Shown: positions 1-64,000 of the stretch, piece after piece
Position numbering within the stretch: position 1 is the first letter of the stretch
Layout of the letters: each line of letters opens with the position of its first letter
Source of the DNA: Eledone cirrhosa
Lineage: Eukaryota
DNA length: 64,000 bases
Assembly: GCA_964016885.1 (NCBI GenBank)
Contig: OZ024747.1
Coordinates: forward strand, 11,966,001 to 12,030,000
Direction: 5' to 3'
The notes under the pieces: generated by a model
What the model was told of the DNA's origin: nothing
The model's database searches: none
What the model saw: only the letters and a program-made list of their open reading frames with translations
Program-made: the position numbers and the translations under genes

Positions 1-344
1 ACCACTACTACCATCACCAGCACCTCCATCTCTGCCACCACTACCACCAATACTACTACAAACAACAAGACCCCCCACCACTATCATTACTGAGTGCTGA
101 GACCACCAATATTACCACCATCACCAATACTACCACTATACCATCAATACTACCACCACCACCACCACCACCAATACCACCACCATTACTGGCACCACTA
201 CAATTGACACTTGCTAGAAATGATAAAAAATGAAATGAGCTGATCATCAGATCAGATTAAAGAAATGATGTTTCTATTGATCTTCCCATTGCTGATACTA
301 TCTATCAATCACAACTCCTGGCAAAAGAAGCAATGTGAAATAAA

Positions 345-520
345 TGTTTCTACTTTCGGCACAAGGCCAGCAATTACCCAGTACATTACTGGTACTTTAT
401 TTTATCGACCCCGTAAGGATGAAAGGCAAAGTTAACCTCGGCGGGATTTGAACTCAGATCATAAAGGGACGTAACTCTATGCTTCAAAGCATGGCGTCCG
501 ACTCTCTACTGATACTGCCA
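345..520 (-). mobile_element. tRNA-derived SINE (family of 54261-54446)
   Basis: Near-exact reverse complement of 54270-54445. Confidence 0.9.
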
Positions 521-559
521 GTGAAATAAAGTATTTTGTTCAGCAACACAACTGCTTGT

Positions 560-1156
560 TACAGGAATTCAACCCACAACAGCAGCCACTATGAAAAATT
601 GAACTCTGTACCTCCCACTGCATCTTTTGTGTACCCAAGATTTACATTGTGTACAGTGTATAGAGTTTATGCCTACTTTTGTTTCTACATATTGAGCAGG
701 GCCACTTCCCTGAAGGAATCAGGGTCCTATCTTCTTTCCTACTTTAGTTTTGGCTAAGTACACTTCCTGCTATTTTGGATTCAAAATTCTGTTTCCGTAA
801 TCAGAATTTATTCTTTAGTTCTTTTATGGATCCAGCTGTAAGGACCAGATCATCTGCATAGAGAAGTTCCCATGAACAGTCAGTATTAAACTCCCCTCTA
901 TTATGGCTTGGAGAACTATGATGAACAGCAGAGGACTAAGAGCTGAACCTTATTGTACCTTGAATTCCTTGCTAAACTCATTCCCTACTCTCACTTTATT
1001 AACATGTTCCTCTGTACATGGCACTGCTCTCACAAGCCATTATTCTATGCCTAATTTGTATAAGGATCACAAGATAAGTGTCAAAGGCCCTTTCTAGATC
1101 AACAAAAGCTAGATATAGCAGCTTTTTCTTGGCTAGGAACTTCTCTTGTAGTTGTC

Positions 1157-1160
<4 letters not shown>
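560..1160 (-). mobile_element. RTE-clade LINE reverse transcriptase remnant
   Basis: Minus-strand peptides IVRQLQEKFLAKKKLLYLAFVDLERAFD, WELLYADDLVL (YADD at 849-860) and SGKWPCSICR..VGINSIHCTQCKSWVHKRCSG (PHD-like Cys/His insert); frameshifted and deleted. Confidence 0.9.
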
Positions 1161-1202
<42 letters not shown>

Positions 1203-1377
1203 GAAATATGTATGCATATGAGTATGCATATATATGTATAGTGGTAAAAAATCAGGAGGTTATATCTGTAGTGAGTAGAGCACTCAGTCCAGAGAATGCT
1301 TTCTCGAGTATGGTTTGCTAATTTGTTGGGGAACTAACTCTCTCTCTCTATATATATATATATGTATATATGTGTGT

Positions 1378-1566
1378 GTTGAAGAGGTAAAATCCCAAAG
1401 GCAAGCCCAGCCGTTTCAACTTGTTTCTAGAAGTTTTCTCAAAGGTAAACAAGTTAAAGATACTGGGTTTACCTTTGTGTATTTTACTCCTCCAATATAC
1501 CCTCTCAGCATCTCATCATGCATTGAGTACTACCCTGATTTGGGGTCGTCTCAGTCTTCACACTAT
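1378..1566 (+). mobile_element. Penelope-like palindromic mini-element
   Basis: Imperfect inverted repeat (AAAGGCAAGCCCAG..TTTCAACTTGTTT / AAACAAGTTAAAG..CTGGGTTTACCTTT) followed by GCATTGAGTAC at 1520-1530; flanked by (TA/TG)n. Confidence 0.5.
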
Positions 1567-1732
1567 AGTCAACTATATATATATATATGTGTTTGTGTGT
1601 GTATGTATGTATTATCATCATTTAACGGTCAAATTTCCATGCTTGCATCGGATATATATAAATAAATGTAATCTGAGTTTTTCAAATATTAATTATAATA
1701 TTAGATTCGTTTGCAATTATGCAAACAGCCTC

Positions 1733-1763
<31 letters not shown>

Positions 1764-1957
1764 TTAATACATTAACAGAGAAAGCTTTAATCAATACTCC
1801 GACCGGCTTCCGTCTCACTCAAACATTAGGATATACCTTAGTATAATCCCAATTATACGTTTGGGGTGCTAACTATACGTATTTTGCGGATAGCCAGTTG
1901 TATTATTTTATATGAGACATAATCAAAATACATCTCTTATATATATATATATATCGC

Positions 1958-1989
<32 letters not shown>

Positions 1990-2013
1990 GTGTGTGTGTG
2001 TCTCTGTGTATAG

Positions 2014-2044
<31 letters not shown>

Positions 2045-2649
2045 ACTCTACCTTTCATCTTTCCTAGATTTATTAAAATACATACCAGTCATATACTGTG
2101 ACTGACCTGTTCAACTATTCCTTTATCCCTTAAAATTTGAGACCTTGCATCAATCTTTTTATAAAACAGCAGTTCCCAACCTAGGGCCCAGAAAGGTAAT
2201 ACTAGGGGTCTGTGAGCTAATTTCAAGTACTTTGTTATAAACTCAATATACACTCACTGTTGGGTATACATTCTTCTCTAAATATAAACATTATATATAC
2301 ACACTATTGGGTTTCTATCCTTCTCTAAGTATAAACACAATATATAAATACTGTTGGGTATACATTCTTCTAAATATAAATATTATGTACACACACTATT
2401 GAGTATATATCTTTCTCTAAGTATAGATATTATATACACACTGTAGGGAATGTATCCTTCTCTAAGTATAAACCTAATATATACATACTATTGGATATCT
2501 ACTCTTCTCTAATTAATGGAATTAAGGAGTATTTCATTAGAAATTCTCTCATCGAAGGGTTAACTCATTTTTTTTACCATATTTCTTCTTATGAAAGACA
2601 TTGCCCTATTATTTTCAAATTACTTTTCATGATAGAACTTAGAGGCCAT

Positions 2650-3052
2650 ATTGTTAAAAAAAAACTCTTATAAGATGCAACCTCTTAGGAGGCCAGCTAA
2701 ATCAACATGGGTGGGAGCTGTAACAACATGATAGGACTGGGTCTCTATCATTTAAAACACTCAAGAAACCTCCTTTAGGATACCACCTCATAGAAGGTTA
2801 GCTAAACCAACATGGGTAGGAGCTGTAACAATAGCAACATCATAGGACTGGGGCCTGCTATTAGAACTCCCGAGAAGCATCCCATAAGATGTAACCTCTT
2901 AGGAGACCAACTAAACCTACATGGGTAGGAGCTGTAACAACAACATGGTAGGACTGGGGCCCCTATTATTAGAACATCTACGAAGCACCCTGTAAGATGT
3001 AACCTCTTAGGAGGCCAACTAAACCTACATGGGTAGGAGCTGTAAATTTCAT
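2650..3052 (+). repeat. Degenerate tandem repeat of about 110 bp, dispersed family (also 42403-42597 and, inverted, 33585-33710)
   Basis: Recurring AACCTCTTAGGAGGCCA.CTAAACCTACATGGGTAGGAGCTGTAACAAC...ATAGGACTGGG; both + copies end AGCTGTAAATTTCA. Confidence 0.8.
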
Positions 3053-4288
3053 TTAATTTTTCATATATATATATATATACATGTGTGTGTGTTTGTGTGT
3101 GTGTACAAACATTGTTTTTCATATCAACAATGTTAAAAAAACCCAGCTGTTACATTTGTTTATGTCCCCCATAAACTAAATGCCCCACAGTGTAGTGGTT
3201 TGATAAATGTTGGTAGTATATACAGTGTGTGAACATTTTGTAAGGGAAATGGGGTGGGTCCCTAGCCTGGCTGCTCATTCAGTAGGGAGCAGGAATGAGT
3301 TACAGACCCCTCCCCCACCTCACCCTGCCTCTCTGTGAGGTCAGAGGTCCCAGCTTCAGTACTGACTTGCTCTGTGACAACCTCGCCAACCCTCGCCAGT
3401 AGGGAAAACAGTTTTTAAATGATGATATATATGTGTGTATATGTTTGTATGTATGTGTGTATATATGTGTGTATATGCTTGTATGTATGTGTGTGTATGT
3501 ATGTATGTATGTATGTATGTATGTATGTATGTATGTATGTATGTGTGTATGTATATGTGTACGTGTCAGTGTCATGTCATTTTGTCCCTTGCCCTCCCTC
3601 CCTTCCACTCTACATTACACCCATTTGACACTCCTCCATAACCTGTTAGCAATTAAACCAATTAGTCAAAATAACACCTCCTCCCCTTCCCCCCACCCTA
3701 TCATCTAGTATGATGGGGGGAGGGGGCATAAAATATCCTCCCTTCATCCCCCCCTCCCTCACTGGCAGTACAGGAGGAGGAGGAGGAGGATACACAGCAA
3801 GCAGATCTATGGTAAAATATATCAAAGAGCTGAATTTTAGGTCCTCACTGGTAGTACACACATACACATATACACACATATATATATATGTATATATATA
3901 CATACACACACACACATTCATATATATATGCTAGCGTGGAACGTTAAACGATGATGATGATATATATACACACACATACATATATACATACACACACACA
4001 TATATACATACATACACATACACACACACATATATATACACACATACGTACACACAATACATACATATACACACACACATATGCACATACACACACATAC
4101 ATGCACACACTCACTCATGTATATATCATCATTGTAGTGTATTGTTCTCTCACCACCCAGGGTGCTGTTAGTGTAGTCAACTCTGTTGTAAGTATTTGGA
4201 GTAGGTCTTTAGTATCAGGATAGTTCCCCCTCTTCTATCCTAACATCTTACCAGTCTTGGAGGTATATATATGAAATATATATACCTC

Positions 4289-4702
4289 ATGTAGGGATCA
4301 GAACAAAAAGCATCCAGTCCACACTGTAAAGTGGTCGCGTAGGGATCAGAACAAAAAGCATCCAGTCCACACTGTAAAGTGGTCGCGTAGGGATCAGAAC
4401 AAAAAGCATCCAGTCCACACTGTAAAGTGGTCGTATAGGGATCAGAACAAAAAGCATCCAGTCCACACTGTAAAGTGGTCGTATAGGGATCAGAACAAAA
4501 AGCATCCAGTCCACACTGTAAAGTGGTCGTATAGGGATCAGAACAAAAAGCATCCAGTCCACACTGTAAAGTGTTCGCGTAGGGATCAGAACAAAAAGCA
4601 TCCAGTCCACACTGTAAAGTGGTCATGTCGGGGTCACGACAAAAAGCATCCAGTCCACACTGTAAAGTGGTCATGCCGGGGTCACGACAAAAAGCATCCA
4701 GC
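4289..4702 (+). repeat. 48-bp minisatellite (about 8.5 copies)
   Basis: GTAGGGATCAGAACAAAAAGCATCCAGTCCACACTGTAAAGTGGTCGC unit. Confidence 0.95.
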
Positions 4703-4959
4703 CCATAGGAACCAAGCCAAACTCAGTTCTGTATGAGCAAAATATGGTCATCTCACCTGGCTTGTCTCACAATGGGACAAACCCATCTAACCCATGCTAG
4801 AGTGGAAAATGGCCGTTAAACAGTAATGATGATGATATGATATAAATATATATCATCATCATCATCGTTTAACGGCTATCTTCCACACTAGCATGGGTTA
4901 GATGGGTTTGTCCCATTTGAGGCAAGTTGGTTTTATTTTAATCTATTATCATATATTTA

Positions 4960-5891
4960 TCTATATATATAAAACTGTGGTTATCTATCTGTCTATCGAT
5001 TTTTGGCACACATCTCCTCTTAGAATCTCTCACGGAATTGCACCGAAATTGCTATACTTGTACATTGAGCCCTAGCGAAGACATCGAAAAAAAAAAATTT
5101 CAAATTGACCCGCCCTATGTGACGAAATCGAATATAATGTATCGATTTTTGAGCGTAAGTTATCAGTTATTTCCCTTTGTTCTGTTTACATTGAGCGTCT
5201 TACGTAAAAAATTACGCTGGCTTTCTCAGCGTTTAAAATGACATTAACACAATACACGAACAGTTGTCGAGCCAGCAAAATATTGACCTGCAAAATTCAT
5301 CAGTTCGAACACTAAGCTTCCGTTTTGCTTCATTTCCATTTAAAAGCATTTTAAAACAATATTTTTACTTGAAAACAAGTCTATTTAAAGACTACGTAAA
5401 ACAAGCAAATATTTCGTCGTTAGGCGTGCAGACAGATAGTCGTGCAGAGAGGTGATATAGGCGTGCAGACAGATAGTCGTGCAGAGAGGTGATATAGGCG
5501 TGCAGACAGACAGTCGTGCAGAGAGGTGATATAGGCGTGCAGACAGACAGTCGTGCAGAGAGGTGATATAGGCGTGCAGACAGACATAACTGATAATTTG
5601 GTTACGCTAATGTTTTTCTCTGCGTTGCAGTGTTTACATTTTCGATCTTTGTTAATAAATAACCAGTGCAGTTTCTATCCCCAGCATCCTCTTTTGTTAT
5701 AACATTCGGGTTATCGTTATGTTTTCTTAACTTCATAAGGCATATTGTTGGTTGAGGGAATATTAATCAAAAACACCACATGCAAGTCTGCACAGTAGAC
5801 ACTACAGTTTTTAAGCCAAGAAAGAAACTTAACATTGTAACTTTAACACAGCTACTGAGCGACCCCGAGCAACGCCGGGCTTTACTGCTAG
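4960..5891 (+). mobile_element. Non-autonomous Helitron
   Basis: 5' TCTATATATATAAAA preceded by A; subterminal hairpin CCCGAGCAACGCCGGG (5864-5879); 3' CTAG (5888-5891) followed by T; no TSD; internal 37-bp tandem repeat. Confidence 0.85.
5421..5587 (+). repeat. 37-bp tandem repeat (about 4.5 copies) inside the Helitron
   Basis: TAGGCGTGCAGACAGA(T/C)AGTCGTGCAGAGAGGTGATA at 5421, 5458, 5495, 5532 and 5569. Confidence 0.95.
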
Positions 5892-5941
5892 TATATAATA
5901 GAATCATGGCCACTGTTGTTTCTTCCCTGACTAAAGAGTAA

Positions 5942-5978
<37 letters not shown>

Positions 5979-5986
<8 letters not shown>

Positions 5987-6199
5987 ATAACCTTACGTTC
6001 TGCTTCAGTGTGTATATTTTTCCCGTTATTTTATTATATTTCAGTTTCGCTTTCAATTATAATAACCTTTGTTTTTAAATTCATATCTTACGTCTATATT
6101 ACATTTTCATTCTGATGAGCGATTTCAGACGTCTCTGTTGAGCGCGTCTGTCTTCGTGAAACCTTTGGTAAATGGAATAATTGTCTTATGTTGTTTATT

Positions 6200-6202
<3 letters not shown>
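5979..6202 (+). mobile_element. Short Penelope-like non-autonomous element carrying a hammerhead
   Basis: Unique AT-rich block between two (TA)n tracts; its 3' flank AATTGTCTTATGTTGTTTATTACA is shared with 23370-23405. Confidence 0.6.
6105..6177 (+). ncRNA. Type I hammerhead ribozyme (Penelope-like, short stem III)
   Basis: TTTCATT-CTGATGA(6112-6118)-stem II GCGA..CAGACG..CTC TGTT GAG..CGTCTG..TCGT-GAAA(6158-6161)-CC TTT GG-TA-AATGGAA. Stem I has 7 bp with one GU; predicted cleavage after GUA at 6170. Confidence 0.8.
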
Positions 6203-6292
<90 letters not shown>

Positions 6293-6974
6293 TATATATA
6301 CATGTAGTCTGATCATATTACATAAATGGACAGTCAGTGTTTTATGTATGTATGAATATATATATATATATATGTATGTACGTGTGTGTGTGTGTGTATA
6401 TATATATGTAAGTATGTATGTGTGTGTATGTATATATGTATGTGTGTTGTGTATGTATATATGTATGTGTGTTGTGTATGTATGTATGTATGTGTGTTGT
6501 GTATGTATGTATGTGTGTTGTGTATGTATGTATGTGTGTATATATATATATGTATGTGTGTATGTGTGAATATATATATATGTATGTGTGTATGTGTGTG
6601 AATATATATATGTATGTGTGTATGTGTGTGAATATATATATATCTATGTGTGTATGTGTGTGAATATATATATATGTATGTGTGTATGTGTGTGAATATA
6701 TATATGTATGTGTGTATGTATGTGAATATATATATATATGTATGTGTGTATGTGTGTGAATATATATATGTATGTGTGTATGTATGTGAATATATATATA
6801 TATGTATGTGTGTATGTCTGAACTGTCTCTATTCCACAGATGGTAGGGGGGGGGACTGGGGGTAGCTGGAGAGTGAATTAGAAAATAATTGATAAAGAAA
6901 GAAAGGATAGATGTTAATGGTAAGTTAAAGATATAGTAGGAAAGTGAGAGAGGTGGGGGGGGGGGTAGGTAGAT

Positions 6975-7455
6975 AGCCACCAGGGCATCAAAAAGTGGGA
7001 CAAGTACAATGGGGGGAGTTTACATAAAAAGCGAGTAAAGAAAACAAATAACAAATATAAAATTAACAATAAAGTCCTCAATAGGGAGGGGGCGTTTGGG
7101 GAGGTCGCACACACCCCCGAAAAAAGTGTGCAACCCCTTCTCCTCAGGAGCACAGAGAGAGGGTGCTCCCTCGTTCCTTTCTCTTTTCCACCTACAGGCT
7201 GATGTAAAGAGAAGGCCCATTCACACGGGCCATTCTCGCCACTTTCACCCACCTTTCATAAAAACGGCTGGGGTGGAGCACCTCTCTCTCCATCCTGATC
7301 CTTCTTCCGAAATGATATCGGAAGAAACGGACCAGTTGTTGGCCAGAGAGAAAGGTGCCTGACCTCAGTCCTTTCAGACGCGTCCACCATACAACCTCTT
7401 TCTCCATGGCTATTACGCACAGAAACACCGCCTCTCCTTCGTTTTTGAAGGGGGT
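6975..7455 (-). mobile_element. L1/Tx1-like LINE 3' end, copy A
   Basis: ORF remnant PFKNEGEAVFLCVIAMEKEVVWWTRLKG...FFRYHFGRRIRMERE...FYERWVKVARM, plus 3' UTR. It resembles Tx1-type ORF2 C-termini and is nearly identical in peptide to copy B. Confidence 0.6.
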
Positions 7456-7564
7456 AGATAGATAGATAGATAGACAGAGAGACGGATGAATGGATGGATG
7501 GATAGATGGATAGATAGATAGATGGATAGATAGATAGATAGATAGATGGATAGATAGATAGATA

Positions 7565-8118
7565 TGTTTCTTTATTAGCCACAGGGGCACAAAAGAAAGG
7601 GACAAATACAAAGGGGGAAGTTTACATACAATAAAAACGTAAAATATCACAAATGTAATTTAAAAAATTAGTCGATTTTCCCCAATATTGGGGAGACAGT
7701 TCATATGGGTAACACATACCCCCGAAAAAATGGGCAACCCTCATCTCCAGGAGTACGAAGAGTTTGTACTCCTTTCCTCTCCTCCTCCTTTTCCTCAATC
7801 TACAGGCTGATATAGAGAGAAGGCCCATTCACTCGGGCCATTCTCGCCACTTTCACCCACCTTTCATAAAACTTGCTGGGGTACAGCACCTCTCTCTCCA
7901 TCCTGATTCTTCTTCCAAAGTGGTATTTGAAAAAAAGAATCAGTTGTTGGCCGGAGAGAAAGGTGTCTGACCTCAGCCCTTTCAACCTTGTCCACCATAC
8001 AACCTCTTTCGCCATAGCTATCACACAAAGGAAAACCGCCTCTCCTTCGTTTTTGAAGGAGGGTGGCGGTTTGATCATGACAATGGACTCGGTGGTCAAC
8101 CGGATTGGTCCCACCCGC
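7565..8118 (-). mobile_element. L1/Tx1-like LINE 3' end, copy B
   Basis: ORF 7800-8114 is a paralogue of copy A; the 3' UTR ends GTGGCTAATAAAGAAA (polyA signal) next to (TCTA)n. Confidence 0.6.
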
Positions 8119-8121
8119 GAC

Positions 8122-8155
<34 letters not shown>

Positions 8156-8244
8156 CTATATATAGACATAAAGCACCATTTCTACATAATTTTCCCCAAG
8201 GTTACAAATATTACAAACAAGGCTTTTATAGAACTAGTACAGTG

Positions 8245-9786
8245 GTGTAGTGTTGTGTTATTATGGTGGAGGTGGGGGTGTAGTGTTGTGCTACTGTGGT
8301 GGAGGTGGGGGTGTAGTGTTGTGCTACTGTGGTGGTGGTTGGGGTGTAGTGTTGTGTTATTATGGTGGAGGTGGGGGTGTAGTGTTGTGTTATTATGGTG
8401 GAGGTGGGGGTGTAGTGTTGTGCTACTGTGGTGGAGGTGGGGTGTAGTGTTGTGCTACTGTGGTGGTGGTGGGATTGTAGTGTTGTGCTACTGTGGTGGT
8501 GGTGGGGGTGTAGTGTTGTGCTACTGTGGTGGAGGTGGGGGTGTAGTGTTGTGCTACTGTGGTGGTGGTTGGGGTGTAGTGTTGTGTTATTATGGTGGAG
8601 GTGGGGGTGTAGTGTTGTGTTATTATGGTGGAGGTGGGGGTGTAGTGTTGTGCTACTGTGGTGGTGGTTGGGGTGTAGTGTTGTGTTATTATGGTGGAGG
8701 TGGGGGTGTAGTGTTGTGCTACTGTGGTGGTGGTTGGGGTGTAGTGTTGTGCTACTGTGGTGGAGGTGGGGGTGTAGTGTTGTGCTACTGTGGTGGTGGT
8801 TGGGGTGTAGTGTTGTGTTATTATGGTGGAGGTGGGGGTGTAGTGTTGTGTTATTATGGTGGAGGTGGGGGTGTAGTGTTGTGCTACTGTGGTGGAGGTG
8901 GGGTGTAGTGTTGTGCTACTGTGGTGGTGGTGGGATTGTAGTGTTGTGCTACTGTGGTGGTGGTGGGGGTGTAGTGTTGTGCTACTGTGGTGGAGGTGGG
9001 GGTGTAGTGTTGTGCTACTGTGGTGGTGGTTGGGGTGTAGTGTTGTGTTATTATGGTGGAGGTGGGGGTGTAGTGTTGTGTTATTATGGTGGAGGTGGGG
9101 GTGTAGTGTTGTGCTACTGTGGTGGTGGTTGGGGTGTAGTGTTGTGTTATTATGGTGGAGGTGGGGGTGTAGTGTTGTGTTATTATGGTGGAGGTGGGGG
9201 TGTAGTGTTGTGCTACTGTGGTGGAGGTGGGGTGTAGTGTTGTGCTACTGTGGTGGAGGTGGGGTGTAGTGTTGTGCTACTGTGGTGGTGGTGGGATTGT
9301 AGTGTTGTGCTACTGTGGTGGTGGTGGGGTGTAGTGTTGTGCTACTGTGGTGGTGGTGGGATTGTAGTGTTGTGCTACTGTGGTGGTGGTGGGGGTGTAG
9401 TGTTGTGCTACTGTGGTGGAGGTGGGGTGTAGTGTTGTGCTACTGTGGTGGAGGTGGGGTGTAGTGTTGTGCTACTGTGGTGGTTGGGGTGTAGTGTTGT
9501 GCTACTGTGGTGGTGGTGGGATTGTAGTGTTGTGCTACTGTGGTGGTGGTGGGGGTGTAGTGTTGTGCTACTGTGGTGGTGGTGGGGGTGTAGTGTTGTG
9601 CTACTGTGGTGGAGGTGGGATTGTAGTGTTGTGCTACTGTGGTGGTGGTGGGGGTGTAGTGTTGTGCTACTGTGGTGGTGGTGGGGGTGTAGTGTTGTGC
9701 TACTGTGGTGGTGGTGGGGGTGTAGTGTTGTGCTACTGTGGTGGAGGTGGGGGTGTAGTGTTGTGCTACTGTGGTGGTGGTGGGGT
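8245..9786 (+). repeat. 33-bp G/T-rich minisatellite (about 47 copies)
   Basis: GTGTAGTGTTGTGCTACTGTGGTGGAGGTGGGG with 32-bp variants. Confidence 0.97.
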
Positions 9787-10012
9787 TCACCAACACCATT
9801 TTTTAAAGTATCAATCCTGTTAGTTCTCCTCTATACAACATAATCGTACTATACATGCACCTTTGATGAGTTGTAGTGCACCTGAGCACTGCACACAATA
9901 ATTTCATTATTATCAACATCACAAACGGGCTAGAGAAAAATATCACAATGGTATATTATCCAACGCTCTACCAATTTTGCCAATCCAATAATATCAATAA
10001 TGATGATGATAA

Positions 10013-10230
10013 TGGTTTCTGATTTAGGCTCAAGGCCAGCAATTTGGGCGGGGGGGCGGGGGCGTTGATTAAATCGACCCCAGTGCATGACTTACTGTAT
10101 TTTATTGACCCTGTAAAGATGAAAGGCAAAATTAATCTCAGCTGGATTTGAACTTAGAACGTAATGGGAGGTAACTCTGTGCCGTAAAGCATGGTATCCA
10201 ACACTCCACTGGAACTGCCAATCCACCACC
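10013..10230 (-). mobile_element. tRNA-derived SINE
   Basis: CAAGGCCAGCAATT...GATGAAAGGCAAA...GGATTTGAACT family signature. Confidence 0.85.
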
Positions 10231-10854
10231 CTATAATAAAAATGATAACAATAATAATAATAACAAAATAATATATTTCTGAAAGAAATTGAAAAATGAT
10301 TCAAATATAAAGATTTGGAGATAAAAATACCCCAAATATGGATGATGAAATAGAAACAATCCCTATAATAATAGGATCACAGGGAATGATAAAAATGATA
10401 TATCATCATCATCATCATCATCGTTTAACGTCCATCTTCCACACTAGCATGGGTTAGACGGTTTTGTTCCATTTGATGCAGGGAATGGTCAGGAGAGCAT
10501 GTCTCGCTCTCACGGAAGCGTCTCTGGCAGGTTTTTTTTACAGCTGGATGCCCTTCCTAACATCAACCACATATATATATATATATCATCATCATCATCG
10601 TCATTTTAACGTTTGCTTTCCCTGTCAGCAAGGGTTGGATGGGTCTACATAGACCAATTCAGTACTGAGTTCTTAGTGCTTACCTCTCCTGTGCATCTGC
10701 CATATGCAAAGTCTATCTCTTCCGTTAATTTGCCTGCAATCCCACTACACCTCTTGTACCTCCATAGATTGCACTGTGTATACCTTATAGAATCTATATA
10801 TGTATGTGTGTTTTAGTAATAACACGTTTATTTATTCCGTTCCTCTATTTCCAG

Positions 10855-12147
10855 GTGAATATGGACCATGATAACTCTGCTAAAAGATGGTCTTGTCATG
10901 AAACTGTGAAGAGTTGATATAATTTATTTAATGATAAACTAAAACAACATCAGGAGCAATATCAAGATGAAACACAGCAACATTAACAACAGTATTATCA
11001 ACAACAACAATAATTACCCTCTTGATACTTATTAAATCCATTAACAGACCAGAAATTCACAGTAACTTCACAAACATTTAACTAGCCGCTATCAAGATCA
11101 TCCCCGTTTCGTTTTCCCCTGTTGCCAATATAACATTGAAGTATTAACAGAAGCTAAAAGACTGATGGAAGATTCATATTTCTCTTCAATTCTACAACAG
11201 AGATATCTCATCAATATATGTATCTAATTTGTTGTTATTTTGGTTTTCTCTTCTATCATATCCCTTCCAAAATATTTTGATGTTCATATTATTGTTATCA
11301 TCAGAGAAGAGCACTACACACACACAAATGGAAGTGGCTTCTCTATTTCTTTTTCCATATACACTCAGTCTATATTATATTATATTTCTATTTTATGATG
11401 CAATTATTTGTAGAAAAGAAGTTGTTAGTAACAGACATACTAGCTAGATTGTCATGTATGAACAACAACACAAACATTTCCTTCAAAATGGAAAACAAAA
11501 TTTCTCCGACTCCATTTGCAAAAGAGATCAAAAGCATTTTGATGTTTTTTCCTACATAAAAAGCTAATATATTTATATCCATATATTCAGCCATTTGTGT
11601 TATGTATACATTTTAATTTACATACATCATACATAAACACATACATTCGTAAACACACACATTCATACATTATACCTACATACATATACACATACATAAT
11701 TAGATCATACAGGTATACATATATTTTCATGTATATCTATATAAATATGTGCAGCTGCTTTATGAATTTGTCTTGATCTGTTCTCAAGATTTTAACCAGT
11801 TTATAAATAAAAAATATAAAGCTGTCAAAGCAAAAACAAAACAAACGGAAACGGATTTTTAAAAAAATATATAAATTTAATATATTTTGATTAATTTTTT
11901 TCACCGAAGCTCTATATATTTGCTGGTTCAAATATAGTTTATATATAGCGAGATATTTTGATATATACTTTGGAATTTCTTTAATACATTTTCATTGAGT
12001 TATCAGCAGAGGATATCATTGCTTGCGAATAGTGAGAAACCTTATTAGGTTTATCAGGCTACCTATTAGATATCAATTTATCAATCGATCTATTATATAT
12101 TCATCCTTTTATTCAATTTTCTGTCTGTAAAAATCATAACCAACAAA
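10855..12147 (+). other. Candidate long 5' UTR portion of the first JAKMIP coding exon
   Basis: Strong acceptor TTCCGTTCCTCTATTTCCAG|G at 10854/10855. The following 1.3 kb lack recognisable TE insertions, and there is no obvious acceptor just before the ATG at 12148. Confidence 0.5.
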
Positions 12148-12795
12148 ATGACTAGTCCAGCCCCAGAAAACATTCCTGCTGAGCCGAAATCTCCAGCCAG
12201 GTCCAGAACTGAGAGCCTGAACATCTCATCAAGTGTGGGCAGTTTGAGATTTATTAATGATGAACTACGATCACATGTCACCAAGTTACGGAACCAACTG
12301 GAAGCTGAGAAAGGCAACCTGAAGCAAGCTCATCGACAGAAAGTTCTAGACATTAAGAATGTACGCGAACAGGAACAGAAGAAAGCGCTGGCGACAATCA
12401 TAGAACTGAAGAAGAAGTTCCATGAAGAGAAGATGAAAGAAATGGACAGTATACGTGAAACAGTGAGCCAGAAATTAGAGTTGGACAAGAACAAGTGTTT
12501 GAAGACAAAAGAGAGTGAAATGACTAAACTGAGACAAGAACTGGATGTGAAGGAGAAAATGTTGAACAAATTATTGTCTCAAACTAACCAGAAAACCACT
12601 AATGACCAGATTAAAGTGAAACTTCTTGATGAACTCAGTGAACTACGGAGTACAAAACGACAGTTAGAGGAATCTCTTTCCCAGGCAACCGTAGTTGAGA
12701 AGCACCACAGTGAAAACCTGAAGAAATTGTGCAGCAGCTATGAGACGGAACTGGTGAGAGTCCGAAGAGAAGCTCACATAGAGATACGCCACATG
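12148..12795 (+). CDS. JAKMIP: JAKMIP-family coiled-coil protein, first coding exon (216 codons)
   Basis: Non-repetitive 227-aa ORF with CAAAATG start context. The segment NDELRSHVTKLRNQLEAEK...VREQEQKKALATIIELKKKFHEEKMKEMDSIRETV...LSELRSTKRQLEESL...RVRREAHIEIRHM resembles the vertebrate JAKMIP N-terminal coiled coil as I recall it (NEELRAKL...VREHEQHK...ELKTKLHEEKMKELQAVRE...ISELKGAKRQVEEAL...EREIRRL). Canonical donor ATG|GTAAGT at 12796, phase 0. Confidence 0.9.
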
Positions 12796-13001
12796 GTAAG
12801 TAAAAACATCATCTCGTTTACCTTATGTTGAACCTCCATTATTGTTATTGGACTTATCTTGTTTATTATTATTACTTTGTTATTGTTATTCATATTGTTT
12901 ACTCGATTTTTCTGTAAAACCCCACTGTCCCCATCTTTGTATTGTCCCCTATATGTCGGCCCTTGTGGCCAATAAATGAAATCATTATTATTCTGTACCC
13001 T

Positions 13002-14410
13002 AGGGCAGTGGATTGGCAATAATCGGTAGAACATCGACCAAGATGCTTGGTGGCATAGTTACGGCCCTTTACTTTCTGAGTTCAAATCCTTCTGAACTTA
13101 GATTTGCCTTTCATCCTATTGGGGTCGATAAAGTACCAGTAATGCACTGGGGTCAATTTAATCGATTTTCCCCCTCCCCTTCTATTGTTGACGTTGTGCC
13201 ACAAATAAAAACAATTCGGGGTCGATAAAATAAAGTACCAGTAATGCACTGGGTAATTGCTGGCCTTGTGCCTAAAGTAGAAACAATTATTATAACTGTT
13301 ATTTATTTTGATGAGTTGACTTGTCAGGTGTAAGATCATTAGATATGTGAACCACATCTCTGTGTTCTGAGTTCAAATCCTGCCATGGTTCATTTTTTGC
13401 CTTTCATCCTTTCGGGGATCAACAAAGAAAGTACCAGCTCAGAGTTGGTGCAGCCCTTCTTCTCACTTTTCAGCTGTCACATCTTGGATGTTTCACTGGA
13501 TTAAAGGAGGCAGAGTTAAGAGGGTGTTTGTATCTGTCCATGACCCCTAAAACCCTGCGCAAAATCATGCTAGAAACTACCAAATCATCCTCGATTGTGA
13601 ATGATGGCTGTAATTTTTTAGTTTTCCTCATATTTAGTGATGAGGTGGAGAATTGTCAGAATCATTAGAACGTTGGATAAAGTGCTTTGCATTATTAGTT
13701 CTGACTCCCTGCTCTCTGAGTTCAAATTATGCTGAGGACAACTTTGCATTTCATCCATTGATGATAAAAGGTTGATAAAAAAAAAAGTACCAGTCTAGTA
13801 CTGGGGTCTATTCTTCCTCCCTATCTCTTTCTCACTTCCTTTCTCTCACTCCCTCTTTCCTTCTCTGGAAGAAATCTGCTGTATTCAGACCTGGAGAGGA
13901 TTGGGCTCTGCCAGCCTTTAAAATGCACTAGAAATGCCATATATCAATACAGCAACCCCATAACTCTCTCAGGAGTTACGGAACCATCCCAAACATGCAC
14001 AAGTGAACAACTTTGAATGATTAATGTTGTACCAGAATATAAACTCAGCTACATGTATTGAGTACTTTATGCCTCTCGGTTGTATACTCAATGATAGTTA
14101 TGTCTGAATAGTAAAATACGGGATGGTAACAACAACTAAAGTACCAGTAACGCACTGGGGTCGATTTAATCGACTTTCCCCAAAAAATTGTTAACCTTGT
14201 GCCTAAATCAGAAATCATCATTATTATTATCAGATCAATATATTGGCAAGTCCTTTGAACATTGGATAAATACCTAGCTCTTTATGTTCTGAGTTCAAAT
14301 CCTGTCGAGGTCATATTTATTTTTCATCTTTCTGGGGTCGATAAAAATAAAGTACCAGTAGAGCACGGGGTTGATATAATCGACTTTCTCTTTACTCTAA
14401 ATTGTTGTTC
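13002..14410 (+). mobile_element. Cluster of tRNA-derived SINE copies and fragments (about 13002-13290, 13365-13440, 13645-13810, 14140-14410)
   Basis: Repeated GAGTTCAAAT...TTTCATCC...GGGGTCGATAAA...AAGTACCAGT signatures. Confidence 0.85.
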
Positions 14411-14899
14411 TTGAATTATTACTGCAGTGTTCTTGGCCAAGTTAGATAACTCTGCTTGCTTCAGATTGTCTGTTACTACGTGGTTATCTTCTCATACTTT
14501 ACTGTCGAATTTAATTCATCGAAATCGCCATCAAAACACCAGGCGTCCTCGGATCCCGTTCTGTCGAGCACCTACATAAAATCGGAACGTCAACAGCCCG
14601 TCAGAGGAAGGAGTTCCATGCGACGGTGGTGGTAATAGTAGTAGTATTAGAAGTAGTGGTGGTGGTAGTAGTAAGTAGTGGTAAACAGTGCTGACAGTTT
14701 AATTTCCTCCAGACAAAATATACAGGTTTGATGATAGCGATTGGATAATGCAAGGGAGACAACTTAGGATCGACTGAAGGAAGACTGGTTATCTTAAAAT
14801 TGTGTGTGTGTGTAAAAGCACCGTCAGTAACGCAGGAGAATGGAAAATAACGAAATACTGGGGTTTTACTTGACATTTCCTTCGAGTCCTCTGGTGTTA

Positions 14900-15150
14900 T
14901 CGGTCCCTAAATTGAAGTCTTCGGAGAAGTAGCGGCTCTACCTGGAGTAACTCTTTGATCTCCGAGCTATGCACTCTATCGAGTAACATTGCTCCAAAGA
15001 TCCTTCGGGAGAACCCTCATTTCGACTGCTTGTATTCGATAATTACCCAAGATTCTTGACCATAAGTAAGGCTTGACGCGAACATGGATATGAAGATAGC
15101 GAGTTTGTTTTTTACACCGAGCTCCTTTCTTTTGATGACCGAATGCCGAA
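14900..15150 (-). mobile_element. RTE (Expander/Rex3-like) LINE remnant
   Basis: Minus-strand peptide KELGVKNKLAIFISMFASSLTYGQESWV..RIQAVEMRVL..LLDRVHSSEIKELLQVEPLLLR with frameshifts, typical of the RTE ORF C-terminal third. Confidence 0.75.
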
Positions 15151-16029
15151 GCTGCGCATTACTGTGTGTGTGTCATTTATTCTTTTAGTCATGAGACTGG
15201 GGCCATGCTGTCGCACCATCTTAACGCTGGTTTTATCGATCATAGCGACACTAGTACACATTGTGCAGGTGTGTTTGTGTGTATTTATCTCCTGTAACTT
15301 CCAATATCTTTTTGTGGAACCTCTAAGAACCAGTCCTGAAGATATAAGTACGGTGACGTGGAGGTTCGATATTACCGACTAAATCAAGACGGTGTCCCAG
15401 TATACCAGCTGTGTAATTACTGCAGTCAGTAAAAGAGAGTTGCTGAGTGTCAATAGCTGTCTCCCCTATAACATTCCTTCTCTCTGATGCCTATTGTTTC
15501 TTTACAATTTATCCACGGGACTCAGCCCATCACCCTTCCTTTCTTCAGTGGCCCAAGTGTCCGTCTTTCCCCCCCCCCCCCCATTTATGGCATTTACAGT
15601 CCTTTCCTCTATTTTCTCATACAACCAGATCTCCCCTTCTTTACCCCTTCCCCCCTTTTTTCTCATTATTTAATTTTGTTTTTATCTTTCTTTTTCACAT
15701 CTTTGTAATTATCAATGGTTTTTAAGACGACTTAATTTGAATAAAATTTCTATTTTCATCTTTAAAAAAGTAATTAAGATTTAGGGTTGGTAGCTCAAAC
15801 TCTACACACTTGGCTGATCCGAGAGATGCCAGGTTCGATTCATCACTGGTACCTCTGTCTACTTTTTTCCATCTCCAGAGGTACTTTACCTGAATTCCTT
15901 AACTATTATTTAGAGTGATCATGGAGTTCCACTGAAGCAGGTAGAGAAGCTAAAGTATCTCGGGACCGTGTTCGCGAGTGATGGAAGGCAGAAGGATGGG
16001 CATGTGGTTAGAATGTCTCAGGAAAGAAT

Positions 16030-16248
16030 CGCTGGACAGATTTTAGGGACAAAACGAACTGGCAGGAAACCCAGGGCGTACCCCGAGCCCGAGCAAGATG
16101 GTTGAATAACATCCATGAGCTTGGCTGGTCTCGCTTGGAGATCCAGGCGGATCATTTGGAGACAGTTGTTTCAGACAGGACCTGCTGGAAGGAGTTTTTG
16201 AGGACTCTGTCCCCCGCGACCTTCTCTGGAATAAGTGGGCCGAGAAGG
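16030..16248 (+). mobile_element. RTE (Expander/Rex3-like) 3' end
   Basis: Peptide TKRTGRKPR..PRARWLNNIHELGWSRLEIQADHLETVVSDRTCWKEFLRTLSPRP; homologous to 50675-50895 in the opposite orientation. Confidence 0.8.
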
Positions 16249-16541
16249 AGACTTTTATTCCAGTTCTTTCTTCGTTAGACCTCTCACATTTCAAACATAA
16301 TTATATATAATTTCTAAAACCTTTTATATATATATCCATTTCTCCAACTCTTTCATGTTTTGTAACAATCCTCTCCTCGCTTTATATTCCCTACACTTCT
16401 CTCCCTATTTATCATTTCTAACCCCCACTCCACTACATCCCTTCTTCTCATATCCTAGACATTTCTTTTTCTCTCCCTCTCTCTCTCTCTATCTCTCTCT
16501 CTCTCTCTCCCTCTCTTTATCTCTTTCTCTCCCTCTCTCTG

Positions 16542-16595
<54 letters not shown>

Positions 16596-16971
16596 TCTTT
16601 CTCTCTTTCTCTCTCTCTCTCCTCCCTATCTAATTTTCTCACTCTATCTAACTCATTTCCTCCTCAAATTCTCATATCTCTGTATCTTACTGTCTTCCAT
16701 ATTTTCCCTGCACCACCATCTACACTACCCCTACACCATCCACCCCACCACACCACCCACTACACCATCCACCCCCTATACCCCTCACCACACATTATAC
16801 CCTGCACCACCCTTATTAGTCTATCTATCTTTCACCCCCCTCATTACCGTATATACTCTTTCCTCCCCTCATTATTGTCTCTGTCTTTCTAGTTTCACCC
16901 CTCCTCCATCTCATTTCTTATTCCATCTGTCTATCCCCGTCATATTCTACATCTATACACACCCAGATCGA

Positions 16972-17787
16972 TTACCTGGGTATTTAGCACTCTAGGCTAG
17001 CCCTACAATATGTACCTGGGTATATATATATAGTATTATAGGTTAGCCCTACAATATGTACCTGGGTATATATATAGTATTATAGGTTAGCCCTACAATA
17101 TGTATCTGGGTATATATATAGCACTTTAGGCTAGCCCTACAATATGTACCTGGGTAAATATATAACACTCTCGGTTAGCCCTACAATATGTACCTGGGTA
17201 TATATATAACACTCTCGGTTAGCCCTACAATATGTACCTGGGTATATATATATAGCACTCTAGGTTAGCTCTACAATATGTACCTGGGTATTTACCACCC
17301 TAGGTTAGCCCTACAATATGTACCTGGGTATTTACCACCCTAGGCTAGCCATACAATATGTACGTAGGTATTTAACACCCTAGGTTAGCCCTACAATATA
17401 TACCTGGGTATTTACCACCACCCTAGGTTAGCCCTACAATATGTACCTGGGTATTTACCACTCTAGGTTAGTCCTACAATATATACCTGGGTATCCAACA
17501 CCCTAGGTTAGCCCTACAATATATACCTGGGTATTTACCACCCTAGGTTAGCCCTACAATATGTACCTGGGTATTTACCACTCTAGGTTAGTCCTACAAT
17601 ATATACCTGGGTATCCAACACCCTAGGTTAGCCCTACAATATATACCTGGGTATTTACCACCCTAGGTTAGCCCTACAATATGTACCTGGGTATTTACCA
17701 CCCTAGGTTAGTCCTACAATATATACCTGGGAATCCCACACCCTAGGTTAGCCCTACAATATATACCTGGGTATCCAACACCCTAGC
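16972..17787 (+). repeat. 40-46-bp minisatellite
   Basis: CTAGGTTAGCCCTACAATATGTACCTGGGTATTTACCACC; diverged inverted copies at 25345-25540. Confidence 0.95.
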
Positions 17788-18076
17788 TGTGCATGTCTCC
17801 CTATTTTACTCTTTCTTTCTTTCTATTTCCCCCTACTTCTATCTCAGCCTCTCCCTATCTCCCTTTCTCTCTCTCTCTCTCCATGTTTCTCTCCTTCCCT
17901 ATCCCCTCTCCCCCTCTCTGTCACCCCCATCTCTCTCTTCCTCCATTTCTCGCCCCCTCACTGTCTCCCGCTCCATCTCTCTCCCCCTCTCCCCTCTCTC
18001 TCCAATACACCAGCTGTCTTTTTCTTTCCTATTCTTCTTCACTCTCTCTTTTTCCTGCCTCCATCCGTTTCAATAA

Positions 18077-18122
<46 letters not shown>

Positions 18123-18329
18123 GTATGCACGTGTGTGTATGTATGTATGCGTGTGTATGCATGTATATCTACAAACACTATATCTCTCTCTCTCTTTCCA
18201 CCCACTACTCTTTGTCTTGCCTCTCACTGCTCCCTTATTTGCCTGCTACCTCTCTTCCTCCTGCCTCGGTCCTCCTTCTCTCCACTCACCCCCCCCCCAA
18301 ACACACACCCCTTTCTCATTCTCTCTCGT

Positions 18330-18440
18330 CTGCCAATCTGTCCCCCCCCCTCCCTCTCTCAGTCAGTCAGTCAGTCAGTCCGACTGGCTGCCTGCTCACT
18401 ATAAAAGCAGTCGCCACCGACCATTCTCTGCTCAGAAGTG
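18330..18440 (+). promoter_or_regulatory. Candidate internal core promoter (CCAAT 18333-18337, TATAAAAG 18400-18407)
   Basis: Canonical TATA box preceded by GCCAATC, (TCAG)n and long CT-rich tracts, and followed by about 800 nt of unique UTR-like sequence with an octamer ATTTGCAT at 18643-18650. Confidence 0.5.
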
Positions 18441-19222
18441 CTGCTGTTGTCATCTTTGCTAGTGGAGGAGCTGTAGTGGTATATGAATATTAATATATAT
18501 AGACGTATGTATATAGACATCTATAAAGAAACATATATATGTATGTATGTATATATAATATCTTAGAAAACGATCTATCTATTTATTTATTTATTTATTT
18601 ATTTGGCTGTGAGTTGTCAGTCCGTTTGTTTTACCATTTGAAATTTGCATATTTGCAAAGAAAGAAAAAGAAAAGAATTCCAAAACGAAAGAATTTTTAA
18701 AGAACAGTAAACTATTTAAGAAAACCAATATAGTTTTCTTAAGACACCACCAAGACAGGAAGACTTTGGAATACCTCGTTGAAATATCAGGTATCCGTGT
18801 GAAAGAAAGGATTACACCTTACAAAGACAAACGGACTCCCTTCTGTTCGCTAATTATAACACTAATTATCGTTTTAAAACCAATATTTATTATTAACTAT
18901 TGTTATAATATTAACATTGTCGTTGTCGCTGGGCAAAAGGAAGTTTGAAACAACAACAACAACAACAACAAAAGACCAAGCCCTGAAATCGATATAATCG
19001 ATAAACGAACATCTTAAACAATTGTGAAATTAATTTAAGATTATCTAAATTTAATTTAATGGCAGATAAAAATACTAGACGCGACGAAAGCTCCCGTAAT
19101 GATAGTATGGAGAATGAATATATATAATAATATTAATGATAGATATTTAATGAATTAAAATAAATAAATAAATGATGAACTAAGATATTTAAGAATTCGT
19201 TCAAGTGAATTGAAGCGAAACC

Positions 19223-19378
19223 ATGAATATCGGAGAAAGAAGTAGCTTCTGTGCTATGGAATCAATCCGGCCAGATATCTCGTTGCACCTATGGCCTATA
19301 TTACAAGCACCACCTTCACCTTTTCGAAACGATGGTCGTATCACCATCTACTCCACACTGGGCCACCTCATACATGTC
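19223..19378 (+). CDS. Candidate alternative first coding exon (52 codons MNIGERSSF...GHLIHV)
   Basis: AAACCATG start context; GTC|GTAAGT donor at 19379 in phase 0, compatible with the phase-0 acceptor at 50971; lies downstream of the TATA box at 18400. Confidence 0.5.
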
Positions 19379-20169
19379 GTAAGTTGGGCTTTCTTGTTTT
19401 TGTTATTTTTTTCTCCGTAACTAACAACTCTCTCTCTCTATCTCTCTCTCATTACCTGTACAGACAATATTTATTGGAATGGTGTATACATTCTTTTGGA
19501 ACACCCTCTATATGTGTGTATATATATATATATATACACACTGAATGTGGGGTGGGGGGGGGCAGTTAACTTTTAAAGGGGAAGTGTCGAGGGTCGCAAA
19601 AGTCTTTATTGTTTATATCATACTTTTTTTAATTTGGGGTCGCTCCATCTCTAACCTTGTCACTTCGACCTCAGACACGGGCTCCGCAATCCTACATAGT
19701 TAAATACAGGGGCCTGACCGACCCCTTCCTGTTTCTACCAGTCCCCATGGAAACCTCCGGTGTCCTCGGTCCCCGCACTGCTGATTTTCTCCGTATGATC
19801 TGAAAGAGAGGGATCTCCCCGTAAGATAGGGAGGCTGTTGAAGCGGATGTGTCTGGCCATTCTCCGTTGTAACGTTTCTACCGTTTTACCTGCAGGGGGG
19901 TCAGCTGTGACACCTCTTTTGACTGTGCGTTAGTGTCACTGCGTCCTCCTGCCTCTTTCTTGCGTTGCTTTATCCCCTCTTATCTTGTTCTCCCCCCCCC
20001 CCCCCCACCCACCCCCACCTCCGTTTTTATCCCCTTTAGTCGTATGTTTTGTTTTTATAAGATACTGCTCAAATATTTTTATATAATCTCAATGGTTTTT
20101 CTCGAGATTTTGTATATTGAATGGTTGTTTCTACTAGGAAAAAATTACAAGGGAACCCGTTACGAATAA

Positions 20170-20202
<33 letters not shown>

Positions 20203-20204
<2 letters not shown>

Positions 20205-20276
20205 GGTTGTTCCAAAAAAATGTAAACACATTTGCCTGTACAGGTAATCAAAGTGTGTATACATATTTTGGGACAT

Positions 20277-20277
<1 letters not shown>
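20203..20277. mobile_element. Tiny Tc1/mariner-like MITE, duplicated at 20543-20617
   Basis: Imperfect TIRs GGTTGTTCCAAAAAAATGTAAACACA / TGTGTATACATATTTTGGGACATC; a related half-copy lies at 19452-19510. Confidence 0.55.
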
Positions 20278-20306
<29 letters not shown>

Positions 20307-20309
<3 letters not shown>

Positions 20310-20496
20310 CGAAGGAAATGTGGTAAGGAACCAGACGGACCATAACGCACCAAAGTACTCAATACTTAGGGTAGTAGAGTGGGTAATAGGAACGAGTAGG
20401 ACCCCGACGGCTGAGCTCAAGCCGTTTCGACGGCTAATTCAGTCCAGAATTAGCCGTCGAAACGGCTTGAGCTCAGCCGTCGGGGTCCTACTCGTT

Positions 20497-20501
<5 letters not shown>
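20307..20501 (-). mobile_element. Penelope-like palindromic mini-element with perfect 55-bp inverted arms
   Basis: Arms 20386-20440 and 20447-20501; each strand reads GTC-GAAA-CGGCT TGAGCTC AGCCG-TC-GGGGTC (hammerhead 3' half). GTATTGAGTAC on the minus strand at 20355-20365. Homologous to 22830-22930 and 25992-26190. Confidence 0.7.
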
Positions 20502-20544
<43 letters not shown>

Positions 20545-20613
20545 GGTTGTTCCCAAAAAATGTAAACACATTTGCCTGTACAGGTAATCAAAGTGTGTAT
20601 ACATATTTTGGGA

Positions 20614-20657
<44 letters not shown>

Positions 20658-21184
20658 GAAAGGTATGTATGTATGTATATATATATTATAGGATAGAATA
20701 TGATAGGTATAAAAGTATTTCAATATTTCGCCATCAAAAGGGTTTAAGCTTTACCGTAGGGCATGTCTTCGATTATATATCTTCAGTTTCCTCAAGTCTG
20801 GACTACTAAGTTGGATAATGTTTATAGTTGTCTTATCACATAATATATCCACACAGACAGACATATACAGCGCACGCGGCTGTGTGTGTGAATATAAATT
20901 TATTACGCATATTGTGTACACGCACATAAATTTGTGTGTGCACGTGCGTGTGTATATATTCATATACTCGCAAATACATGGATATATACATCGATAATGT
21001 GCTCGCTCTCTTTCTTTCTTTCTCTCTCTCGCGCGCTCTCTCTCTCTCTCTTTGTGTAAATATACAAATATGTGTGTGTGTGTGTGTGTAAATATGCAAA
21101 TGTCTGTGTGAGTAAATATACAAATGTATATGTGTGCATGTATATATATAAATGCATGTGTGTGTGCAAATATATAATTGTATA

Positions 21185-21235
<51 letters not shown>

Positions 21236-21252
21236 AAATATATAATTGTATA

Positions 21253-21291
<39 letters not shown>

Positions 21292-21409
21292 AAATATATA
21301 ATTGTATATACATGTGTGTGTGCAACCTTAGTCTGTACCAATATGGAAAAAACGAAGATTTTCACACCTACATCGTTAAAACTGATATCAAATACCACGT
21401 CCCTTCTCT

Positions 21410-22740
21410 ACCACCACCACTACTACCACCATACAACACCATCACCACTATCACTACCACCACCACTACCCACTACCACCACCACTACCCACATCATCAC
21501 TACTAACCACCATTACCACCGCCACTAACCACCATCACCACTGCCACCAACACAACCACCACCACATCCACCATACATCACCGCTATCACGTCATCACCT
21601 ACCACCACTATCATCACCACCTACCACCACCACCACCACACCACCATACCACCACCACCACCACACCACCACACCACCACCATCAGTGGTTATAGATATG
21701 TTTAACCATTAATGGTTGATATAATCAGTTTGTCTGGTTTGTTGCCAACATTGGTAGCATGGCACCAGCTTCTTACATCATTTCACATTCCTACACTACC
21801 ACCACAACCACCACCACCACCACCACTACCACCACAACCACCACCACCACCACCACTACTACCACCACCACCACCACCACCACTACTACCACCACCACCA
21901 CTACTACCACCACCACCACCACCACCACTACTACTACTACCACCACTACTACTACCACCACAACCACTACTACTGCCACCACTACTACTACCACCACCAC
22001 CACTACTACCACCACTACTACTACCACCACAACCACTACTACTGCCACCACTACTACTACCACCACCACCTACTACTACCACCACCACCACCACCACCAC
22101 TACTACTACTACTACCACCACTACTACTACTACCACCACTACTACTGTTACTACTACCACCACCACCACCACCACTGCTGCTGCTACTACTACTACTATA
22201 TTACTACTATTGCTATATTACTATACCACCACCACAACCACTACTACTACCACCACTACTACCACCACAACCACTACTACTGCCACCACTACTACTACCA
22301 CCACTACTACTATTACTACCACCACCACTACTACTACTGTTACCACCACCACCGCCGCTGCTGCTGCTGCTACTACTGCTGCTACTGCTGCTGCTATTGC
22401 TACTACTACTACTATTATATTACTACTATTGCTATATTACTACTACTACCACTACTACTACTACTATTACTACCACTGCTACTACTACTACTATATTACC
22501 ACTACTACTGCTATATTACTACTATTACTACCATCACTATTACTACCACTATTACCACTACTACTATATTACTATTAAAACTTTCTATTACTATCACTGC
22601 CACCACTACTACTACTACATCCACTGCTAATACTATTCCTACACTATCTACTACTACCACTACCTCTACTACTACTACCACTACCATTACTACAACCACC
22701 CTATTGTTGCCACTACTACTACTCCTACTACTATTACCAT
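21410..22740 (+). repeat. (ACC/ACT)n trinucleotide low-complexity tract
   Basis: Direct inspection; similar tracts at 1-200, 29625-30860, 32260-32650, 36530-37070 (GGT) and 46860-47120. Confidence 0.97.
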
Positions 22741-22829
22741 TGTGATGGTAGTAGTAATAGTAGGAATGGTTGGGTGGTATTGGTGTGCCAGACATAGTGG
22801 TAATGAAGATAACTATATATATATATATA

Positions 22830-22930
22830 GGGAAATCTTCAAGACCCCTATTACCCACTCTACTACCCTAAGTATTGAGTACTCTTGTGCGTTATGGTCC
22901 ACCTGGTTCCTTACCACACTTCCTTTGTTA
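22830..22930 (+). mobile_element. 3' fragment of the 20307-20501 family
   Basis: Shares CCTATTACCCACTCTACTACCCTAAGTATTGAGTACT...GGTTCCTTACCACA; lies between (TA)n tracts. Confidence 0.7.
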
Positions 22931-23189
22931 TATATATATATATATATATATATATAATGCACACACATACATGAAATTGAGTGTAATGTGGTCATGTTGG
23001 TGACATGAGAAAAAGCTCCCTGTACTCACTGTAAATGTAGTTGGTGTCCAGGAGGGCATCCAGCTGTAGAAACCAAGCCAAAATCAGTTGGGTGTGAGCT
23101 GGAGACAGTCATCTGACCTGGCTTGTCTAACCCATGCTAGCATGGAAAATGGATGTTAAACGGTGATGATGATGATGATATATATATAT

Positions 23190-23250
<61 letters not shown>

Positions 23251-23253
<3 letters not shown>

Positions 23254-23350
23254 GTGCTTACACAACTGTTGTGTAACCACTTCTATCTAACTCGTCCCTT
23301 GGACTGAGTGCTCTACCACTACAGATATTACCTTCCAGTGTTCCACCACT
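23251..23350 (+). mobile_element. Short hairpin-headed element related to 1240-1300
   Basis: Hairpin TAGAAGTGCTTACACA/TGTGTAACCACTTCTA, then GGACTGAGTGCTCTACCACTACAGATATTACCT, which matches the reverse complement of about 1255-1290; (TA)n on both sides. Confidence 0.55.
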
Positions 23351-23406
23351 ATATATATATATATATATATTATTATTATTATGTAATAAACAACATAAGG
23401 CAATTA

Positions 23407-23466
23407 TTCCATTTACCAGTGGTTTCTTAAAAGCAAAAGGTTTTGCTTTCAATCCTCAGAATGAAA
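23407..23466 (-). ncRNA. Type I hammerhead ribozyme, same family as 6105-6177
   Basis: Minus strand reads TTTCATT-CTGAGGA-TTGAAAGCAAAA CC TTTTGCTTTTAA-GAAA-CC ACT GG-TA-AATGGAA. Stem I and the downstream flank match the 6.1-kb copy; stem II is different in sequence but fully paired. Confidence 0.8.
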
Positions 23467-23588
23467 AATCCTGGTTTGTTTATTGAATATGGATTGCCTT
23501 ATGTTGTTTATTACATAATAATAATAATTAAGCTCTGTTGCATACATAGAGCACTCTTTTTTCCTGGACTTTTCCGATGGAATTACTT

Positions 23589-23650
<62 letters not shown>

Positions 23651-23654
<4 letters not shown>

Positions 23655-23842
23655 ATATAGAAGTGGCTTCTACAGGACTAGAACTGTTTCATTCGGGAGA
23701 AATCATCAGGAAGCCCTGATGATTCTCCCGAATGAAACAGTTCTAGTCCTGTAGAAGCCATTTCTATATTAAATAGTTATACTCTATGTATTGAGTACCT
23801 TACTTACTGTGGTTACCCCCAAATGAACCCGGGATGAACTTG
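23651..23842 (+). mobile_element. Penelope-like mini-element with 5' inverted duplication
   Basis: Inverted arms 23651-23709 and 23716-23773 both contain hammerhead core sequence; GTATTGAGTAC at 23788-23798; a second family member lies at 63540-63718. Confidence 0.7.
23665..23715 (-). ncRNA. Type I hammerhead ribozyme inside an inverted repeat
   Basis: Minus strand reads GGCTTC-CTGATGA-TTTC TCCC GAAT-GAAA-CAG TTCTAGTC CTG-TA-GAAGCC. Stem I is a perfect 6 bp, stem III 4 bp, and stem II is weak (3 bp with a U-U closing pair). Confidence 0.75.
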
Positions 23843-24532
23843 TATGTATGTGTGTGTGTATACACGCACACAGTGGGAGAGAGATGGAGGAAGAATTAAC
23901 CCCAGTAGACAACTGATACTTTATGTATTAACCTTAATATAATAAAAGATCAGGTTGGCCTTGGATTTGAACTCAGACCACAGCAATTAGGGACAGATAC
24001 CTCAAGGCTTTTTCTCTGACCTAATGACTCTGCTACTTTACTCATTAACATGCATTGTATACACACATTCCTATATACACACATCCTTATATACACAACC
24101 TTATATGCACACACACACACACAGATACAACTCTTACATACACAAACCCTTATATACTGACTACCTTAGTTATACACTCACATACATACAGTTAAGCCTT
24201 TAATATACATACATGTATACACAAATGCATATATTCAGACATACAACCATGTAGATATATATACTTTTATGTTCATCTTTATAAACACACAAACACTCTA
24301 ACACACATGCTCACACACACGCACACACTCTCTCTCTTACATACACACACACCATCTTTCTCTCTCACACACACACACACACACTGTCTCACTCACACAC
24401 CTCAATACATAAATATAACTTTTACATTCTCATCTTACATCCTTAGGTTTACAAGAGGCACACCTACTCCTTAACCTGTACACTTACATCTGCACACTCA
24501 CACATCTGTACACACACACGTATGTATGTGTA

Positions 24533-24661
<129 letters not shown>

Positions 24662-24769
24662 TGATACACACCCTGTTGACAACCATCACCAAAATAACTT
24701 AAGTGTAAATTATGGAGAAATTAGTTTGTCTAAACAAGTATAATTGGAGTACTTGTCATCTGGGTGGTT

Positions 24770-25165
24770 GATTAGGAGGAGGGGGTACTGTGGAATTGTG
24801 GGATTGGTTAAATGGGGGATTGTGGGATTGGTTGATTGGGGCACTGTGGAATTGTGGGATATAGTGTTGTAACTTCTGTTGTTGTGATTGGTTGATTGTG
24901 ACTGTGGAATTGTGGGATATAGTGTTGTAACTTCTGTTGTTGTGATTGGTTGATTAGGAGGGACTGTGGAATTGTGGGATTGGTTGATTGGGGCACTGGG
25001 GAATTGTGGGATATAGTGTTGTAACTTCTGTTGTTGTGATTGGTTGATTAGGAGGGACTGTGGAATTGTGGGATTGGTTGATTGGGGCACTGGGGAATTG
25101 TGGGATATAGTGTTATAACTTCTGTTGTGATTGGTTGATTAGGAGGGACTGTGGAATTATGGGAT
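24770..25165 (+). repeat. Compound minisatellite (about 94-bp unit)
   Basis: Repeated ACTGTGGAATTGTGGGAT / TTGGTTGATT / ATAGTGTTGTAACTTCTG modules. Confidence 0.9.
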
Positions 25166-25991
25166 ATGCTGATGTGTGTCGAATAGGATGGTATCTCCAT
25201 CTTACCTGTGCAGGTGAACTCTGTCGTTAGCTAATTCATTTCAAATATTTAGTTTACCTCTAACTCCTGCCTAATTACACCTCTTCAGCCAATGAAGGAA
25301 TCTCAGGTCACATTACTTAATGTTAAGGTTGTTTTATTTGGGAGGTGCCTATTGTAGGGTTAGCATAGGGTACTAAATACCCAGGTACATACTGAAGTGT
25401 TAGCCTAGGGTGTTAAATACTCAGGTACACATAGAGCTAACCCAGGGTGCTAAATACCCAGGTACATACTGTAGGGCTAGCCTAGGGGGGCTAAATACCT
25501 AGGTACACATTACAGGGCTTACCTAAGGTGCTAAATAAGTACTGGGATACTCTGGATAAATTACTGGTTTGCATAAGACAAAACCTTAAAGTTTCTGTTG
25601 ATTACTGACATAGAAATGATTAAAGATAAGAATGATATAATGTATTTCTAGGATATAATTACATAAATGTTCAACTTATGTACAAATGATAGGATTAAAT
25701 GTAGGGGTAACTTTATAGAAATAACTATTTACAGGGACAAATGTTGGGTTAGACCCCAGGACCTTGTGACTGGAAAGCAATCTTCTTATTGAAGCAACAT
25801 GTCTGAGATAGGGAATGTATAATGTGTATGTGTGAATAAATTTTAAAGAATTACAAATAGATATATATGTATGTGTATATATGTATATTTGAGTATATGT
25901 ATGTATATGTAACATCATCATCGTTTTTTACGCATGCTTGCATAGGTTAGTCGGCTATATATGTATGTATGTATATATGTGTGCGTGTGTA

Positions 25992-26190
25992 GGAAAATGT
26001 TCAAGACCCCGACGGCAGAGCTCAAGCTGTTCGACGGCTATTTCTGGACTCCAGAAATAGCCATCGAATGGCTTGAGCCCTGCCGTCGGGTTCTTAAACA
26101 TTTTACTATTAACCACTCTACTACCCAAAGTATTGAGTACTCTGGTGCATTATGGTCCACCTGGTTCCTTACCACACTTGCTTCATCATA
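25992..26190 (+). mobile_element. Penelope-like palindromic mini-element (family of 20307-20501)
   Basis: Imperfect arms 25994-26048 and 26050-26104; tail with GTATTGAGTAC at 26130-26140. Confidence 0.7.
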
Positions 26191-26193
26191 TAT

Positions 26194-26234
<41 letters not shown>

Positions 26235-26971
26235 AACATAAATGGTATCTTATGGTTGATGAAGCAGACTCTCTCCAAATACTATAAAGCTATGAACCAA
26301 ACTCTACTCCTAACATCATCTCTACTAACATTTTGTAAAATACCTTTCAGTTTAAAAATAGAACTGCAATCCTGGTATCTTTCTTGCAAATTCCTTCGGT
26401 GGGTGTGCTGGGATAGAAGGTGAGATGGTGGTGGGGTGGGGGTGCTAGGATAAGTGGGGTGGTGGTGGGTGGTGTTTTGTATTACATCATTTTTCCAAAC
26501 TATTACTACTACATCTATCACAAGTATTTTCTAAGATTACAACTACCACTATCACCACCACCATCACCACTACTACTACTACTACTACAACCACTACTTT
26601 TACTACCAAGAAAATCCTCATTCTGCCTTGCATCTTTCCCCTATATTTGTAAGACAATATCCATGTTCACTTAATGTCTCCCAGTTAATATATTGCTGTG
26701 AATATTTAGTTAAACATTATTTTACTCTGGGTAGGAGCTGTAACCCTTTTCTTAGCAAACTTTCTGAAACCCTATCCTTGCTTCTACAATACAAAACTAT
26801 CTGCCTTAGTGTTTATATTCATCTAAAATAACTTCCATTATAATTTTATGGAAGAATTTTCATGTTCCAAACACCAACTTAATAAGAGAATTAGTTGTAT
26901 TACTAAATCCCTTCAAATTCTTGATTGTTTTTAGAATTATTCGAAAATCATGGGCAGTGTTTTTCATAAGC

Positions 26972-28926
26972 GTTAATGACATAGACAGTGTCTTTCATTA
27001 GAAATATGGTAATGAAAGGGTTAATGACATAGACAGTGTCTTTCATTAGAAACATGGTAATGAAAGGGTTAATGACATAGACAGTGTCTTTCATTAGAAA
27101 TATGGTAATGAAAGGGTTAATGACATAGACAGTGTCTTTCATTAGAAATATGGTAATGAAAGGGTTAATGACATAGACAGTGTCTTTCATTAGAAATATG
27201 GAAATGAAAGGGTTAATGACATAGGTAGTGTCTTTCATTAGAAATATGGTAATGAAAAGGTAAATGACATAGACAGTGTCTTTCATTCGAAATATGGTAA
27301 TGAAAGGGTTAATGACATAGACAGTGTCTTTCATTAGAAATATGGTAATGAAAGGGTTAATGACATAGACAGTGTCTTTCATTAGAAATATGGTAATGAA
27401 AGGGTTAATGACATAGACAGTGTATTTCATTAGAAATATGGAAATGAAAGGGTTAATGACATAGGTAGTGTCTTTCATTAGAAATATGGTAATGAAAAGG
27501 TAAATGACATAGACAGTGTCTTTCATTAGAAATATGGTAATGAAAGGGTTAATGACATAGATAGTGTCTTTGATTAGAAATATGGTAATGAAAGGATTAA
27601 TGACAGACAGTGCCTTTCATTAGAAATATGGTAATTAAAGGGTTAATGACATAGACAGTGTCTTTCATTAGAAATATGGTAATGAAAGGGTTAATGACAT
27701 AGGTAGTGTCTTTGATTAGAAATATGGTAATGAAAGGGTTAATGACATAGACAGTGTCTTTCATTAGAAATATGGTAATTAAAGGGTTAAGGACATAGGT
27801 AGTGTCTTTCATTAGAAATATGGTAATGAAAGGGTTAATGACATAGGTAGTGTCTTTCATTAGAAATATGGTAATGAAAGGGTTAATGACATAGGTAGTG
27901 TCTTTCATTAGAAATATGGTAATGAAAGGGTTAATGACATAGACAGTGTCTTTCATTAGAAATATGGTAATGAAAGGGTTAATGACATAGACAGTGTCTT
28001 TCATTAGAAATATGGTAATTAAAGGGTTAATGACATAGACAGTGTCTTTCATTAGAAATATGGTAATGAAAGGGTTAATGACATAGGTAGTGTCTTTGAT
28101 TAGAAATATGGTAATGAAAGGGTTAATGACATAGACAGTGTCTTTCATTAGAAATATGGTAATGAAAGGGTTAATGACATAGACTGTCTTTCATTAGAAA
28201 TATGGTAATGAAAGGGTTAATGACATAGGTAGTGTCTTTGATTAGAAATATGGTAATGAAAGGGTTAATGACATAGGTAGTGTCTTTGATTAGAAATATG
28301 GTAATGAAAGGGTTAATGACATAGACAGTGTCTTTGATTAGAAATATGGTAATGAAAGGGTTAATGACATAGGTAGTGTCTTTCATTAGAAATATGGTAA
28401 TGAAAGGGTTAATGACATAGACAGTGTCTTTGATTAGAAATATGGTAATGAAAGGGTTAATGACATAGGTAGTGTCTTTGATTAGAAATATGGTAATGAA
28501 AGGGTTAATGACATAGGTAGTGTCTTTCATTAGAAATATGGTAATGAAAGGGTTAATGACATAGGTAGTGTCTTTGATTAGAAATATGGTAATGAAAGGG
28601 TTAATGACATAGACAGTGTCTTTCTTTAGAAATATGGTAATGAAAGGGTTAATGACATAGACAGTGTCTTTCTTTAGAAATATGGTAATGAAAGGGTTAA
28701 TGACATAGACAGTGTCTTTGATTAGAAATATGGTAATGTAAGGGTTAATGACATAGACAGTGTCTTTCATTAGAAATATGGTAATGAAAGGGTTAATGAC
28801 ATAGACAGTGTCTTTCTTTAGAAATATGGTAATGAAAGGGTTAATGACATAGACAGTGTCTTTGATTAGAAATATGGTAATGTAAGGGTTAATGACATAG
28901 ACAGTGTCTTTCATTAGAAATATGGT
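26972..28926 (+). repeat. 48-bp satellite (about 40 copies) made of a TTAA-MITE terminus
   Basis: GAAATATGGTAATGAAAGGGTTAATGACATAGACAGTGTCTTTCATTA. Confidence 0.97.
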
Positions 28927-29020
28927 ACCAAATGAGTTGAAGTGTTTATATTTTTAAACAAATGAAGTATGTTTGGAACGCAGTGTGTGAAGTTTAGAAT
29001 AGAAATAGAAGGTACACCAT

Positions 29021-29056
<36 letters not shown>

Positions 29057-29194
29057 GAGGTTATATTTAATTTGTTTGGATTCAACAAGCTTAAACATTT
29101 TTATAACTGATATAACTATCCAGGAAGCTCCAACCGTTAAGGTTGTCTTTTTTCGGGGTATGTCAATATTTATTTATAAAACAAATCTGTATTG

Positions 29195-29260
29195 TATTTT
29201 ATCTGATGAAAGTGCACCATAATTTGCCTTGGTGGCCCTTGAAATATGTATAATAAAATA
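29195..29260 (+). ncRNA. Type I hammerhead ribozyme with near-palindromic stem III
   Basis: TATTTTAT-CTGATGA(29203-29209)-AAGTGCACCA...TGGTGGCCCTT-GAAA(29241-29244)-TATGTA-TA-ATAAAATA. Stem I is 8 bp, stem II about 9 bp and imperfect, and stem III ATATGTAT is self-complementary with GU. Confidence 0.72.
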
Positions 29261-29298
29261 AATATGGTTTTATAAGTATAGTTTCCATTTGTTAATAT

Positions 29299-29354
<56 letters not shown>

Positions 29355-29479
29355 ATTGTATTACGTCAATGTTTCCATGCTAGCATGGGTTATATATATA
29401 TATATATATGTATATATATTGTGTGTCTATGCATATATCTACAATCATGAAATAATGGACTTAAAAACGATGATATATA

Positions 29480-29545
<66 letters not shown>

Positions 29546-31014
29546 TCCTCCCACTTCTAAATTTCATAATCCATATCTCACATCCATGTTGCAGCATTGC
29601 AGTCTATCCAAATATAATCTGTTGTCATCACCACCATCGTCATCACCACCATCGTCATCACCACCGTCATCACCACCGTCATCACCACCATCGTCATCAC
29701 CACCATCGTCATCACCACCATCGTCATCACCACCATCATCATCACCACCACCACGACCATCACTACCATCATCACCACCACCACCACCATCACCACCACC
29801 ACCACCACCATCCCCACCATCACCACCACCACCACCACCATCACCACCACCACCACCACCATCACCACCATCACCACCACCATCACCACCACTATCACCA
29901 TCATCATCATCCTCATCACTACTCTGCTATCCCAGAATGTCTGGCCTTGTGTCTATCTATGAAATAATTATGGTTACTGATAGTGGATGTAATGGTGAGA
30001 AGGTGTGGACAAGACTGACATGGCTGACATGGCTGACATGGCTGACATACACCTACTCTTGCTTCAGTCTATTTAAATGTTATCATCACCACCACCACCA
30101 TAACCACAACCACCACCACCATCACCATCACCACCATCACCATCACCACCATAACCACAACCACCACCACCATCACCATCACCACCACCACCACCATCAC
30201 CACCACCATCACCACCACCACCACCACCATCACCATCACCACCATCACTACCACCATCACCACCACCACCACCACCACCACCACCACCACCATCACCACC
30301 ATCACTACCACCACCATCACCACCATCACCACCACCAACATCACCACCATCACCACCATCACCATCACCACCATCACCACCATCACCATCACCACCATCA
30401 CTACCACCACTACCACCACCATCACCACCACCAACATCACCACCATCACCACCACCATCACCTCCACCATCACCTCCATCACCATCACCACCACCACCAC
30501 TACCATCATCACCAACCCTCAGTCAATCCAAATAGGTTACTACCACCACCACCACCACCACCACCTCCATCACCAGCATCACCACCACCATCACCACCTC
30601 CATCACCAGCATCACCACCTCCATCACCACCTCCATCACCACCTCCATCACCACCATCACCATCACCAACCCTCAGTCAATCCAAATAGGTTACTACCAC
30701 CACCACCACCATCACCACCTCCATCACCAGCATCACCACCTCCATCATCACCATCACCACCTTCACCATCACCACCTCCATCACCACCACCACGATCATC
30801 ACCACCACCACCATCACCAACCCTCAGTCAATCCAAATAGGTTACTACCACCATCACCATCCCCATACATACTCTTCTGTCAAGCTCTCATAGAAGTTTT
30901 CCAATTTCCCTTGGAAAGGAAGGTAGAGGTGGAGAGGAAGGTGCTCTCCTCCAGTGCATTTACAAAATGGTGGTGAAAGTAACTAAACTGACTAATGAAT
31001 GGATCTCCTCACAT

Positions 31015-32112
31015 TAACCTGTAGGTGTGACAGGTGAGAGAGGTGGTGGTGTACCTGTAGGTGTGACAGGTGAGAGAGGTGGTGGTGTACCTGTAGGTGT
31101 GACAGGTGAGAGAGGTGGTGGTGTACCTGTAGGTGTGACAGGTGAGCGAGGGGGTGGTGTACCTGTAGGTGTGACAGGTGTGAGAGAGGGGGTGGTGTAC
31201 CTGTAGGTGTGACAGGTGTGAGAGAGGGGGTGGTGTACCTGTAGGTGTTAGAGAGGTGGTGGTGTACCTGTAGGTCTGACAGGTGTGAAAGGGGGTGGTG
31301 TACCTGTAGGTCTGACAGGTGTGAAAGGGGGTGGTGTACCTGTAGGTGTGACAGGTGAGAGAGGGGGTGGTGTACCTGTAGGTGTGACAGGTGTGAGAGA
31401 GGGGGTGGTGTACCTGTAGGTGTGACGGGTGAGAGAGGGGGTGGTGTACCTGTAGGTGTGATGGGTGAGAGAGGGGGTGGTGTACCTGTAGGTGTGACGG
31501 GTGAGAGAGGGGGTGGTGTACCTGTAGGTGTGACGGGTGAGAGAAGGGGTGGTGTACCTGTAGGTGTGACGGGTGAGAGAGGGGGTGGTGTACCTGTAGG
31601 TGTGACGGGTGAGAGAGGGGGTGGTGTACCTGTAGGTGTGACGGGTGAGAGGGGGTGGTGTACCTGTAGGTGTGACGGGTGAGAGAGGGGGTGGTGTACC
31701 TGTAGGTGTGACGGGTGAGAGAGGGGGTGGTGTACCTCAGGTGTGAGAGGGGGTGGTGTACCTGTAGGTGTGACGGGTGAGAGAGGGGGGGGTGTACCTG
31801 TAGGTGTGACGGGTGAGAGAGGGGGTGGTGTACCTGTAGGTGTGACGGGTGAGAGAGGGGGGGTGTACCTGTAGGTGTGACGGGTGAGAGAGGGGGTGGT
31901 GTACCTGTAGGTGTGACGGGTGAGAGAGGGGGTGGTGTACCTGTAGGTGTGACAGGTGTGAGAGAGGGGGGGGTGTACCTGTAGGTGTGAGAGAGGGGTG
32001 GTGGTGTACCTGTAGGGGTGACAGATGAGAGAGGGGGGGGTGTACCTGTAGGTGTGAGAGAGGGGTGGTGTACCTGTAGGGGTGACGGGTGAGAGAGGGG
32101 GTGGTGTACCTG
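31015..32112 (+). repeat. 34-38-bp minisatellite
   Basis: GTACCTGTAGGTGTGACGGGTGAGAGAGGGGGTGGT. Confidence 0.97.
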
Positions 32113-33033
32113 AGAAGGGTTTCTCAGCTTCATTCATTCATCTCCCTCTCTCCAGCAAGACTGAACACCTTATGTAGCTGTGTGTACCTAAGGTGTGTAT
32201 ATCCAACATGTATGGCGGGTATATTTGTTGCCTAATGTTTTACTTCTGATATAAACCCCACTACCATTACCACCACCACTACCACCACCACCACCACTAC
32301 CACCACTACCATTACCACCACTACCACCACCACCACCACCACCACCACTACCACCACTACCATTACCACCACTACCACCACCACCACCACCACCACCACC
32401 ACCACTACCACCACTACCATTACCACCACTACCACCACCACCACCACCACCACCACCACCACTACCACCACTACCATTACCACCACCACCACCACCACTA
32501 CCACCACTACCATTACCACCACTACCACCACCACCACCACCACCACCACCACCACTACCACCACCACCACCATCACCACTACCACCACCACCACCATCAC
32601 CACCACCACCACCACTACCACCACCACTACTACCACCACCACCACCACCCCCTTCATGTTGTAATAACCTCCTTCATCCAGATGTTAAATGGAAAATATT
32701 GTCATTATAATTATAATTGTTGTTTTCACTGGAGTTTTATATTGATATCCATGTGATAATACTTGGGGGCTTTCATCCTTATAAACCATCGTAATCACCA
32801 TATCTCATCACATCATCATCATCATCATCACCACCATCACCATGCCATATCACTGTCATCATCACTATATCTATCTATCATCATCATCACACACAGTATC
32901 TTTTCTCCATCTATATCCTATTATGTTGTACATCCAACAATACCTATATATAATCACACCCCCCCTCTCTCTCCCGCCCCCTTTCTCTCTCTATCTTTCT
33001 CTCTCTATCTCTTTCTCTGTCTCTCTCTCCGTT

Positions 33034-33070
<37 letters not shown>

Positions 33071-33887
33071 GACCCAACCCTTCTTTTGATTCCAACCCAG
33101 CCAAAATTGGCTCTGGTTATAAGAAACAAAGCCAGCCATTTTAAAGTGTTCCTATTTAGATTAAAATCTGCCAGAATAATGTTATACAAGAACCATATGT
33201 GAAGTTGCTATCTTAGTAATGGAATAATTATTAATTTTAGCAAATGACTAGGAATTGTAAGATACATTTTATAGGAAGCTCCTTGAAAAAATATATATTA
33301 AGAGTAAAGACCCTCTTCGGTCACAAATGACCATAGAATTTGCCCCTAGAAAGTTCCCCTCTGAGGCACAAGCCTAGGCAAGGTGTTTTTTGTGGAAGTC
33401 CAGTAGTCACCCATTTTTACCAGACTCCCCTATCCATGTCACCAATGTTGTCCATTTCTACAGCTGAGTAAACTGGAGCACTGTGAAATAAAGTGTCATG
33501 CTCTAACCATTAAGGCATGTACCTTCACACACTTTAATAGATTTATTGCATGTACCTTCACACACATTTCATAGTTTTTTGGGGTGTTTTAATGATAGAG
33601 ACTCCAGTTCTATCATGTTGTTTCAGCTCACACCTATATAGGTTTAACTGACCTCCTTCAACGTTGCATATCATAGGTTTTAATGGTAGGGGGCCTTAGT
33701 CCTATCATGAAAAGCAGTAGGAAATGAGGTGTCTTTCTTATGAACACCCAACATACTGCCCTGTCTAGGAACAGAAACCATGGAATTATAAACATAAGTC
33801 AAACACCCTAACCACTCAGCCATGTCTTCTCCAACTCATGCCAACATGGAAGGTAGACATAAAAGGATGATAATGACTTCTACTTAA

Positions 33888-34090
33888 CCACAAGGCCAGT
33901 AATTTGGGGGAAAGAGTTAAGCCGATTAAATCAACCCCAGTAATTGACTGGTACTTTATTTTATTGACCTTGTAAAGGCGAAAGTCAAATATGACCGTGG
34001 TGGGATTTGAACTCAAATTGTAGAAAGTCATGACTGAATTCCACACAGCAGTTGTCCAATGTTCTCTTGATTCTACCAATTTACCACCAT
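33888..34090 (-). mobile_element. tRNA-derived SINE
   Basis: CACAAGGCCAG...ACTGGTACTTTATTTTATTGACC...GGGATTTGAACTC. Confidence 0.8.
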
Positions 34091-34109
34091 TGGAATGATG
34101 ACTGGTGCA

Positions 34110-35135
34110 GAGTGTAGAGTTGGGAGATGGTTTGTTGTTGTAACTACCATCACCCATTGGTCCTTGTTAACAGGGTGTAGAGTTAGGAGATGGTTTGTTG
34201 TTGTTACTACCATCACCCATTGGTCCTTGTTAACAGGGTGTAGTTGGGAGATGCTTTGTTGTTGTTACTACCATCACCCATTGGTCCTTGTTAACAGGGT
34301 GTAGTTGGGAGATGCTTTGTTGTTGTTACTACCATCACCCATTGGTCCTTGTTAACAGAGTGTAGTTAGATGGTTTGTTGTTGTAACTACCATCACCCAT
34401 TGGTCCTTGTTAACAGGGTGTAGAGTTGGGAGATGGTTTGTTGTTGTAACTACCATCACCCATTGGTCCTTGTTAACAGGGTGTAGTTGGGAGATGGTTT
34501 GTTGTTGTAACTACCATCACCTATTGGTCCTTGTTAACAGGGTGTAGTTGGGAGATGCTTTGTTGTTGTTACTACCATCACCCATTGGTCCTTGTTAACA
34601 GGGTGTAGAGTTGGGAGATGGTTTGTTGTAACTACCATCACCCATTGGTCCTTGTTAACAGGGTGTAGTTGGGAGATGCTTTGTTGTTGTTACTACCATC
34701 ACCCATTGGTCCTTGTTAACAGGGTGTAGTTGGGAGATGCTTTGTTGTTGTAACTACCATCACCCATTGGTCCTTGTTAACAGGGTGTAGAGTTGGGAGA
34801 TGGTTTGTTGTTACTACCATCACCCATTGGTCTTTGTTAACAGGGTGTAGAGTTGGGAGATGGTTTGTTGTTGTTACTACCATCACCCATTGGTCTTTGT
34901 TAACAGGGTGTAGAGTTGGGAGATGCTTTGTTGTTGTTACTACCATCACCCATTGGTCCTTGTTAACAGGGTGTAGTTGGGAGATGGTTTGTTGTTGTAA
35001 CTACCATCACCCATTGGTCCTTGTTAACAGGGTGTAGTTGGGAGATGGTTTGTTGTTGTAACTACCATCACCCATTGGTCCTTGTTAACAGGGTGTAGTT
35101 GGGAGATGGTTTGTTGTTGTAACTACCATCACCCA
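34110..35135 (+). repeat. 58-60-bp minisatellite
   Basis: GTTGGGAGATGGTTTGTTGTTGTAACTACCATCACCCATTGGTCCTTGTTAACAGGGTGTA(GA). Confidence 0.97.
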
Positions 35136-37221
35136 CTGCCACCGTTACTGCTACCATGACTACCATCACTCACTGCCACCACCACCACCATCACCTTCTG
35201 TCTATATTTGTTTTGGTGTCAGAAGAGAAGGAAAGGTAACAGGGAGGGTGTGGGGACTAGTTTCAATTTCTTGTTACATGAAATCCTCTTTTATTCTACT
35301 TTGATATCCTAAACAGGACACCACCCACAAATAACTCCAATGCCACCAACTCCACCAGCACCCTGGTTGATGCTGTAGCACCACCATCACCACCACTATT
35401 GACATAATTGGCACAGCATCACCACCACTACCACCACATCGCCACCACTCCTCCAATTCCATAGAAATGACTCAGTGTTATGCTATACACAAATACACTG
35501 GGCCTTCTGTTGATTGCTTCTATCCTCAGCCCCCTCCCCAACTCCACCATCACTATCACCCTCACCACCCTCACCACCACTACCACCAGACACAATCACC
35601 ACCAACACCACCACCATCAATACCTTCACCATCTATTTGACTTCTCATTTCTTTACAATGTTATCATTAAAACCACCCCTCCCCTTCTCTCTCTCCATCC
35701 CTCCTCTCTCCCTCCCTCCTTCTCTCTCTCTCCATCCCTCCCTCTTTCTCCCCCCCTCTTTCCCTCGCTCTTTCTCCCCCCTCTTTCCCTCGCTCCCTCT
35801 CTCTCTCGCCATCCCTCCATCCCTCTCTCTCTCGCCATCTCTCCATCCCTCCCTCTGTCTTGCTCCCTTCCTCCATCTATCTCCATCCCTCCCTCCCTTC
35901 ATCTCTCTCCATCCCTCCCTCCCTCCATCCATCCCTCCCTTCATCTCTCTCCATCCCTCCCTCCCTCCATCCAACCCTCCCTCTTTCCATCCCACCCTCC
36001 CTCTTTCCATCCCTCCCTCTTTCCATCCCTCCCTCTCTGTCTCGCTCCCTCCCTCCATCTCTCTCCACCCCTCCCTCTCACGTATACAGTTAGCATTGTT
36101 GGACATTCTCTTCTTCAGCTGTCAACTGGAGATTTCTCAAGTTTCAGCAACTTCCAGATGGTATAACTCCCTCCATCAGTTCTCAGCAGCATTGATTCTA
36201 GTATGGAATACCACGGGTTTCATGGTCCCCTCTGTTGCATGATTTGTTTCCTTGTTGTCCATGTTGCTATCACCCAAAATCAACCAATGTTGTTGTACTC
36301 ATTCCCATCATTGAGACTATGATTGTAAATGTGGTTGACTTTAAGGACATCCAGTCGTAGAAACCAAGCCAAAATCAGTTGTGTGTGAGCAAAACACGGT
36401 CCTCTGACCTTATTCTCTCAAAACACTCGTGTGGAATATGGACATTAACTGATGAATGAATGGGTGAGGACCCTTAGAAAAAGGAACTTAGAAAGTAAAG
36501 CTCTAAGAGCCTCTTGATGATGGCGTTGATGTTGATGGTGGTGATACAGAGGATGTTGTTGATGGTAGTGGTGGTGTAGTTGATTTTGGTGGTGGTTGTG
36601 GTGTAGTTGATGTTGGTGGTGGTGAGATTGGTATTGTATATGGTGGTGCAGTGGTGGTGTTGATGTTGTAGAGGGTGGTGGTGTGGATGGTGTTGTCAAT
36701 GGTGTAAGTGATGGTGGTGTAAGTGATGGTGGTGTAAGTGGTGGTGGTGGTAGTGGTGGTGTAGTTGATTTTGGTGGTGGTTGTGGTGTAGTTGATGTTG
36801 GTGGTGGTGAGATTGGTGTTGTATATGGTGGTGCAGTGGTGGTGTTGATGTTGTAGAGGGTGGTGGTGTGGATGGTGTAAGTGATGGTGGTGTAAGTGGT
36901 GGTGGTAGTAGTGGTGGTGTAGTTGATTTTGGTGGTGGTTTTGGTGGTGGTGAGATTGGTGTTGTATATGGTGGTGCAGTGTTGATGTTGTAGAGGGTTG
37001 TGGTGTGGATGGTGTAAGTGGTGGTGGTGTAAGTGGTGGTAGTAGTGGTGGTGGTGTTGGTATGGGTGTTGTATAAAAAGTCTGACTAATATTTCAAGAA
37101 CCAATTAACCAACTGGATGTAATTAGATCCTATTTCTCACTTCCAACAATAAACATTCCAGTTGTTTCATCAATGGACAACCTCATCATTGTATTCCACA
37201 CTGTAGGTGGCCACGCATGTC

Positions 37222-37750
37222 ACACTGTGGCTGAGTATTCCAAACTGTGGCTGAGTATTCCAAACTGTGGCTGAGTATTCCACACTGTGGCTGAGTATTC
37301 CACACTGTAGGTGGCCGCGCATTCTACACTGTGGCTGAGTATTCTACACTGTGGCTGAGTATTCTACACTGTGGCTGAGTATTCTACACTGTGGCTGAGT
37401 ATTCTACACTGTGGCTGAGTATTCCACACTGGCTGAGTATTCCATACTTTAGGTGGCCGCGCATTCCACACTTTGGCTGAGTATTCCACATTGTGGCTGA
37501 GTATTCCACATTGTGGCTGAGTATTCCACATTGTGGCTGAGTATTCCACACTGTGGCTGAGTATTCCACACTGTGGCTGAGTATTCCACACTGTGGCTGA
37601 GTATTCCACACTGTGGCTGAGTATTCCACACTGTGGCTGAGTATTCCACACTGTGGCTGAGTATTCCACACTGTGGCTGAGTATTCCACACTGTGGCTGA
37701 GTATTCCACACTGTGGCTGAGTATTCCACACTGTGGCTGAGTATTCCACA
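37222..37750 (+). repeat. 20-bp minisatellite with internal dyad
   Basis: CTGTGGCTGAGTATTCCACA (TGTGG...CCACA), no spacers. Confidence 0.97.
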
Positions 37751-38074
37751 GCTATGTATACCATTAGAAAGATCATGGCACCATATGTGACAAGGATGAC
37801 CCTTTGAATTACAGACATACAAACCATCATATAAAGTGGCTGAATATTCCTGAAACATGTATGTTATTAGCATAATTCTCAGGGAGATTCAACATGACAT
37901 TGTGTGACAAGGCTGGACTTGATTTGCAGATATACTCTCTCATATTATAGTGTCACTGGCTGAGTATTCCACAGCAGACATGTATACCTTTTATGTAGTT
38001 CTCAGGGAGATTCAGTGTGGTACTATACAGGACAGTTGTCTTGGTTATAGACACAGTACAGTGGTACCTACTTA

Positions 38075-38560
38075 CAGCTAGGTGGCTTGAACTGTTGACA
38101 GTGTTTTTGTCATACAGTGGTACCTACTTACAGCTAGGTGGACTGAGCTGTTGACAGTGTCTTGGTCATACAGTGGTATCTACTTGCAGCTAGGTGAACT
38201 GGGCTGTTGTCAGTGTTTTTGTCATACAGTGGTATCTACTTACAGCTAGGTGGACTGAGCTGTTGACAGTGTTTTTGTCATACAGTGGTATCTACTTACA
38301 GCTAGGTGGACTGAGCTGTTGACAGTGTCTTGGTCATACAGTGGTATCTACTTACAGCTAGGTGGACTGAGCTGTTGACAGTGTTTTTGTCATACAGTGG
38401 TATCTACTTACAGCTAGGTGGACTGAGCTGTTGACAGTGTCTTGGTCATACAGTGGTACCTACTTACAGCTAGGTGGACTGAGCTGTTGACAGTGTCTTG
38501 GTCATACAGTGGTATCTACTTGCAGCTAGGTGGACTGGGCTGTTGTCAGTGTCTTGGTCA
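38075..38560 (+). repeat. 56-bp minisatellite
   Basis: CATACAGTGGTATCTACTTACAGCTAGGTGGACTGAGCTGTTGACAGTGT(C/T)TT(G/T)GT at 38111, 38167, 38223 and onward. Confidence 0.95.
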
Positions 38561-39065
38561 TGGACACAGTACAGTGGACTCTACCACACCATGGTACCTA
38601 TTTACAGCCAGGTACACTGTATTAAGGTCTTATGAACACAGTACAGAGAACTCTACCTCATTGCAGTACCTATCCTAAACTAAATACAGCAAAGTATTTA
38701 GGTCAACCTTCAGCCCTCCATCTGTGCCACCCTCACAAATGAGTTAAATTCCACAAAGATCAACCAGAATATATATATATAGTAAAACAACCCAGATTTG
38801 ATGCTCTTCCCTCTTTTCGCTGCCAAAAACTTTCCAAGAATGTTTTCTATGTAGAAACTTTCTTGGAAATAGCTTGAGGTGTTTTATATAAATGTGTGTA
38901 TCCATTTATTTCTTAATACAACCCCATCACCCCTCCCCCTTCATCTGACATAGCAATGTGGCTGCCCCCCCCCCCCCCCCCTCACACACACACACACATA
39001 TATTTACTGATCATGGTTTGTCTTTCACAAGCCACTACAAAGCTGCAACAATTCCTACTCGGCAT

Positions 39066-39500
39066 TAACCCTTTCATTACCATATCGTATTTCTAAGATG
39101 GTGGATTGGCCTGAGTTCAAATCCCGCCGAGGTTAACTTTACCTTTCATCCTGACGGGGTCGATAAAATAAAGTACCAGTAATACACTGAGATAATTGCT
39201 GGCCTTGTGCCAAAAGTAGAAACAATTATCGTATTTCTAATGAAAAACATTCTTGGATTTTCAAATACTTTTTAAATAATCAAAACTTTGAAGGGATTTA
39301 GTAATATAACTTTCTCATTATTAAGCTTGTGTTTGGGATATAACTTTACAAAGGTTCTTACATAAAATCATGATGAAATGATTTTAGGTAAATAAAAATA
39401 CTTTAACACTTGTATTACCATATTTCTAATGAAAGGCACTGTCCAGGATTTTCAAACACTTTTTAAATAAAGAATTTGAAAGAATTTAGTAAAATAACTA
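39066..39500 (+). mobile_element. TTAA-MITE remnants with a nested, internally deleted SINE (39097-39226, 14-bp TSD)
   Basis: TTAACCCTTTCATTACCATAT terminus; TSD TATCGTATTTCTAA at 39083-39096 and 39227-39240; a second terminus copy near 39403. Confidence 0.75.
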
Positions 39501-39611
39501 TTCTCTTTTTCCTGTGATTCCACGTAGGGTGCCGTATAAACATACAGCATTTCTAGGGCATTTTAAAACCTGACAGAGCCCATCTCCTCTCCAGGTCTGA
39601 ATACAGCAGAT

Positions 39612-39775
39612 CTATCTACCTACCTCAAGTATTAGCTATATTGATATATCACTATATCTACCTACCTCAAGTATTAGCTATATTGATATATCACTATATC
39701 TACCTACCTCAAGTATTAGCTATATTGATATATCACTATATCTACCTACCTCAAGTATTAGCTATATTGATATAC
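39612..39775 (+). repeat. 42-bp tandem repeat (about 4 copies)
   Basis: TCTACCTACCTCAAGTATTAGCTATATTGATATATCACTATA. Confidence 0.95.
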
Positions 39776-39893
39776 CAGTGTTATATCATATGTACCAAGT
39801 ATATTTATATATCACTATATCTATTTATCTACCTCATATATCTATATATACCACTGTGATATCTACTTACCTACCCACCTCATATCTATATAT

Positions 39894-40155
39894 CTATCTA
39901 TCTAAGGCGGGTAAAATTCCCGAGATCCATGGACGAGTTCTCTCCAGCGGTCTCTGTCCCTCATTATCGCTGCCATGTCCTGCATCACCAATAGACCAGT
40001 CTGTCCTTAGGGCATCAACATACGTTAACCTTGGTCTTCCTCTTCTAGTGTGTCCATGTAGGGGCTCCCAAAGGAGCACTGAGTGCAATGTCAACTCTGG
40101 ATGTCGGTGAGTATGTCCAGCTAACCTCAGTCTCCTCTGTGTCACTTTTGAGCTG
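39894..40155 (-). mobile_element. RTE-like LINE 3' end
   Basis: QRRLRLAGHTHRHPELTLHSVLLWEPLHGHTRRGRPRLTYVDALRTD carries the RRLRxxGH and RGRP motifs of RTE C-termini; ends in a (TAGA)n-like tract. Confidence 0.8.
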
Positions 40156-40385
40156 GGTATGACATTAAACTACATCCAGTGGCAAGGCTTCAGTTCGGGA
40201 GTTCAGGAGTTGTGGGGAATGTGGAGTTACCCCTTAGTTGTCATGACTCCCAGGTCTGCCCTGGTCCGGGGTGGTAGTACCTGTTAGGGCTCCATTTATG
40301 GGTTAAATAACTACCTTATTCGAGTGGCGCCGGTAAGGTATTGTCAGCCATTGAAAAGAAATATGGAGAGTCGATCTAAAAGATA

Positions 40386-40421
<36 letters not shown>

Positions 40422-40461
40422 ACTGTGATATCTACCTGTATCACATATATATATGTATATA

Positions 40462-40513
<52 letters not shown>

Positions 40514-40978
40514 CCAGTTTGTTATCTACCTACCTGGTACCTCATTAATATATCAGTGTGATGTTTACATATACCAAGTGTTATTTATATCAATCCTTTT
40601 AATATATTTCTAATGGATGACATTATATCTGTGGTGGTGGTGGTGGTGGTGTTGGTATGTATTTTTACTGGGGGGGGGGGGGGGAGTATGCCTATACATG
40701 GATCACGCACACACACATCTCTTATATATATATATGGTTGTGCTGGTGACATGAGAAATAGCACCCAGTCAGTCCACCCTGTAAAGTGGTTGGCATTAGG
40801 AAGGATATCAAGCTGTAGAAAGTGCAGCCAAGACTAAATTCTATAAAGAAGACAGTCACCTGAGCTTTCTGGCCCCTATGTGACATGTCTAACCCATGCA
40901 AGCCTAGAAAATAGAGGTATGATGATGATGATGATGATCATACATCCTCTGTGAAGAACTTTAGGTAACAGTACACAT

Positions 40979-41018
<40 letters not shown>

Positions 41019-41144
41019 TGTATTATACACACACATGTATTATATACACACATGTATTATATACACACATTCTACACCGAATCTGATATTTCAGTACATA
41101 ATTACATGTGTGCCAACTACTCTTTTGGAAATTTGCCATTCTGT

Positions 41145-41737
41145 ACATGTGTGTATATGTGTGTGGCTGTGTGGCTGTGTGGCTGTGTGTATGTGTGTGG
41201 CTGTGTGTATGTGTGTGGCTGTGTGTATATGTGTGTGGCTGTGTGGCTGTGTGGCTGTGTGTGGCTGTGTATGTGTGTGGCTGTGTATGTGTGTGGCTGT
41301 GTATGTGTGTGGCTGTGTATGTGTGTGGCTGTGTATGTGTGTGGCTGTGTGTATGTGTGTGGCTGTGTGTATGTGTGTGGCTGTGTGTATGTGTGTGGCT
41401 GTGTGTATGTGTGTGGCTGTGTGTATGTGTGTGGCTGTGTATATGTGTGTGGCTGTGTGCATGTGTGTGGCTGTGTGTATATGTGTGTGGCTGTGTATAT
41501 GTGTGTGGCTGTGTATATGTGTGTGGCTGTGTATATATATGTGGCTGTGTATATATATGTGGCTGTGTATATATATGTGGCTGTGTATATATGTGTGTGG
41601 CTGTGTATATGTGTATATATGTGTATATGTGTGGCTGTGTGTATATGTGTGTATGTGTGGCTGTGTGTATATGTGTGTATGTGTGGCTGTGTGTGTATGT
41701 GTGTATGTGTGTGTATGTGTGTGTGGCTGTGTGTATA
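41145..41737 (+). repeat. (GT)n-derived GTGGCT minisatellite
   Basis: GTGTGTGGCTGTGTGTAT variants. Confidence 0.95.
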
Positions 41738-43191
41738 TCACCACCATACTGGCATGAGTTGAATAAGTCTTCTCAATCTAAGTCTTATCCTGTTTCTCTT
41801 TCCCAAGACACACACACACATACACTGGAGTGTGTGTGTGTGTGGGGGGGGGGGTAGAGCGTGTGTGCGTGACATACTATATACTAGCTTAACTGGATCT
41901 GTAGGTATCTGATATTCTATATTAGTTTTGGCAGGATGTGTGTGTGTATGTGATAAATACTATACATGTGTGTATGTGTGTGTGTGTGTGTGATAAACAC
42001 TATACATGTGTGTGTGTATGGATATATATGTGTATGTATGTTTATGGGCAAATAGCCATAAAAATCTTGCTAAACATCAGATTGAGAGGAATCTTCAGAT
42101 TTTCCAACGACATCACAGCCCCTGTAGTCTTGTTGCCACAATAAAATGGACCCAATGCACTTAGTATAGTAGCTGGCATTAGGAAGGGCATCCAGCCATA
42201 GAAAACTCAATAAACAGAGGTTTCTTCTGTTATATCAAAGACATACCCCCCTCCCTAGTGCTGGCGCCATGTTTGTAAAAGTGCTGGAACGTATGTGACC
42301 CAGTGGTTAATGCAATGGGTTTAGAATCATAAGGTCATGGATTCCATTCTAGAACTGAGAGGTGTTTCTTGAACAAAACACAATATCTCACATTGCTTTT
42401 CGTGATAGGACTGGGACCTCTATCATGAAAACCCCCTAAGAAACTTCTTATGAGGTTAGCTAAACCTACATAGGTGTGAGCTGTAACAAGATGATAGGAT
42501 TGGGTCTCTATCATGAAAACACTCAAGTAAACCTCCAATGAGATACAACCTTGTATGAGGTCAGCTAAGCCTAGATAGGTATCAGCTGTAAATTTCAAAC
42601 TTCCTTTGATTTGTTTTCTATTGTGATGGTTAGCATTGATTTTAATATCTGTAAGGATCAGTGTGTTGTGGTGGTCATTTATGGACAGGACTGGATCAAT
42701 ACTGCTCTGTAAAAAAAAAAAAAAGAAATGGAGGTTAGAAAAGAAAAAATATATAAATACAAATTATATATCATCATCATCATCCTCGTTTAACGTCCAT
42801 CTTCCACACTAGCATGGCTTAGACGGGAGTTGTCCCACTTGAGACAAGGCTGGTTGGGTGACAGTGTCTTGCTCATATAGGACTATCTGGCAGGTTTCGT
42901 ATGGCTGGATGCCCTTCCGAACACCAACCACATATCAATTTTTTTTTATACTGGCATGGCTTGGACAGGTCTTTTCAAGAGTGTTTTACAGCCAGATGTC
43001 TTTCTTGACACCAACCCTTTTAGACACTTAAGATATGCAGGGATACAGTATATTATTTTAAACCAGATACACACAACATATATATTGGTAGTCTACCTAT
43101 TTCTGATATATATACTTGGCCAAAACAATTTAAGTATTGAAGATACAGAGTTGAATATATTATAAGTTCTTTACATGCATGGATAGAAAAC

Positions 43192-43505
43192 CTTGAACAC
43201 ATCAGTATTGTCCTGGAGTTACTGGGTGTTGAACACTTCACTGTTCTGTCCTGGAGTTACTGGGTGTTGAACACATCATCAGTGTTGTCCTGGAGTTACT
43301 GGGTGTTGAACACTTCACTGTTCTGTCCTGGAGTTACTGGGTGTTGAACACTTCAGTGTTGTGTCCTGGACCCACTGGGTGTTCAACACATCATCAGTGT
43401 TGTGTCTTGAAGTCACTGGGTGTTGAACACATCATCAGCATTGGGTTCTGGAGTTACTGGGTGTTGAACACATCATCAGTGATGTCTTGGACTCACTGGG
43501 TGTTT
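43192..43505 (+). repeat. Degenerate minisatellite of about 38-40 bp
   Basis: GTCCTGGAGTTACTGGGTGTTGAACAC(A/T)TCA. Confidence 0.9.
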
Positions 43506-43737
43506 AGGAGTCTTACAACATACACCCTCATCCAGGTGTCTCAAGGTTGTTCAAGCCTCAGTCTGTCCAAGTGACATACCAGTCACCCAATCCCACTGGT
43601 CACTTCTCTTCACCCTCAGCCATCTAGATGTCCACTGCTGCTTATTCCATGTTGTTTTTTTATGGCTCTCCTCCATAATCCTCAGGTAACCCAACCAAAG
43701 CTGATCAAACCTCATCCTGTGTCCAAATAACATACAA

Positions 43738-44043
43738 CTGAAGGTTGTGAGTTCAATTCTCAGACCGGGTGATGTGTTGTTTCCTTGAGCAAGACTCTTT
43801 ATTTCACATTGCTCCAGTTTACTCAGCTGTAGAAATGAGATGATAGGGACTGGGGTCCATATCACTCCACTGCAAAGTGGTCGTGGAGGTGCCACGGAAA
43901 AAAAAAGCACCCAGCACTCACTGTAAATGAGGTTGGTGTTAGGAAGGGTATCCAGCTGTAGAAATCAAGCCAGAATCAGTTCCCGTCCCACCCTTGCAAG
44001 CAGGGAAAAGGGGATGTAAAATGAAATGATGATGAAATGATGA
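43738..44043 (+). mobile_element. Second SINE family with RTE-like 3' tail
   Basis: B-box GAGTTCAATTCT; central CCTTGAGCAAGAC..TTTCACATTGCTCCAGTTTACTCAGCTG domain; 3' GGAAGGG.ATCCAGCTGTAGAAA...(ATG)n tail. Near-identical to 63718-64000 (minus). Confidence 0.85.
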
Positions 44044-44419
44044 CCCCACTGATCACTTGTCTGCAGCCACAACCACCCACATAGTCCCTCCTTCTCTCTG
44101 CTGTTGCTTTCATCTTGTTTTTCAATGAAATAACAGGAATGACTCATTCTTGTTCTCATATTCTTTCATTGTTCATCATAACACACACAACACACGCACG
44201 TATGTGTGTGTGTATACAGACATACACACGCATATGTGTGTGTATGCATGTACACAGACATACACGTTTGTGTGTATGTGTGTATATACATACACTTATG
44301 TAAAACTGGTAATTAGATGTACACTCCACCCTGAATACTTCAGAGTAAATGGTATAGAATAGTGTATAGAGGTGGGGGTAGTTATTAAGAGCAGAATAAT
44401 AGCTTACATGTGTGTGCGT

Positions 44420-44503
44420 GTGTATATACACACATACAAGCATGCATACATGAGTATATATATATATATATATACACACATACATACAAGCATGCATACA
44501 TGA

Positions 44504-44546
<43 letters not shown>

Positions 44547-44652
44547 TGCATACATGAGTATATATATATATATACACACACATACATACAAGCATGCATA
44601 CATGAGTATATATATATATATACACACACACATACAAGCATGCATACATGAG

Positions 44653-44683
<31 letters not shown>

Positions 44684-44704
44684 ATACAAGCATGCATACA
44701 TGAT

Positions 44705-44738
<34 letters not shown>

Positions 44739-44870
44739 CATATATATATATACACATACATACAAGCATGCATACATGATTATATATATATATATATATA
44801 TATACACATACATACAAGCATGCATACATGAGTATATATATATATATACATACAAGCATGCATACATGAG

Positions 44871-44901
<31 letters not shown>

Positions 44902-45630
44902 ATACAAGCATGCATACATGAGTATATATATATATATATACACACACATACATACAAGCATGCATACATGAGTATATATATATATATACACACATACATA
45001 CAAGCATGCATACAAATATATACACATACATTCATGCATGCATACATGAGTATATATATATATATACACACACATACATACATACATGCATGCATACATG
45101 TGTACATATATATGTATATACACGCGCGTACACACACACATTCACACACACACATTCACACACACACACACACACACGAGTGCCTACACATGTGTGTATA
45201 TATATTTGTCTCACCTTTCAATTGATAATGGTTGTGCGTTTGTCTACATACATACACCCGTGCATGTGTGTGTACATGTATGTCTACTCATGTAGATATG
45301 TGTATATCTGTATGTGTATACATGTATGTGTATACATGTATGTGTATACATGTATGTGTATACATGTATGTGTATATCTGTATGTGTATATCTGTATGTG
45401 TATACATGTATGTGTATACATGTATGTGTATACATGTATGTGTATATCTGTATGTGTATATCTGTATGTGTATATCTGTATGTGTATATCTGTATGTGTA
45501 TATCTGTATGTGTATATCTGTATGTGTATATCTGTATGTGTATACATGTATGTGTATATCTGTATGTGTATACATGTATGTGTATACATGTATGTGTATA
45601 TATGTATGTGTATATATGTGTATATCTGTA
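44420..45630 (+). repeat. (TA/CA)n-derived compound minisatellites
   Basis: CATACAAGCATGCATACATGAG(TA)n units followed by 14-bp TGTATGTGTATA(CA/TC) units. Confidence 0.95.
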
Positions 45631-46014
45631 CAATATGTCCTCTCTGTCATATTCACATTTGTTCTCTTTCAAGGTCAGAACAAAGAAATACTTGTTATTG
45701 TAGTAGTTGTGGTAGTAGTTGTTGTAGTAATAGTTGTAGTAGTAGCTGTTGTTGTAGTTGTAGTTGTTGTAGTAGTAGTAGTTTCAGTAGTAGTAGTAGT
45801 AGTAGTTGCTGTAGTAATAGTTATTGTATTTCTCCATTTGTTTGTCCCCCCCCCCGACTGTGTACACCCCACCCCACACCTATTGGTCTTTCTACTCTTA
45901 CCCCCCTCCTCCCCTCAACACCAACACACACCACTTTATTCTGCTAAAGACAGCACACAGGTGAGAACAACTCAGCTGTTTGTCTCTCATCTTATTAACC
46001 TTCATAGTAACCAT

Positions 46015-46860
46015 TACCATCACTTTCCCCACCATCTTGATAGATACCATCACTTTCCCCACCATCTTGATAGATACCATCACTTTCCCCACCATCTTGA
46101 TAGATACCATCACTTTCCCCACCATCTTGATAGATACCATCACTTTCCCCACCATCTTGATAGATACCATCACTTTCACCGCCATCTTGATCGTTACCAT
46201 CACTTTCCCCACCATCTTGATAGATACCATCACTTTCCCCACCATCTTGATAGATACCATCACTTTCCCCACCATCTTGATAGATACCATCACTTTCCCC
46301 ACCATCTTGATAGATACCATCACTTTCCCCACCATCTTGATAGATACCATCACTTTCCCCACCATCTTGATAGATACCATCACTTTCCCCACCATCTTGA
46401 TAGATACCATCACTTTCCCCACCATCTTGATAGATACCATCACTTTCCCCACCATCTTGATAGATACCATCACTTTCCCCACCATCTTGATAGATACCAT
46501 CACTTTCCCCACCATCTTGATAGATACCATCACTTTCCCCACCATCTTGATAGATACCATCACTTTCCCCACCATCTTGATAGATACCATCACTTTCCCC
46601 ACCATCTTGATAGATATCATCACTTTCCCCACCGTCTACATCGTTACCATCACTTTCCCCACCGTCTACATCGTTACCATCACTTTCCCCACCGTCTACA
46701 TCGTTACCATCACTTTCCCCACCGTCTACATCGTTACCATCACTTTCCCCACCGTCTACATCGTTACCATCACTTTCACCACCGTCTACATCGTTACCAT
46801 CACTTTCACCACCGTCTACATCGTTACCATCACTTTCACCACCGTCTACATGATTACCAT
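46015..46860 (+). repeat. 30-bp minisatellite with two sub-arrays
   Basis: TACCATCACTTTCCCCACCATCTTGATAGA switches at about 46630 to TACCATCACTTTCCCCACCGTCTACATCGT. Confidence 0.97.
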
Positions 46861-47387
46861 CATATCAACTATCGTTTTAACCACCACCATTGCCACCATC
46901 ATCGCCACCACCATCACCACCACCATTGCCATCACTGCCATCACCACCACCATTACCACCACCACCACCATTACTACCATTACCATCATCACTACTGCTA
47001 CCACCACCACCACTGCCATCACCACCACTGCCATCACCACCGCCAACGCCATCGTCACCGCCAACACCATCGTCACCGCCAACACCACCACCGCCAACAC
47101 CACTGTCACCACCACCACCTGTCTTCCTTCCTCTTCTCTCTCTCAAACATCCTCTCTTCTGTTTTTATTTTTTGATGAAAGACTAGCATCCAAAACATTA
47201 AAACTCTTTTCCAACTCTATCAAGCATTAAACTAATATACCTACCATTGTTGTATTGTATTGTTCTCTAGTATTTTTTTTCTCTTGATTTTTCTTCTCTC
47301 TTTCTCCCTTTCTCTCTTTCTCTCTTTCTCTCTATACACGCACACACACACACACGCACACACACACACACTTACTTTTCTAACACT

Positions 47388-47525
47388 GGTTCAAGGCCAG
47401 CAATTCTGAGGAAAGAGAAGTTGATTATATCAACCCCAGGACTTAACTGGTACTATATTTTATTGAATCCAGAAGGATTAAAAGCCAAGTTAACCTCAGT
47501 GGGATTTGAACTCAGCATGTAGAAA
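47388..47525 (-). mobile_element. tRNA-derived SINE fragment
   Basis: CAAGGCCAGCAATT...ACTGGTACT...GGGATTTGAACTCAG. Confidence 0.8.
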
Positions 47526-47707
47526 GTTGTACCACAAAGTATTTTGTCAGATCTTCTCAATGTACCTTGAAGTATATTCTGTATTTCCTGTTCTCAAAGG
47601 CGCATCACCCCCAGGGACGTACCTCAGGGACGTACCTCAATTTTGACAACCAAAAATTTGAAAAACATAATAAATATAAAAATAAGGTTCTGGCACTTCA
47701 CTTCATT

Positions 47708-48203
47708 GAGAGGTCATATACAGGAGTATGTCCATCCCCTTCCTCCCAGAGGTCATATACAGGAGTATGTCCATCCCCTTCCTCCCAGAGGTCATATACA
47801 GGAGTATGTCCATCCCCTTCCTCCCAGAGGTCATATACAGGAGTATGTCCATCCCCTTCCTCCCAGAGGTCATATACAGGAGTATGTCCATCCCCTGCCT
47901 CCCAGAGGTCATATACAGGAGTATGTCCATCCCCTGCCTCCCAGAGGTCATATACAGGAGTATGTCCATCCCCTGCCTCCCAGAGGTCATATACAGGAGT
48001 ATGTCCATCCCCTGCCTCCCAGAGGTCATATACAGGAGTATGTCCATCCCCTGCCTCCCAGAGGTCATATACAGGAGTATGTCCATCCCCTGCCTCCCAG
48101 AGGTCATATACAGGAGTATGTCTATCCCACACATCCTAGAGGTCTTATACAGGAGTATGTCTATCCCACACATCCTAGAGGTCTTATACAGGAGTATGTC
48201 CAT
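47708..48203 (+). repeat. 39-bp minisatellite (about 12.5 copies)
   Basis: AGAGGTCATATACAGGAGTATGTCCATCCCCT(T/G)CCTCCC. Confidence 0.97.
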
Positions 48204-48949
48204 CTCTCTCCTCTCAGGACAGGTCGTTGGCCCTAATAAAATACTTTGTAGTTTAATAAATGAAGAATTTCAGATGTATTTAATAAAATTGTTTCATTGA
48301 GATTATATCTATAACATAAAATGTTATATATGTTGGAAGGTTTTTATTTAAGTGGGAGTCTTTTAAAATGTGTGGTTTTGTTTCACAGAAACAAGCAGCT
48401 TTGGGTATCTTGGTATGAAAATAGTTTGGGTTTGTATTTATCTAAAAACCTTCCATCATAATTTTATGTAAGAACTTTTGTTCTAAACACTGGCTCAATA
48501 ATGAGAAATTAAGTTATATTATTATATCCCTCCAATTAACTGCACTCATTCTGCTGTTAATTCCCCCCTCTCCTACCTTTAATCCTCATGTTTGACCTTT
48601 AAATACCTCCCTCACACACACCACCCTCAGTTCACAGTTGGATTTATATCATGCAAGTGAACCATGTCTAATATATCCATCCTTCTCCCCCCAACCAACA
48701 CACACACACGTACATACATGCATACATATACATAAATACATACACACATACACTCATAAACACACACACAAATACTTATACTCCCTCACACACACACACA
48801 AATAATTATACTCCCTCACACACACACAAATACTTATTCTCCCTCACACACACACACACACACACATACACATACACACAAATACCTTATAACAGTGATA
48901 AGGATTTCTTTGTTGTCCATAAAGGACATGTTCGTGTATTGTAGACATA

Positions 48950-49262
48950 GGGGTGACATTACATGTAGGGCTGGACAGAGGGGTTACATTACATGTGGGG
49001 CTGGACAGAGGGGTTACATTACATGTGGGGCTGGACAGAGGGGTTACATTACATGTGGGACTGGACAATATTATATATAATATAGTAAACATTATAAATA
49101 TAGGGGTTACATCACATGTGGGACTGGAAAGAGGGGTTGTATTACATGTGGGACTGGACAGACAATATTATATATAATGTAGTAAACATTATAAACATAG
49201 GGGTTACATCACATGTGGGACTGGACAGAGGGGTTGTATTACATGTGGGACTGGACAGACAG
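48950..49262 (+). repeat. 30-bp minisatellite with interrupted copies
   Basis: GGGTTACATTACATGTGGGGCTGGACAGAG. Confidence 0.9.
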
Positions 49263-50674
49263 CGTTATATAAAAAAACAAGAGTAGGGGTAAGGAGGACA
49301 AAACATGAAACGGGTACAACAGGTACAAACAATAATTAACACATGATATAAAACCATTTGTTAAGTCAGAAGACCCCAAAATTTTTGCTCCTCACCCACC
49401 ATATATACTTCTCAGGGATCACCAAAATCATCTCTAATTTTTTTGGTGGGTGTAATCAATAAAAGTACCCACATTTAGATGAAAGTATTTTATCTTTTCA
49501 TATACTATATATATGGTAAAAACTCTCAAGTGTGCAGGGCAACAGGTCTTCAGAGATGAAACCCCCTTCAAATATTGTATATATTTATGTAAAAGTTAAG
49601 GTTTTTTAGACTTTGTTTTTAATCATAGGGCCAACTATTATGTGGATACTACTTTTAAGCTACCCTTTTCTGATCTGTTAACCTGGTTTACATGCACTGA
49701 AATACTAACGCAGTAGTAACTAAACCACTCTTACAACACACGAGATGTGTTAACATATTTACAAGCAAGAGAAACTAGAAAAAATAAACATCAATCCAAA
49801 ATACCGTAACAATAAGTAGAAACCTTACTGAGCTCTTAATAAAACTAAAACAATGAATTACTGTAATAACAAGCAGGACTCCTGGAAATTCCACGGAACC
49901 AAAACTATTAAGAGGAGCTATTTAAGAAAGAAAGGATGATTTGCATTTTTATTACATATAAATCTTATTGTTGCCTGTACAAATGATACAAAAATATACA
50001 AAAATATACAATAACAATCTATACAATACTTAATATACATATCGTGTGTTAGTATTTAATACTATTGAGACTACAAGATCAATATCTGATTGTATATTCC
50101 TGAATAAGTATTATTTTATCATAAATACTTTACATTATATACAATTAATGATATACAGAATGTTTATATTTACAATTCCATTGCAACTCTTTAACTGGGA
50201 TCTGATTTATCTAAACATCAAAACCTGTAAATAAAGCAGTAAAGTCCTTATAAAAAAATATTTCCATGACGACATAATAATGTGGAAAATTTAATTTCTT
50301 CATAATATTTGTTTAAAGTATCTTGATTAAAATTTTTGATCTGTTGTCTCTGGAAAACTACGATCAACAATTACATGAAATACCTAGCAAAAATTAGGGG
50401 GGCAACTTTTACATGGGATTGAATTTTACATGAGGGTATACGATATGTCTTCTGATTATTAAAGCCCTGCAGATTATGTGGCCCTTCTTTTTAACCCTTT
50501 TGATACCAATCTGCCCTAACCTGTCTCTAGTTCCATGAAACAACACAACCTGTTTTAAAGGGGTCCTATTTAAATTTATTAAATCTTTCAACATAATTTG
50601 ACAAGAATATTTTTGTTAAAACATATTACAAATACCATCTTAATAATGAAATATTTTAATAAATCCCTCCAAAT

Positions 50675-50895
50675 TCTTCTTCTTCTTCGCCCACTTATTC
50701 CTGGAAGGGCCATGGGGGCAGAGTCCCCAAACACTCCTTCCAGCAGGTCATGTCAAAAGCAACTGTCTCCAACTGATCCAGCTGGATCCCCAAGCAAGAC
50801 CAGCCAAGCTCATGGATGTTATCCAACTATCTTGCTCGGGGTCTACTCCTGGGTCTCCTGCCGGTTGGTTTTTGCCCCTAAAATCTGTCCAGCAA
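50675..50895 (-). mobile_element. RTE (Expander/Rex3-like) 3' end with (GAA)n tail
   Basis: Reverse-complement homologue of 16030-16248; (TTC)n at 50675-50689; ends about 75 nt before the exon-2 acceptor. Confidence 0.8.
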
Positions 50896-50971
50896 TTTAA
50901 AGAAAACATTTTTTTTTTCATTAATTAAATTCTTTTAATTTTATTTATTTAATTTTTTGTTTGTTTTCTAG

Positions 50972-51220
50972 ATTGAAGAACTGAAGACGAAAGAAAAACA
51001 CATTGCTCAACTAGAACAAGACATCGGTCATCAGTCTGGATATATGATGCAACTGGAGAAGAAAATATCTTCCCAGGAGAAAGGTCCGTATCCCCAGTCC
51101 CCAGGTGGAGGCACCACGACCACTACAACCCCTGCCACCACACCAAGTAAATCACCATCTACAGCACATCATACCTACAGCCCTAGCAAAGATTCTGATG
51201 GGAACCAACAAACTAACATA
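50972..51220 (+). CDS. JAKMIP: JAKMIP-family coding exon 2 (83 codons, IEELKTKEKHIAQLEQDIGHQSGYMMQLEKK...QQTNI)
   Basis: T-rich tract and TTTTCTAG acceptor ending at 50971; GTAAGT donor at 51221; phase 0/0. The peptide continues the JAKMIP match exactly where exon 1 stops (vertebrate [32 protein letters not shown]), followed by a S/T/P-rich linker. Confidence 0.88.
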
Positions 51221-51978
51221 GTAAGTACTCTTCCTACTTCTCACAATTCTTACCTTCTTTCTTTTCTTCTTCTTCATTGTGTAGCTTGTTGTTATTGTTG
51301 TCATTGTTGTTGTTTCAGCATCATCATCATTAACATCACCAACTCACGCCTGGTGGTCTCACTACCATCTTAAGTATTTTGTATTCTCTCTCTCTCTCTC
51401 TGTATAGTGTGTGTGTGTGACTATATAAATGTGTGTATGTATATTTATGTACATGTGTATATATATATATATATTTTTTATACACACACACACACACACA
51501 CACACGTGTGTGTGTCTATGCATGTGTGTTCGTACATGTTTCTGTGTGAATGTATATTTATGTACATGTAGATGTATATCTGTGTATGTGTCTGTACATA
51601 TGTGTGTATCTGTTCACCCCCCCCCCCCCCCCTCCTATCTAATTCTTCAGACACTGTCACTACACCTGTTGTTGTTACTGCTTTCTTTGTTTTTTTTTAC
51701 CTGGAGTGGTGCCAGGTGTTGTGGAGGGGGTGTATGGTCGAAAGGTGGGACAGCTCAGGTTGAAATGTCTCATTCTCTGCTAGTAGGAGGGACGAGGTGG
51801 GGAGTGTTATTTTAGACAGGTAAACAGGCAAGTGAAGTTGATGGCGATGATGATGATGATTGTGTGTGTAAATATTCTGAACATTTTCTCCCATACCCTC
51901 CCCCAAAACCCTACCTGCAATGGTGTGTTGAGGAACTGATTTTCTCACTCAAGTTTTTAACAATCTACATGTACCATA

Positions 51979-52029
<51 letters not shown>

Positions 52030-52308
52030 TACATACATATATATATACATAAATATATATACACATACATAAATATATATACACATACATAAATATATAT
52101 ATACATATATATATATATACATAAATATATATATACATACATATATATATATACATATATATACACATATATATATATATATATATCACTGTTTACAGGC
52201 CATTTTTGTGGGTTATATATATATATGCGAGCAAGACAATCACTCTTGCCTCAAGTGGGACTACCCCCGTCCAAACCCATGCAAGCGTGGAACACGGACG
52301 TTAAACAT

Positions 52309-52339
<31 letters not shown>

Positions 52340-53182
52340 ATGTGTGTGTGTGTGTATGTATATATAGTATATAGTTTCATACACTTAATATGTATGTGCA
52401 ACCATTGGTTTTGGGGTCCAGTTATGGCCACCACTGTATAGTGAAGGAGGTACTTCCAACTTGGTCCCCCATCGGACACGCGAACAAAAATATGACAAAA
52501 GTTCATTGTTATTAAAGTTATTAATGTCGTGTGTGTGTGTGTATTATACACACGCACACTTGTGTGTGTATATATGACATTAATAACTTTAATAACAATG
52601 ATAATTTTCTTCTTTGTCAATAATAATAATCTAATTATCTTGTGGATGTGGGTGGGGGAGGCTTTCTTTCTAAAATTGCTCGTTAGCTTAATTAGGAATT
52701 AAATCACATGGGAGATTAAACTTCTCGTTTGCTTCTGGCAGTGGGCTGTTAATCCTTATCGATACGGATTATATATATATATGTAAGAGTGGGATTATCC
52801 TCTAGAATACGTGTTACATTTCATGTTAATATTGTTAGTAGCTATGAAATGTGGGTGGTTTAACTGGTCTGGATGTTTACATTAGTTTTCTTCTTCACTC
52901 TAATTTGTGTCCTGCAGATAGAGATGGATTTGACCTCAGCTCTCTAAATTACCATACCATACCTTACTGTACTGTACCATACCTGTTAATTTGACAAATA
53001 CTGTTATTTGTCATGTCTTGGATATTATTCATTCACGTTACTGATGACACCAAAGCAACCTTAAACTAAGATTTTTGATGTTTTTTCCATGCTGGTTGTC
53101 CGACAGGGGTCAGACAGCGTTTTTTACAGCCAAATACCTCTTGTGAGATGCAGGGATGCAGTTTCTGCTTATTTTAATACCA

Positions 53183-53508
53183 GGATACAGTGGACCTATT
53201 CTAAAACTGGGATACAGTGTCTACCTAATCTAAAACTGGGATACAGTGTCTACCTATTCTAAAACTGGGATACAGTGTCTACCTATTCTAAAACTGGGAT
53301 ACAGTGTCTACCTATTCTAAAACTGGGATACAGTGTACCTATTCTAAAACTGGGATACAGTGTCTACATATTCTAAAACTGGGATACAGTGTCTACCTAT
53401 TCTAAAACTGGGATACAGTGTCTACCTTTTCTAAAACTGGGATACAGTGTCTACCTTTTCTAAAACTGGGATACAGTGTCTACCTATTCTAAAACTGGGA
53501 TACAGTGT
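53183..53508 (+). repeat. 29-bp minisatellite (about 11 copies)
   Basis: TCTACCTATTCTAAAACTGGGATACAGTG. Confidence 0.97.
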
Positions 53509-53724
53509 TGCTGGTCATATTTATCAAATCTCAATGAAATGTGGAAGATTTAACTGGATGTAACTTATTAACTTCAACCAATATTTAGAACTGAGAAATC
53601 ATTAAATACAGCAGAATATCTGAAGGACTCCATCTTCTCTCTCTTTCTCTCTTTGTGTCTCATTAGTTTGTCACCTCTCTCTCTCACACATACAGACACT
53701 CACTGAGATACATACACACTTAGA

Positions 53725-53867
<143 letters not shown>

Positions 53868-54224
53868 GCACATTCAAGCATACAGACACACCCTGTTACC
53901 AAACTTGAGAGAGACCCACACAAACCCAGATACCACAGACATATGAATCGTTAAGTGGAAAGCTATGGCACCTCTCTATGGAAATGAGTTTTATAAACTA
54001 TGTTGTCTAAATTCTGAATGTGGTTCCCACTTATGTTTAAGTGGACTTGTTTATGGACCCTATACTGACCACATATTCACATATATTAAGGTATATCTTA
54101 CCTTTTCATACACCTTTTATAAACCCTGTTCTGTTTTAACTCTTGATATCCTGTACCACATGACACCACATTAGCACAGCATTCTTGTAAAATATAAAAC
54201 AGCACTATGACTGCATCATATTAA

Positions 54225-54647
54225 CCCTTTAACATTTACATTATTTTATATTTACTATTGGGCGGTGGATTGGCAGTATCGGGAGAGAGTCGGACACCAT
54301 GCTTTGAAGCATAGAGTTACGTCCCTTTATGATCTGAGTTCAAATCCCGCCGAGGTTAACTTTGCCTTTCATCCTTACGGGGTTGATAAAATAAAGTACC
54401 AGTAATGTACTGGGTAATTGCTAGCCTTGTGCCTAAAGTAGAAACAATTATTTTATATTTACTATTGTATTTCCACGGTAAAGGCTTTATCACATAATTA
54501 TCTCACATAATATAAAATCTATGAGATTTTGATATTTATTTTGAGAACAATACCTTAACATTGCTATGAGTGACCGGTTAAGGCCAGTCTGAACAGAAAG
54601 AGGTGAAAGAACTTTGACCGGGTACAGCCGATTTAAATGCTAAAGGG
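54225..54647. mobile_element. piggyBac-type MITE (TTAA TSD) containing a nested SINE
   Basis: TTAA-CCCTTTAACATTTA ... TAAATGCTAAAGGG-TTAA terminal inverted repeats. Confidence 0.75.
54261..54446 (+). mobile_element. tRNA-derived SINE, full length with 21-bp TSD
   Basis: A-box-like TGGCAGTATCGG and B-box GAGTTCAAATCC; TSD ATTATTTTATATTTACTATTG at 54240-54260 and 54447-54467; nearly identical to 345-520. Confidence 0.9.
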
Positions 54648-54904
54648 TTAAAAGTTAATGTTTTCCTTACCATATGTTTAATGAAAATCACTGTCTGTGG
54701 TTTTCAGATAATTTGGAAATAAAGAATGTGGGTGATTTAGTAATATTTAGTGTTTGAAACATAACTTAAAGGTTCTAACATAGAATAATAATAGGGTTTT
54801 AAATAAATATAAACATGTTAACTATTTTGTCACCATATTTCAAATCATTTTGAAAATAATTTGGGAGTAGTTTAATAATATAACTTTCTCATTAATCTGG
54901 TGTT

Positions 54905-55049
54905 TTGAGTTCAAATCTCGCCAAGACTAGCTTTGACTGTCATCCTTACAGAGTTGATGAAATAAAGTACCAGTAATGCACTGGGGTGGATTTAATTGAC
55001 TTTCCCCTCCTCTAAAATTGTTGGCCTTGTGCCTAAATCAGAAACCATT
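54905..55049 (+). mobile_element. 5'-truncated tRNA-derived SINE with 14-bp TSD
   Basis: TSD ATTAATCTGGTGTT at 54891-54904 and 55050-55063. Confidence 0.8.
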
Positions 55050-55309
55050 ATTAATCTGGTGTTAGAAACATAAAGGAGTGGAGTTGGCTGTCCCTAGGTG
55101 TGAGCCCCGCGTGGTGGAGTGGCTGTTCCAGTGTGTCTCCCACAAAGCATGTTCTACGCACAAAGCATGTTCTATGCACAAAGCATGTTCTACGCTTAGT
55201 CTGTGTTAGTGTGTATGTACTGTTAGTGTGTATATGTGTGTGCCGTTAGTATGTGCATAAAGGTTGCTTGTGTGTGTGTGTCTATGCTCTTAGTCTGTGT
55301 CTGTCTTTG

Positions 55310-56055
55310 TGTGTGTCTATGTGCCTGTTAGTCTGTATATTATATAATGTGTCTATATGCTAGTGTCTCTGTGTGTGTGTGTGTGTGTGTGCCTGTTAGT
55401 CTGTATATTATATAATGTGTCTATATGCTAGTGTCTCTGTGTGTGTGTGTGTCTATGTGCCTGTTAGTCTGTATATTATATAATGTGTCTATATGCTAGT
55501 ATGTCTTTGTGTGTGTGTGTGCCTGTTAGTCTGTATATTATATAATGTGTCTATATGCTAGTATGTCTTTGTGTGTGTGTGTGCCTGTTAGTCTGTATAT
55601 TATATAATGTGTCTATGTGCTAGTATGTCTGTGTGTGTCTATGTGCCTGTTAGTCTGTATATTATATAATGTGTCTATGTGCTAGTATGTCTGTGTGTGT
55701 CTATGTGGCTGTTAGTCTGTATATTATATAATGTGTCTATGTGCTAGTATGTCTATGTGCGTGTGTCTATATGCCTGTTAGTCTAAGTCTGTGTGTGTCT
55801 ATATGCCTGTTAGTCTAAGCCTGTGTGTGTCTATATGCCTGTTAGTCTAAGTCTGTGTGTGTGTCTATATGCCTGTTAGTCTAAGTCTGTGTGTGTGTCT
55901 ATATGCATGTTAGTCTAAGCCTGTGTGTGTGTCTATATGCCTGTTAGTCTAAGCCTGTGTGTGTGTCTATATGCCTGTTAGTCTAAGTCTGTGTGTGTGT
56001 CTATATGCCTGTTAGTCTAAGCCTGTGTGTGTCTATATGCCTGTTAGTCTAAGTG
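55310..56055 (+). repeat. Two adjacent GCCTGTTAGTCT-containing minisatellites abutting exon 3
   Basis: GCCTGTTAGTCTGTATATTATATAATGTGTCTAT.. units, then GCCTGTTAGTCTAAG(T/C)C(TG)nTCTATAT units. Confidence 0.93.
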
Positions 56056-56075
56056 TAAATATTTGTCTATTTCAG

Positions 56076-56237
56076 AAAGAGACCAGCAGTTGCCCAACCT
56101 GTAAAAACAAAGTACCAGGTTATCTGACAAGGAAGAGTGACAAAGAAAACTCCACCTTCCTTGCACAGATCCGTAGTCTACAACAGAAGATCTCTGAACA
56201 GTACAAAACCATCAACGCTCTCAGACAAGCATGTTCG
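56076..56237 (+). CDS. JAKMIP: Probable JAKMIP-family coding exon 3 (54 codons, KETSSCPTCKNK...LAQIRSLQQKISEQYKTINALRQACS)
   Basis: TATTTCAG acceptor ending at 56075; TCG|GTAAGT donor at 56238. The 162 nt are open and phase 0/0, with heptad-like coiled-coil composition, forming a unique island between satellites. Confidence 0.8.
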
Positions 56238-56519
56238 GTAAGTACCAAACTATCAGGGTTGTTGCCTGTAATTCCTAATCTCTTAATGTTTTCTACCACA
56301 TAAAACCCCATTAGCTAAAGACTCGGTAATACTTTACATTAAAAATTAAAGTTTTCACTCTAACACTGCAAGGTATCACAATGGTTTGAGAGGTAAATGG
56401 CACCAAGTATGATTTAGTCTGTGAAGATCTTTACAAACTTTGCTAGCAGAGAAAACATTAAATGATGATGATCATCATCATTATCTCCCCCCCCCTCTCT
56501 CTCCATGTGGTTGATTGCT

Positions 56520-56650
56520 GAAAGAAGAAAGTACTCAATACCGAAGTTGAGTTTTAATCATTTATTAAAGCTAAATAGTGAGTCTTGTTGTTCAGGAGTT
56601 TCTAAACAGGCGAAACTCTAGAGTAACAGGACTCACTATTTAGCCTTTAT
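56520..56650 (-). mobile_element. Penelope-like palindromic mini-element, separate family
   Basis: Inverted arms AAAGCTAAATAGTGAGTCTTGTT..GAGTTTC / GAAACTCTAGAGTAACAGGACTCACTATTTAGCCTTT. GAAA-CTCTAGAG-TA is a hammerhead 3' half with a palindromic stem III. GTACTCAATAC at 56531-56541. Confidence 0.6.
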
Positions 56651-56683
56651 ATACGTGTATATATATATATACGTATATATGTA

Positions 56684-56719
<36 letters not shown>

Positions 56720-56829
56720 CTTAATCTGCCGACTTGCTGCCAGACTCTTCACTTAAACCTAAATGTCATGTAGACACATGTGAATAAGGCCTTGACTAAG
56801 GTTTTGCTGTTAATGTCGTTGTAACACAG

Positions 56830-59800
56830 TGTAGCCACATGGTTTACTGTGTGTGGACACATGGTTTACTGTGTGTGTGGACACATGGTTTACTGTGTGT
56901 GGACACATGGTTTACTGTGTGTGTGGACACATGGTTTACTGTGTGTGTGGACACATGGTTTACTGTGTGTGTGGACACATGGTTTACTGTGTGTGTGGAC
57001 ACATGGTTTACTGTGTGTGTGGACACATGGTTTACTGTGTGTGTGGACACATGGTTTACTGTGTGTGTGGACACATGGTTTACTGTGTGTGTGGACACAT
57101 GGTTTACTGTGTGTGTGGACACATGGTTTACTGTGTGTGGCCACATGGTTTACTGTGTGTGTGGACACATGGTTTACTGTGTGTGTGGACACATGGTTTA
57201 CTGTGTGTGTGGACACATGGTTTACTGTGTGTGGACACATGGTTTACTGTGTGTGGACACATGGTTTACTGTGTGTGTATATACATGGTTTACTGTGTGT
57301 AGACACATGGTTTACTGTGTGTGTGGACACATGGTTTACTGTGTGTATGGACACATGGTTTACTGTGTGTGTGGACACATGGCTTACTGTGTGTGTGAAC
57401 ACATGGTTTACTGTGTGTGTGGACACATGGTTTACTGTGTGTAGATACATGGTTTACTGTGTGTGGACACATGGTTTACTGTGTGTGGACACATGGTTTA
57501 CTGTGTGTGGACACATGGTTTACTGTGTGTGGACACATGGTTTACTGTGTGTGTGGACACATGGTTTACTGTGTGTGTGGACACATGGTTTACTGTGTGT
57601 GTGGACACATGGTTTACTGTGTGTGTGGACACATGGTTTACTGTGTGTGGACACATGGTTTACTGTGTGTAGACACATGGTTTACTGTGTGTAGACACAT
57701 GGTTTACTGTGTGTGTAGACACATGGTTTACTGTGTGTGTAGACACATGGTTTACTGTGTGTGTGGACACATGGTTTACTGTGTGTGGACACATGGTTTA
57801 CTGTGTGTGGACACATGGTTTACTGTGTGTGTGGACACATGGTTTACTGTGTGTGTGGACACATGGTTTACTGTGTGTGTGGCCACATGGTTTACTGTGT
57901 GTGTGGCCACATGGTTTACTGTGTGTGTGGACACATGGTTTACTGTGTGTGGCCACATGGTTTACTGTGTGTGGACACATGGTTTACTGTGTGTGTGGAC
58001 ACATGGTTTACTGTGTGTGGCCACATGGTTTACTGTGTGTGTGGCCACATGGTTTACTGTGTGTGGACACATGGTTTACTGTGTGTGGACACATGGTTTA
58101 CTGTGTGTGGACACATGGTTTACTGTGTAGACACATGGTTTACTGTGTGTAGACACATGGTTTACTGTGTGTGTGGACACATGGTTTACTGTGTGTGGCC
58201 ACATGGTTTACTGTGTGTGGCCACATGGTTTACTGTGTGTGTGGCCACATGGTTTACTGTGTGTGTGGACACATGGTTTACTGTGTGTGTGGACACATGG
58301 TTTACTGTGTGTGTGGACACATGGTTTACTGTGTGTGTGGCCACATGGTTTACTGTGTGTGGCCACATGGTTTACTGTGTGTGTGGACACATGGTTTACT
58401 GTGTGTGTGGACACATGGTTTACTGTGTGTGTGGACACATGGTTTACTGTGTGTGTGGACACATGGTTTACTGTGTGTGTGGACACATGGTTTACTGTGT
58501 GTGTGGACACATGGTTTACTGTGTGTGTGGACACATGGTTTACTGTGTGTGTGGACACATGGTTTACTGTGTGTGTGGACACATGGTTTACTGTGTGTGT
58601 GGACACATGGTTTACTGTGTGTGTGGACACATGGTTTACTGTGTGTGTGGCCACATGGTTTACTGTGTGTAGACACATGGTTTACTGTGTGTGTGGACAC
58701 ATGGTTTACTGTGTGTGTGGACACATGGTTTACTGTGTGTGTGGACACATGGTTTACTGTGTGTGTGGACACATGGTTTACTGTGTGTGTGGACACATGG
58801 TTTACTGTGTGTGTGGCCACATGGTTTACTGTGTGTAGACACATGGTTTACTGTGTGTGTGGACACATGGTTTACTGTGTGTGTGGACACATGGTTTACT
58901 GTGTGTGTGGACACATGGTTTACTGTGTGTGGCCACATGGTTTACTGTGTGTGTGGACACATGGTTTACTGTGTGTGGACACATGGTTTACTGTGTGTGT
59001 GGACACATGGTTTACTGTGTGTGTGGACACATGGTTTACTGTGTGTGTGGACACATGGTTTACTGTGTGTGTGGACACATGGTTTACTGTGTGTGTGGAC
59101 ACATGGTTTACTGTGTGTGTGGACACATGGTTTACTGTGTGTGTGGACACATGGTTTACTGTGTGTGTGGACACATGGTTTACTGTGTGTGTGGACACAT
59201 GGTTTACTGTGTGTGTGGACACATGGTTTACTGTGTGTGTGGCCACATGGTTTACTGTGTGTAGACACATGGTTTACTGTGTGTGTGGACACATGGTTTA
59301 CTGTGTGTGTGGACACATGGTTTACTGTGTGTGTGGACACATGGTTTACTGTGTGTGTGGCCACATGGTTTACTGTGTGTGTGGCCACATGGTTTACTGT
59401 GTGTGTGGACACATGGTTTACTGTGTGTGTGGACACATGGTTTACTGTGTGTGTGGACACATGGTTTACTGTGTGTGGCCACATGGTTTACTGTGTGTGT
59501 GGACACATGGTTTACTGTGTGTGGACACATGGTTTACTGTGTGTGTGGACACATGGTTTACTGTGTGTGTGGACACATGGTTTACTGTGTGTGTGGACAC
59601 ATGGTTTACTGTGTGTGTGGACACATGGTTTACTGTGTGTGTGGACACATGGTTTACTGTGTGTGTGGACACATGGTTTACTGTGTGTGTGGACACATGG
59701 TTTACTGTGTGTGTGGACACATGGTTTACTGTGTGTGTGGACACATGGTTTACTGTGTGTGTGGACACATGGTTTACTGTGTGTGTGGCCACATGGTTTA

Positions 59801-61770
59801 CTGTGTGTAGACACATGGTTTACTGTGTGTGTGGACACATGGTTTACTGTGTGTGTGGACACATGGTTTACTGTGTGTGTGGACACATGGTTTACTGTGT
59901 GTGTGGACACATGGTTTACTGTGTGTGTGGCCACATGGTTTACTGTGTGTAGACACATGGTTTACTGTGTGTGTGGACACATGGTTTACTGTGTGTGTGG
60001 ACACATGGTTTACTGTGTGTGTGGACACATGGTTTACTGTGTGTGGCCACATGGTTTACTGTGTGTGTGGACACATGGTTTACTGTGTGTGGACACATGG
60101 TTTACTGTGTGTGTGGACACATGGTTTACTGTGTGTGTGGACACATGGTTTACTGTGTGTGTGGACACATGGTTTACTGTGTGTGTGGACACATGGTTTA
60201 CTGTGTGTGTGGACACATGGTTTACTGTGTGTGGACACATGGTTTACTGTGTGTGGACACATGGTTTACTGTGTGTGTATATACATGGTTTACTGTGTGT
60301 AGACACATGGTTTACTGTGTGTGTGGACACATGGTTTACTGTGTGTAGACACATGGTTTACTGTGTGTGTGGACACATGGTTTACTGTGTGTGTGGACAC
60401 ATGGTTTACTGTGTGTGTGGACACATGGTTTACTGTGTGTAGATACATGGTTTACTGTGTGTGGACACATGGTTTACTGTGTGTGGACACATGGTTTACT
60501 GTGTGTGTGGACACATGGTTTACTGTGTGTGTGGACACATGGTTTACTGTGTGTGTGGACACATGGTTTACTGTGTGTGTGGACACATGGTTTACTGTGT
60601 GTGTGGACACATGGTTTACTGTGTGTGTGGACACATGGTTTACTGTGTGTGTGGACACATGGTTTACTGTGTGTGGCCACATGGTTTACTGTGTGTGTGG
60701 ACACATGGTTTACTGTGTGTGTGGACACATGGCTTACTGTGTGTGTGGACACATGGTTTACTGTGTGTGTGGACACATGGTTTACTGTGTGTGTGGACAC
60801 ATGGTTTACTGTGTGTGTGGACACATGGTTTACTGTGTGTGTGGACACATGGTTTACTGTGTGTGTGGACACATGGTTTACTGTGTGTGTGGACACATGG
60901 TTTACTGTGTGTGTGGACACATGGTTTACTGTGTGTGTGGACACATGGTTTACTGTGTGTGTGGCCACATGGTTTACTGTGTGTAGACACATGGTTTACT
61001 GTGTGTGTGGACACATGGTTTACTGTGTGTGGACACATGGTTTACTGTGTGTGTGGACACATGGTTTACTGTGTGTGTGGACACATGGTTTACTGTGTGT
61101 GTAGACACATGGTTTACTGTGTGTGTAGACACATGGTTTACTGTGTGTGTGGACACATGGTTTACTGTGTGTGTGGACACATGGCTTACTGTGTGTGTGG
61201 ACACATGGTTTACTGTGTGTGTGGACACATGGTTTACTGTGTGTGTGGACACATGGTTTACTGTGTGTGTGGACACATGGTTTACTGTGTGTGGACATAT
61301 GGTTTACTGTGTGTGGACACATGGTTTACTGTGTGTGTGGACACATGGTTTACTGTGTGTGGACACATGGTTTACTGTGTGTGTGGACACATGGTTTACT
61401 GTGTGTGTGGACACATGGTTTACTGTGTGTGTGGACACATGGTTTACTGTGTGTGTGGACACATGGTTTACTGTGTGTGTGGACACATGGTTTACTGTGT
61501 GTGTGGACACATGGTTTACTGTGTGTGTGGACACATGGTTTACTGTGTGTGTAGACACATGGTTTACTGTGTGTGTAGACACATGGTTTACTGTGTGTGT
61601 GGACACATGGTTTACTGTGTGTGTGGACACATGGTTTACTGTGTGTGTGGACACATGGTTTACTGTGTGTGTGGACACATGGTTTACTGTGTGTGTGGAC
61701 ACATGGTTTACTGTGTGTGTGGACACATGGTTTACTGTGTGTGGACACATGGTTTACTGTGTGTGTGTAT
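56830..61770 (+). repeat. 22/24-bp satellite, about 4.9 kb (roughly 200 copies)
   Basis: GGACACATGGTTTACT(GT)3-4 with GGCCAC and AGACAC variants. Confidence 0.98.
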
Positions 61771-61874
61771 ATACATCATTCACTGTGTGAATATATATAT
61801 ATACACACACACAGCATTCACTGTATATATATATTTATATGTATATATATATATATATACACACACGCAGAATG

Positions 61875-62112
61875 GTGTGTGTGTACACCAATCACTGTAT
61901 AGTGCGTGTGTGTGTTCACCATTCACTGTATAGTGTGTGTGTGTGTACACCATTCACTGTATAATGTGTGTGTGTACACCATTCACTGTATAATGTGTGT
62001 GTGTACACCATTCACTGTATAATGTGTGTGTGTGTGTGTGTATACACCATTCACTGTATAATGTGTGTGTGTGTGTGTGTACGCCATTCACTGTATAGTG
62101 TGTGTGTGTGTA
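61875..62112 (+). repeat. ACACCATTCACTGTATA(GT)n minisatellite
   Basis: Seven to eight copies with variable (GT)n length. Confidence 0.9.
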
Positions 62113-62547
62113 ATTTTCCATCTTAGATTAACTCAACTTGATTAATTTCTTCAACCTTTATTAATCTCATTTTGTGTATTTTCCAATTGTTTGATCTCCA
62201 CTGATTGATTCCATGTAACCTGTATTGACCTCTACTGACTGAAGTAGTTGATAGCTTCTACTACCTCACTGATATAATTAGCAGTGGTGATGGGCAGGGC
62301 TGGATTTAATGGGGGACAACTGGGGTATTGCCCCCTGTAGACCAACAACAACTCATACACACAGACAGATGCACACATACTGGCAAACAGGCATATAATC
62401 AGACACACACACACACAGATACAGAGAGATAATGCAACTAGTGGGGTTTTACAAATATGGTAACTAGGATGTGTTTGTTTCTGTGTGTATGATTGGGTTT
62501 CCTTAATCTGAGAATTAGATATATTTGCATTAGTGCCTGTGTGTGTG

Positions 62548-63470
62548 TCATCATCATCATCATCATCACCGTTTTACGTCCGTTCTTCCACGCTAGCATG
62601 GGTTAGACGGGTTGTCCTGTTGTGGGCAGTGTCTGGTCGGCTGACCATGCCTTGCTCATACAGGAACTGATCTGGCTTGATTTCTACAGCTGGATGCCCT
62701 TCCTAACACCAACCTCATTTACAGTGAGTGCTGGGTGCTTTTTCGTGGCGCCTACACGTCCACTTTACAGTGTGGGCTGGGTGCTTTTTTGCCGTGGCAC
62801 CTCCACGACCACCTTGCGGTGGGGGGGGGGGGGGCATATTGTTTATATGCTTCAGCATGTACCCATGGGAGGTCGGGTACCCTGTATTACTGCGTGACGC
62901 CAGAAGTCACGGTCGTGTGTCATTGACTTTGAGAGGTGTAGTTGGGTAAGGTCGGCTTTTATCACCTCATCCCAAGTCATCTTGGGTCTCCCCACTCCGC
63001 GGTTTCCATCAACTTCTAGTGCTCTGCACCTTTTTATGCAGCTGTCATCCTTCATACGCATCACATGTCCATACCAGCGTAACCGCCTCTCCTGCACGCA
63101 GCATTTGATTCCTCTTATGCTCAGTCTCTCTCTCAATTCATTTATGCTTTGTCGTTCACGTATATTACTGTTACACATCCATCGGAGCATGCAGGCTTCG
63201 TTTCTCTCTAATCTACGTAAGTCTTCCACCTTCAGCGCCCAGGTCTCACTACCATGCAACATCGCTGTTCGGATACACGCATCATACAGTCTGCCTTTCA
63301 TTCTGAGGGAGAAGCCTTTTGCAGCTAGCAGTGGTAGTAGTTCCCTAAACTTCTTCCATCCCGTTCTTACCCTAGTTATTGTACTTTCTGAGCACCCACC
63401 TCCGTTGCTAATTCGGTCACCTAGGTAGCAGAAGCTGTCTACTGTTTCTACAGGGCCCTCCCAGAGATTG
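62548..63470 (-). mobile_element. 5'-truncated young RTE-clade LINE with 3' UTR and (ATG)n tail
   Basis: Uninterrupted C-terminal ORF (about 63468 to 62852): VETVDSFCYLGDRISNGGGCSE...GWKKFRELLPLL...LHGSETW...RRLRWYGHVMRM...GRPKMTWDEVIKAD. Downstream segment ends in a (CAT)n run on the + strand. Confidence 0.92.
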
Positions 63471-63477
63471 GTGGTAC

Positions 63478-63533
<56 letters not shown>

Positions 63534-63579
63534 CATTAGTTAATGTAGAAAAGGCTTCTATAGGACTAGAACGCATTCA

Positions 63580-63627
63580 TTCCTGGTGATTTCATACAAA
63601 TGAAACAGTTCGAGTCCTGTAGAAGCC
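63580..63627 (+). ncRNA. Degenerate hammerhead (CTGGTGA core), family of 23665-23759
   Basis: TTC-CTGGTGA-TTTCATACAAAT-GAAA-CAG TTCGAGTC CTG-TA-GAAGCC. The core carries an A-to-G change and stem I is truncated, so it is probably inactive. A partial inverted copy precedes it (63540-63580). Confidence 0.55.
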
Positions 63628-63717
63628 ATTTCTATATCAAATAATGATGTTTACACTTTACTATTGCATCAGGTATGTGTTTTAGCTAAAGTTAACCCCA
63701 ATTTCATTCGGGATCTA

Positions 63718-64000
63718 CATCATCATCATTTTACGTCCGCTTTTCCCTGCTTGCAAGGGTGGGACGGGAACTGATTCTGGCTTGATTTCTACAGCTGGAT
63801 GCCCTTCCTAACACCAGCCTCATTTACAGTGAGTGCTGGGTGCTTTTTTGCCGTGGCCCCTCCACGACCACTTTGCAGTGGAATGATATGGACCCCAGTC
63901 CCTATCATCTTATTTCTACAGCTGAGTAAACTGGAGCAATGTGAAATAAAGTGTCTTGCTCAAGGGAACAACACATCACCCGGTCTGAGAATTGAGCTCA
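63718..64000 (-). mobile_element. Second SINE family with RTE-like 3' tail (runs off the window)
   Basis: Reverse complement of 43745-44043. Confidence 0.85.

What the first reader, a model, noticed from the sequence alone, without database searches (positions are those of the whole stretch)
23407..23466. Natural covariation: same hammerhead family, completely swapped stem II
This copy shares stem I, the core, the CC/GG stem III and about 30 nt of downstream flank with the 6105 copy. Its stem II (TTGAAAGCAAAA CC TTTTGCTTTTAA) is unrelated in sequence yet fully paired, and the variable core position 7 differs (CUGAGGA vs CUGAUGA). Changes confined to positions the ribozyme tolerates argue for selection on the fold in the parent elements. 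The 3' flank is also duplicated in inverted orientation (23369-23405 vs 23493-23527).
Basis: seen in the sequence. Interest (0 to 1): 0.7.

Follow-up and report, generated by a model that had tools for sequence, protein, structure and literature searches.

The report
Stepwise-evolved hammerhead stem in Penelope retrotransposon
This is a predicted self-cutting RNA motif at the end of a known kind of jumping gene; its middle stem was not swapped but changed step by step across thousands of copies, mostly keeping its pairing, which likely reflects selection on the RNA fold.

Summary
The motif is real: a type I hammerhead on the minus strand (23466-23407) in the terminal repeat of a Hydra-clade Penelope-like retrotransposon. 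The window copy is a 222-bp, 5'-truncated fold-back insertion in (TA)n, 223 of 224 bases identical to an intact full-length element. About 7,500 relatives exist. The 6105 copy belongs to a sister lineage with its own ORF (72-75% amino-acid identity). 'Completely swapped stem II' is wrong: intermediate subfamilies link both stems in register. Real compensatory changes exist (pairs 2, 6, 7, 10), but the 6105 lineage broke three pairs without compensation and pair 1 varies regardless of pairing. Support for selection is moderate (p 0.001-0.5 by test). Copies do not pile up at the cleavage site, so cleavage in vivo is not shown. A side finding: young elements carry an internal duplicate hammerhead; 32 of 32 ORF-anchored copies have a predicted cleavage-blocking change. 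PLE hammerheads rich in covariation are published, and this scan met this element class many times elsewhere in this genome. Ordinary kind; modest interest.

The parts
23369..23494 (-). Minus arm of the fold-back insertion: 5'-truncated 3' end of the Penelope-like element, ending in (TAA)n/(TA)n (short end)
   Evidence: 126 of 126 bases identical to the terminal repeat of full-length element L104
23460..23466 (-). Hammerhead stem I, 5' strand
   Evidence: 7 bp with 23413-23407
23453..23459 (-). Catalytic core CUGA-G-GA (position 7 = G)
   Evidence: position 7 is T 90, C 49, G 41, A 2 among 182 terminal copies
23427..23452 (-). Stem II, 26 nt, 12 complementary positions including one G.U; U-A at 10.1-11.1
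   Evidence: homologous in register to the 6105 stem
23415..23426 (-). GAA core and 3-bp stem III with near-palindromic 9-nt sequence (loop ACU)
   Evidence: self-duplex -8.2 vs hairpin +0.4 kcal/mol
23413..23414 (-). Predicted cleavage site, after A17 of a GUA triplet
   Evidence: position from hammerhead consensus (recalled); activity untested
23407..23413 (-). Hammerhead stem I, 3' strand
23493..23590 (+). Plus arm: inverted copy starting 9 nt past the cleavage site and carrying the ~65-nt extension (tail) that lies between the hammerhead and the ORF in full-length elements
   Evidence: 97 of 98 bases identical to L104; start mapped at +9; extension precedes the ORF
6105..6177 (+). Hammerhead of the sister lineage (39-nt stem II with UUU/UCU internal loop, loop III UUU)
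   Evidence: lineage has its own ORF
5985..6201 (+). Truncated 3' end of the sister-lineage element (approximate limits), between (TA)n and (CA)n/(TA)n
   Evidence: upstream homology to other copies

Best explanation
The motif is the type I hammerhead in the terminal repeat of a Hydra-clade Penelope-like retrotransposon, and its stem II is the same helix as in the 6105 copy, changed step by step with paired substitutions that likely reflect selection on the RNA fold in the active parent elements. Shown: the element (about 4.3 kb, 710-aa ORF, hammerhead at both ends) inserts into (TA)n and leaves 5'-truncated, often fold-back copies such as this one; two sister lineages descend from subfamilies with a shared stem II; the 23466 lineage replaced pairs 6, 7 and 10 by other pairs and turned pair 3 into G.U; the 6105 lineage converted pair 2 through U.G to C-G, opened pairs 5-7 and carries a longer distal helix. 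Inferred: only changes fixed in transposing master elements saw selection, while changes after insertion are neutral. Predicted: the weak, near-palindromic stem III makes the ribozyme work as a dimer of the two end copies, slowly or with help from the element's protein. Copies are made mostly from RNA that is intact across the cut site, so cleavage would be a side or later step (processing or circularising the transcript), not the step that defines the copied RNA's ends.
For: Identity to full-length element. Hydra motifs RWK, DKT, CxCx5C, CxxC, CxH in P0002; colinear by eye with Hydra-1_Obim. Bridging stems: 864 matches to a pattern holding the shared stem II; structure-blind MAFFT puts all 20 chosen copies in register; a tree built without stem II (96 copies) gives two ladders that meet at the bridging subfamilies. 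Covariation: 8 of 22 pairs with a change on both sides, score 0.207 vs 0.136 +/- 0.011 in shuffles (0 of 500) and at most 0.089 when slid; RNAalifold recovers all three helices, 4 of 17 pairs with double changes. On the 23466 path 3 of 3 changes in the 5' arm fall opposite the 4 changes in the 3' arm (p 0.033). Recurrent alternative pair states are paired in 9 of 14, rare cells in 11 of 59 (p 0.0015). Recurrent one-sided states are G.U 8 times, A.C once, stems I and II together (p 0.02), a sense-strand bias. Core-blind search: no core change shared within a subfamily of terminal copies in 100 of 7,565 rows read by eye. Internal duplicate: 1 lineage change keeps pairing, 5 break it, against 5 and 0 in the terminal copy of the same lineage (p 0.015, my tally; test).
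Against: Tree-based keep-versus-break test is not significant: shared changes 6 kept, 5 broken; private 18 kept, 25 broken (p 0.51; p 0.32 with stem II in the tree). The 6105 lineage broke three pairs uncompensated; adding it weakens the terminal-versus-internal contrast to p 0.05. From the two window copies alone the overlap is p 0.10. Pair 7 passed through an A.C subfamily (13 of 182 copies) and pair 1 is unpaired in 69 of 182. All double changes are transition pairs, which stay paired by themselves. The 20 rows were hand-picked and related, so its shuffle count is not a probability; the p 0.0015 test mixes units and ignores relatedness. The conserved G10.1-C11.1 pair is absent. Monomer folding gives stems I and III together only 2-4% of the time. 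No excess of copy starts at the cut site. No Rfam or Pfam match.
Confidence: 0.75

Rival explanations
1. Stem II was replaced wholesale (cassette swap or recombination) between two families that share the rest of the repeat.
For: The two window stems differ at 14 of 24 arm positions and by 13 nt in length. The two young lineages share two derived A-to-G changes just downstream of the cut site that older subfamilies of both lack, which could mean some exchange of 3' sequence.
Against: Intermediate subfamilies of 26, 27, 29, 30, 32 and 39 nt fill the path; the tree without stem II orders them in the same way.
Confidence: 0.04
2. Pairing is kept by DNA-level palindrome correction (template switching in the hairpin) rather than by selection on RNA.
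For: Fold-back template switching is common in this family; all double changes are transition pairs.
Against: Correction would give perfect Watson-Crick pairs, yet G.U states persist in whole subfamilies and outnumber A.C 8 to 1 on the sense strand; the internal duplicate decays uncorrected; the unpaired core is also conserved.
Confidence: 0.08
3. The fold is selected as a structural signal (binding site for the element's protein, promoter or start signal), and the ribozyme no longer cuts in this family.
For: No cleavage footprint in young or old subfamilies; no G10.1-C11.1 pair; poor monomer folding; in the anole element hammerhead mutants still transpose in vitro and no reads end at the cut site (PMC11167929, passages).
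Against: The catalytic core and A17 are kept in terminal copies across lineages about 25% apart in protein; the internal duplicate always carries a predicted cleavage-blocking change (32 of 32); the anole ribozyme does cut when the protein is present.
Confidence: 0.3
4. The G.U excess comes from A-to-I editing of the paired RNA before reverse transcription, not from selection.
For: Several lineage changes are A-to-G on the sense strand, two of them in parallel in both lineages, as are both first changes in the internal duplicate. Heavy editing in cephalopods is recalled, and the host is only inferred.
Against: The 23466 path also has G-to-A and C-to-T changes; in terminal copies A-U pairs 4, 5, 9 and 11 show 16 G.U against 9 A.C cells, no strong bias; terminal point mutants at A17 are more often T than G.
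Confidence: 0.08

Closest known systems
Hydra clade of C-terminal-endonuclease Penelope-like elements, e.g. Hydra-1_Obim (Craig et al. 2021, PMC8557442; abstract, passages, section 11 and parts of the supplement read)
   Same: RWK, DKT, CxCx5C, CxxC and CxH motifs; 710 vs 709 aa, colinear by eye; (TA)n targets; terminal type I hammerhead with short near-palindromic stem III and a variable or mismatched pair at the base of stem II (File S2).
   Different: Unit about 4.3 kb with a 1.9-kb microsatellite-rich 3' UTR (published members generally under 3 kb); stem II of 10-13 bp against about 3-8 bp in File S2; a second internal hammerhead copy; the hammerhead sequence differs from that of Hydra-1_Obim.
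Metazoan PLE hammerheads (Cervera and de la Pena 2014, PMC4209133; parts 1-2 of 4 of the text read)
   Same: [quoted passage not shown]
   Different: That paper reports a highly conserved G10.1-C11.1 pair, absent here; the stepwise subfamily path is not traced there in the parts read.
PAc Poseidon element of the green anole (Frangieh et al. 2024, PMC11167929; passages read)
   Same: Two fixed 3' ends (short end and tail) downstream of the hammerhead; uncleaved RNA as main template; no ends at the cut site.
   Different: Different PLE clade; there the ORF starts inside the hammerhead, here about 210 nt past the cut site; activity was assayed there, not here.

Membership tests
Type I hammerhead ribozyme | Core CUGANGA and GAAA with NUH triplet | tested here: met
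   (A17 in 179 of 182 terminal copies; most loci were picked with core-containing patterns); NUH rule recalled
Type I hammerhead ribozyme | Three helices, open at stem I | tested here: met
Type I hammerhead ribozyme | G10.1-C11.1 pair at the base of stem II | tested here: not met
   U-A here; 7 recurrent states, unpaired in 69 of 182. Published Hydra hammerheads also vary there
Type I hammerhead ribozyme | Match to an Rfam hammerhead model | tested here: not met
   (23380-23500, E up to 10); none among the 150 of 209 rows listed
Type I hammerhead ribozyme | Self-cleavage at the predicted site | not testable with these tools
   no assay; genomic footprint absent
Metazoan PLE hammerhead (dimer type) | Short, palindromic helix III that favours a dimer | tested here: met
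   self-duplex -8.2 vs hairpin +0.4 kcal/mol; weaker (-5.1) in the 6105 lineage; computed only
Penelope-like element | Single RT plus C-terminal GIY-YIG ORF between terminal repeats | tested here: met
   12 ORFs of 713-715 codons in 13 fetched regions; domains by motif and by-eye match to the published alignment; Pfam found nothing
Penelope-like element | 5' truncation, inverted 5' copy and a tail at one end | tested here: met
   tail is about 65 nt, longer than the published 30-40
Hydra clade | RWK, DKT, CxCx5C linker, CxxC and CxH motifs | tested here: met
Hydra clade | Insertion into (TA)n | tested here: met
Hydra clade | Length generally under 3 kb | tested here: not met
   4,278 bp between terminal hammerheads in L104; a descriptive trait, due to the long 3' UTR
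Hydra clade | Placement in an RT phylogeny with published members | not tested
   only by-eye comparison with the supplement

The most novel reading that the evidence does not exclude
Young elements carry a built-in cleavage-proof helper ribozyme: the internal duplicate keeps its catalytic core but lost its own cut site (GUG) at once, so it pairs through stem III with the terminal hammerhead and cuts it without being cut, an asymmetric natural dimer. A weaker version (about 0.4 likely): the duplicate had to be silenced, which would be indirect evidence that this family's hammerhead cuts in vivo. For: 32 of 32 ORF-anchored duplicates have G17 (18) or a broken first pair of stem I (14); A17G is one of only two hammerhead changes in the earliest copies; about 1 of 15 lineage changes hits the core (p 0.065). 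Against: two full-length elements share a core change in the duplicate, one branch regained A17 with a damaged stem I, older subfamilies lack the duplicate, and no cleavage footprint is seen.
Probability: 0.1. Interest if true: 0.65.

Novelty: new member of a known kind. Interest (0 to 1): 0.3.

Why it matters
The role of hammerheads in Penelope-like elements is still open (PMC8557442, PMC11167929). This family preserves a ladder of subfamilies that records each step of stem II evolution, including G.U and A.C intermediates, and a natural control in the same RNA (a duplicate that decays). That makes a compact test set for whether the ribozyme must cut, and for how compensatory changes arise. 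The kind itself is known, so the value is as material, not as a new system.

Tried and rejected
Rfam: no hammerhead match. Pfam: nothing for the ORF. RNA runs: no RNA holder listed, so no reads were laid. Naiad/Chlamys assignment rejected: endonuclease is C-terminal with Hydra motifs. The Neptune-like ORF beside a 6105-type copy in L043 is a separate element. A flank tree of all 173 copies was too noisy because many lack upstream sequence (52 twins and 3 copies with stem deletions dropped); I used the 96 with at least 60 homologous upstream bases. The keep-versus-break test on that tree was not significant. The internal/terminal classifier misfiled some internal copies and was redone. Mapping 5' ends of 225 arms showed none at the cut site but the loci were chosen for intact hammerheads; a direct paired search showed no excess: young about 10 arms at the site vs 9 at +1 (all 19 T/C rows and 27 of 81 G rows examined, G rows extrapolated; all 18 controls examined), old 12 of 30 vs 15 of 30 examined from 81 and 66 matches. 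A direct protein comparison with the sister ORF failed on stop codons; identity is from tblastn. Lunse et al. 2017 was not held. Searches found no paper on this family's stem II path or on an internal G17 copy; the library lacks most subscription papers.

Full report
Observation. The minus strand at 23466-23407 holds a type I hammerhead: 7-bp stem I, CUGAGGA, a 26-nt stem II, GAA, a 3-bp stem III with loop ACU and a GUA triplet. It shares stem I, core (except position 7), CC/GG and 30 of 31 downstream bases with the copy at 6105. The inverted duplicate is a perfect 36 nt, 23369-23404 against 23493-23528. A 26-mer from the 3' half occurs 5,076 times in the 3.0-Gb genome, its reversed control 0 times; a core-blind pattern gives 7,565. 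Rfam does not match it.

What it belongs to. Loci upstream of the motif hold a reverse transcriptase-endonuclease ORF. A protein search scored 150 matches, 13 with open frames of 700 codons or more; 13 fetched regions showed 12 ORFs of 713-715 codons, most with the motif at one or both ends. The 710-aa protein has the RWK, DKT, CxCx5C, CxxC and CxH motifs that define the Hydra clade (PMC8557442 section 11) and is colinear by eye with Hydra-1_Obim in that paper's supplement, which suggests a cephalopod host (inference only). Pfam found nothing. The window insertion is 126 of 126 and 97 of 98 bases identical to full-length element L104 on its two arms: a 5'-truncated 3' end plus an inverted copy bearing the tail, in (TA)n, the published PLE pattern. 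The 6105 type has its own ORF, 74.8% identical over 341 aa (L135) and 71.6% over 422 aa (L138): a sister lineage.

Stem II was not swapped. A pattern free in stem II finds 6,482 short and 477 long forms; 864 copies carry a bridging stem. Structure-blind alignment of 20 chosen copies puts the arms in register. A tree from flanks only (96 copies; stem II left out) gives two ladders that meet at the 29-, 30-, 32- and early 39-nt subfamilies. On the 23466 path pair 6 went G-C to A-U, pair 7 A-U through A.C to G-C, pair 10 G-C through G.U to A-U, pair 3 G-C to G.U. On the 6105 path pair 2 went through U.G to C-G and pairs 5-7 opened into a UUU/UCU loop, with a longer distal helix. Pair 1 (10.1-11.1) takes seven recurrent states and is unpaired in 69 of 182 terminal copies; published Hydra hammerheads also vary there.

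Is it selection? For: 8 of 22 pairs change on both sides, covariation 0.207 against 0.136 in shuffles and at most 0.089 slid (rows hand-picked and related); RNAalifold finds the three helices; 3 of 3 changes in one arm face changes in the other on the 23466 path, p 0.033; recurrent states paired 9 of 14 against 11 of 59 rare cells, p 0.0015 (units differ); G.U over A.C 8 to 1, p 0.02; no core change shared within a terminal subfamily in 100 rows read by eye. Against: keep-versus-break on the tree is not significant (p 0.51 and 0.32); three uncompensated breaks in the 6105 lineage; p 0.10 from the two window copies alone; all double changes are transition pairs. Verdict: real but moderate. [quoted passage not shown]

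A natural control. Young elements carry a second copy of the hammerhead about 300-500 bases after the ORF. It is present in 32 of 32 young ORF-anchored loci and absent at the 5 ORF ends of older subfamilies examined. The earliest copies differ from their own terminal copy, within the hammerhead, only by A17G and an A-U to G.U change, and also alter the last bases of the short end. Later branches break stem II pairs 8, 4 and 5 and the first pair of stem I without compensation. All 32 have G17 (18) or a C.A at that first pair (14); that these block cleavage is recalled, not from a call (search 80 found no source). My tally of 1 kept and 5 broken against 5 and 0 in the terminal copy gives p 0.015, or 0.05 with the 6105 lineage added. 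The core is mostly kept, but L110 and L111 share A6U.

How it likely works. Stem III is 3 bp and nearly palindromic: self-duplex -8.2 against +0.4 kcal/mol as a hairpin; the monomer forms stems I and III together in 2-4% of the ensemble. This fits the dimer mode described for PLE hammerheads. Copies end at two fixed points downstream of the cut site, so their template was intact or rejoined there. Copy starts are no commoner at the cut site than one base on: about 10 against 9 arms in the young subfamily (G rows extrapolated from 27 of 81) and 12 of 30 against 15 of 30 in older ones. This agrees with the anole element, where cleavage needs the protein and is not needed for insertion. Cleavage in this family is therefore predicted, not shown.

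Novelty. Hammerheads in Hydra-clade elements are published, and this scan noted the class in many other windows of this genome (AI notes, unchecked). Some of those notes report cleavage footprints in other families; I found none in this one. Seven literature searches gave no paper on this family's stem path or the internal G17 copy. Papers seen: PMC8557442 (abstract, passages, section 11, one supplement part and passages), PMC4209133 (parts 1-2 of 4; supplements not seen, and they may list similar motifs), PMC11167929 and PMC6765202 (passages). New member of a known kind; interest 0.3.

Noticed in passing
L104:5259-5330 and 31 other ORF-anchored loci: Internal duplicate of the terminal hammerhead in the 3' UTR of young elements, always with G17 or a broken first pair of stem I; absent from older subfamilies.
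   Followed up: yes
L329, L330 vs L326, L328: Position 7 is G in both internal and terminal copies of L329 and L330, and T in both in L326 and L328, suggesting conversion between the two copies while G17 is retained.
   Followed up: no
window 23413-23399 (-) and 6171-6185 (+); Both young lineages share two A-to-G changes just past the cut site that older subfamilies of both lack: parallel change, editing or exchange of 3' sequence.
   Followed up: partly
window 23643-23781: 59-nt-arm palindrome (95% complementary) with a hammerhead-like core at 23716 of another family, stem I 5' strand missing, followed by a tail-like stretch.
   Followed up: no
window 29195-29260 (+): Another type I hammerhead candidate with 8-bp stem I and different stems, between (TA)n tracts.
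   Followed up: no
window 23251-23347: Fold-back fragment of another repeat, similar to a stretch in L043 1070-1260; several such fragments cluster in these (TA)n tracts.
   Followed up: no
   Followed up: partly
L043:1780-3550: Broken Neptune-like PLE ORF beside a 6105-type fold-back insertion.
   Followed up: no
L329:5377-6440: Three tandem terminal repeats about 360-400 bp apart followed by a copy of an older subfamily.
   Followed up: no
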